From Octopus vulgaris (lineage: Eukaryota): 64,000 bases of DNA. The DNA lies in NCBI GenBank assembly GCA_951406725.2, contig OX597828.1, forward strand, positions 18,104,001 through 18,168,000, in the 5' to 3' direction. Each line of letters opens with the position of its first letter. Position 1 is the stretch's first letter. The position numbers and the translations under genes are program-made. Shown one piece after another: positions 1 to 64,000 of this stretch. Below the pieces are notes generated by a model. That model was given only the letters and a program-made list of their open reading frames with translations, did no database searches and was not told the DNA's origin.

Positions 1-2956
1 TATATTTCACTTAGATATTGCAAAACTAATAGCTTAGCGTCGAACTCAATATACGTATCTATAAGAGCAAACTGTTCGACGAGTATAGAGTGGTGATGAG
101 GAAAAGAGATCACACAGTAACGTATCTTTATTTTCTTCCCCAATGTATTTCACTTCATATTCGATGCTTCGATGAAGCCGCGCGACGCTACGCAGACATT
201 AACCTAGGAATAAACCGCATCTTATAACAGAAACAGCTGTTCAAAACATAACCATCGATTTTCCTGTCATCTCTTTTTCTTATACATACATACATACATG
301 CATACATACATAAATACATACATACACACACATATATATAAGAAAAAAAAACAACAATGCTAGGATGTGGTACATGCAAAGTATTAATAAGACGCTCAGG
401 AAAAAGAAGAAAAGCTGTTTTACGTTTCGAGCAAAGTTTTTCTTCAGAAATAGGTGACAGAAGGAAGTCCAAAAGAAATCAGAAGAAAAAAAAAATCGCC
501 AACAATCCACATGTAGTTATACATGCACACACACACGCACACGCACGCGCACACACACACACACACACACACACTCACATACAGTTATATACACATATAT
601 ACACAGACTAACACACGTGCCTTCTGCGCATGTTAATTACTGTGAAAGAAAAATGGTGTTTTATGCATCTTGGATCCGGCTTTGTTCAGCGGACCCTTTT
701 GGTCAACTTCACTCGTAACTGTAGGAGATTGACCGAAAATCGACCATACGAAATCAAACTTTATAGTCTAAACCCCCTACTTTTCTGATAGAAGTTAATC
801 TATTTATGATTCATCAATCCTTCCAGCATAAAGTCGCGATAAGCACTTATGGCTGTTGCACCATAAATGTATGCAAAAAAAAAATTCTTCAAACACTTAC
901 CTTTAATGATAAGTTCCTTTACATCGGATCCTATAATAAAGGTTTGCTTATATCCCATACTAATTCCCTTCACCATTTTCTCATACCTGCAATTTCCAAT
1001 CATCGTGAAGACCAGAGTTTGATGGGTCCTGGCAGATTAAATTGCTACGTTATTCTATCACGTGATAATTAGCTTATTTTTAATTTGCCCTTTGAATACT
1101 TGTGTTCGTAAGCGTCCTGTTTGTAGCACATACCGTTATGTAATGTTCGTTCAACTCATTTTAGTATAGTGATCCATTTCAGCTGACAATCATAGGTTTA
1201 TATGGCGTAAACATAATATGCTAGATTCCTTTATTATCCGTCCTGTAATCATAGTCTTTACGTGAGGTTTTGTGTGCATTTGTGAATGTATAGTATTATA
1301 CATGATTGCGTATGAACGTTTGTGATTGTATATCAGTGTATGTAGGTATGTAATTGCATATATGAGTCTGTGACTGAGTATTAATGTATATAATACGCAT
1401 GTATTGTCAATGAACGACTATAGCAATGTGCGTAAATGAGTTTCTACGTTTTTATTTATCTGGTTACTGTAAGACAAATTAAGGATTAGTGCCAAATGAA
1501 AAAAGAAAAGAAAAAGAAAAGAAAAAAAAAAGGTTGAATGCTGTAGTTATTATCACGAGTGGATATAATTTAAAACTAATCAAATAACACTTAGAGCGAA
1601 CAGGGAATATAATACTGTTAAACATTATCTGAAATGTTCTTATTTAAATATACTAAGAAGATTTGAGGAAATAAATTAATTTGCTTTCGTTTCTGAATGA
1701 TATAAGTAAATTAAGTTTATAAGAAATAATAAAACTGTCTTTCGGTATTGGCCAATATAATGAGAGCGAATGAGGAAAGTTTTAAATTTCTTACACAGCT
1801 TTATAGATAAAGGCCTCATTATGAGACAAAGTCTTGTTTGTCTTAGCATGTTATTAATCAATCCATTAATCAATCAATGAAGAAAGAAAGAAAGAAAGAA
1901 AGAAATGAAGAAAGAGGGGAAAATAAAAGAAAGGAAATATATAAAGTTCTAACAGCGATTGAAGAGTTGACAGAAACTATAGACTGAAGAATTAAACGCT
2001 TTGTAGAATTGCCATTTGGATTCGTGTTGGGTTTTTTTTTCCTGTCTTTTCTGTTCTGATTTCCATTCATACCGAAGTAGAATTTTGGTCCGTAATTCAT
2101 TTCCTATGCTAAGTACTTGAAAAGTATCTCCATCGATTTTTGTTGTAGATATTGGCGATAAGATATTTCTCTGCTCGCAGTAAGTTGCTTTATGTCTTTT
2201 CGAAAGACATTATTAATTAATTTATTTATTTATCAACGTATGAATAAACTAGAAACAGATATGCAATAAAGAAGATAAAAAAAAGGAAACGATATCCATC
2301 AATGACACACCTTATTTACTTATTCCCCAAAATTAAGGCGCAACCACACCAGACATGCCTCGGTATTATTCTGACCACATCAGTGAAATATAACTTTTAC
2401 TTTGCTTGTCGAAGTAGTGATGTAAAAGGAACTGCTAACAGAATGTAGATATAAGTTACACAGAAGTTATTTTGTTTCAAGTTTATTGTATTTGTTACAC
2501 GGTTCGACATGTGATTAACACTCCAGTACTTCAAAAGAATATTATTCTAAGCCATGAAGAAATTTAGTTATTTGATATCAACACGGGCTGTCGACAAAAC
2601 ACTCCTAAATAAACAGCGATACTGTTGTTTATAGCTTTAAGATAGGTGGGGTGTTTTTACCGAATGCGTAGGACATTTTTTATCGCTTAGTTAGATGTTG
2701 GTAGGGGTACTCGTGGCACTTTACAGGGTCACTGAGAGTGGTGGATGGAAGAGATGGAGGAAGAAAAATAAACTTAAACCAGATACGATGCTGAAATGCA
2801 TGCACATGACAGACATTTGACAAAGGTAACCAAGATACAACTGGTAATGTTGAAGCAGGAGACCAATTAAATCTACCCTTCATATAGGCTACGGTGGAAT
2901 TCGAACTCAGAACACAAAAAGACGGAACAAACACTGCAAGGAAGCCCATCTCTAAT

Positions 2957-3301
2957 GATTCCATCGGTGAATCATCATAGACTGGGACTTTATTTATCGA
3001 CCCTGGAAAGATAAAAGACAACGTTGACCACAGCGTGAACTGAACTCAGAATGCTAGAAGAAATATCGAACGATTCCATCAGTCAATCATCATAGACTGG
3101 GACTTTATTTATCGACTCTGGAAAGATAAAAGACAACGTTGACCACAGCGTGAATTGAACTCAGAATGCTAGAAGAAATATCGAACGATTCCATCGGTCA
3201 ATCATCATAGACTGGGACTTTATTTATCGACTCTGTAAAGATAAAAGACAACGTTGACCACAGCGTGAATTGAACTCAGAATGCTAGAAGAAATATCGAA
3301 C
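2957..3301 (-). repeat. Tandem triplication of a 115-bp unit derived from an old SINE family A copy
   Basis: Units start at 2957, 3072 and 3187 (GATTCCATC.GT.AATCATCATAGACTGGGACTTTATTTATCGAC...GAAATATCGAAC) and are nearly identical; they contain the reverse-strand family A motif TTTATCGAC.C.G.AAAG.TAAAAGACAA and TGAACTCAGAA. Confidence 0.9.
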
Positions 3302-4260
3302 AGTATTTTGTCCAACGCTCTACCGCTTCTGCAATTACACTATGAACTTGATAATTTATAACGTCTTAATACTTCTTGCAATTTACTATGAAACGCCCTG
3401 AATTTAATAAGACAATGAATGTGCGTGACGATCCATCATATAACAAACATAACGAGGCTCCAACGAATAAGAAAAAAAAAGATGTGATACACTCGCTCGC
3501 CATTTAATAATATCCAAAAAAAGCATCATTTGTTTCATTACGTATAAATTACACTGGTACATTTATCAGATGATATCAATATTATTTAGATTTCAATAAT
3601 GTTAAATAATGATTATAAATTGATCGGTGTTGTATGTGTTCTTATTCATAAAAATAGACAACGAAATTGAAATTTACCCGAAAATAGATAGACTAGACAG
3701 TCATTACACAATTTGTTTTTAGTCAGAAAGTCAATAGAAGATGCTACCTCTGTCTTTCTTCTTACCTCCCTTTGCTCCCGTCTCTTTCTCTCGAACTCGT
3801 CTTCTCTCTATTATCTATCTATCTATCATTCTATCTATCTCTTAGTCGTTCTGTCTCTTTACACATTTTTCTCTATCGTTCCATTTGTTTATCTCTGTCT
3901 TTCTCTACTAATAATTTCTTTGCCTGTGTGTCGGCCTGAATGTGTTTCTAAGTTTGTTGCCGATGTGTAATTCAATCTCTCACTTTTTTCTACGTCTCCC
4001 GCTTTTTATCTGTCTACACATGTCTGTCGCCGTCTGTTTCCACGTCCTGTCTGTCAGTTTGTCTGTATAGCTGTTTGTCTCTACGTCTGTGTCGTTCAAT
4101 GTTTATTATAAGGCCCGTGTTTCAATAACTCTATTTCTGTCTAACTGTTTAAACCGTCCATCCGTCTGTCTCGTTGATCATGGATGGATATGTTGACCCA
4201 TGTTTCTAGTAGATATATCCAGTCTCCTTCCATTTGATTTGCCTCCGTGTTCCTAGCTCG

Positions 4261-4365
<105 letters not shown>

Positions 4366-4431
4366 TGTATGTATGTATATATATATATCCATCTTTGGAT
4401 CTCTCGTCTTCTTTCTCTCTGTCATATCTAT

Positions 4432-4482
<51 letters not shown>

Positions 4483-4521
4483 AAAAGAGAGAGAAAGAGA
4501 GAGAGAGAGAAAGAGAGAGAA

Positions 4522-4569
<48 letters not shown>

Positions 4570-5270
4570 GCATGCAGGAATACACACACACACACACACA
4601 CACATTCATTCGTCTGTGTTAACTACATGACAAAGATAGAACCTTGTAGACATACATACATACATACATACATACATACATACATACATACATACATACA
4701 TACGTACGTATATACATACATACATATATATACATACATACATACATACATACATTCATACATACATCATTGGACTGTTTACTGTCTATATGTTTGTCTG
4801 CACCTCTGTTGGTTATACATTTTCCTTCACCTCGCGTGCTTCCTCTATATCTATCTCTTTCTCTCCCTATCTCTCCCCCTCTCCTAACCCCTCCGCCTTA
4901 TATCTACATCTCTCACATCTAACATTATCAAACAAAAAACAAATGTCCACTTAACTAATTTACTACGAAACCAGGAAGTCATAAACTAATACTTTCCTGC
5001 AACAATAAATTAGTCACGAACATATTCAATGCAGTAAACCACGAAATGAAAACAAAATTTTGTCTATATTATTAACCGTAGTGTAAAAAGAAAATGGGAC
5101 AGTGTAGACAACCCAGATATTAAAATTCATAAAAACGTTCGTTAAATATAGCATGGTGTTGAGAATGAATCTAAATTTTCTCAGTTATGTTAAAAATACG
5201 GATAAATTCCGTTCTTATGAAACCTCATTAAGTGAGCATTGTCTTTGAATAATCCTTTATTTTATTTCTT

Positions 5271-5443
5271 TTTCACAAGGCCAGCAATTGTGATGGTTGC
5301 GTATGTCGATTGCCACGACATTTCTTTTTAATGGCACTTTTTGTATTGAACCATGCCGAATTTGAACTCAGAACGTAAAGACGAAAGAAATACTGCTTAG
5401 CGTTTTGCCCGGCGTGTTAATTATTCTGCAAATTCGCCGCCTT
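5271..5443 (-). mobile_element. SINE family A, degenerate copy
   Basis: GAATTTGAACTCAGAACGTAAAGACG...TTCGCCGCC is the reverse complement of the family A head. Confidence 0.75.
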
Positions 5444-5474
5444 TCATTAACCTTTCGATAATGCTTCCAAATTC

Positions 5475-5907
5475 AGGCGGCGATCTGGCAGAAACGTCAG
5501 CACGCTGGGCGAAATGCTTAACAGTATTTCGTCAGCTGTTACGTTCTGAGTTCAAATTCTGCCGATGTCGACTTTGCCTTACATCCTGTCGGGGTAGATA
5601 AATTAAGCACCAGTTAAGCACTGGGGTCAATGTAATCGACTTAATCCCTTTGTCTGTCCTTGTTTGTCCCCTCTATGCTTAGCCCCTTGTGGCCAATAAA
5701 GAAATAAGAAACGTTGGCACACTGGGTGAAATGCTCAGCAGTATTTCGTCTGTCTTTACGTTCTGAGTTCAAATTCCGCCCAGGTCGACTTTGCCTTTCA
5801 TCTTTTCGGGGTCGATGAATTAAGTACCAGTTGCATACTGGGGTCGATCAAATCGACTGGCCCACTTACTCAAAATTTCGGGCCTTGTGTCTTGAGTAGA
5901 AAAGAAT
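5475..5907 (+). mobile_element. SINE family A, dimeric copy
   Basis: Head GGCGGCGA.CTGGCAGAAACG, B-box-like GAGTTCAAATTC, central GACTTTGCCTTTCATC.TTTCGGGGTCGAT.AATTAAGTACCAG; the body occurs twice. Confidence 0.9.
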
Positions 5908-5914
5908 AATTCTT

Positions 5915-6124
5915 TCAAATTTGGGAACAGGGCCAGCAATTTTGTAGGGATGGAGAAGTGTAGTACACCGACCCAGTACCTAACCGGTAGTTATCTTATC
6001 GAACGCAAAAGGCTGACACGTAAAATCCACCTCGGTCGAACTTGAAATTACAAATGTAACGAGAGAAGAAATGCCTTCAAGCAATTTGTCCGGTGTGATA
6101 ATGTTCCTTTCAGCCGGCCGCCTT
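5915..6124 (-). mobile_element. SINE family A, highly degenerate copy
   Basis: Diverged reverse-strand motifs (GACCCAGTAC, TTATCGAAC.C.AAAGG, CCGCCTT). Confidence 0.55.
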
Positions 6125-6560
6125 TCATTATCAATTAATTATACTTACTCCTAGAGCTAATATGACAATAAAAGATAATAAGCGGGATAGTGAAAAACCA
6201 GGTATGCTCTCTACAAAGAAGACGTATGAGTGAAGTCGTCCATGGTTTCAAATTTTATAACAGAACGCTAATAAAATTCACTTGATTAAAATTTCAGTTA
6301 ATGAGAAGAAAAGAACTTTATGCAAATGCAGTGGGTGGGAATATATTTTAGTAATCTTTAATTAACGAAAATGTATAAGGCGTAGAAAAATATGGGGAAT
6401 TAACATAATGGTTAGAAAGATGCAAAGAATACTTTGTGGTATTTGCTAAAGATTGTCAGCCGATTGAGTTTAAATCCCACCGAAATAAACTTTGATTTTC
6501 CATTTTTCTTCTGTGATATTTTGAGAATTACTTTAACGGGTCATATGTATGTCTGTAGTG

Positions 6561-6705
6561 AGGACGCATCAACTAGTGGTTAGAATGCTGCATCAGCGAT
6601 TAGCAAAAGCACCTAAGCTCCACGAGTCCCCGGCGGGGGGAGGGTGGTGAACCCCACTGTACTCTTTCACCACAACTTTCTCTCACTCTTACTTCCTACT
6701 TCTGC
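6561..6705 (+). mobile_element. SINE family B fragment with an internal deletion
   Basis: CACCTAAGCTCCACGAG...CTGTACTCTTTCACCACAACTTTCTCTCACTCTTACTTCC is shared with the copy at 40522. Confidence 0.75.
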
Positions 6706-7039
6706 CACAAAGCAGAGGAACGATGGTGTAACCCGCTATGGTGTGGTAAACTTTCAGGCTCTAGTTTAGATTGCGAATCCTCTGTACCCCAGGATGGTTC
6801 AGCTCTCCACCCGTTAAAATACACCGTTTACGGAATGAGGATAACAACGTAGCTTTCGCGCCCGTGCAATCGCCAGTCAATCGCGTATGGTAGGTGGAAC
6901 TTCAAGTTGCCACACGCATTCTTAGTAGCTTAGAGTAGGCTCGAATTAGAGGTTATTCTTTGTGGCTAATGCCGTGGGTCCTGATTGGAAGAAGAAGGAG
7001 CCTCAGCGGTTGCAAGATCCTGGTTTCAATTCCATTCAA

Positions 7040-7580
7040 AATTGCAAATTGTGGTTTCAGTTCCCGGATGGCGGGTTGTGATCTCGAGCCAGACACCTTA
7101 TTTCACGACGCTCTGTGATCACTGCGACACCTGGCGTGTAATGCAACGTACATCGTACTAAGCAACGTCGATCTGTCGGAGGGAGTGAGCTAATGTACGT
7201 TACATACATTTGATCATTATACACAAATCATTTGTGCAGGCTGATCTGATATCTACTTTGATAAATTCTCGACGTGTTAAAAGTGCCATGTTTTAAAGCT
7301 ATATGGATTGAGGTCTCATGACCCTGTGGTTAGGGTGTTCCACTAATGATCACGAAATCAGAGTTTCAATTCCTGGGCTAGGTGAGGTGTTTTGTTCTAA
7401 GGACATAACACATCACCCAGCCCAGGAATTGAAACTTCATATCACATTATTCTGCGAGTACTTCAACACCTGATGTGTGTAAACCGTACACCTGTTCAGA
7501 CAACATTAATTTCCCAATGGGGGTGAGTACATACATTTAGTCACTACAAAGAAAACCATTTATGCAGATTGTTCTGTAAG
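7040..7580 (+). mobile_element. Two degenerate copies of a further tRNA-derived SINE (family E)
   Basis: 7040-7250 and 7311-7580 share GTTTCA.TTCC.GG, CTGTGATCAC/CTGCGAGTAC, CACCTG and (CA)TTT.TGCAG; A-box-like CCTGTGGTTAGGG at about 7323. Confidence 0.5.
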
Positions 7581-7807
7581 AAATTGTACACCCATATTTC
7601 TTAGACTAAGAGACACTACCAACATTACCAGATGTGTCTGTATGACATATACAGCATCTCCCACAGTAATTCAAAGATGGGCAATTCAGTTGATAGCCCA
7701 GTAGCATTTTCCACAACGTCGTACGACGAAGATTTCCCCCTTCCCATTATGCGTTTATATGTATGTGTGTGAGTGGTTGCGAGCCTTTTGTGTGCGCACG
7801 CATCTCA

Positions 7808-8020
7808 GTTTCAAATTTTGGCACAAAGCCAGCAATTACGGAGAAGGGAGTAAGTCGACCACATCGAACTCAGTATTCACCTAGTACTTATTTTATCGAA
7901 CCAGAAGTGATATATGGCAAGGTCGACTCCAGTAGCATTTGAACTCAGACCGTAAAATCAGAGGAAATGCTACTAGGCATTTTACCCGATGCGGTTATGA
8001 TTCGGCCAGCTTGCTGCCTT
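7808..8020 (-). mobile_element. SINE family A, degenerate copy
   Basis: TTTTGGCACAAAGCCAGCAA...TACTTATTTTATCGA...TTTGAACTCAGA...CCAGCTTGCTGCCTT. Confidence 0.7.
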
Positions 8021-8266
8021 GTTAGTTCATACATGAACTTATGAGCAGCGAATCTCGGTACTTAATACCCCAAGGAATACAATTTGAAATGTCAAAGCCA
8101 TATGAGTGAATCCGGGTGTGTGTATAAATATATATATATAATGTACAAAATGTATAAATAGACTATGAGTAAAGCACCGGCTGTTTCGATTACCTGTTGC
8201 TATCCGTAGGTTTATTGCAGGAACTTCGTAGTGGCGTTTGGTGTAACAGTATTAATAAAATAGATG

Positions 8267-8267
<1 letters not shown>

Positions 8268-8345
<78 letters not shown>

Positions 8346-8376
8346 TGTTTGTGCGTGTGTATGTGTGCGTGTGTGC
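8268..8376. repeat. (GT)n microsatellite
   Basis: Direct inspection. Confidence 0.97.
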
Positions 8377-8725
8377 CTGCTAAAATGAAATGATAAGCCC
8401 ACATATAACATTCAAAGGTACATCTTTTTTACTCCGATGAAATTATACTCAAGTCACATAAATGTAAATTTAATGAAGAAATTTGTAATTAAATTATTGC
8501 GTATTAATGGAAACGGCTGTAAGAAAAGTAGATGATATATTTGTTGTTAATGATAAACAATTATTAACTTCCTAATGTCCATTTTCTATCTTTCTGAGGA
8601 GAGACATTCTGTTTTAATGCCTAATTAAATCTTTAACTTGTATATATATATATATATATATAATGTCAATTTTCTATCCTTCTGGCTAGAGTCATTCTAT
8701 TTTAATCCCTTATTAAATCTTCAAC

Positions 8726-8801
<76 letters not shown>

Positions 8802-8844
8802 CCCATTTTCAGGGAAATGAATTCATGCAAGTAGCCCCTGATGG

Positions 8845-9160
8845 ACGACTTGGTCAAGTGTCTTCTACTATAGCCTCGGCCCGACCAAAGGCTGAGGAGT
8901 GAGTTTGGTAGGCGGAAACTGAATGAAGCCCGTCGTACACGTATATGTGTGTATGTGTGTGTCTTTGGGTCTCTGTCCCTATCATCCGACTGCGAGTATT
9001 AGTGTGTTTACCACTCTGTGACTTAGTGGTTCGCAAAAGTGATGGATAGAATAAGTACCAAACTTTTAAATAGATCGTACTAGAATGGATTCGTTCGACT
9101 AAAATTCTTCATTTTGCTACCCCAGGACGGCCGCTGTCTAACTAGCGAAACGTGTACAGA
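8845..9160 (+). mobile_element. SINE family C, 5'-truncated degenerate copy
   Basis: CAAGTGTCTTCTACTATAGCCTCGG.CCGACCAAAG...GAAGCCCGTCGTA, GATAGAATAAGTAC. Confidence 0.75.
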
Positions 9161-9799
9161 AAAAATAACTGTAATGTTCCTGATTTTTTTTTCTTCGTTA
9201 TACATTATCTCTTTCCCTCATTTTTTTTTACGGCAATAAATTAAGATTCAAAACACTTTACTGCCGTTTCTAATCAAGGCCAACGACCACTTATAGATTT
9301 CCTTAATACATTAGAGTTTGGGGTGAGCATAGTAAATCGAGATATGAAATGGGGTGAGTGTAGCTTATGACTTCCACTGATGTTATTTGTGATGTCAGTA
9401 AAATGCCTAGTGAACGCACTCGTATTTTTATTTATTTATTTATTTATCTATTTATTTATTTCAGCTCTCGCCACTATGTTTCCATGCATTCAATGAAAAC
9501 GTTGCCTGTGAATGAATAATGTAAAGATAGGAAAGAGACCAGGGGAAAAATAAATATCTTTCTATTTATGTAATAGCTATCTAGTTTTCACGTTCGTATT
9601 CATGCTATAGAGGCCTATACACGAAGCTGTCATGTAACAATATGTTAGTAATATATTAGCAATATATAATGCTCCCACACTCTATCTTGAAAGACAAGCA
9701 ATTGTTTCGATTCGGCAAACCTGCGTATTCTCGCATATATCAACGCATGTAGGTCACTCAAACGCAAGTATTCATGTTCATCACGCTCTCTATCTCTCT

Positions 9800-9831
<32 letters not shown>

Positions 9832-9984
9832 TTCCTTCTGTGCACATACACACACACACACATACACACACATATATATGTACACCCACACAGTGTTCGA
9901 GCTAAATTTGAGAGTTTGCATAAAAGGGAAAGAAAACACAATACTCCATCAAAAAAACAAGAGTATTTTAAAAGATCAAAAATG

Positions 9985-10640
9985 ACCGACTTGGTTATGG
10001 TTGGGAGATTACAGATTACTCAAAGTCGCTGCCGTCAGCTTCCACCGCGGTTTCAGAACTGTTCCGGAAGCATCGAACACCTCCTTGACCCTGGCAATCA
10101 GCCCATCCTTGGTGTTGCAAGTTGAAAGGTTGGTATTCGTCTCAATCACGCCGCTCACGACATTACAATCAAGGAAACCAGAAAGTGATGATGCCGTAGC
10201 CGTAGAAAATCTCCGAGAACCACTTCTGACTCCTTTCCGGAGGTATGCTAAGGAACCGATTTCTATAGTCACACATATGGCTTTTCAGCAGCAACCACAA
10301 CTCGGCCAAGGTTTGACCAATCAGTCTCCAGCAGCTCCACATAACGGCCTGAATTGAGCCTAAGGCCCTTTAAAAAAATTTTGTGGGGGGGGGGGGGTTT
10401 AAAACTGGCGTGCGGACGCAGTCAGAACGCCTGCTGTGTCTCTTCCTGCTGGCCATGGTTTGTAGTCATCTGTTGAGTCCCCTTCTGCAGTGCAGTTTCC
10501 TTCAACCGCATCGAATCACTCACCTACAGTTGTTAAAGTCATGTATTGAAATGATTAAAATGATGATCATGGGACACACCTCCAACAACTTGGTTGCGAA
10601 CGAATCCTTTTGTCACGATATCAATAGGTGCACTTTTCTT
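9985..10640 (-). pseudogene. Decayed Tc1/mariner-superfamily transposase remnant, maT/DD37D-like
   Basis: Minus-strand frames give RKRHSRRSDCVRTP, GLRLNSGRYVELLE, LDCNVVSGVIETNTNLSTCNTKDGLIARVKEVF and FRNSSETAVEADGSDFE*, resembling the C-terminal part of maT/Bmmar1-type transposases; frameshifted and internally deleted. Confidence 0.65.
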
Positions 10641-10653
10641 TAAATATGTAAAT

Positions 10654-10689
<36 letters not shown>

Positions 10690-10798
10690 CGTCCCACCCA
10701 GGGACGATTTCTTTTTAATGGCGGTGCCCCAGCATGGCCACAGTTTGTGAGCTGAAACTAGATAAAATGATAAAGTGATAAAATATATATATATGTGT

Positions 10799-10845
<47 letters not shown>

Positions 10846-10864
10846 CGTATGTGTGTGTGTGTGT

Positions 10865-11155
10865 ATACTCTTTTACTCTTTTACTTGTTTCAATCATTTG
10901 ACAGCAGCCGTGCTGGAGCATCGCCTTTAGTGGAGCAAGTCGACCCCAGGACTTATTCTTTGTAAGCCTAGTACTTATTATATCGGTCCCTTGTGCCGAA
11001 CCGCTAAGTTATGGGGCGTAAACTCTTCAGCATTAGTTGTCAAGCGATGCTGGGGGGACAAACACAGGCACACAAACACATACACACATATATATATACA
11101 CATATACGACGGGCTTCTTTCAGTTTCCGTCTACCAACTCCACTCACAAGACTTT
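10865..11155 (-). mobile_element. SINE family C, 5'-truncated (a short extra 3' fragment lies at 10716-10780)
   Basis: CTCTTTTACTCTTTTACTTGTTTC...GCTGGAGCA.CGCCTTTAGT...GACGGGCTTCTTTCAGTTTCCGTCTACC. Confidence 0.85.
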
Positions 11156-11371
11156 AATGTAGCTTAAAATATGGCGCCTAAATATAGGGTTTAAAAGTAT
11201 TTCTTCGATCAAAAATCCAAAACGTGTTCACTTTTTAAAGCCAAGGTTTTATTTTAAGCTAATATTCTCCGTGCCAATATCTACAGCTTTATCTACTTCG
11301 AGTGCCACTGTTTAGAAACGATTTATTTAATCTCTCGACGTTTCTAACTTCTGGCGTCGTAAACAATATTC

Positions 11372-11388
11372 ATAGATAGATAGGTAGG

Positions 11389-11451
<63 letters not shown>

Positions 11452-11455
11452 GTAA

Positions 11456-11486
<31 letters not shown>

Positions 11487-11490
11487 TTTC

Positions 11491-11541
<51 letters not shown>
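11372..11541. repeat. (GATA)n microsatellite
   Basis: Direct inspection. Confidence 0.97.
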
Positions 11542-11543
<2 letters not shown>

Positions 11544-13101
11544 GGTGTATGCATGTGAGTGTATGTGTGTGTGTGTGTGTGTGTGCGTGTGCGTGTGCGT
11601 GTGTGAGTGTGCCACTGCACATGGAGTGTGCTGTAGTATTTAAATATTCATGAACACAGACCAAATCTGAATGCAAGGCCATATACGAATTCGGAGCATC
11701 GAAACGCCATGATGTTACCTCAGTTGGAAAATATAAATTTTAACCAGTTGATAAGACAAGTAATTCGTATTATAAGGAACACAATAGATGTTCGAATCAC
11801 GTCAGTGAATCTTTCATATACGACATAAAATAACGTCTCGGATACAATCAATCTTGGAATAATCTATACGCTATATGATCCAGAATAATCTTAACATTGA
11901 TATGGGATGATACAAGCTGTATGGCTTGTCATACACTAAATCAACTGCCCTGTTCTGTCTTCTCACATAACAATCAGTAAAGAATCTAAAATTCAAGAAG
12001 ATAGCAGGACGTCAGATGAATATTCCGAGATATTTTTGCATTTGCTTGCAAAACTATTGGTTATGAAATACTTAAGATGACGTGCAAACGATTGTGTATT
12101 ACGTCAATCCATAACAGATAGAGATTCATGGAATGGGGTGAGGAATTGAGGGGGCTCTGAATAAGCCGATTAGTTACGTGTTGCCATGTTCTGAGTTCAA
12201 ATTCTGTTTAGCTCGATCTTATGTTTTATCTCGGAGAGGATCAATTAAAAAAAGTGCTATCAATCATCTTTAATCAAACATGTGGACCGAAGTCACCTTT
12301 AGAAACTACTGTTATTTGACATGTGTAGAAGGGAGCACTTAGATACTTAGCGGCATTTTATCCCGGCTTCTGTTCTGAGTTCAAACTCCTCCAAGATTGA
12401 CTTTGCCTTACATCAATTCGAGATCTATAGAATGAAGTACCATTCAAATACAGCGGTCGAAATATCGCATGTACATTAAACTATTAATTTATGGTATCTA
12501 AGACCCAACCATATTAGTTTGACACCGCGTTCTCTATGTGCTCTTAATGTGATGCTGAATGCAGAATTATTTTGTTTGGGAGCTGAGTAGTCCTCACAAT
12601 GGTTGCACTCTGTTTACGCGAAGGAGCTGTGGCACGGTTGAGCCACAACTATTGACTCCAAACCGATGGATCGCACGACAGTTTTGTTTCCAAGTGCTTC
12701 CTTGCCAATCCACCCAGCTTACCACGTTGTTTCTTTCATGTAGATTTCTCTCATGTGGTGCTATTGAGCGCTCCCACAGGCTTAATTTATCACATAGATG
12801 TAGTTCCTATGTTTAATGACTGGACAGCATAGTAGCGGTAGCGCTGCAAAGGAGAATATATCCACTGAGAGCTTTTTGGTACGTTATAAAAATCACATAC
12901 CCGCCACCCACTTTTCCACAACAAGGTTAACGCCTGGAATTTTCCAAACAGACGCATGGTATGACATTTAGTCGAGTCAGCCCTTCATTTACTATACATA
13001 TGTTTCCTCGTCGATGCTGCACTGTCTCGTATCACAACTTTCAAGTTAGTTGTATATGCAAAATGTGTCATTTAAATATTGTATATATTTAAACCACATA
13101 T

Positions 13102-13307
13102 ACTCTTTTACTAGTTTCACTCATTTGACTGCGGCCTGCTGGAGCACTGCCTTTCGTCAAGCAAATCGACCCCAGGACTTATTTTTTGTAAACCTAGTAC
13201 TTATTCAATCAGTCTCTTTTGCCGAACAGCTAAGTTACGGGGACGTAAACACAACAGCATCGGTTGTCAAGCGATGTTGGGGGACAAACACAGACACACA
13301 AACATAT

Positions 13308-13393
<86 letters not shown>

Positions 13394-13552
13394 GACGGGC
13401 TTCTTTCAGTTTCCATCTACCAAATTCATTCACAAGGCTTTGGTCGACCCGAGGCTATAGTAGAAGACACTTGCCCAAGGTGCCAGGCAGTGCGACTGAA
13501 CCCGGAACCATGTGGTTCGTAAGCGAGCTACTTACCACACAGCCACTCCTGC
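13102..13552 (-). mobile_element. SINE family C, full length, with internal (TA)n/(CA)n tract
   Basis: Complete reverse-complement copy from the CTCTTTTAC tail to the CACACAGCCACTCCTGC head; CATATA occurs on both flanks. Confidence 0.92.
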
Positions 13553-13577
13553 ACCATATACAAACTATGTCATTTAA

Positions 13578-13607
13578 ATCTCCAGCAATGCCGGGCATTT
13601 CTGCTAG
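13578..13607 (+). mobile_element. Helitron-like 3' terminus (5' end not located)
   Basis: CCAGCAATGCCGGG hairpin, then CTGCTAG|T; same terminus as the element ending at 63467. Confidence 0.6.
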
Positions 13608-13616
13608 TAATTATTA

Positions 13617-13827
13617 AGGTGGCGAACTGGCAGAATCGTTAGCACGCCCGGCAAGATGCTTAGCGGCATTTCATTTGTCTTTAAGTTCTGAATTCAACTT
13701 CCACCGACGTCGACTTTGCATGTCATCCTTTCTGGGTCGATAAAATAAGTACCAGTCGAACACTGGGGGTCGATGTAATAGACTTAACCTCTCCCCTAAA
13801 ATTGTTGGCCCTGCGCCAAAATTTAAA
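13617..13827 (+). mobile_element. SINE family A monomer
   Basis: AGGTGGCGAACTGGCAGAATCGTTAGCACGCC...GGGTCGATAAAATAAGTACCAG. Confidence 0.88.
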
Positions 13828-13846
13828 ATTATTATTATTATTATTG

Positions 13847-13919
<73 letters not shown>

Positions 13920-13922
<3 letters not shown>

Positions 13923-14430
13923 ATTGCTCGACATTTGGTAGATTGAGACAAATTTCTACTGCATCACCTGCTACACCTCCATGTTGCTGAGGAGTGCGCT
14001 GCATCGTGCGTTCTTTTCTGTTGCTGGGAGTTTGCAAACTCCTCTCGGTATTGTATTGCATCAGATTTGTTCTCTTGAGGTGCGGTTCAGTCTTTTTGCT
14101 GTATTAGTGCTTGTATTGTGTGTTAAGTGAGACACGTGTTGGTTACCTAGATTACTTGTGGAAGTTTATTTCACTGGATAATTGCTATATAGTGTGCGTC
14201 TTGTGCTTGCGGCTTGTTTATTTCGGCTGTATTATTGAATTAATAGTGTCTTCAGTAGGATGTGATCTGTTCGTGGGAGTGTGTAGTTTACGTTTTGGCT
14301 CACATGTTTTTTTTTATAATTCCCAGTGCTCCAATTAATATTAGTATTGTTTTCACCTTCATGCCCCACATCTGGAAAACTTCAATTTCGAGGTCTTTGC
14401 ACTTGACAATTTCTCCATTTATTTTCGGAC
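13920..14430 (-). mobile_element. R4/Dong-like (RLE) non-LTR retrotransposon 3' fragment
   Basis: The minus strand at about 14320-14425 reads KCKDLEIEVFQMWGMKVKTILILIGALG, typical of the RLE C-terminus; bounded by (TTA)n at 13828-13919 and (TCA)n/(TTA)n at 14431-14618. Confidence 0.7.
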
Positions 14431-14434
14431 AATT

Positions 14435-14470
<36 letters not shown>

Positions 14471-14562
14471 TCCTCCTCCTCATCATCATCATCATCATCA
14501 TCATCAGCATCAGCATCATCATCAGCATCATCATCTGCATCATCAGCATTATTATAATTATC

Positions 14563-14594
<32 letters not shown>

Positions 14595-14619
14595 TATTAT
14601 TATTATTATTATTATCATC

Positions 14620-15284
14620 TTTTTTAATTCTGTTTCCATTTCTTGCCGAGTGTCTTCCTGACAACTAGGGCAGAGAAACCCGCTGTATACATTGATAAGC
14701 CATTAAAATAAACACATCAACTTGTCCATTTACAAAGTCATGGGATAGAGACAAAGTTCAAGAAAGACGGAAAGAAAAACGAAAAAAAGAATATAAGTAA
14801 ACAAAGAAAATAAAAAAGGAAAAGGAAAGAAAATTCACAGCGACAATGTACTTCCCAATACGTGAGACGTACGAGCTAAGACAATCTTTTGCACTTCTTC
14901 TATGGATGGCAAGCCAGGGATCATTCTTAAATAATTTTCAGTTCCTTTTCGATCATTCCAAGTGCTCCTACAACCACTGGTATTGTAACCGTCTTGAGAT
15001 GCCACATGTTTTCGATTTCGATGAGCAAATCTTTATATTTTCTGAGAGTATCAAATTCTTTTGCCGAGATATTATGATCAAAAAGTACGCTCATGTCAGT
15101 CAATAAACAGACTTTATTGTTTTGGTCTTTCACAACAATATCTGAATTGTTTCCTTTGATGGTCCGGTCTGTACATACTGGGAAGTTCCAAAGAATATTT
15201 ACAGTTTATTCCTCAGTTACAGCCTCAGGATGGTGCTCGTACCATTTGACTGCAGTTTTGATTTTATAATGCCAACACATTATG

Positions 15285-15286
<2 letters not shown>
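14620..15286 (-). mobile_element. R4/Dong-like (RLE) non-LTR retrotransposon 3' fragment
   Basis: The minus strand reads CWHYKIKTAVKWYEHHPEAV..LWNFPVCTDRTIKGNNSDIVVKDQNNKVCLLTDMSV..KEFDTLRKYKDLLIEIENMWHLKTVTIPVVVGALGMI, a restriction-like endonuclease domain with the PD motif mutated; (TTA)n on both sides. Confidence 0.85.
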
Positions 15287-15337
<51 letters not shown>

Positions 15338-15361
15338 GTGTTGTTGTTGTTGTTGTTGTTG

Positions 15362-15525
15362 TAGACGTCTCACAGTATGCAATATCGTGAGGTTGTTGAT
15401 TGAAGATAATTGTGTCCGACGGGGTTTTGTGCTGTTTGTCAAGTCACAACAAGGACCTCCGACAGACGGTGTTTTACGCAATATGCGTGCAGTTCCAAGT
15501 AATGTCGACTTTTGCAATTCATCTA
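15362..15525 (-). mobile_element. Third RLE-type LINE extreme 3' fragment
   Basis: LQKSTLLGTARILRKT is the characteristic final helix of R4/Dong-type ORFs; followed by (CAA)n/(TAA)n. Confidence 0.65.
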
Positions 15526-15733
15526 AGGCGGTGAGGTGGCAGAATCGTTAGCACGGTTCCGAGTTCTGAGTTCAAATTCCACCGAGGTATACTTTACCTT
15601 TCATCTACACGGAATCTATGAAATGAGTCCCAGCGAAACACAGCGCTCGAGTCTAATCAACGAGTCCCCTCTCCCAAATTTCAGACCTTCTGCCTTTAGT
15701 AGAAAAGATTAGCATTATTATTATTATTATTGC

Positions 15734-15770
<37 letters not shown>

Positions 15771-15909
15771 ACTACTATTACTATTAAGGGTAAATAAAAA
15801 TCTTATCGGCATTTCGTTCCTCTTTACGTTCTGAGATGAATTAAAGTTATCGTTTGGAGGTTGTATGCTGTAAATGAGCACATATACAACTACACGTCTA
15901 CATACATAC

Positions 15910-15964
<55 letters not shown>

Positions 15965-16138
15965 AAGGGATGATACTAAAATACCATCACGTGTGGCAAG
16001 CGAGTTTATAAGACGTTCAGGCAAATTTATAAAATATATACGTACAATACAAGTTATATACTTATATTATATATATGTTTGTATGTTGTTTGTGTATACA
16101 TACACACACACACACACACATACACACACACACACACA

Positions 16139-16190
<52 letters not shown>

Positions 16191-16206
16191 CATATACATA
16201 TGCACG

Positions 16207-16747
16207 AAGGCACCTCATGAATACCTACATCGCTAATAATAGAAGTCAAAAACACTTCTGTACCACAGAATAGTCTCTCTCTTTCTCTTTTCTCTTTTAC
16301 TTGTTTCAGTCATTTGACTGCGGCCATGCTGGAGCACCGCCTTTAATCGAGCAACTCGACCCCGGGACTTATTCTTTGTAAGCCCAGTACTTATTCTATC
16401 GGTCTCTTTTTTGCCGAACCGCTAAGTGACGGGGACGTAAACACACCAGCATCGGTTGTCAAGCAATGCTAGGGGAACAAACACAGACACACAAACAAAC
16501 ACATATATATATATACATATATACGACAGGCTTCTTTCAGTTTCCGTCTACCAAATCCACTCACAAGGCATTGGTCGGCCCGGGGCTATAGCAGAAGACA
16601 CTTGCCCAAGATGCCACGCAGTGGGACTGAACCCGGAACCATGTGGTTGGTTAGCAAGCTACTTACCACACAGCCACTCCTGCGCCTATGGCACAGAAGT
16701 ATTTTTAACTTCTATTTTTAGCGATGTTGATACTCATGCGGTCCCTT
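16207..16747. mobile_element. Small palindromic MITE-like element split by a SINE C insertion
   Basis: 16207-16265 and 16689-16747 are diverged 59-bp inverted repeats. Confidence 0.75.
16274..16688 (-). mobile_element. SINE family C, full length
   Basis: Complete reverse-complement copy ending CAGCCACTCCTGCGCC. Confidence 0.93.
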
Positions 16748-16772
16748 AGTCGACCTCGGCGGAATTTGAATT

Positions 16773-17000
16773 AGGCGGCGAGCTGGCAGAAACGTTAGCG
16801 CGCCGGGCGAAATGCTTTGCAGTTTTTCGTCTGTCGTTACGTTCTGAGTTCAAATTCCGCCGAGGTCGACTTTACCTTTCATCCTTTCGGGGGTCGATAA
16901 ATAAAGTACCAGTTTCGCACTAGGGTCGATGTAATCGACTTACTCCCTTTGTCTGTCCTTGTTTGTCCCCTCTATGTTTAGCCCCTTGTGGGTAGTAAAG

Positions 17001-17004
<4 letters not shown>
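16773..17004 (+). mobile_element. SINE family A monomer running into (TA)n
   Basis: AGGCGGCGAGCTGGCAGAAACGTTAGC...CCCCTTGTGGGTAGTAAAGAAATA. Confidence 0.92.
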
Positions 17005-17059
<55 letters not shown>

Positions 17060-17779
17060 TTGATGTATGCCTGTACTCATAGACAAATGCATATATATAC
17101 CTATGCACAGGATCCACCCAATTCTAATCACAATATATTAGTATACTCGATATTTTTTGGTAGAAGACCCTTACGTGAACTGACACGCATTGCAATAAAA
17201 CCTTCGTCTCATATGGCCAGTAGTCTTACTTCTGTAGTACTCATTCATATTTACGAACGACCATTTATTCCTGAATTAACTTTAATCAAACCAATTTTCT
17301 AATCACCGTAATACCTTTTCCCAAGTCCATGTCTTTTTCGTAATTATTATTGTTTTACTAGTCTGCAGTTATAAAGGTCACGTGTATCAATCTGAAAGAT
17401 TTTTTTTTTCATAATTTTATCACTGTTATTTCCGTTAGTTTCCAGAGTATATAATACAGAATTCTTGTTTTTTTTTATTTTCTTATCTCTTATCCCTTTT
17501 CCTGTTTTCCTTCATATCTCCGATCTTTTAAATGGCCTTCGTACATGACATTTCACCCTCTTGACCCCATTTTTATCCCCTATCAAATCTGCCGCCTACA
17601 CACGGATTAACTTTTTAATATAGATCTCACAAAAGGTAAAAAAAGAAAAAACAGTTATTAGAACTTATTTCTCCTTCTTTTCATGAAGGTCATGTTAGAT
17701 TGATAGAAACAGATACACTGAGATTTGAACAGGGTTATTATTTATCTTTATTTTATTGTTTTGTTTTAAATATTTAATT

Positions 17780-17939
17780 GGGCATGGCTGCGTGGTAAGA
17801 AACTTGCTTCCCAACCACATTCTTGCGGGTTCAGTCACATTGCGTGACACCTTGGGCAAGTGTCTTCTAATTTAGCTCCGGGCAGACCAAATCCTTGGGA
17901 GTTTATTTGGTAGACAGAAAGTGAAAGAAGTCTGTCGTA

Positions 17940-17994
<55 letters not shown>
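17780..17994 (+). mobile_element. SINE family C 5' half
   Basis: TGGCTGCGTGGTAAG, GGGTTCAGTC, CACCTTGGGCAAGTGTCTTCT; ends in its internal (TA)n. Confidence 0.8.
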
Positions 17995-17996
<2 letters not shown>

Positions 17997-18514
17997 TCCA
18001 CTGCATCCCTTGCACCCACTCCTACATATGCCGCCTCTACCCCCACCCTCAGCCTAACCCACACCCGACACTTGCTTCCCAATCTCGCCTCCCCACATCC
18101 CAGCACCACCACACCACACACTACCATTCCATATCACAACACATTACATCAAACCACTACGCACACATTAGCACTGACCACGTCAAGGTCACCAGCCCAC
18201 TTCCACTCCCACATACACGCTCTCATATACACGCGTACGCGCATCGTCGTTTTGAGAGCACCATTATTTTATTATCTTCCATTCTTCCTAGCTCTCCTGT
18301 GTGACCCCTCTGTCCGGTATTCGCGATGATAGATCGCTAGCCACAACACATTCATTATTTTCTCTCCCTATTTATTTCTGTGTTCCTTTCTGTGGAAAAT
18401 AGTAGGTTCGAAACGTTACAGACTTTTCCACTTCCTGAGCGTTAAACTAATACATCTGTTTGCTGCCTATTCCACCTGTCTTCGTTATTTATTCTTTGTT
18501 TCTGTCAATTCTCC

Positions 18515-18518
<4 letters not shown>
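17995..18518 (+). mobile_element. Insert between two (TA)n tracts, possibly a Penelope-like element 3'/pLTR fragment
   Basis: Unique C/A-rich sequence bounded by TA repeats; degenerate hammerhead-like TCTGT..GGAAAA...TTCGAAACGTTACAGA at 18389-18422. Confidence 0.4.
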
Positions 18519-18589
<71 letters not shown>

Positions 18590-18629
18590 AGTAGGTGAAT
18601 GAATTATCCTAGCATGGAAAATTCGTTAT

Positions 18630-18711
18630 CTTTCCTGATGAGAAGATTGCATAATGCACCCTTTATTCCTTCGGAATAAAAGTATGCCGTCTTCGAAACA
18701 TGTGTCGAGAG
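18630..18711 (+). ncRNA. Type I hammerhead ribozyme with intact core
   Basis: Helix I CTTTC(18630-34)/GAGAG(18707-11); CTGATGA 18635-41; helix II GAAGA/TCTTC extended by GCATA/TATGC and TTTATTCC/GGAATAAA; GAAA 18695-98; minimal helix III AC-ATGT-GT; GUC triplet with predicted cleavage after 18706. Confidence 0.85.
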
Positions 18712-18753
18712 TAAAGGAATTTTGTTAACATCTTCGTTCGACTCCATTCTTTC

Positions 18754-18796
<43 letters not shown>

Positions 18797-18923
18797 TTAA
18801 TAACATCCTCATAAAATAACTTACTCATAACATTTTCTTAGAAAATAATTCTTTTTAAAAATCACCTTTACACTCCAAAATCTGTATTAAGTAATTCTCA
18901 TAGACTTTGAAATTTATAAACGT

Positions 18924-19505
18924 AAGGCGGCGAACTGGAAGAATCGTTAGCACACCGGGCGAAATGCGTAGCCGTATTTCGTATGCCGTTACGTTCTCTG
19001 TTCAAATTCCGCCGGGGTCGACTTTGCCTTTCATCCTTTCGGGGTCGATTAAATAAGTACCAGTTACGCACTGGGGTTGATAGAATCAACTTAATCCGTT
19101 TGTATTTCCTTGTTTGTCCTCTCTGTGTTTAGCCCCTTGTGGGTAGTAAAGAAATAGGTATTTCGCCTGCCGTTACGTTCTGAGTTCAAATTCCGCCAAG
19201 GTCAACTTTGCCTTTCATCCTTTCGGGGTCGATAAATTGGGTACCAGTTACACACCGGCGTCGATATAATCGACTTAATCCGTTAGTCTGTCCTTGTTAG
19301 TCCTCTGCGTTTGGCCCCTTGCCGGTAGTAAAGAAATAGGTATTTCGTCTGTCTTTAGGTTCTGAGTTCAAATTCTGCCGAGGTCAACTCTGCCTTTCAT
19401 CCTTTCGGAGTCGATAAATTAAGTACCAATCGTGTACTGCAGTCGGTCTAATCGACTGGCTCCTCCCCGCAAAATTTCGGCCCTTGTGCCTAGTGTAAAA
19501 AGGAT
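18924..19505 (+). mobile_element. SINE family A, trimeric copy
   Basis: One head followed by three tandem bodies (GTATTTCG...GTTCAAATTC...CCTTTCATCCTTTCGG.GTCGAT) of about 180 bp. Confidence 0.92.
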
Positions 19506-19519
19506 ATTTGTGTGTGTGA

Positions 19520-19579
<60 letters not shown>

Positions 19580-19585
<6 letters not shown>

Positions 19586-20222
19586 GTGTGTGTGTTTGTC
19601 CCCCTCCACATTGCTTTACGACTGATGCTGGTGTGTCTATGTCCCCGGGCCCTAGCGGTTTGGCAAAAGAAACCGATAAATAAAATAAGTACTACACTTA
19701 CAGAAAAAAAGTGCTGAGATCGATTTCTTCGACTAAAACACTTTTAGGTGGCGCTCCAGCATGGCCGCAGTCATATGACTGAAACGAGTAAAAGACTTTA
19801 CTTTCTTAGGCTTAGTCGTGGCTATGTGGTTGAGAATGATGCTTCCCAGCCTTGGGTTCAGACCTACTTCGTGGTACCTTGTACGAATGTCTTCTGCTAT
19901 AGCACCAGGTCGACCAATGACTTGTGTCTGAATTTGACGCATATGTGTATGTATGAGTGTATGTGTATGTCTGTATGTATGTTGTGTGCTTGCGCGCGCG
20001 TATATTTCTGAGTGTCTTTGCATTTGTTTCCCACAACCAGTTTAGAATCGGTGCTGGTTAGTTTACGTCCTCGAAACTTAGCGGTTCGACAAAAGAAAAC
20101 TGATATTATAAATACCAGTCTTAAAAAGTATCAAAAGATAAATGCTGACGTCGATTTGCTCGACTAGCATTTTAAAAGTGGTGCTCCAGTATGGCAGCAG
20201 TCCACTGACTAAAATAAATAAG
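19580..20222 (+). mobile_element. Two adjacent SINE family C copies (a 3' half, then a degenerate near-full copy)
   Basis: GTTTGTCCCC...GCGGTTTGGCAAAAGA.ACCGATA...GCTCCAGCATGGCCGCAGTC; second copy from about 19810. Confidence 0.75.
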
Positions 20223-20435
20223 CAATTTCTGCAGATTAGCGACCAGTGTAATCATTACAACCTTAAAATATCCGGACTTAATGAAACAGAGAGCTACCAG
20301 CTCATTTATTAGTAATTAAAATTTTAAATGAGGTTCGGAGACGTAAATAAACTTACACGGGTTATCAATCTGTGAGGGACAAGATCTCTACACAAGCATA
20401 AATCATATGCTTACCACAATCCATCCACAAATGTA

Positions 20436-20488
20436 TACACACACACAGGCACACACACACACACGCACACACACGCACACACACACAC

Positions 20489-20581
<93 letters not shown>
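20436..20581. repeat. (CA)n microsatellite
   Basis: Direct inspection. Confidence 0.97.
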
Positions 20582-20584
<3 letters not shown>

Positions 20585-20723
20585 GTAACAATTCCATTTA
20601 AATTTAAATGTTGAAGTGAATCTAACGGTTTCTTAAATGGCATATAAACACCTTCGACGTTGCAATTGTTTTCGTTCCAGCATACGATCTCGGATCAGGT
20701 CACTTGCTATGCATGTACATCTC

Positions 20724-20785
<62 letters not shown>

Positions 20786-22063
20786 CACGGAGATGCAGAA
20801 GCGAAATATAGACATATACTTTTTATAACCCTATCAAGATTTACTTTCAGGTTCCTTCTCCCAAATTCACTCAGAGGCAAGAGTTTCGTTTGTTCGGGAT
20901 GATAGCGGGGGACATTAAGCCCAGCATACTGCCCTGCGGTCATAAACTCGAAACCACGTGGTTGATAATTGAACATCTCACCCACACAGCCAAGAATGTT
21001 TTCTCATTAGATGCCATCTTGTTGGCTGCCAAGAAGAAAGAAAGAACGAGAAAGAAAAGAAAGAAAGAAAAGACGGCAGCGAAACTATATGAAAGCAATC
21101 TTAAAGAGCATTGATCAGAGATTTTCCCCCCGATTATGCCGCTATAGTGGACTTCTTTGTAGTTTATCTCTATTTAAACAAGTCAGATTCAAAGAAGTAT
21201 AAGACATCGATTATCGTATTGTACAGAATAATCCAGTCTTAGTTTAACAGACTTACCACATGCCCTGTAATTAAAATGAGTGATAAATAATATATTCGAT
21301 ATTTTCTAGTGAATAGTGAAGTGTATACAATGCTACTTACGATGTTGTTGTTGTTGTTGTTTTTGCTAGTGCTTTTTTTTAACCCCACGTCAGACTTGAT
21401 CTGGCAGGCATATGGTTGAAAGGCGTTCCATTCGTGCCAGTGCCTGAGGTATTAGTCTCCGATAACTTTGGTATATTTGTGCTGTCTCTTTAAAATAGTA
21501 TGGCTTGCTTTCAGCAGATTTGGCTGCTATTCCCCGTATAAAGGCGATATCGGTGATTCGGTTACGGTCAAAGATGAGATATTGTTTGTGGTAAAGTATG
21601 AGATTTAATTTGTGGTCGAGGGCAACATTTTGTTCGGGTTAAAGTCTTTTGTCAGAAAGTGACATTTCATTTGGAATAAAGTTTGTAGTCAAACATGACA
21701 TTAACTTTGGGGTTATGATTGTGGTGAAGCGAGACTTTATGTGGTGGACAAGCGCGATATTTAATTTATGGTAAAAAATGGACACTTACTTTGTAATTTA
21801 GGCTGAAATTTAGGTAAGTCAAGATTAATTTTTGTGTGTTTGTTACCAAGAGTGATTTTGTTAAAGAGAAATATAATTAGTATGAAATTATGATGTATCA
21901 CTGACGTTTATTTGATTTTCTGCTCCACAACAACAGAAAGGGAAACATAAGCCCACTGACGTCTGAATAGCAACTATTTAACGTATACTTAGGGATATGT
22001 GGGTAGTCTTTTCGGCCTTTTCTTTATTTATAGCATCTAAAACTAGTGCATGGAATGAAAGTA

Positions 22064-22612
22064 CGAGAGTGAGTCAAAAAGTAATGCCATTTTGTTTAGG
22101 ACAGGTATAATTACCAACACAGGAACATGTATCATACACAAAAATTAAGCTGGTCCTCTGGGGATGACATCCCTACTTTTCAAGATATTCACCGTTTCTC
22201 TCAATAGCAATGTTCCAGCTTCGAATGAGAAAATGTATCCCGGCCCCGTAAAATTCTGGTGACTGTTCTTTGTGCCACTTCTTCACTACAGTTTTCACTT
22301 CCTCGTCACTGGAATAATGTTTACCCCTGAAACACTCTTTCATGCTGCCCAAGAGATGATAGTCCACTGACGAGGAAGTGAAAACTATAGTGAAGAAGTG
22401 GCTTAAAGAACAGTCAACAGAATTTTACGGGGCCGGGATACATGCTCTCATTCGAAGGTGGAACATTGCTATTGAGAGAAACGGTGACTACGTTGAGAAG
22501 TAGGGATGTGATCTACAGAGGACCAGCTTTATTTTCATGTATGGTACACATTCCTGTGTTGGTAATTATACCTGTCCTAAACAAAATGGCATTTCTTTTT
22601 GACCCACCCTCG
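22064..22612. mobile_element. Mariner-derived foldback MITE built from two inverted right ends
   Basis: TA flanks (22062-63, 22613-14); termini CGAG.GTG.GTCAAAAAG; arms of about 245 bp are diverged inverted copies that both encode the mariner transposase C-terminus (DYHL..SMKE..RGKHYSSDEEVKT.VKKW..EQS.EFY.AGIH.LIR.WNIAIERNG.Y.EK*). Confidence 0.92.
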
Positions 22613-24332
22613 TAATTATCTTGAAATTGGTAGCTAGTTCCTGGATGCTGGAAACAGAGGGAAATCCATTAAATATCCCCGAGAAAATCATGTTAATATG
22701 AACTGTACGAGGGTTAAGTCTACCAATCTATAAATCACAAAGCAAATGTCCATAAGTCCCTTTTGCTCATGCTACAAGTCTCCCAATTAAACACGCTAAA
22801 ATGGTACGACTATTTTAACGTAAAACCTGCTTGCCAGCTATTAGTTATTATAATCATTTAGGTAAAATGGAAACGGAGAAACTCTTTTGAAAATGTTGAG
22901 ATGAATAGATGTTATATTACGATATTTTTGATATCCATCCTGGAGTATACAGAATGGAGTTTCGATTTCCAAATTTCTTTACCACATACGCATTGGAAAT
23001 AATAAAAATAACAAAATTGCGCATTCGAAAGACATCTGATTGCGTGATGAATTTCTCAAAATTATAATATTTGATCCAGATAGGTGCCGACCTAAAAATA
23101 TACAACCATCTGAATTGGTTTAAATAGTCATGAAAGAATGCTACCTTAAGGCAGTTGAAAGAATTGTTCCGGGCTTTTTAACAGATATCACAGATCTAAT
23201 ATCACAGCCAGTGATACAAGCTCTATGCGGTTTCTCGATCTCCTAGAATGAGCAACGAAATCAGTCTGAAATCGCACGTTAACGTATTTAAAATTAAAAG
23301 ATAGGCTAGAAATTGTAATCTGGAAAAAATACAATGTTGGCGATCGGAATATCTTTGATCATAGGAATGTTGCCTATGACTATAGAAACATCAGAAAAAA
23401 ACAACAACAAAAAACAAAAAAAAAACGAAAACAAACACAGCGTCCATGATTCGATGACGTGACAGGGCTAACAAAACAGAAATGAAATCAGGAAGTTAAA
23501 TCACATGTAATAGCAATATAGAACTATCCGATGTCCAAAAGATACAATATTTAGAACGTCACATATAAAAAGGATATACAGAACATTTCCCTGTGTAGAT
23601 TAAAACAATAAATAGTCAGCTTTGTCGCAGGGAATGTTTAAAAAAGGCAAAAAACAAAAATGATAATAATAATAAGCAACTTGCATTGCAGATCGAAAAA
23701 AAAAATGGTGGATGCTGACCAATATGACGGTTGGTAATATATTCAATAACATATTAGAGTTTATAGCGTTAGAAGCGAAACAATTTTCTCTTTGAATATG
23801 AAACTATTCCCCACAAATCTACGCAAGCATCATGGCGAATTATGGTATTTTATGGTGTACCACGATGAAACGAATATAATATCGTAGTTATAGCTGTATT
23901 TGTGGAATACATGAATATAAAGTCCATTTACACAAATATCTCTTCAAAATGAAATACATTCTAAACGGCTTTGTAAAAGGGGTCTTCAATAGGGACATCT
24001 ATAAAAATATTTGTGAGACTTATCACTAAGACGTGTATATACACATATGCAACACACACGAACGCGTGCATGTTGTTGCCCCTATATATATGTGTGTGTG
24101 CGTGTGTGTATGTGTGTGTGTGCGGGTGTGAGTGTGTGGGTATGAATAGATATTTATATATATATATATGCACGTATGTATGTGTGTATGTCTGTATACG
24201 AATATGTATATTCATTTACAAACGCACACACACACACATATATATACACATGTGGATTTATATATATATATCTACATATGTGCATATATATAAATGTATA
24301 TATATATATATACACACACATATATATATATG

Positions 24333-24400
<68 letters not shown>

Positions 24401-24529
24401 TGTTTTGTTTGTGTATATGTTTGTACCTACGTAGGTATATGTATAGACAGTGGCTTGTGAAAGCGTGTATTTACAAATAGGTTGATTCTCGAAACGATCA
24501 AAATTTGTATGGAGAGTGTAATTGACGAA

Positions 24530-24572
<43 letters not shown>

Positions 24573-24639
24573 AATATATATAATGTATGTTTGTATGTAT
24601 GCATACATATGTGAATATATATATATATGTATATATATT

Positions 24640-24672
<33 letters not shown>

Positions 24673-24680
24673 GGATATAC

Positions 24681-24715
<35 letters not shown>

Positions 24716-25197
24716 TGGATATACATATATATATACATATATATATATGTATGTATGCATATATACATATATATGTTTGTATAAATGCATATACCTACTT
24801 ACATACATACATGAATATAAACATGCACGCCCCCCCCCCACACACACACACATACACACATCACACGCGCGCTCAAGTAAACTTCGATGTATTTCCATAT
24901 TATTATTCATCTGGCAATGGTGCCATCTTACTAAAACAGAGAAAATGCATCTTCTCTCACTAAATATGCTCGGCAAATTTACTATCCAATCTGTTCCCCA
25001 TTATATACACACATACGCACACATATATACATATACATACGTATGCATTAATACATGAAAATGAATATACACAATATACATGCATATATGTGTGTATGTA
25101 TGCGCTTATGTGTGCATTTGTGTATATATGTTTATATAGGTAAATACATATATATATATGTATGTATATATGTATGTATATGTATATGTATATGTAT

Positions 25198-25870
25198 ATA
25201 TGGGGTTGTATCGAAGTTTTTGATTTCGATTTTCGAGTCGAAAATGCTGAACAAGATTTAATTAAGTGCTATCTGTTTTTGATGTTTTGTCCTCTTCACA
25301 TCAATAAATCACCTCTTTTATTTTCAGCATATAAGAATATTATTGGAGAAAACCCGCTTTGAAAGTGACCCCTATCTTTGATCCGACTAAAGAATGCATT
25401 CGTCATGTCATGCTGTATGAGTTTCATGTCGGGTTCAATACAAGTGCAACAGTAATATTCAACCACAGTTCTTTTAGTGTAGCTGTAGTAAATGTAGGCT
25501 GTGGCTTTTCGCTAACTTCAGTGTAATCGATGTGCCAAGTCAACATCCACGAAATGGCCTAGATTTAGAAACCTACGCAGCAGCTGTTACAGTAAATCTG
25601 TAGATTTTGGACTCTGTGCTGGCTGTTCTGGATAACGCGTATGACAGTCTATTGTGAATTGAAAAGGCTCGGAAACGTGTCATAGGTTGTAGGGATGTTC
25701 TCCATATCAGCGCAGGAGTGCGTGTGTGGTAAGTAGCTAGCTTACTAACCACATGATTCCGGATTCAGTCCCACTGCGTAGCACCTTGGGAAAGTGTCTT
25801 CTACTATAGCCTCCGGCCGACCAAAGCCTTGTGAGTGGATTTGGTAGACGAAAACTGAAAGAAGCACGTC

Positions 25871-25937
<67 letters not shown>

Positions 25938-25938
25938 C

Positions 25939-26013
<75 letters not shown>

Positions 26014-26171
26014 TCCCCGCCAACATCGCTTGACAACCGATGCTGGTATGTTCACATCCCCGTAACTTAGCGGTTCGGCAAAAGAGACCGATAGGATAAG
26101 TGCTGGGGTCGATTTCTTCGACTAAAGGCGGTGCTCCAGCATGGCCACAGTCAAATGACTGAAACAAGTAA

Positions 26172-26207
<36 letters not shown>

Positions 26208-26860
26208 TATCATCTAAAACTGCTAACAACCTGTTGTTACCTGTGAGGCATTTCATTTACGTCAGCTCCATGCGCCATTTTTGGACAGCATTTTTACTTG
26301 GAATGAAAAATTAATCCGTCATGATAAGCATAAATTCTATCCTCTATAGATTAGTTATGGTGAGATTATCGACTTTACTCGCAGCAGATAAGAAACTTGC
26401 ACCCAAGACGGACCAGGTAAACCAAGGACTCGTGTATTACGAACTGTTACGCGATACTCGGATAACAGCAGTTGAAAGTTGCTGCCAACGAAAACTGTTT
26501 TTGGAAACAGATTTGGGTAATGAAAGAAGACAGAAAGAAAAAAAAACATGAATGAATAAATTAATGAATAAAGGAAGGAAGGAAGGAAACTAAATAAGAC
26601 ACACCCGTCTTAAAGAAACAGAAAAGGCATCATAATTCACGAAACTTTGTTCCGGACCACCACACCTTGCTCCGATTTTCATGATCCTGGTCCTCTACCT
26701 ACCACTATTTTCCATGGCGTGTGAAAAAATCCTCTAAATATCTTCTAGTGCTTTCTTTTAAACGAAAAGTGAGAACAACGACTAATACGAATGGCTTCGT
26801 TTGAACGGATAACGTAAAATGGTGGCAATAAGTATTGCTGTACATGTAATGTTACGCTTT
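25198..26860 (+). pseudogene. Highly decayed mariner-like transposon interrupted by SINE C
   Basis: Collinear residual peptides IRHVMLYEF (about 25397), FLDSIFTWNEKLIRHD (about 26279, cf. FLDRIVTGDEKW), LVYYELL..TRITA..CCQ (about 26429) and a YHYF remnant (about 26700). Confidence 0.6.
25710..26207 (+). mobile_element. SINE family C, full length
   Basis: GCGCAGGAGTG head, CORE-like CACCTTGGG.AAGTGTCTTCT, internal (TA)n(TG)n, (GA)n tail; possible TSD TATCA at 25705-09 and 26208-12. Confidence 0.93.
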
Positions 26861-26869
26861 ACCAAGTTC

Positions 26870-27086
26870 ACTCTTTTACTTGTTTCAGTCATTTGACTGT
26901 GGCCATGCTGGAGCACCGCCTTTAGTCGAGCAAATCGACCCCAGGACTTATTCTTTGCAAGCCTACTACTTATTCTATCGGACTCTCTTGCCGAACCGCT
27001 AAGTTACGGGGACGTAAACACACCAGCGTCGTTTGTCAAGAGATGTTTGGGAGGGGGGGCACAAACACAGACACACACACACACAA

Positions 27087-27123
<37 letters not shown>

Positions 27124-27278
27124 CACAACGGGATTCTTTCAGTTTTCGTCTACCAAATCCACTCACAAGACTTTGGTCGACACGAGGCTATAGTAGAAGA
27201 CACTTGCCCAAGGTGCCACGCAGTGGGACTGAGCCCGGGACCATGTGGTTGGTAAGCAAGCTACTTACCATACAGCCA
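26870..27278 (-). mobile_element. SINE family C, near full length
   Basis: Reverse-complement match to the 25710 copy. Confidence 0.92.
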
Positions 27279-27367
27279 AGAATCCGCAAAAATCTACATC
27301 TGCAACATTAGTTAGAATAAAACTCATTGGTAGAACGAACTTTCAATGGTTATCTCTAATATGGCGT

Positions 27368-27690
27368 AGATTCCCAGACCGGGCGTTGTGAGTGTTTATT
27401 GAGCGAAAACACCTAAAGCTCCACGAGGTTCCGGCAGGGATGGTGGTGATCCATGCTGTACTCTTTCACCACAACTTACTCTCACTCTTTCTTCCTGTTT
27501 CTGTTGTACCTGTATTTCAAAGGGCCGGCCTTGTCACTCTCTGTGTCACGCTGAATATCCCCGAGAACTACGTTAAGGGTACACGTGTCTGTGGAGTGCT
27601 CAGCCACTTACACGTTAATTTCACGAACAGGCTGTTCCGCTGATCGGATCAACCGGAACCCTCGTCGTCGTAACCGACGGAGTGCTTCAA
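27368..27690 (+). mobile_element. SINE family B, 5'-truncated
   Basis: GATTCCCAGACCGGGCGTTGTGAG...CGTCGTCGTAACCGACGGAGTGCTTC. Confidence 0.9.
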
Positions 27691-27772
27691 CCACATGTCT
27701 GCATAGATACTTGAAAGCTTTTCATTTCTGCATCGATCTTGTCATTGTGATAATAACAAGGAGAGAGAAATA

Positions 27773-28197
27773 AGGCGGCGAGCTGGCAGAATCGTTAGCA
27801 CGCCGGGCGAAATGGGTAGCCGTATTTCGTCTGCTGCTATGTTCTGAGTTAAAATTCCACCAAGGTCGACTTTGCCATTCATCCATTCGGGGTCAATCAA
27901 ATAAGTACCAGTTACGTATTGGGGTCGATATAATCGACTTAATCCGTTTGTCTGTCCTTGTTTGTTATCTCTATGTTTAACCCCTTGTCGGTAGTAAAAA
28001 AACAGAAAGAAACGTTAGCACGCCGAACTAAATGCTTAGCAGTATTTCATCTGTCTTTACCTTCTGAGTTCAAAATTTGCCGAGGTCGACTTTGCCTTTC
28101 ATCCTTTCGGGGTCGATTAAATAAGCACCAGTTACGCACTGGTGCTTATTTAACCAATCTACCTATCTGTCTGTCTGTTTTTCTCTCTCTCTCTCTA

Positions 28198-28228
<31 letters not shown>

Positions 28229-28281
28229 CTGTCCTTAGTTGTCCCCTTTATGTTTAGCCCCTGTGGGCAATAAGAAAATAA
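27773..28281 (+). mobile_element. SINE family A, dimeric copy
   Basis: AGGCGGCGAGCTGGCAGAATCG head; body repeated; (CT)n/(CTAT)n expansion in the second unit. Confidence 0.88.
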
Positions 28282-28900
28282 ATAACAATGAAACAGAGGG
28301 AGGACAAGAGAGAGAGAGAGAGTAAGTGAATGAGTTGGAAGTGTGTGAGAGAGGAAGGGATGGAGGGATGGGGATAGGGAGAGAGAATAGTGTAATAGAA
28401 AAGAAGAAAGAAAGATAACACGGTAGACAGAATCACAAGTTACAACAGATTCAAAGAAGGAAAGCAGAAAGCAAAGCAAAGAATTCAATGAGTTTTTGTT
28501 TGTTTTTTCTTTTGATATGCTGGAATTAAAGGGATTCATTTAAGACAGAAAAGGATCTGGGAAAATCGATGACAAAGGACTGCTGGATACTAGGGAAAGT
28601 TTCAAGAGAATGCAACCAGTTGAGAATGTATGAGACCTAAGGTGGTTTACGATCGACACCCAGACACCGCTTGTAATATGAATTATAATGTCAAGTTTGC
28701 TATTAAGAAACAGTTTATTGTTGCAAGCATATCAAACAATGTTAAGTCGATTTATTGGTAAATTAGGTTCTTTTCATAAAGCTATGCTGCGAGGGTCCCG
28801 AAAGATTTGGAGTGTTAAACATTGATAGAACTCTTCAAGGTGCTACTTACTCTGCAGAAAGGGTGAATACTCCAAAAGCTGGAACCAACAAGTAAAAGAG

Positions 28901-28953
<53 letters not shown>

Positions 28954-28967
28954 AACATCTGTCTATT

Positions 28968-29054
<87 letters not shown>

Positions 29055-29267
29055 GGAGGGAGACAGAGAGACAGATAGACAGACAGATAGATAGAGAGAG
29101 AGAGATAAACAGATAGAGGATAGATAGATACATACATAAGTATATTCAAATATATATTTATACATTCATGTATGTCAATACATCCATCCATCCGTCCATC
29201 CATCCATCCATACATACATACATACATACATACATACATACATACATACATACATACATACATACAT
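28968..29267. repeat. Compound (GATA)n/(CATC)n/(CATA)n microsatellite
   Basis: Direct inspection. Confidence 0.95.
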
Positions 29268-30789
29268 AGTGTAAAAGAAATTGTATCGATCTTTTGTTAC
29301 ATGTAACTTCTAGGCTTTGTGGTGGTGATGATGCGGGCGGCGGTGGAAACGGTAAAATACGGATAATGATATTAATAGCAGCAATGATGTTGATAGACCT
29401 TCTAATGGTGATAATGGTTATAAATCAAGAAATAATCGCTGGCGAGAATGCAATGGCGGTTGTCGATGAAGAAATAATATTTGAGGTAGCTGTCGCAGTA
29501 TCGGTCTTATTGCTACAAGAAGTGTGATGTGGTTTTATTGATAAATGTAATAAATGTACTAGCTGTGGATCTCGTTTTAGATAACAATAGTGTTACTGGG
29601 TCTCAGCGATGGCAAAGTTGATAACTAGCTGTCCAGCAAATAATCTAATTGCAACAGTTTTATTGGGATTAAAGAAAGATTTACATCTCTTAAATAGATG
29701 CTCAAGAGATGCAGTCCGTTGATCCTTTCTCAGCTTCTGTATATTCCAACTGTATTTCTTCTATTAGCTGTAACTGTAAATTCTTCTCTACGAACTAAAA
29801 ATGCATGGTTTGCAATTTTCAATATGCAGAATTTATATCGTGTTAGTTTATTTTATGATTTCATCGGTTAAACGCTGTTTCCTATGCTAACAGAGAAATA
29901 TCACAAGAAAGGCTCCCGGATTGTTATTGCAGGTCTATAATCAAATTCGTTCCATCCGTGACAACTCCGGTTTCGCTTTCCACTATAAACGATGTGTCCA
30001 GGACAATATTATGAAACGTCATTCCTTTTTTGATAACCGAGTATGATTTGAGACTGATTTGCTTGCGCGTTCTAGCACATCGACTGACTGTGTAGAGGCG
30101 CTTTACTCGGTGATACAGAATGTAGATGATGCACTTTACATTGAGAATTGTGTATTCGAAGAACTTGTTTAAGCTTCTCCATTCAAATCTCAAACAAAGC
30201 TCTTTCGACACAATTTAAATAGACACCTCTTGGTACTCAACCGAGAAACCACCTTATGTGGTCGATTTTGATCGTTCTAGAAATAGTATCAACATATCCG
30301 TCAAACTAGACCTTCTCGTTGTAGGAAACGAAGGCTGCGTGGGGAAAATAAATCGTGATGAGACAACTGGGTGAATCTGCCTGGGCGCTGAATACTTGTT
30401 ACGGCTGACTGGATATTCAACCAGCTTTTTGGACGGAACGTTTTGGCGTTGGAGACAAGCTGGTCACACACACACAGAAACACAAACAGATAAAGACACA
30501 TAAGCACACACACACAAATACATACACATATACACACATACACACATACGCATGTAAACACAGAAATGTACACATACAGATAATGAAAATGAGTGGAAGA
30601 GAGAGAGTGAGAGAGAGACAGATAAACATAATTTTCTAATTGTGCATGATTGCACAATTGTTTCTTCTCCTAATACACATAATAAGAAAATGCTTACAAT
30701 CATAAACAAAAAGAGAGAGAGAAAGAGAGAAAGAGAGAGATCAGAGAGAGGGAAAGAGAGAGGAAGAGAGAGAGAGAGACAATATTTTA

Positions 30790-31480
30790 CCGTTTGACAG
30801 CAAACAAGCCAGCGTCGAAGAAGCAACACCAAATAGAAGGCGCCAGAAAAGCTGTGCCAAAACATTTCATATCCCATACATACGACTAGACACATTTTCA
30901 GAGAAAAAACGTGTGAGCATGTCACGGATGGAAGGTCTTAGATCCTACGCCTAGCCGATCAGTGTCGACCGGGATCCATAAAACAGCAGCAACTCTGCTT
31001 GATGATTAAGCAAAAATTCTAGTGTTCTCACAGATCATGCATGAGTAAATGAATGCATTTGTTGCAGATGCAGGCAACGGAGTATTGGCTGAACAATCTG
31101 CATCAAGACGACTTGCATTCGCTTTCTGAAAAATAAAAAGAAAATTACTGAAGGTATCGGGATCTCTGGCTACGGCTGCGATAAAGTAAACCAATATTTT
31201 GCATTATCCTTTTCTTTGGTAATATATTTAATGATAATATTCGACTGGATGAAGAGATGGAAGGAAAAGAAGAAAGCTGAAGCATTTCAAAGACTTTCAA
31301 CACGTTTGGGAATAATGATAATGAGGCGTAGTGTATGGAACGCAACAGAGCATGAAAAACAAATTTTAGCTCTAATGTTAGCTGTATTTTGTAGAATAAT
31401 GGACATTATAGGAAAAATATACAAGAAAGCTCAACGAATATATAATCTGACGAGTCAGAACGATCAAAATGCAATTGTCA
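30790..31480 (+). pseudogene. Possible decayed pogo/Fot1-like transposase N-terminal part
   Basis: Frameshifted peptides AKTFHIPY (psq-HTH-like), RRLAFAF (CENP-B-HTH-like) and QRIYNL-(D)ES (cf. RIYNxDETG) occur in the expected order. Confidence 0.4.
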
Positions 31481-31897
31481 AATAGGAATGTTTTCACAGT
31501 ACAAGGAAAACGAAAAGCTCGATTTTTTTCTTTTAAATGTAATTTGATTTAATCTAAGGATATCTTTCCAGGAATGGCTATGTGAGATTAATGAAATTGC
31601 ATCGGGCCTACGAGGAATTCTTAAATCACACCATATCGTGGAATATATCAAAGTCAATGGTCAGCTGAAGGTGTTAAACTCAAAGATGGATTACGTGTAA
31701 GAACTGCATAACAGGATAGATTTCTAAAGATTTTACTCGCTGAATTCAGCTCTCAAGGACTTTAGTTGCCTGAAAACCAGAGAATAAAACATTCCCCATG
31801 TTGTTATTCTGTAGTATCGAAACTGAACTTATGTAGATGCTATGCAATTTCCTTAGTAAAACAGAGTGTCTGTGACTAAAAATCCGTCGATATATTT

Positions 31898-32114
31898 CTA
31901 CTTTTCTACTCTAGACACAAGGCCTGAAATTTAGGGGAATGGGGCCAGTCGATTAGATCGACCCCAGTACGCAACTGGTATTTAATTTATCGATCCTGAA
32001 ACGATAAAAGGCTAAGTCGACTTCGGCAGAATTTGAACTCAGAACATAAAGACAGATGAAATACCGCTAAGCATTTCGCCCAGCGTGCTAACGTTTCTGC
32101 CAGCTCGCCGCCTT
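31898..32114 (-). mobile_element. SINE family A monomer with 12-bp TSD
   Basis: TSD GTCGATATATTT at 31886-97 and 32115-26. Confidence 0.93.
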
Positions 32115-32137
32115 GTCGATATATTTATTGTTTCTTA

Positions 32138-32349
32138 AGACAGTGAGTAGAGAGAACAGTTAGCTCGCCGGGGAAAATGCTTAGCGGCATTTCGTCCGTC
32201 TTTACGTCCTGAGTTCAAATTCCGCCAAGGTCGACTTTTTACTTCATCCTTTCGAGGTCGATAAAATAAGTACCAGTTTGTCAATGGAATCACTGTAATC
32301 GAGTTAACCCCTTCTTCGAGCTTGCTGGCCTTGTGCCAATTTTTGAAAC
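32138..32349 (+). mobile_element. SINE family A monomer with about 18-bp TSD
   Basis: CGATATATTT(A/G)TTGTTTC at 32117-34 and 32350-67. Confidence 0.88.
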
Positions 32350-32367
32350 CGATATATTTGTTGTTTC

Positions 32368-32812
32368 AAATGTGGCACATGGCTCGTTGAGTATCGCCTT
32401 TTAGGGGTAGGAGGTTAGCAATTACATCGTCTCCAGACTCCAATGTTTAACTGGTATTATATTTTATAGATCTCGAAGGGATAATTGGGAAAGTTGACCT
32501 CTACCGGATTTGAAATCAGAATGTAAAGAACCGGAAGAGATTCACTAAGCATTTTGACCGACGTAGTAAAGATTCTGAAAGATCGCCGCTTTGTACTTTC
32601 AAATGTTGGCTCAAGGACAGCAAATATAGTGCCGAAGAAGGTAAGTTAATTATATCGTAATCGGAGGTCACCTGGTACTTAATTTATCGACCCCGAAAGG
32701 ATCAAAGGTAAAGCTAACTACGGCGAAATTTGACCTCAGAATGTAGAAATTCGTAAGAAATGCCGTTAAGATCTTTGTTCGGCGCTCTAACAATTCTGCA
32801 AGTTCGATTCCT
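32368..32812 (-). mobile_element. Two older degenerate SINE family A copies in tandem
   Basis: CTGGTA.TT..TTTAT.GA...GAA.GGAT and TTTGA..TCAGAATGTA each occur twice. Confidence 0.65.
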
Positions 32813-33055
32813 TTGGCCAATATATTAATACAACTAGTTTACAGCGCACAGAATATCCAAGCCTATTTAAGTGTTATAAGAAAAATATTTAAACTCCAAA
32901 ATAGTAATTTACTTTAATTATATCGATACATAATGTTGGCATTTATCTATTAAAGGTACACATTTTTGACATTTATAGTATGTATGTACAATTATTATAT
33001 ACGTATTCACAACTTATGTGCGTGATAGCTAGATGCTGATAACTTAAGGCTTATA

Positions 33056-34223
33056 CAGGGGTTGGACAAAATAATGGAAACGCCTAGCATCTTGAATCAT
33101 AATTTTGAAATATCCATAAAACCGTCAAAAGTTTTTTTTTTCATTTTTATGATATTTGATTTATTAGTGTTGCTTAACATGTTTTGCTAAAATTGCTGCT
33201 TCTTTTCAGATATCATCAGAAAAAGGTAATTAAAATTCATTGAAATGACAGATCTATCGGACTTCCAAAGAGGTCGAATTGTTGATGCTCGTATGGCAGG
33301 CGCTAGTGTAACGAAAACAGGCGCAATGTTTGGTGTATCAGGAAGTAGTCTCGAAAGTAATGATAGCCTTTGAGAAAGAGGGAAAAACCTCCTCATCAAA
33401 ACAAAACTCCGGAAGAAACCCAAAACATTCAGATAGAGATCATCAGAATCTTATGCGAATTGTTAGAAAGGATCACAAAAGTACAGCTCACAAAATTACT
33501 GCAGAGCTTAATGACCACCTCGAGAACCCAGTTACCACGAAAACTGTTCGCCGGGAGCTGCACAAAACCGGATTTCAGGGGTAGGCAGCAATCAGAAAAC
33601 CACTACTTTCAAAAACAAACGTTGCAAAGCGTTTAGTGTGGAGTAAAAACCTACAAAATTGGTACCTAGAGACAGCCAAAAGAAGCATTTGACGCAGACT
33701 GCCTTCTTCCAATTGTTAAACACGAAGGAGGAACTGTGATGATCTGGTGGGGCTATATCTTGGAAATCCGCCGGCCCAATGGTTTCCCTTCATGGCAGAA
33801 TTAATAGTCAAGTCTAAGCATTTTATCTGATCAAATTCATCCTATCGTTGTGGAACTGTTTCCGGAGGGAAATGCAACCTTTCAGGATAATAATGCACCA
33901 ATTCACACAGCTAAAGTTGTTACTGAATGCCACGAGGAACATTCTAGTGAAGTTGAACATCTTATCTGGCTACCACAGTCCCCAAACCTCAATATAATTG
34001 AACATTTATGGTGCATTTTAGAAAAACAAGTAAGGAGTCGATATCCTGCACCATATCATCACTACAAGAGCCGGAGACTGTTTTAGCTGAAGAATGGGCA
34101 AAAATTCCTTTGGAAAACAATTCAAATTTTGTATGAGGCCATACATTATAGACTTCAAGCTGTAAATACTGCTAAAGAAGGTCGTACCCCATATTAAAAT
34201 AAAATTATTTTGTGCAACTCCTG
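33056..34223 (+). mobile_element. Tc1-like (DD34E) DNA transposon, defective
   Basis: TA flanks; TIR CAGGGGTTGGACAAAATAAT / ATTATTTTGTGCAACTCCTG; broken transposase inside. Confidence 0.93.
33245..34197 (+). pseudogene. Tc1-like transposase pseudogene
   Basis: MTDLSDFQRGRIV.., NSGRNPK (GRPR-like), TVRRELH, KPLLS, VKHEGGTVMIW, FQDNNAPIH, WLPQSPNLNIIEHLW; has frameshifts, stop codons and a deletion of the first-Asp (SDE) segment at about 33670. Confidence 0.9.
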
Positions 34224-34374
34224 TATATAAAACTGGTTATATATACAGCACAGTGGTTAAGAAGACAAATTTGTAAACACGTTGTTTTCGAGTTCAATCC
34301 CCCTCTGCGGTACACTGGGAAAAAGTCTTGTATTATGACCATAAGCCGAACAATTTTTGTGAGTGAATTCATTA

Positions 34375-34675
34375 GGCTTAGTTGTAAGGGCATTCGGCCC
34401 ACGATCGTAAGGTCGTGAGTTCAATTCCCGTTCTTGAGCAACACACTTTATTTCACGTTGCTCCAGTCCACTCACCTGACAAAAATGAGTAGTACCTGTA
34501 TGTCAAAGGGCCGCCTTTGTCACAATCTGTGTCACGCTGGATATCCTTGCGAACTACGTTAAGAGTACACGTGTCTGTGGAATGCTCAGGTATTTGCACG
34601 TTAATTTCACGAGCAAGCTGTTCTGTTGATCGTATCAGCTGGTACCCTCGTCGTCGTAACCGACGGATTGCTCCG
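34375..34675 (+). mobile_element. Chimeric SINE: family D-type tRNA/CORE-like head joined to a family B tail
   Basis: GAGTTCAATTCCC, TTCTTGAGCAA.ACACTTTATTTCACGTTGCTCCAGT (as at 61100-61140, minus strand), then CCTGTA..TCAAAGGGCCG...CGTCGTCGTAACCGACGG. Confidence 0.8.
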
Positions 34676-35400
34676 TCTTCTCTTCTTCTTCCTCTTCTTC
34701 TATACTTCCAGGGTACCCTCAAAATGATAACATTCTAGGAGCGTCGAAATAGTGGAACCATTAGAGTGTTGTAATACATGACTTGCACTTCTTGTGCCGT
34801 GTCTAGATTTTGAGCTCAAAACTAACCGTAGAATACCTGTAGTAAACTTAATTTATTAAGCAGTATAACAAAACTTCGTAACACGGGAGTGATTTGAATG
34901 CAGGATTTCATTTGCTACCAGCATATATTTCTCTAGAAAAGGTCTCATATATAAAGTTTCGCATTTTAACGTATGACATGTATTGATTGTGAAATGTGCT
35001 TCTGGTGATCACTGTATTTCATTATATAATCGCTGAATTCGCAAACTTTTATCAACACCGCTAAAATACTTTATAGAAAAATGTTTTCAGTATGTTTTAA
35101 ATAAAACTATGATGAATATATGCATGGATATAGGTATCTATGTATGCATCAATGTATTTATGTACATACGTATGTATGTATGTATGTGTTTGTGCATGTG
35201 TTTATTCATGCATCCCTATACACACACACATATGTATATGTGAATGAATTTACGTACAAACATATATATATACATTCATATATTCATTTATATATATATA
35301 TATATATATATGTATATGTATGTTGTTGCAAATATATGCGCAAGTGTGTGTATGTCTGTGTGTATGTATATATATATATATAATATATATGTATATATAT

Positions 35401-35444
<44 letters not shown>

Positions 35445-36004
35445 TATATGTATGCAGGTATATATGTAAACATACATATATATATATATATATGCGTATC
35501 TATGTAAATATGTGTATACAAATATGTGTGTGTATGTACGTATGTATGTATGTAGGAATACCATGATATGTCATATTATATCATATATCATATGCATACA
35601 ATATATATATTTATATATATATATATATATATGTATGCGAATCTCATACGTATAAAATCAATACAGATTTCATATGTGCAACATTTTGAACAAGTCGAAA
35701 AAGCTGAATATGTTTTGCTCCATTCTTAATCTGTTAAGCTGGAAGCAACACGTCAACTGGGCTATCTTGAGAGCAAACTAAGTCAGAAGTTTTATCTTTT
35801 GAAATCTCAGAGGATTGGTGAAATAATTTGAAGGCCAGCAGTCATTTTCTGTCGTTTTTTTTTTTTTTCGAGAATTCATTCCGAAATGCGACAATCATGG
35901 ACACATACACAAGTGTGGATACGTTTACACACAAACACACAATCCAAACACGTACCCACGCAAGCACTCAGACAGACACAGGCAAACAAATACGTGTACA
36001 CTCC

Positions 36005-36050
<46 letters not shown>

Positions 36051-37059
36051 CGCGTGTGTGTGTGTGTGTGTGTGAGTGTGTATGTGTGTATGTATATATA
36101 TGTATGTATATATATGTATATATATATATTTATACACATATATATAGATTATAACATATATATATATACATATATATATATACATGCACACACACACACA
36201 CATATATATATAAATATATACATATTTAATTTATCTACATACATATAATCGTATATACATATATGTATGTGTGTAGCGTATACACATACACACACGCAGA
36301 GACACATACATACGCACATAAATATGTATGTGCGTATATATGTGTGTTTCTATGTATAAATGTGTCTATGTATATATGTGTGTGTGCGCGAGCGTGCATT
36401 TTTACACACATCAATCACACACAAAAACACACAATTATTCTCATCGGGTCTCTTTATCTCTTCCCTTTCTCTATCTGCCTGTCATTCTATCTCACTCTCT
36501 CTCTCTCTTTCCCTCACCCTCTTCCCCTCTCCTCCTCCTCTCCCCCCTCTCCCTCTCTATCTCTCTATTGTCCATCCATCCCTCTTTAGCAGAAATATTT
36601 GCAGAGCAGCAGAAATTTTGCTGATACGAGAATTCGTACATCTTTCCCATTGTCGAATTGCTTGCAAGTACACACGCGTCTCCGAAAACACCGTGTTTCA
36701 GAAATACAGTTTCGTCTCTGCTATTGTCAACTTCACTGAGCATGAGGTTTAGTTTAAACCTTGCCTGATTTTCCCTTTTCACACATAGTTGCGGTCATTC
36801 AAATTCTCACCATGGCCCGACTGCTTTCTGCAAATCAATTCACTTTGACAGCGTTTAGTAGGGTCTGCTGAAAGTGCTGTTCCAGCCATTACCTTCAATC
36901 TGCAATAAAACGTAGGTAGATCAACTTATTAGATGTAAACGAAGGATATGCTAACATTACACTAATCTAGGACAGGCATAAGCGCCTCTCCTAAAACGTC
37001 TGAAGCCACTCCGTACACACACATATATATATATAAATACACACATACACACACACAGA

Positions 37060-37102
<43 letters not shown>

Positions 37103-37105
<3 letters not shown>

Positions 37106-37450
37106 TGTAGGAGTGGCTGTGTGATACGTAGTTTGCTTACGAACTACATGGTTCCGGGTTCAGTTTCACTGCGTGGCACCTTGGCCAAGTGTCTTCTACT
37201 ATAGCCTCGGGCTGTGTGTGTGTGTGTGTGTGTATGTATGTTTGTGTATCTGTGTTTGTCCCCCCAACATCGCTTGACAACCGATGCTGGTGTGTTTACG
37301 TCCCCGTACCTTTGCGGCTCGGCAAAAGACACCGATAGAATAAGTACTAGGCTTACAAAGAATAAGTCCTGGGGCCGATGTGCTCGACTAAAGGCGGTGC
37401 TCCAGCATGACCACTGTCAAATGACTGAAACAAGTAAAAGAGTAAAAGAG
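37103..37450 (+). mobile_element. SINE family C with an internal deletion
   Basis: AGGTGTAGGAGTGGCTGTGTG head; (AGTAAAAG)n tail. Confidence 0.9.
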
Positions 37451-37604
37451 ATATTTACATGCATACATACTTGTATATACATATACACATACATTCACGC
37501 AAATATGGAAGTATATGCTTATGTAAAATTTGTAAATTAATAGCAACTTTATATGTGGTAATAGAACGGGCTTATGATGTACATATTTATATAAATATAA
37601 ATAC

Positions 37605-37654
<50 letters not shown>

Positions 37655-37867
37655 ATATATATATATATATAATTATTACATTATATAAAAGGGCTTAGTA
37701 AAATAAATTACTTTGCCGCATACTGAACTCATTAGAAATAGCAGCTAAAAAACTTTTTAAAACTATTTCTAATACTTAAAGAAAACCTCTCTCGTATAGT
37801 GCTTGCTCAACTCAACTCACGAAAGTTTGGGGGTAAAGACATCAAAAAATCAAATGCAAAGGTTATT

Positions 37868-37919
37868 TGAGAACGTACGTTTCAAGATTAGTCAACACGA
37901 CACTTCTATCATCAGCTCA
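37868..37919 (-). ncRNA. Type I hammerhead ribozyme (left-arm mirror copy)
   Basis: Exact reverse complement of 38376-38427. Confidence 0.72.
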
Positions 37920-38375
37920 GAAACTCCTTGGTTTGGATTTGAAAACACTGAAAGTGAGAGCATACTTTCGGCTTCTCATCGCTTTCGAAGATCTGCTCGT
38001 AACTAACAGTGCCAACAAACTCAAATATGCAAGCGAAGAATTTCTGTTCTCCCCTTTCCACCAGCGTGGGTTAAAATCAGCAAACACTATGCTTATTTCG
38101 GTAAAATCCGAAGCATTAATTAGAGGGAGATTAATCTCCCTCTAATTAATGCTTCGGATTAATCTCCCTCTAATTAATGCTTCGGATTTTACCGAAATAA
38201 GCATAGTGTTTGCTGATTTTAACCCACGCTGGTGGAAAGGGGAGAACAGAAATTCTTCGCTTGCATATTTGAGTTTGTTGGCACTGTTAGTTACGAGCAG
38301 ATCTTCGAAAGCGATGAGAAGCCGAAAGGGTATGCTCTCACTTTCAGTGTTTTCAAATCCAAACCAAGGAGTTTC

Positions 38376-38427
38376 TGAGCTGATGATAGAAGTGTCGTGT
38401 TGACTAATCTTGAAACGTACGTTCTCA
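38376..38427 (+). ncRNA. Type I hammerhead ribozyme (right arm)
   Basis: Helix I TGAG/CTCA; CTGATGA 38380-86; helix II U.U then AGA/TCT and GTC/GAC; GAAA 38412-15; palindromic helix III ACGTACGT; GUU triplet. Confidence 0.72.
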
Positions 38428-38542
38428 AATAACCTTTGCATTTGATTTTTTGATGTCTTTACCCCCAAACTTTCGTGAGTTGAGTTGAGCAAGCACTATA
38501 CGAGAGAGGTTTTCTTTAAGTATTAGAAATAGTTTTAAAAAG

Positions 38543-38586
<44 letters not shown>

Positions 38587-39438
38587 ATATATATGGTCCC
38601 TTTGTGTGGTGTGTGTGTATATATATATCCAATATTGTAAATTTAATCTCAGTCCATTCGTGTTACTGTGAACTTCCATGGTGAAGAGATTCGAGATAAG
38701 GCGAGTTACATTAATAATAACTGAGGTTGCCTGAATAGAAAAAAAAAGTATAGGTTGGTATTTTTGCTTGAAACTGCAGTATGCTGTTTATGGGTCTATG
38801 AAATTTCGTAAAGAAACCTGAACAAAACCCAAAGCTGAAAATAAAATCATAGAAAACCGAGACAAATTCAAGAAAAACGGTTCTTATCGGCTATTTTATT
38901 TGCCTTTATTTTTATAAATAAATTGCAAAATCTACCAAGGCATTAATTAGAAAAAAAAAATAAACGCCACAGTTTTTGTTTGGATATCAAATTACAAAGT
39001 TTCTCCTAATAACAACTTCTTAACTAATACCAATGGAGAATAAATAATATGAAATCCTACCTTATCTGTTTTAATGCTTCCAAAGTAGAAGAAAATTGCC
39101 AGGTATTAATTTCTTTAAATTGGCTTGAAATAGTGATTGAATATTCAAATAGGATAGACTGTTTCTCAGTAGTCTGCCAAACATAAAAACGCGCTCACGC
39201 ACACACATGTACACACCCGCGCGCTCGCGCGCTAAGCTCGCTTTCACTGTCGACATTGATGTGCAGGCATGTATGTACTCATGTATGTATTCGTGTATGT
39301 ATTCGTGTATGTGTATGTGGTAAGACGTCTATATGGGTGCGTTTTGTATGTGTGTGTACGCGGGTGTAAAAGTTTGTTTAATTATGCATTTCTGTTCCTT
39401 CTGCTTCCCGCTTTTTGTTTCTCACTACAAACAGACAC

Positions 39439-39731
<293 letters not shown>

Positions 39732-39902
39732 TGAATATATATATGTGTGTATATGCAATTCTCCAGTAGACACGCTTGTACATAGCATCTGTGAATGAAT
39801 GTTTGTGAATAGACAAAGTAAATTTGTTATGTAAGTATGTAGACATATTTAGTGTTGCTGAAGAACTATTCTGGCTAAAATCCCAAGCGAGTTGAGAGGA
39901 AC

Positions 39903-39933
<31 letters not shown>

Positions 39934-40521
39934 AGCAAAGCGACAGATAGAGAGAGGGAAGGACAGAGAGACAGAGATAAAGAAAGAGACAGAAGGAGCG
40001 TGTATACAATTACAACAATAGAACGAGCATAATTTCAACTATTGTTAGAGCTATCACTTGGCTAAAGTTTCGTCTCGTCTCGTCTCGTCTCGCCTCACCC
40101 TACCTCTCACCGTCTTACCTTCCTTCTTTCTTTCATTCTGCCGTCGTTCTTTGTTTTTCTTGTTTACTCTGATATAAATGAAATGAGCTCCAACCGTGAC
40201 CAACACGCCTTCATGTCTATTGAAATAGTTTATATTGGGCTATATTTTCAAATATATCTCCTTCCTTCTTTGGCACGGTGATTTACGTGAAGGTGCTATA
40301 TTTCTACAAATTACTGCTTACAGGTTTTTTGGGGTTTTTTTTCGAAACGGCGACAAAGGTTTCTATGGAGAGAAAAGTTCATCTCTTCAATAACCTGACT
40401 TGAAACTGTATATCAATTTCTTTTTTAAAATAAAATGTTGAAAAATCTGATGTTGAGAAAAACAATTGATGTTAGGCCTATTTTGTGACAAATACTGAGT
40501 GACACAGAATCATTGATAAGT

Positions 40522-40872
40522 AGTGGAGGCGCAATGGCCCAGTGGTTAGGGCAGCGGACTCGCGGTCGTAGGATCGCGGTTTCGATTCCCAGACCGGGCG
40601 TTGTGAGTGTTTATTGAGCGAAAACACCCAAAAGCTCCACGAGGCTCCGACAGGGATGGTGGTGATCCCTGCTGTACTCTTTCACCACAAATTTCTCTCA
40701 CTCTTACTTCCTGTTTCTGTTGTACCTGTATTTCAAAGGGCCGGCCTTGTCACTCTCTGTGTCACGTGTCTGTGGAGTGCTCAGCCACTTACACGTTAAT
40801 TTCACGAGCAGGCTGTTCCGTTGATCGGATCAACCGGAACCCTCGTCGTCGTAACCGACGGAGTGCTTCCCC
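40522..40872 (+). mobile_element. SINE family B with complete tRNA(Arg)-like head and 11-bp TSD
   Basis: A box TGGCCCAGTGG, B box GGTTTCGATTCCC; TSD CATTGATAAGT at 40511-21 and 40873-83; about 40-bp internal deletion relative to the 27368 copy. Confidence 0.93.
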
Positions 40873-41189
40873 CATTGATAAGTTCACGGATTGTGACCAA
40901 ACGACTTTGGCAGACTAAGAAAATAAACAATTGATCAATAGGTTAATTATCCAAACGATTGATAATATAACTCAAGTGAAAGATAACCAGCGCGTGTATT
41001 TCTTTAAAAAATATGACACTTTTAACACAAGATTTCACGTTAAGAATCTTATAAAAGAAATAAAAACTCCAATACTAATTTTATTTTTCGTTTTTGTTAT
41101 CGTTTTCTTACTGGGTTGCATACGTCTAAATTACTATGTTGCTGATGGAGTACTCGAATTCAAAAGACTCCGTTCGTTTCTGCTATCAC

Positions 41190-41371
41190 TTTACTCTTTT
41201 CTCTTTTACTTGTTTCAGTCATTTGACTGTGGCCATGACGGAGCACCACCTTTAGTCGAGCAAATCGACCACAGGACTTATTCTTTGTAATCGGTGTCTT
41301 TGCCTGAACCGCTAAGTGACGGGGATGTAAACACACCAGCATCGCCTGTCGAGTGATGTTAGGGGGGACAA

Positions 41372-41466
<95 letters not shown>

Positions 41467-41720
41467 CATATATACGACGGTCTTCTTTCAGATTCCGTCT
41501 ACCAAATCCACTCACAAGGCTTTGGTCTGCCCAAGGCTATAGTAGAAGACACTTGGCCAAAGTGCCACGCAGTGGGACTGAACCCGGAACCATGTGGTTG
41601 GTAAGCAAACTACTTACCACTCATCTTTGCACTGCCTTTATTGCAAATGAAATGAAAGTAGCTTGCTTACCAACCATATGGTTCCGGGTTCAGTCTTACC
41701 ACACAGCCACTCCTGTGCCT
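41190..41720 (-). mobile_element. SINE family C with an internal inverted duplication in its head
   Basis: Reverse-complement match to family C; foldback at 41576-41695. Confidence 0.9.
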
Positions 41721-43089
41721 ATCTGTTCATCATTAGTTCAAACATAAATATACACTTACATTTTGTGCTACTTACATTGTTGTTATGATTTGAACTTAAA
41801 ATAATAATGTTCAAAAACATTATTCTAAATTTCCCCTTGTGGGTTCTTTCTTTATTGTTACTTCTACCCGTAATAACAACCTGTACAGGGTGTGCTAAAC
41901 ATACTTTCAAATTGTTTTCAGTGATGAAATAAGACGAAAGCTTATGGTAGCCTTATTTGGAAGACTCTCTCGTTAACTATTCTGTCTCTTTTGCCGACAC
42001 ACTGATATACGATGTAATGTTAGGAGACCTGGAAATACAACACGGTGCCAGTCTTAATGCATTCATGTATTTAGTGTCCTACATTTCCACATAATTTCCA
42101 TACACCTCAACGTGCAGTTTCCAACATCTCGGTTACGTCAACCTTGCTACGTCTCTGATAGTTGATCAAATTAGCGCAGGCAATGCAACTGCATTATATT
42201 GGTGTACTCCGATTAATTGATTTTGTACTTGACGAAATATCGATCAGAGTGACAAGGCAGTGAGGCTCGAAAGGGAAACACATCTTCAGTAAAGTACAAT
42301 GAATTATATCTATATATGGATGACTTTTGAGGTAAACTTTAAAAATACTTCAATATACGAACTTATATTAAAAGAATATCGTGACCTCAATGTGAAGAAT
42401 CTGTTACTCCTATACTTCCACGACTGACTCATACATAAACGGTAACACAAGTCCTATAACTAACCAAAATAAATCTCTTCACAATATATTTCTACCAATT
42501 CACTCCCTTCACACACATCTTGTCCTCCTAGCCCTCACAGATTTCACCGTTCCTGCATAAGTATCTTGTCTATCACCTACTTATCATTGAAATACGTCCA
42601 ACGCTTAAAATGAGTCGCCAAAGACTATGTAAAGATAATACAAGGCTAGAAAGAACTGCAGTAAATTATAGTCTGCTGAAGGTGAGCAAGCTGAGACTTC
42701 GAAGTCACTGTCACACTTTTCCTTCTAAAATTTAATATGTAAGTGTGTGTGTCTGTGAGTGTGTGTCTATTTGTGCGTATGTGTATGTGAATATATCTGT
42801 GTGATGTGTGCTTGTACCAACAGCACTTGACAACCGGTGCTGGATTGTTTATGACCCCGTAAAATAGAAATTAAATAGAATAAGAGCAACCCTGTTTAGA
42901 AAATGGGTATAGGTCGCTTACTTTGACGAAACATTTCAAAGTATTGCTTCCGTCTTCAATGCATGGCTGCTGTCATGGCAAACGCTTCAATGCATGGTTG
43001 CTGTCCAATGATTAAAACAAGGAAAAGAATAAAGAATGAATGTATGTGTGTGTGTGTGTGTGTAAAGAGAGAGAGAGAGGGAGACATAC

Positions 43090-43152
<63 letters not shown>

Positions 43153-43185
43153 CTGATAGACAGATAGATAAATAGATAGATAGAT

Positions 43186-43245
<60 letters not shown>

Positions 43246-43256
43246 TACTGATAGAC

Positions 43257-43292
<36 letters not shown>

Positions 43293-43304
43293 CGACAGAC
43301 AAAC

Positions 43305-43341
<37 letters not shown>

Positions 43342-43350
43342 TATATATAT

Positions 43351-43412
<62 letters not shown>
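43090..43412. repeat. (GATA)n/(GACA)n microsatellite
   Basis: Direct inspection. Confidence 0.97.
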
Positions 43413-43413
<1 letters not shown>

Positions 43414-43463
43414 TAAACATATGCAACAACCTTAAAGTATATATATCTTTGTATACCCACACA

Positions 43464-43510
<47 letters not shown>

Positions 43511-44254
43511 GTACACACATATGTGGCTCTGTGTTTGTGTGTTTGTATATGTATTAAATATACAATCTTAAAATGAAGTTTAATAGTGCGAAAAATTGTA
43601 ATCTTAATAAATAACAACAACTCTACTCAGATACTTTAGTCATTTAATTAAGAGGTGTTATAATGAATGATGGGTGTGAAAGATTGTTCAATTCGCCCAA
43701 ATGGAAAGTACCTCTAATGTGTGCATCGTACACTCGTAACAAATGAATAAAATAAATATATAAATAGGCAAATAAATAAATAAATGGAAAAGCGAGCAGA
43801 CATTTTGTAATATAACACTCAAAGTTTACTCAGCAGGTTTGAATGAATTTCATTTGTAACTCGGTTTTTATGTTAATTAATTAATTTTTTATTGTTGTTA
43901 TTTATTTTGTTTTGCGGAGGATTAGTTGGTTTTTTGTTTGTTTATTTCTGTAATGATTTGTTTATATGTTTGTTTATTTGATTGTTTGTTATTTTTTTTT
44001 TTTTCAATTAGATTTTAGTTACTTCATGCATATATAATTCTTTGGAAAGGAAGTTCTGAATGTATCAGTAAATACACAGATATATGCACTCAAAACAGAG
44101 CGTAGACACACACATACATGTGCCACATATACACACACATACGAAATAGTGGCAGCGCATGCGTACACATAAACTCTGACAGAAACATCACATGCAAAAA
44201 GCACATGTATGTACATACATATGTATATGTTTGTATGTGTAACTATATATATAT

Positions 44255-44337
<83 letters not shown>

Positions 44338-44399
44338 TATGTATATAGATATATAGATATATGTGTGTATATATATATGTATATAAATTTATATGTAGT

Positions 44400-44443
<44 letters not shown>

Positions 44444-44615
44444 GTATATACATATACATATATATAGGTACATATACATAAATAGATTTACATAAACACA
44501 CATATATACACACAAACACACACACACACACATACATAGACACTCAGATCACACGCAAACACACGTCAATATATGTGTAACTGTTTACTTATTTACTTGC
44601 TTGTATGTGTGTGCG

Positions 44616-44664
<49 letters not shown>

Positions 44665-44799
44665 CAGTGTGTGTGTTTGAATGTATTTGTGTATGTATTT
44701 ATATGTGTGTTTATGTGCATCGCACGCTCAGTCTTTCACGGAAGCTTAGCACAGTTTTAATGAAATTCGCTTTGCAATGGAAATAAATTGCAATTGAAT

Positions 44800-45640
44800 T
44801 CTACGTCGTCAACCATCGGACATGTGGAGGCACTAGAGCCAACAGGTGGGCTGCTCCGAGATGAGCGCTGCGCGATGAAAACCCTTTTGCCTGCACTCGA
44901 GCAGTGTCCGATTATTACTGACTTGTGGAGTAATGACTCACAACTGTTACCGCATGTGAGATGGATCCGACTATTGTCTGAATCCATCCTGAGCATCGCT
45001 CCACCACTCACAAGGCAAGACAGGCGATGTGCCTCTGTCTAGTAACTATGGCGAAAGAGGTTTTGCGATGGATGAGGAAATGACGGAGGGAAGACACTCA
45101 GCAGTACCTATTTCTTTATTACCCACAAGGGGCTAAACACAGAGGGGAAAAAACAAGGACAGACATAGGTATTAAATCGATTACATCGACCCCAGTGCGT
45201 AACTGGTACTTAATTTATCGACCCCGAAAGGATGAAAGGCAAAGTCGACCCCGGCGGAATTTGAACTCACAACGTAACAGCAGATGAAATACCTATTTCT
45301 TTATTACCCACAAGGGGCTAAACACAGAGGGGAAAAAACAAGGACAGACATAGGTATTAAGTCGATTACATCGACCCCAGTGCGTAACTGTTACTTAATT
45401 TATCGACCCCGAAAGGATGAAAGGCAAAGTCGACTCCGGTGGAATTTGAACTCACAACGTAACGCAGACGAAATACCGCTAAGCATTTCGCCCGGCGTGC
45501 TAACGTTTCTGCCAGCTCGCCGACACTCAGCATTACCGTCAAGCGCTTGGAAATGAAACTGAAGGTGAGGAGGAAAATGGTACTTTTTGAAAACACAGGT
45601 GACTGTCACAGAAATGTTTAGAGTAAATGACCCTTGATCC
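44800..45640 (+). mobile_element. L1/Tx1-clade LINE ORF2 3' remnant interrupted by SINE A
   Basis: KTLLPALEQCPIITDLW..LLPHVRWIRLLSESILSIAPP and CLVTMAKEVLRW resemble the ETxxHxxxxCP zinc-knuckle and C-terminal region of Tx1/L1 ORF2 (His mutated); continues after the SINE. Confidence 0.55.
45104..45521 (-). mobile_element. Young SINE family A, dimeric, with 11-bp TSD
   Basis: TSD GACACTCAGCA at 45093-103 and 45522-32; the two units of about 185 bp are almost identical. Confidence 0.95.
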
Positions 45641-45666
45641 TACCTACATACATACAACATACATAG

Positions 45667-46218
45667 TGGCTGCACCCTCGTTATCGAGTATGGCCATTGC
45701 ACGAAGCTTAATCAATGTTGTTATCGTGCAATGCCTGTGCAAGAAGATTTTTTTTTAAAGTGAGGAAAAGCTGTGAACTGAGTCAATCCCACTCATTAAG
45801 CAACAGCAGCCATAATCCGAAAAGAAGAACAAGTCAACATCATCGGTAACAACTGAGCCGCAGGTTTTATATCGGAGTAATCCCAGTTACCTGAGTTACC
45901 TTCTCCTAGAAGGATGCCCTAACAAAGGCTAGGAGTCCTTCACTCCCAATGGTTTACCCGCGCGGTCGGGTTCTCAGAACGATTATTCCTATGTCCCCGC
46001 GCATGATACATCCTTAAGACGTTTACTGGATTGCCGTTGACTCTCAAGAGTTCCTCCGCCTTTTGAAGGGTTTTGTTTTTCATCCCGCAGGGTGTCCGAT
46101 TAAAAACCCTCCTCACCAACAAGCTTGGTGAGGTTGCCGGTTTAGTCGCCGACGACCCAACCATGCAACAGGTTGTACTGGGTTACATGTTACCAGTAGC
46201 ACTCGAAAATGACCTGAC
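45667..46218 (-). mobile_element. Short non-autonomous RTE-derived element (5'UTR plus 3' tail) in (CATA)n
   Basis: The minus strand has GCCTTTGTTAGGGCATCCTTCTAGGAGAAGGTAACTC (RTE 5'UTR-like motif) and ends GGCCATACTCGATAACGAGGGTGCAGCCAC(TATG)n; no ORF. Confidence 0.6.
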
Positions 46219-47249
46219 ATATACAGCATACATACATACATACATACATACATACATACATACATACATACATAAATACATACATACATACATACATACA
46301 TACATACATACATACATACATACATACATACCCTTTGTTGGGGGTAGCATTAATTCCCTTGGTCACTCAATTTTTCTAACCGATCACTAGACAAATTAAG
46401 CAAACCAGCAAATAACGAGCCTAGAAAAACTACCGCAAATCAAATTTATTACAATAAACAAACATGTAATAACCATTATTTATGCGTTGTTTTTTGTTTA
46501 TATTTATATGCATATGTGTCTCTGTGTGTGTTTATGTGTGTGTATGCATGTAGGTATGTATGTATGCACACATTTATGTATGTATGCATGTATATTAAAA
46601 TAGTAAAAATATGTTTGTGAAGGTCAAAATTTGAGGAGAAACTGCAAGCCGAAACATTTCGATTTTACTGTCAGCGTCTTCTTTGCAAAACTTCAATATT
46701 GAAATTCTTAAGATAATCACGTATTCCTTTGTCATCTCTCTTTGCTCTCTTCGTTCTGAATTACCTGTATATTGAGTTCTACACCCAACTATTAGTCTCG
46801 CTATTCCGAAGCAAAATATTTAAACATGTACTCCACTAAAACTTATTACCGTAAATCCCCGAGTATAGTCTTCCCTTGAGTATAATATGCAGGAGATTTT
46901 GGGGGAGGGCTGTACCTCTGAAAAGCCTAAACTTTGTGTATAATACGTACCCCTTCTGCAACTTGAGTCGTGCGTAATTAAACCAGCAGCATCTAGTTGA
47001 ACAACCACTTCCGCGCATGCGTAATACAATAATGGTGATGTTCTTAACTGTTATATGGGAATGTAAATATGTTTGCAAATTGTTTTTGTTACGTGTTATT
47101 CTGTGTTCTGAATACTTTTCTTATAATAAATGTTGCTTACTGCAAGTTATGGATGATTCTTTTATGACTTCATTGCTTTCAGGCTTAGCTTAAGGTATTT
47201 GCGCGCCCGACATCACAAAATGTGTCTGAATAAACATTGCCGGACCCCG

Positions 47250-47484
47250 TCAGCTGGACAGGACGCCAGTCCATCGCAACTTTACCCAAGAAACAGGAAG
47301 AAAGAATGAGAGAAATTTGGGGCGAAAGAGTATAACAGGTGTTGCCACCACCCACTGTCGGAGCCAGGTGGAGCTTTAGGTGTTTTCGCTCAATAAACAC
47401 ACATAACGCCCGGTCTGGGAATCGAAACCGTGATCCTTCGACCGCGAGTCTGCTGCCCTAACCACTGGGCCATTGCGCCTCCAC
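47250..47484 (-). mobile_element. SINE family B head plus V-domain-like segment
   Basis: Reverse strand: GTGGAGGCGCAATGGCCCAGTGGTTAGGGCAG...GCGATGGACTGGCGTCCTGTCCAG. Confidence 0.85.
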
Positions 47485-48212
47485 GTGTACATACATATAC
47501 ATCTATATATTTACATATCTATATACAGACGCATCCAGTCTAACGTACATATTCGCTTACCCATATACACCGTGTCGTAACGTTTAATAGATTTCCATTC
47601 ATCTTCATTCGTGTCTATCTTTCCTCTTCTCTTTTCATTCTCTCCAATTTATATAAATAGCTTTACCATGTTCCATTTACTTGATGGAAATTTCGAATTG
47701 AATTATATTAAGCAATTAAAAACAAAAACATTCTGAAATAGTTACACACAAAGAACGTTTGTCCTCCACAAATTAATACTTCATATTTGATTGACGGGTT
47801 TAGTACTATCGTCTGCGGACCTTAATAAAGAAGAATTACAAACTATTGTTTTCAAAAATGCTCCAAGAACCGTATTCACCGTATGAAAACTTGTCTTGAA
47901 ATGAAGTCATGTAACATTACACCACATTCTCTGACTCTTTCTTTTATTCTAATTTTAATATTCGTTCTCTGGAAATGTCTAATGTACACGGACATTGGGT
48001 GTGGTTGTGTGTCGTAATTCATGGTGAAATCGTGGTTTTGTTTCGTACTAGTCTTCGCCGCGCTGCGTGGGAAGAAAATCTAGACAAGTGTATTTAGTTC
48101 AGCAATCCACATATGCGCACACGCATACACGCAGACAGACAGACAGACAGACTCACAGACACAATGAGGCACACACAGAGAAATTCTTACACACAGACAT
48201 ATATATGTATAC

Positions 48213-48253
<41 letters not shown>

Positions 48254-49771
48254 TATACATATACCTATATATACCTATATATATGTAAATGTATATATAT
48301 GTGTGTGCGTGTGTGTGCGTGTGTGTGTTTGTGTGTGTGTAGTTCGAATTTACAGAAAACAAAAGACAAAGACAGGTGAAGGAACAACAAGCATACATAT
48401 ACTTATATATGATTGTGTTTATCTACACATATGTATATGTGTGTGTATGTATGTATCTATGCATGTATGTATGTATGTATGTATGTTTTATTAGGTGTGA
48501 ATTACCAGTCATTACGTGTGGCTTAGGTGTCTTACTTGAACGACTGAAACAGTGTAGACCTGGCGCCATTTTGAATTAAAGGATATTTGTCTTCACATTC
48601 CATCATGGCGTTTTGAATGATAGAGCAATCATAATTAAAGTAACTACAGAAACCATCAACCAAATAGATACAATTACAATCTTCATCACGTAAGGATTAC
48701 TTATCTGTTGTTAGCCGATACGGTAAGGAGCAAATACAACTACAGGCTGTGACGTTGCAGATGAGACATCGGCATTTTACCTCAGGACAAGGCGTAAGAT
48801 TTGTATGTATGAGGGCGAGACAGACAGACAAACAGACAGAGATAGAGACACAGAGAGCGCATAATTTTTACATACGTTGTAATGTGACGAAAAAGATTTT
48901 CTTACCTTCTATCATGTCTATCTAGATTTTTCTCTACAGTTGATGTGGGTAGAAACATTTGTTTTGTTTTTCTTTATTTTTTTCAGAATGTAATAGAGTT
49001 TGTTCTCTTGATAATGTGACACTTAGATACGTATTTCGAATTTGTTTCATATTACAATATTTATTGAATCTCCATCAAAGTTTTTATTATTTATGAAAAT
49101 ACGTTATGTAATAGAAGTATATTTTGTCCTGTATGGCATAGTATCTTCACAAAAATTCTTGCAAAAAGCCATAGAAAGACGAAGCGCAAGGAGTGAGGTG
49201 GTCAAACATTGAGCGACTTCGATTATAGGGAGGCCTGATTATAGGGAGGCCAGAGTAAATAAAAAGAACAACAAGAACAACAACAGTAGGTGCAGCAGCC
49301 ACAACTTCATTTTATATAGTCTTCGCTGGAAGTCTAAATTAAAAGGGGAAGTGAGAGTCAAGTTACTTGTCTTTCCACGCTTTTATGATGAGAACTTTCA
49401 TATCATTATACATGTCACTGTTACTGCTGTTGCTGTTGCAGTTGTTGTTCACGATGATGATGATGATGGTGATGATGATGATGATGATGATGATGATGAC
49501 GACGAGGACGTTGCCGTTGATATCATCATAGTCACCCATGTCCCGCTCTGATTAAACGACCTGATGCTTAGTTCAAGCCCCGCTTCTATTTCCATCATTA
49601 AGTAAATATAAATGTATCCGCTGACTATTTCAGTTACGAAGTCGACTTTGTTCTTCATCCGTTCGTGGTCAATTAAATAAGTACCAGTTGAGCATTATGA
49701 TCGTATGCAATCGATTAGTCTCACTCCAAACAATTACAGGATCTGTCCCTATAGCAGAAACGAATAACACG

Positions 49772-49814
<43 letters not shown>

Positions 49815-50014
49815 TTTGAAGACATGAAACAATTGTAGTGGCGGTTTTTTTACTTTTTATTAAAATTTTATGTATTGATTAAGTCTTTCCTTGTTTGTTT
49901 TGCAAAATAGTGGTTTTGTCTCTAATTAATATTATATAATATTTTACTATAAAATTGGATTTAATCCTAAATCTGATTTTTTTCCCTGTAAATTTGGATT
50001 TATTCCCTAATATT

Positions 50015-50049
<35 letters not shown>

Positions 50050-50184
50050 GGCATTTGGGAAAGGTCATGTTGCCAATTTAGCCAATGAAAATACACGCAC
50101 TGTATATTTGGTGTTCACTTGCTTCAGCTTTATTTTATATTAACTGCATTTCGACCAGAGTTCATTCGTCACACTTCTATGACG

Positions 50185-50229
<45 letters not shown>

Positions 50230-50439
50230 TATATTTATATTCAGCATATTGTAATGACCTGCACGTGTTTGCGTGGCAGCACGACTACTCACTGTTGCGA
50301 ATGCAATCTAGCAATATTATCGATGCAGCTTCATCAGGGTCTGTCAACTGGAACGTGTCTGAGAGCTAATACGGCATCCGCCCGGATAGAATTTCCCTCC
50401 AAGCTCATATATGTATTCTGTTATTCTTTTATTCGCATA

Positions 50440-50637
50440 TTTGCTTCAGTCATTTCACTGCGCCATGCTGGAGCACCGCCTTTAGTCGAACAAATCGATC
50501 CCGGGACTTATTCTTGTAAGCCTAGTCCTTATTCTATGGGTCTCTTTTGGCAAATCACTATGTAACGGGGATGTAGACATGCCACCATCGGCTGTCTAGC
50601 GATAAAGGTGGGGCAAACACAGGCACACACATAGAAT

Positions 50638-50688
<51 letters not shown>

Positions 50689-50992
50689 ATATTAATAAAA
50701 GGAATTCCAGGTTCATGTAGTAGTGGTGACAGTCATGCTTCACAATTTTTGACTGTGAAGTCAAAATTGTGAAGCATGACTGTCACCACTACTACATGAA
50801 CCTGAAGATTGCAGAATTTAATGCATGAAAGTACTAGCTCAATCAGAATGAACATTTAACACTCTACTATTTTATTTTATTTTATTATATTATATTATCT
50901 TATATCATTATAAGATTGTAAATAAAACGTGAAAATCAGACAAGGTTGGAATACCTTTTATTAATATATTCTTCTATACACAATCACACACC

Positions 50993-51061
<69 letters not shown>

Positions 51062-51223
51062 ACGGGCTTCGTTCAGTTTCTGTCTACGAAATTCACTCAA
51101 AAGGCTTTGGAACACCCGCGGCTGTAGTAGAAGACACTTGCCCAAGGTACCACGCAGTGGGATTGGACCCAGAGCCATGTAGTTGGGAAGCAAGCTACTT
51201 ACTATGCAGCCACACCTGCGCCT
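50440..51223 (-). mobile_element. SINE family C split by an insert of about 300 bp in its internal (TA)n
   Basis: 3' half at 50440-50690 and 5' half at about 50996-51223, collinear with intact copies. Confidence 0.88.
50797..50841 (+). ncRNA. Minimal type I hammerhead ribozyme next to a 97-bp hairpin
   Basis: Helix I TGAAC/GCTCA (4 of 5 pairs); CTGAAGA 50802-08; helix II U.U then TGCA/TGCA; GAAA 50827-30; palindromic AGTACT helix III; CUA triplet. Confidence 0.65.
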
Positions 51224-51331
51224 AATATATATATATATATATGTATATGTATGTATATATGTATATATATATATATATATATATTATTTTCCTTCTGTCA
51301 GTCATTTGATTGCGGCCATGCCGGACTTCCT

Positions 51332-51450
<119 letters not shown>

Positions 51451-51464
51451 TTATATATAATTTT

Positions 51465-51875
51465 TCCTTTCTAATCTAGGCAGAAGGCCTGAAAATTGTG
51501 GGGAGGGCAATAGGCAATGACATCAACCCCAGTGTTTCACTGGTACTTAATTTAGCGACACCGACAGGATGAAAGACAAAGTCGACCTCGTCGGAACTTG
51601 AACTAGGAACGTGGAGGCAGAACGTGGGGGCAGACGAAATACCTATTTCTTTATTACCCACAAGGGGCTTAAACACCGAGAGGACAAACAAGGACAAACA
51701 AACAGATTAAGTCGATTATATCGACCCTAGTGCGTAACTGGTACTTATTTAATCGACCCCGAAAGGATGAAAAGCAAAGTCGACCTCGGCGGAGTTTGAA
51801 CTCAGAACGTAGCGTCAGGCGAAATAACAATAAGCATTTCGCCCTGCGTGCTAATAATCCTGCCATCTCACCGTC
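51465..51875 (-). mobile_element. SINE family A, dimeric copy
   Basis: Two reverse-strand bodies (GGATGAAA.(G/A)CAAAGTCGACCTCG). Confidence 0.88.
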
Positions 51876-51995
51876 TTATTTATATTTAAGTATATATATG
51901 TGTGTGCGTATGTCTGTATGTGTGTGCGTGTATGTATGTATGCATGTATGTATGTATGTATGTATGTATGTATGTATGTAGGTAGGTAGGTAGGT

Positions 51996-52221
51996 AGAGC
52001 TGGCAGAAACGTTAGCACGCCGGGCGAAATGCTTAGCAGTATTTCGTCTGCGTTACATTGTGAGTTCAAATTCCGCCGAGGTCGACTTTGCCTTTCATCC
52101 TTTCGGGGTCGATAAGTTAAGTACCAGTCACGTACTGGGGTCGATGTAATCGACTTAACACCTATGTCTGTTCTTGTTTGTCCCCTCTGTGTTTAGCCCC
52201 TTGTGGGTAATAAAGAAATAG
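51996..52221 (+). mobile_element. SINE family A monomer flanked by (TAGG)n
   Basis: GAGCTGGCAGAAACGTTAGCACGCCGGGCG...AAAGAAATA(GGTA)n. Confidence 0.92.
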
Positions 52222-52926
52222 GTAGGTAGGTAGGTAGGTAGGTAGGTAGGTAGGTAGGTAGGTAGGTAGGTAGGTAGGTAGGAGGTAGGTAGGTATGTAG
52301 GTAGGTAGGTAGGCAGACAGGCAGGCAGGTATGCGTCCACGACTACATTAACTCGGGCTTCTACGCTTGCAACAATTCAATGAAATGAAAGACGAGGAGA
52401 TTCAGCCGCTATTTCTAGCAACCAGCGTAACAGGCTCGTTATTTCAGCTTGTTCGTAGTATCACACTGGGGCAACATGCCCTGCAGTTTGTTGTTGCTGT
52501 TGATGATTTTAGTAGTGGTGATGTTTAGTTTCGCAGAACTATGAGAAGAGTCATTCCAGAAGTGACCATCCCATTTTATTTTAAGTCATAGCATGTCTAG
52601 GAATACATTATCCAATGTGTTGTCCCTTCCTTTTAGATCCTAGGGTGTGAATCGAGGTCGGTTTAGCTGCCGTTTCTACAAGGCGTAGAACAATATCCAC
52701 AGGGACAATCTTAGCTTGTTAGACAAAGGGTAGAGAAAGAGAGAGAGGGAAAGGGAGAGAGAGGTGGGAGAAATATATTCATACATACACACATACATTC
52801 ATACTTATGCATTTGTAAATATATACATGTACACAAATATAGATGCAAGCGTACATAATTCTTCCATATCAGCTTTATGCATATGTACACATACATACAA
52901 ACTCGCTTACACATAATAATAATAAT

Positions 52927-52993
<67 letters not shown>

Positions 52994-53041
52994 ATATAAA
53001 TGTATAAACACATATACATACATATATATACATACATATAC

Positions 53042-53110
<69 letters not shown>

Positions 53111-53163
53111 TATAAATATATATATATGGAGAAAAAGAGAGAGAAAGATAGGTAGGAGTATAG

Positions 53164-53233
<70 letters not shown>

Positions 53234-53907
53234 AGGAAAGATAGCAGGGTAGGGAATTGTGTGTAACAATGCAAAAACGAACCTAAATAAATGTTCTGAT
53301 ATATCAAATTGTTTTGTTTTTTTATTTCTTCTTTCAATAATTTTTAGCAAAAGAAATTCCTTCGGGATTGATTTCGCCTTTCAGCCCTTTCAATGGAATA
53401 TTTACAAGGAATCTACAGTGTTGTCTATACAATTGACTGTAACGAACTATTCAAAAGATTTTGAATACTGAAAGAAAGAAAAAAAACTTCTAAATTGCTG
53501 CAATGAGTAAGAAACTTCATAAACAAAGTCTCTAACAATATGCAGGGCGGCGAATTGGTAGAGTCGTTAAGATCCTTTGGGTAGAGTGCCTTACTGTATA
53601 TGTTGCGATTCCCTTGCCTTTTGAGTTCAAATCTCACCGAAGCCGACTCTATTTTCATTGTTGAATCGATCAATAAACAGAATTGGTGTTAATGCTTCTT
53701 TCTCCCCGTGTAATCCAAATCATGTCCTGTAAGTCACTGATTGTGTCACGTTCATTCGATATGCGAATTACATTATGGGATATATGTATGATCGCGAATA
53801 CTCAGCCACTTACAGTCCAGTTTGCCGAGTAGGAATTCAATAGTCTGGATAAGGAGTTATGGACTCTTTGTTAACACCAGCGGAAAATCCACTAATAATA
53901 TACATTC

Positions 53908-54280
<373 letters not shown>

Positions 54281-54371
54281 CGTTTCAACTCAGTGTACGC
54301 AACCCTTCACTTACAAAGTCTTTAAAACACCAGTACCAATCAGATTCCTTCATAGCAACCTCTGCACTCCG

Positions 54372-54572
54372 TAGGCTTAGTGGTCAGAGTGTTGGACTGA
54401 TGATCGTAAGATAGTGGTTTCGACTCCTGCACCGGACCACTCAGCCGGAAAAAGTGACCAACGCTGCGATGGACTAGCGTCCCTTACAGGTGGGGAATTC
54501 ATACACCATGAAACCGGGAAATTGGCCTTTATGAGTCAGAATGACTTGAAAAGGTAACCTTACCTTTTACTT
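54372..54572 (+). mobile_element. Degenerate tRNA-head SINE with V-domain-like segment
   Basis: GGCTTAGTGG, GGTTTCGACTCC, CTGCGATGGACTAGCGTCCC, GAAACCGGGAAA..GGCC.TTATGAG. Confidence 0.65.
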
Positions 54573-56070
54573 TACAAAGGTAGGAAAGGCTGTGCTCATA
54601 TCCGTTACAGTTCGTCCAAGACTGATACGAGAGAGAGAGGAGCGTATCGTCAAACTGGAAAGTGACTCGAATGCTTATATCCAGGTGGGCCCTAAGCGCC
54701 AGGCAGCTGTAAGGCCTACAATACAAGTAAGCTCTGGTGAGATGTGAACTTAGAACGCAGAGGGGCGAAGCAAATACCGTAAGGCATCCGGTCCAATGGC
54801 GTCACAGTTCCGTCTCACAAATCCACTTTAAAGCAGTGTTTTACCTACTCTCCGACGATGAAAAAATGAACGATGAAATCTCGAGTCCGGGATTTGAACT
54901 CCTAGCGCAAAGAAGTCAGAACAAGTACCACGAAGCGTTCTGTCCGACGCTGCATGGCCTCTACCAATGCATCGATGTGTGTGAACCCGACCAGCTGTAT
55001 GAAACATTCATGTGGCAAAGAAAATATCCCTTGAAGTTTTAGCCTTCCTTCGCGCAGTCGCTACAGTTTACAGCCCTATTACGCTGCATTTCATTTTCAT
55101 GCATCGTATCAACACTAACGACGGTGAACAGTGGTGGTGGTAGTGGCGTTGGCAGTGGTGGCTGTGCCTGTGCTGTTGGTGATGCAGGTGATGGTGGTGG
55201 TGGTGCAGGTTGTGCAGGTGGTGTTGGTGGTGCGAGTTGATTCTATACAGTTATTCTAGCTGTAGGTGATTAATGCCCGTGCACTCCATGCTTCATTAAA
55301 TCTTAATGGTTTCAGATATTATTATATCTTCGTACCACCACCACCACCACCATCACCACTGCCATCATCATCACCACTATTCGCCGCCATCCTCCTCCTC
55401 CTCCTCTTCCTCATCATCATCATCATTATCAGCATCAGCCATCTCCATATTGAATAGTTTCCGAGGATATGCTTAAGAAAAATGTATTTCTGATGATGGC
55501 AAAACCCAATTATTGATGTGAGCAATTTAATAGTAAATACGTATAGTTTGTAAGTAACGCATGTTTAAGCCCTTTTGCCAGCAGTCATTCGGATTTCTGT
55601 GATCACGCAACGCCGTCTTGAAATTCATCAATTTTAAAACATATGCGTTCGGGATGAAAGTACATACTTAAGAGAGAAGTCGATATCTGTTAGACGTGAT
55701 GTTACTGGGTTATTGTTATTATTATTATTATTATTATTATTTTCCCCATCATAGACTGTTTATTATTGTATAATTGTTTGTCGAATTAAATCCATATTAA
55801 CGGCACAATGAACAAACATAGTATCTCAATATTGAATTATATGTTGGTAGGCTAAAATGGCTACGAAAATAATACACAACACAATAAAAGCAAACACAAA
55901 AACAGAAAGAAAATACGTAGGATATATAACCAATGGAAGAGCACTCACACGCACATATTCATATATACATTTCTTTATTGCCCACATACATACACGTATA
56001 TTTGCTAGCATAAGTCAGTTATCATTTTCCTAGGAAAATTCCATCATCAGTCGGGATGACTCTACGAATA

Positions 56071-56159
<89 letters not shown>

Positions 56160-56195
56160 CATACATATATATATATATGTTTGTATGTATGTATA

Positions 56196-56273
<78 letters not shown>

Positions 56274-57669
56274 TATATTAAAATCAGGCTTTCTCTCTCT
56301 TCTTTCTCTTATGCCTTGTTTTGCTTCAGTTTGAAGAATGTAGCTGTGAACTGAGGGAGAATTATCTGCTATTTCTAGCAAGTTGTGAGAACAAAAGATG
56401 GTGAGTCGTTGATCCAGAAATAGAAAGAAATGGACAACGAACTAAATATAACACAATTGGTTATCTGCTGGGATACTGTATATGCTGGCGTATATAAAAT
56501 AACTTACTAACAATAAAAATGTCTCCCTCCAAAAATGGGTTCGTCTTATACTCCAATCATTAAATATGAAACTTAAATTCTGTGCTGTGTATACATTATG
56601 AGCATAGGTGACAGATGACGATAGATGGACCCTCAACGTGCCAACTAATGTCACGTCCTATATGTCTACGGTTTCCTTATCATTATACTTTTGTGTTCAT
56701 GAAGATATGGGTGTTATTTCTCGCAATCAAAACTCGAATAAATTTTCTCTCGTTGGTTTGTGATTAAATACTAAGAATTGCGTGACAGGTATCACACTAA
56801 TGGTTTAGCGACAGATGTAACATCTAAAGACTATAAACCCAGTTTTGTTCTTATGTAAAAACGCCATTTCTTTATCATATCCAAATCGACTATAAGTCCT
56901 TTGATTTTGTTTTCAACATAAGAGGCGAATTAACAAAGTCATTAGAGCAACGGACGAAATTCTTAGTGTTATTTCTTATTCCGGTTCTTGTGTTCTCATT
57001 ATACCAAGATGAACTAAGAATTTCATCTATTTGGGATTGATAAATAAATTACCACGTAAGGAATCTGGACTAGTGAAATACTTAGAGCTTCTGATAGAAC
57101 GGCTTCCACTGTCTCTTCCAGATCATTGCGGTCTGAGTTCAAATCACACGTAGCTTAATTGTATTGTTGATTGTGTGGTTGACTTCTTTGGTGCTTTTCA
57201 CCAAGTTAGATATATTGCAGATCCACTTTGACCAGGCCACAGGTTGAGGATATCTTCTTACCTCCGTCCAAATCACCGGTCTCGAGACTGCTGGAAAGGT
57301 TTCGGGGCAGTGCCCATCTTCTTGACAAAGACACAAAAAATAAATCAAACATTTAGTGATCACAAGTGATATATTTGGAATTGATATTGTTATTGTTGTT
57401 ATTACTGTGCAGCCTCAAGGATCTAATCACGATCTAATATGAGATCAAAACCGAAAATCTTTACACTCATTAAATCCCAGCCGTTTCCACAATACTGCAG
57501 ACTCTAAGAACTTATATATATATAAGAATAACACCTGTTTAGAATAACACCTGCGCATTTTTTTATAAACCAAACATTCAAAAGAGATATTTCAGGAATT
57601 CAACAATTACTACTACATCCACAGCGGGCAGTTGACCATTTGACATACTACTGTTATGGCACTCCCACA

Positions 57670-57846
57670 TTCTTCTTCTTTTTCTCCTTTTTCTTCCCCT
57701 TTTTTTTCCTCTTCTTCTTCATTTTCTTCTTCTTCATTTTCTTCTTCTTCTTCTTCTTCTTCTTCTTCTTCTTCTTCTTCTTCTTCTTCTTCTTCTTCTT
57801 CTTCTTCTTCTTCTTCTTCTTCTTCTTCTTCTTCTTCTTCTTCTTC
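57670..57846. repeat. (CTT)n microsatellite
   Basis: Direct inspection. Confidence 0.97.
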
Positions 57847-58094
57847 GTTATCCAAGAATTCACAACGACCTCGAACCCACAAGAGTAAACAAGATAGACA
57901 GAGACAGGCAGAAACAAGGAAAATGCCGCTTGTATTTGAACACTATGCAAATATTCCTTTAAAAAAACTTTTCTTTAAATTTTTCCAAAATTTGTTTTCC
58001 ATACTTACAGTTGAAAAAGTCTCAATGACTGAAACCGGTACTGAAATGTTTTTTATAAAATTATTTTAGCATTTTCTATCTTGACTTTTTTCCA

Positions 58095-58137
<43 letters not shown>

Positions 58138-58532
58138 TAGGGCCTCACATCGAGACTGTTGAAGAGAGAGTAAGCTACCTTAAAGTGAGAAACCTGATCC
58201 GAATGCTTGCAGCATCATGGTCTCAATTAAAGGGAAACACAGTTCCGGGTGGTGATGCTACGCTAGGTACGACGTGTGTCAGTCACACTTAATCTCAGAA
58301 TGCTATGAGCCGGAAGAAATAGCACCAATCAAGTCTTGCATTTTTATGTACTCATCGACTCCACCGAAAGAGAAATTTGATCTCAAAGAGATTTGAACGC
58401 AAAGTGCGATGAGTTGGAAGAAGTAGTGCGAATCCTTCTATCGGAAATCTCTAAAGGGTAAGGGGTAAAGCTATAACGACTCTAATAATTCGCTCCTACT
58501 TTGTATATATGATATATATAGACGTGTATTAA

Positions 58533-58740
58533 GTCAGCGGACTCGCAGAATCGTAAGCTGACGGGTCAAAATCATCAGCGGCATTTCGTCCGTCTTTACG
58601 TTCTGATTTCAAGTTCCGCCCATGTCGACTTTGCCTTTCATCCTTTCGGGGTCAATAAACAAGTACCAGTTGAAAACTGGGGTCGATGTAATCGACTCGC
58701 CCCTTTTCCCCAAATTACTAGCCTCGTGTCAAAATTTTAA
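58533..58740 (+). mobile_element. SINE family A monomer
   Basis: GTCGACTTTGCCTTTCATCCTTTCGGGGTCAATAAA...CTGGGGTCGATGTAATCGACT. Confidence 0.85.
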
Positions 58741-58758
58741 ACATATACATACGTAATA

Positions 58759-59061
58759 TGAGGAGGCAAATGGCCTAGTGGTTAAGCCACGGACTCGCGG
58801 TCGAGGGTCCGCGGGTTCGAATATCAGACCGGGTGATGTGTGTGTCTATGAGCGAAACGCCTAAGCTCCACGCGGCTCCGGCAAAAGGGGATGGCTAACT
58901 TCTGCTGACTCTTTCGCCACAAATTTCTCTCACTCTTTCCTCCTGCATCTTGCAGCTCACCTGCGACGGACCGGCGTCCCCTCCAGGTGGGGAACCTATA
59001 CGCCAAGGAAACCAGGAAACCGGCCCTTATGAGCCAGGCGTAGCTCGAGAAGAAACAAACA
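58759..59061 (+). mobile_element. SINE family B head with V-domain-like tail and 12-bp TSD
   Basis: A box TGGCCTAGTGG, B box GGTTCGAAT; CCTGCGACGGACCGGCGTCCC.TCCAGG; TSD ACATACGTAATA at 58747-58 and 59062-73. Confidence 0.9.
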
Positions 59062-59360
59062 ACATACGTAATACACACACACACACACATATATACTATC
59101 CATACATTCACACATGCGCTCGCACACACATATCATATATTATATATATAGTTTGTTTATATATGTATACAATGTATGTATAATATATAATACATAATAT
59201 CATTTTATATTATATTATATATTACATTATATTATATATATTCTTTTAATTTGTTTTCTTTTATTTGTTAGAGTTACTGGACCGCAAACATTCACCGACG
59301 CCATGTCTTTTGGGTTTTTGTAATCATATCCAGCCACGTATTTACATTGAAGTCAGGTCG

Positions 59361-59391
59361 TTTATTATTATTATAATCATTATTATTATTA

Positions 59392-59467
<76 letters not shown>

Positions 59468-59482
59468 CATCATCATCATCAT
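59361..59482. repeat. (TTA)n/(TCA)n microsatellite
   Basis: Direct inspection. Confidence 0.97.
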
Positions 59483-60164
59483 TCTCGCGCATAGAATCGA
59501 AGTAACGGAACCATCTATGCGATTGCACGATCTGCTAAAAAATCTCCCTTAAATAATAGACGTCATACAAAAAAAAAAAAAGGGAAAAACTGTTTGGATT
59601 ATATAGACCTAGATACAGTGTGTTGTCTATCACATAAAGAAAACCTATATGATTATTGAAATATACTGGAAAGATCTTTATTCTAGGTCAGGTAAGGCTA
59701 AATAGCAGCAGCAGGGACTGCAGCAATAGAAAAGGTTTGTGTATCGTATACATAGACTATACTATTGAAAAAGACTTTCGCCTTCTTTGCATATGTAAGT
59801 AAATTTATCGCTTTTGCGATACATATAAATTCTTGCCGTGGTTTAAAGTGTCAATGTAATAATGGAATTGTATATTCTCGTGTAGCGCGGTCATGTAGAC
59901 GGGCAAGATTATGCTAAGCCACGATCAGAGATTGAAAAGGAGTTGCTAACATGACATAGAGTGACATATTTAAATACATGTATATATGTGTATGTGTGTG
60001 TGTAGGTATGTATATGTATATACATCTGTTCGTGTGCCTGTGTACATATATACACACATATATAGATATATATATATATAGCAGAGTAAACATAAATTTG
60101 AAACAAGGTGAGAAAAATTGTACTCCAATACTGGAGGTAGAGTAATATGCTTTATTATTTATAT

Positions 60165-60535
60165 TTTTATTACCCACACAATAAACATAGAGGGGACAGA
60201 CAAGGGCAGACAAAGGGATTAAGACGGTTACATCAGTGCATAACTGGTACTTAGTTAATCGACTCCGAAACAAGGAAAGGCAAAGTCGACCTTGGCAGAA
60301 TTTGAACTCAGAACGTAACTGCAGACAAAATACCTATTTCTTTACAACCCACAGTGGGCTAAACATAGAGTGGACAAACAAGGACAAACAAACGGATTAA
60401 GTCGGTTACATCGACCCCAGTGCGTAACTGGTACTTATTTAATCGACACCCCGGAAGGATGAAAGGCAAAGTCGACCTCGATGGAATTTGAACTCAGAAC
60501 GTAGCGGCAGACGAAATACCACTAAGCATTTCGCT
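60165..60535 (-). mobile_element. SINE family A, dimeric, head truncated
   Basis: Two reverse-strand bodies (GAAAGGCAAAGTCGACCT, GAATTTGAACTCAGAACGTA). Confidence 0.88.
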
Positions 60536-60834
60536 GAAACAAATAAAAAAGGAAAAAAAAGATTATCATGTAAACTACATTAGCTTACAGTGGTTTCTGC
60601 TATAAGAAGCAGTGGGATAATAGTTCAATGCCTGAGTAACACCTTATATCTTCATCGGAGCCTCAAATATGAAGTATTTATATTCATATTCGAGGCTCCG
60701 GATTCTAGAATCTTCAGATCAGCAGAAGATCATGGTGAGTCAAATGCTTCAACGCTATCCATCTATATCCGCATTGATTTGTAAATGTATGGTCGTATTG
60801 TGCAATGTATGGTATGCATATTGGTGCATATTAT

Positions 60835-61566
60835 TGTGTGTTAAAGTGCTTGCTTCCCAAACATATGGTTCCGGGTTCAAGTAAAAAGTAAAGACCCCCT
60901 TCGGTCATGAATGACCATGGGATTGCACCTAGAAAGTTACCTTCCTAGATACAAGTCCGGGCAAGGTTGTTTATGGAAGGCCAGCAGTCGCCCATGCATA
61001 CCAGCCTCCCCCCTCCACGCCACCAGTGTTATCCAAGGGAAAGACAAAGGTCGATACAGCTTGGCACCAGTGACGTCGCAACTCATTTCTACAGCTGAGT
61101 GAACTGGAGCAACGTGAAATAAAGTGCCTTGCTCGAGAACACAACACGCAGCCCGGTCCGGGATTCGAGCTCACAACCTCACGATCGTAAGCTCGACGCT
61201 CTAACCACTGAGCCATGGTTCAGTAAGTGTCTTTTACTATAGCCTCGAGGCGACCGAAGCCTTGTAAGTGGATTTGTTAGACGGAAATTGAAAGAAGCCC
61301 GTCATATGTATGTGTGTGTCTGTGTGTGTGTATGTGTGTGTGTGTGCGTGTGGGTGTTTGCCCCCCCCCCGGACCATCGCTTAACAACCGATGCTAGCGT
61401 GCTTAGGTCCCCGTAACTTAGCAGTGCGGCAAAACAGACCGATAGAATCAGTACTAGGCTTACAAAGAATAAGTCCTACACTCGATCGCTTCGACTAAAA
61501 AGTCTTTAATGCAACACTCTAACATTGCCGCAGTCAAATGACTGAAACGAATAAAAGAATAAAAGA
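60835..61566 (+). mobile_element. SINE family C interrupted by a family D SINE
   Basis: Head at 60835-60879; resumes at about 61217 with AAGTGTCTT.TACTATAGCCTCG. Confidence 0.85.
60880..61216 (-). mobile_element. SINE family D: tRNA(Arg-ACG)-like head, CORE-like body, RTE-like tail
   Basis: Minus strand: TGGCTCAGTGGTTAGAGCGTCGAGCTTACGATCGTGAGG..GAGCTCGAATCCC; GAGCAAGGCACTTTATTTCACG..CTCAGCTGTAGAAATGAGT; tail CCATGGTCATTCATGACCGAAGGGGG followed by TTTAC repeats; GGTTCA on both flanks. Confidence 0.85.
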
Positions 61567-61725
61567 TTATAAAAAAAATACACTGAGATTATTAATGATG
61601 AAGGCTGCCAAGCTGCCGCAATTCTTCAAATATTAAAGGTTTAAAGAACTATATTCGTCTCTTATACCTCCTGAAGCTTCTTGATCTATTTACTCCGCAT
61701 TAGATCACACCATAGATTGGATCTC

Positions 61726-62164
61726 GGATCATTTGGGTTTGAACGGCAGTTTTTTAAAATAATTTCCACATAACTAAACACTTTTAAACTTCGTATACTG
61801 GTAGAATGTGTTTCTATAACATCTTTTTCTCTTGGCTTTTTTGAGAAAATTCTATGGTTTGTAAGATATCTGTTGTTGTTTTTCTGCAATTTCTGCAATT
61901 TCAACCAAACAATGAGGTCTATTGAGGTGAAAACATTCTGTGCCGTATGAATTTGTCCCTCGTTTAAGAAACAGATTGGGTTTATTTACATTTCTGAAGA
62001 AAAAAAGATACCCTTCCCCCCACCCCTAACCCTAACCCTAACCCTAACTAACCCTAACCCTAAAACGGATTGAAATGCAATAGATCAATAACAGGGTCAT
62101 AATCATGGGTGACAATTTCATATGACACCGCTAGAAAAAACTGCCGTTCAAACTGAAAAGATCC
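61726..62164. mobile_element. MITE with GG-terminal TIRs and 8-bp TSD (Merlin-like), containing (CCCTAA)n
   Basis: TIR GGATC.TTT..GTTTGAACGGCAGTTTTTT / AAAAAACTGCCGTTCAAACTGAAAAGATCC; TSD TGGATCTC at 61718-25 and 62165-72. Confidence 0.92.
62024..62063. repeat. Interstitial (CCCTAA)n telomere-type repeat inside the MITE
   Basis: About six CCCTAA units plus one truncated unit. Confidence 0.93.
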
Positions 62165-62289
62165 TGGATCTCCTCGATTTCAGGTGCATCAGACACTACA
62201 TTACAGTATTCCGTATTGGATTACTATGTAGTATAACAGCTGGGTGTCCACAAAAAGAGCTGCATGTGACTGCCACATAATTCTATGAA

Positions 62290-62700
62290 TCTATACATTG
62301 CACTACACGTTCATATATTCGTTAGTCCTACTGTTTTTGTTATGTAGTTATCTGAATAATTTTTTATCGTACCTAATGTGCCCACTATGATAGGAATTGT
62401 TTCTGTTTTTCGGCTTCACTTTCGAATTACCTCTATTTCCAAATCTTTGTATTCTGAAAGTTTCTCCGTCTCTTTTACATCTGTCGATATTGCTACATCG
62501 ATTAGAAAGCAATTTTTTTTTGACATCTGTTGTATTGATACATCGATTACAAAACAATTTTTTTCTTGTTGATCTCTAACAACTATATCTGGCCTATTCA
62601 TATATATCCATCTATATGTGAATTTTCCCTAAAAGGATTAGTTATACGCTGACCACTGATATAATTCATTAATTTTTGAATGATTATATTCTTTAATTAT
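62290..62700 (-). mobile_element. R4/Dong-like (RLE) LINE 3' fragment
   Basis: NRPDIVVRDQQEKNCFVIDVSI..CFLIDVAISTD.KETEKLSEYKDLEIEVIRK..KTETIPIIVGTLGTIK; PD motif intact; short internal duplication. Confidence 0.85.
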
Positions 62701-63080
62701 GTTTAGATCTATCTCATTCACTTCCGGACATTTTATTTACTTCTGTACTATTCTGACCAAATACACACATGGACTACGAAATTCGATTCGTATATATTTA
62801 TTGATATTTATCTGTACTCGCATTTATGCGAGTGAATTTATATAGGTATGAATACATATCTTCATTTATCAAGCTCGGTATATTCAACAGAGTTATTATA
62901 CTTATCCAGAAATTGATCAATCTAGGATTATCCGAATTATTTTGTAAATTTTTGGTTTGTCCATTTTTCCCGCTTTCAACCTGTGTATATTGAAGTGAAT
63001 ATTGTAATGTTTGGACGTATTTGGCGTCTTTTATCTGGCATACAGGTACAAAGGCTTCTTTGTCCTTAATTATAATTTTA

Positions 63081-63467
63081 TCTCTCTATATATAAACGGC
63101 AGTTTGTCTGTCTGCGTGTCTGTGTGTCTGTTAGGTTGTACCCTCACCCTGACCACGGCTTTCAACCGATTCTGATGAAACTTGACACACACATAGCCCA
63201 ATGTCATAATTCAAAACTAACGCAGCGAAAATTTTGAAAAGTTAACGCCAGTTCTGAAAAAATCGATAAATTCGACATGGGGTCGAGAATCAAAAAAAAC
63301 AAACCACAGACTGTCTAGGGGACGCAACTCAACCTTTTTTTACTCTCAAAAAAAAATTTACCATAATTTTTTTTCCATTTTTTTGCTATTTTTTGGCTAT
63401 AACTCTCTAAAAATGCTTTATAGTTATTTCCCTTACAAACCTGAGCAACGCCGGGCGATACTGCTAG
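63081..63467 (+). mobile_element. Non-autonomous Helitron
   Basis: A|TC 5' end (TCTCTCTATATATAAA), internal GTCT/GTGT repeats, 3' hairpin CCTGAGCAACGCCGGG then CTAG|T; no TSD. Confidence 0.85.
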
Positions 63468-63595
63468 TTCTATATAATTACCTATCTATCTATTTATCTT
63501 TCTCTCTCACACTCTCTCACTCTCTCTCTCTCTCACTCTCTCACTCTCTCTCTCTCTCTCTCTCTCTCTAAATTTATATATATATACATATATAT

Positions 63596-64000
63596 ACTCT
63601 TTTACTCTTTTACTTGTTTGAGTCATTTGACTGTGGCCATGATGGAGCACCGCCTTTAATCGAGCAAATCGATCTCACGACTTAATTTTTGGAAGCCAAA
63701 TACTTATTCTATCGGTCTCTTTTGCTGAACCGCTGTGTTACGGGGACGTAAACACACCAGCATCGGTTATCAAGCGATGTTTGGGAGGGGGGACAAACAC
63801 AGACACAAACATATACACACACACATATATATATATATAATATACATATATACGACGGGCTTCTATCAGTTTCCGTCTACCAAAACCACTCACAAGACTT
63901 TATTGGGCCTGAGAAAACATTTGCCCAAGGTGCCACGCAGTGGGACTGTACCCTGAACCATGTGGTTCTTAAGCAAGCTACTTACAACACAGCCACTCTT
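63596..64000 (-). mobile_element. SINE family C, running to the window edge
   Basis: CTCTTTTACTCTTTTACTTGTTT tail through CACAGCCACTC head. Confidence 0.9.

Follow-up and report, generated by a model that had tools for sequence, protein, structure and literature searches.

A near-perfect palindrome with outward-reading hammerhead motifs in Octopus vulgaris DNA and its probable origin by Penelope-like insertion

Introduction

The copies that Penelope-like elements (PLEs) leave in a genome have been described with an inverted, 5'-truncated partner, a tail of 30–40 bp and a preference for (TA)n as target (PMC8557442). In Adineta vaga, the elements Pen2a, Pen2 and Pen3a contain inverted pLTRs with palindromes at the junctions and a one-sided tail, and self-priming was proposed for the formation of these palindromes (PMC3846280). 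The minimal hammerheads of PLEs are marked by a stem I of 4 bp, an extra nucleotide after A9, a short stem III and a palindromic loop 3; the G10.1–C11.1 pair is described as highly conserved, and in Schistosoma paired minimal hammerheads are found on opposite strands at a distance of 100–700 bp (Cervera & de la Pena 2014, PMC4209133). The purified PLE protein of the Poseidon element PAc of Anolis cuts both strands of AT-rich DNA and, with uncleaved RNA as the template, initiates cDNA synthesis at two internal positions of that RNA, both 3' of the hammerhead (Frangieh et al. 2024, PMC11167929). Animal retrozymes have been proposed as non-autonomous derivatives of PLEs (bioRxiv 10.64898/2026.07.22.740005), and the axolotl hammerhead HHR_Amex2, which has a U.U mismatch, shows weak cleavage alone and better cleavage as a dimer (PMC7229834). 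For Octopus vulgaris, 31 recently active Penelope-like families were reported (PMC13282606). Here, we describe a palindromic locus in a window of 64,000 nucleotides of Octopus vulgaris DNA (the whole stretch that was analysed) and compare its arms, its centre and its ends with these systems.

Results

Structure of the palindrome and its flanks

The window contains no N and has the character of animal DNA with many microsatellites and SINE-like repeats of octopus-like appearance. The palindrome spanning 37746–38549 was found to be its longest and most perfect inverted repeat. When the left arm (37746–38132, 387 nt) was globally aligned with the reverse complement of the right arm (38161–38549, 389 nt), there were no substitutions and one gap of 2 nt, exactly as an earlier note made from the letters of this DNA had claimed. 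The gap corresponds to a CC behind position 37964, which is present in the right arm and missing from the left arm. The sole perfect-palindrome axis (arms of at least 5 nt) within 38100–38200 is located at 38132/38133 and has arms of 28 nt, and a 28-bp unit is doubled exactly next to it, with 38133–38160 being identical to 38161–38188; the zero-spacer axis and the exact 28-bp tandem repeat reported in the earlier note were thus confirmed. The arms can alternatively be drawn as 37746–38136 and 38157–38549 around a loop of 20 nt, and this drawing is the predicted lowest-energy DNA fold of the palindrome centre.

Together with an extension of 75 bp that is present on the left only (37671–37745, minus strand), the left arm forms a 462-nt piece (37671–38132, minus strand) of a hammerhead-bearing repeat family and reads outward from the centre. 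The right arm (plus strand) likewise reads outward and contains 389 nt of the same family. The insert has (TA)n on both sides: the palindrome is flanked by (TA)n/(TG)n tracts followed by mutually unrelated sequences, and the left flank (37583–37670), a (TA)n/(TG)n microsatellite which is the presumed target, gave no non-simple match to the right flank. A search for a second copy of the arm elsewhere in the window found none.

On the right side, a (TA)n tract (38550–38592) separates the arm from 12 nt (38593–38604, plus strand) that continue the repeat family past the end of the left arm. These 12 nt precede position 37671 in a contig of run X9, and they recur here in the orientation of the right arm with one match in the window. 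The shuffle rate for the 12-nt word with one mismatch allowed was 0.23 per 128,000 positions, from which the probability of any of 19 such words matching within 60 nt is about 0.002 at most. The 12 nt may be a remnant of the true right end or tail, and the right end of the insert may lie near 38604 rather than at 38549. The left extension reaching a TA tract and the right arm running into (TA)n were as the earlier note had them, but its placing of the right insert end at 38549 may need correction. One possibility is a right arm that formerly extended about 26 nt farther than the left one and whose inner portion gave way to the TA tract; the other is that the 12 nt are an older remnant at the target. 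When the end is counted from this remnant, the insert is flanked by an exact 20-nt direct repeat (37645–37664 and 38609–38628, plus strand), which could be a TSD and is indistinguishable from chance, being of low complexity and a word that occurs five times in the window.

Hammerhead motifs in the arms

The hammerhead core CTGATGA...GAAA is present at 38380–38415 on the plus strand and in mirror position at 37915–37880 on the minus strand. The right type I minimal motif (38376–38427, plus strand) has its predicted cut after 38423, and the left one (37868–37919, minus strand) has its predicted cut after 37872. The motif comprises a 4-bp stem I and the core CTGATGA (38380–38386), to which one extra U is added; its stem II (3+3 bp) has U.U at the base and is followed by GAAA, and a short stem III carries a palindromic GTAC loop and a GUU triplet. 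A type I descriptor, which was composed after the motif had been seen, found three sites in the window, one in each arm and a weak one at 18635; in 20 simulated sequences of 64 kb, its mean number of hits was 0. Rfam gave no match in the window at the gathering score and 41 matches at E<=10, none of them a hammerhead; the top ones were generic miRNA-hairpin models below threshold, which match because the sequence is palindromic. The claim of an outward-reading hammerhead in each arm is upheld by the descriptor, and the lack of an Rfam match counts against it. The weak descriptor match (18631–18710, plus strand) has a long stem II region and a sequence unlike that of the palindrome, and is possibly due to chance. 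A second, degenerate hammerhead considered at ~38310–38330 was rejected, as the core is absent and the descriptor gives no match there.

The predicted fold of two copies pairing through the palindromic loop reached -21.6 kcal/mol as compared with 2 x -4.9 kcal/mol for the single copies. The monomer is predicted to be weak and would need a dimer or the help of a protein. Seven of the 40 listed substitutions of the repeat family (16 further) fall within the motif, and among those listed none affects an invariant core base or stems I and III. The seven are located at N7, at H17 (U to A), twice in loop 2 and once in the internal loop, and two of them change C-G to U.G and U.U to G.U.

Coding content

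A stop-free frame of 112 codons runs antisense through the right arm. A frame of this length was reached in 10 of 3,000 shuffles and in 54 of 3,000 Markov sequences, and 35 family variants within it comprised 26 missense, 6 silent and 3 stop changes with no third-position bias. Its sole match among 1.84 billion representatives was a fish Pyrin-repeat protein, where 10 repeated stretches summed to an E of 5.6e-07. A coding role of this frame was rejected, because the variants add stops without third-position bias and the lone Pyrin-repeat match is attributable to chance. The Pfam search with seven translated arm pieces gave nothing above the curated cut-off, and a search for a longer protein with one of the three sense frames (38161–38403) gave 0 of 91 candidates, which is weak evidence. 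An ATG within the hammerhead core meets a stop after 6 codons. As far as seen in these frames, the repeat unit appears to be non-coding. No ORF for RT or GIY-YIG was present in the arms or in the window ORFs scanned, and no such gene tied to the repeat family was found, which counts against its membership in PLEs.

Other repeats and frames in the window

An older self-inverted element of ~560 bp with 86% arm identity is located at 22059–22617, and we take it to resemble a MITE with long terminal inverted repeats. The region 33312–34086 (plus strand) holds a broken remnant of a Tc1/mariner-type transposase, with Pfam HTH_Tnp_Tc3_2 and DDE_3 in separate frames. A 92-aa frame at 14927–15205 (minus strand) has no Pfam match and presumably resembles the C-terminal endonuclease of an R4/Dong-type retrotransposon. 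Tandem units of ~185 bp belonging to a SINE-like family were observed at 18974–19457, 45105–45477 and 60182–60520, and SINEs also occur as inverted pairs, for example at 51640–52224.

The repeat family behind the arms

Of the 24 runs listed, 20 contained the arm sequence or part of it; these 20 represent 9 studies under 3 organism labels, and one of them may be the source sample. For four of the 24 runs, contigs were aligned to the left arm and the centre (reference 37664–38200), giving 3,175, 301, 1,180 and 127 contigs, respectively, whose summed depth is not a copy number. Further copies of the arm, on which the earlier note had made its reading depend, are thus plentiful. The contigs were mostly less than 99% alike to the reference; in run X1, 1,070 of the 3,175 were at 99% or above. 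Judged from these contigs, the arm represents part of a repeat family that is both abundant and diverged. The absence of any substitution over 387 aligned nucleotides between the two arms, set against contigs that are mostly below 99%, points to one source copy for both. No RNA run is among the listed runs that hold the sequence, and the survey is uninformative on expression. Pattern scans for family copies with their flanks gave 0 in metagenome_contigs (2 scans), viral_contigs and genome_contigs, as expected for an animal repeat.

The contigs help to tell what belongs to the family and what is particular to this locus. All seven listed contig pieces spanning 37965 have two gap letters against the left arm, and five more are clipped there. 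Therefore, the loss of CC appears private to the left arm, and the right arm carries the family-normal CC; the loss may have arisen by mutation, by an RT slip or as a homopolymer error. Twelve contigs in X1, two in X2 and two in X9 continue past 38135 with different letters, which places the axis at the middle of ATTAAT (38130–38135), a self-complementary 6-mer natural to the family. At the centre, the turn-around and the 28-bp repeat start after the same AAT, and the extra copy of the 28-bp unit (38133–38160, plus strand) has the same AAT/ATT microhomology at both of its junctions. Other copies of the family in X2 and X9 run on beyond 37671, and the 75-bp extension is therefore repeat-family sequence and not the family end. 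The "short tail" of the earlier note is less well supported in this respect, and the extension is about twice as long as the published 30–40 nt. Contigs crossing the axis at 38132/38133 or linking an arm to its flank were absent among the 32 listed (4,782 further), and contigs assembled from short words are not expected to extend across a palindrome or TA tracts.

Joints in other copies

Five joints were listed for run X1, each in a single contig; four of them leave the arm at an internal point and enter inverted sequence at 38130–38175, and one switches strand. The inserted letters in two X1 joints are the reverse complement of the natural continuation of the family, which makes these two head-to-head junctions at other loci, and in them one partner begins 2 and 8 nt beyond ATTAAT. 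The detection of joints is biased towards the axis region, as 38133–38200 was the only inverted stretch in the alignment reference. In run X2, three listed joints comprised two internal skips and one step back of 408 with 152 letters between. Record 17 of X2 shows a head-to-tail junction of ~560 bp with no room for an ORF; this one contig covers only part of the ~560-bp unit, and the part covered has no hammerhead in it. On the question raised by the earlier note, whether other copies share the axis, the X1 contigs have head-to-head joints near this site, but the positions of the joints vary between copies.

Discussion

We consider it probable, at roughly 0.7, that the palindrome is a pLTR-type PLE unit (a solo pLTR or a retrozyme) which was inserted into (TA)n by PLE machinery in one insertion. 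The inverted-pLTR reading of the earlier note is supported by the type of hammerhead, the (TA)n target, the head-to-head arms with their unequal outer ends, the abundance of the family and the further joints, and is less well supported as regards the short tail. Membership of the family in PLEs is likely, with a linked RT/endonuclease gene lacking.

In such an insertion, a Penelope-like element would supply the endonuclease that cuts AT-rich DNA and the reverse transcriptase, and on either side of the cut cDNA synthesis would begin at its own position 3' of the hammerhead. The outer ends of the arms lie 126 and 201 nt 3' of the predicted cut site, and two different cDNA start points would give the unequal outer ends that are seen. 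This asymmetry is 75 nt, or ~26 nt the other way with the 12-nt remnant as the right end. Arms that keep the motif intact and reach their ends in (TA)n at these distances fit what was found for the purified PLE protein, with its two internal start sites and its use of uncleaved RNA (PMC11167929). The synthesis of cDNA would stall at ATTAAT, a single slip-back of 28 nt on the AAT/ATT microhomology would produce the duplication, and the two strands would join through the self-complementary ATTAAT to leave an axis without spacer. We infer the stall, the slip-back and the joining through the 6-mer from the arrangement of the centre, and the fold-back of one cDNA at ATTAAT is a close alternative. 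Hairpin self-priming, which had been suggested for this locus in the earlier note, is less well supported, since a zero spacer on ATTAAT would fit the annealing of two DNA ends at least as well; two annealing ends suit it somewhat better than a fold-back because a hairpin needs a loop. The same note had called the insertion "very recent", for which the identity between the arms is the sole basis, and gene conversion within the palindrome could maintain that identity too. The 12 nt at 38593–38604 are not fully accounted for by insertion through PLE machinery and count against it. In all likelihood, the copy at this locus is inert. By energy, cruciform extrusion and dsRNA would be possible.

A more specific account is that a hitherto undescribed hammerhead retrozyme family of ~560 nt, very abundant in a cephalopod-like genome, lands as head-to-head palindromes through two cDNAs which stall at a single fixed ATTAAT and anneal there, so that the locus would record second-strand synthesis by PLEs. 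The cDNAs would be primed from both target strands, and the 28-nt slip-back and the turn-around would have taken place at the same nucleotide. On the right side, a 12-nt start would be followed by (TA)n reiterated in a telomerase-like manner, after which the enzyme would re-engage upstream. We regard this account as distinctly unlikely.

The palindrome could also have arisen after insertion. The family would then be a tandem retrozyme or satellite, and the inversion would have been made at the DNA level by a template switch at a stalled fork or by fold-back repair of a break at ATTAAT. We judge this to be unlikely, while giving weight to the ~560-bp head-to-tail unit of X2 record 17 with no room for an ORF, to the 3–6-nt microhomology at both central junctions and to the axolotl retrozyme, which is a precedent for a U.U hammerhead (PMC7229834). 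However, the tandem unit is known from a single contig, which may hold a partial tandem of some longer PLE, the inversion is limited to element sequence with the left flank outside it, and head-to-head joints recur near the same site at other loci. Furthermore, the right arm has the family CC that the left arm lacks, and therefore it was not simply copied from the left arm as it now stands. A read-foldback, an amplification chimera or an assembly artefact is a further possibility. Near-perfect palindromes are a recognised class of artefact, and homopolymer errors are typical of long reads; here the lone arm difference falls in a C homopolymer, and the axis is spanned by none of the listed contigs. 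An artefact nevertheless seems very unlikely. The mirror ends within the element, beyond which the flanks are unrelated to each other. The 12 nt that continue the family on the right have no counterpart on the left and therefore cannot be its mirror image, similar head-to-head joints are found in contigs of a public run, and the 28-bp duplication requires a second jump.

Inverted arms in a TA context would also be expected of a foldback or MITE-type DNA transposon having the arms as its long terminal inverted repeats, and the older palindrome at 22059–22617 has a similar look. In such an element the termini would be equal and every copy would have the same internal arrangement, whereas in this family the two ends differ by 75 bp, other copies run past both ends and the joints lie at different positions. 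Moreover, a hammerhead motif that tolerates variation and the presence of a head-to-tail junction are typical of retroelements, which leaves a DNA transposon highly improbable.

The inverted-pLTR layout and the paired minimal hammerheads on opposite strands are already published (PMC3846280, PMC8557442, PMC4209133), and if real, the palindrome is one more case of a layout that PLEs routinely leave. The palindrome also points to an abundant hammerhead-bearing family, and in the literature listings searched we found none described for cephalopods; the words "octopus" and "cephalopod" occur 0 times in PMC7229834. Repeat libraries or supplements may hold it, and the library behind the 31 recently active Penelope-like families of Octopus vulgaris (PMC13282606) may already include this repeat.

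Compared with the PLE units of Adineta vaga, the locus has the same head-to-head inverted copies, the palindrome at the junction, one longer end and an AT-rich or (TA)n target. It differs in having no ORF in or between the arms, an asymmetry of 75 nt in place of 30–40 nt, a 28-bp unit duplicated exactly and in tandem at its axis, no identified autonomous partner and a TSD candidate of low complexity. With the minimal hammerheads of PLEs it shares the type I form, the 4-bp stem I, the extra nucleotide after A9 and the palindromic loop 3, and its paired hammerheads, 465 bp apart, fall within the 100–700 bp of Schistosoma; it is set apart by its stem II, which has U.U at the base where G10.1-C11.1 would be usual and is interrupted (3+3 bp), in place of 7–8 bp. 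The likeness to animal non-LTR retrozymes lies in a unit that is non-coding, low in GC and very abundant and that carries a single type I hammerhead, in one ~560-bp head-to-tail junction and in the U.U mismatch of HHR_Amex2. In contrast to them, the locus is an inverted pair and not a tandem, and each arm is shorter than the ~560-bp unit; the word "inverted" occurs 0 times in PMC7229834. The ORF of PAc begins at stem II, whereas the ATG in the core of the present motif runs into its early stop. The mechanism proposed for the palindrome is borrowed from PAc, namely the double-strand cut, the two initiation sites and the uncleaved RNA, and the centre of the palindrome, with two jumps at one site and zero spacer, bears on how PLEs make their inverted half, by fold-back or by the meeting of two cDNAs.
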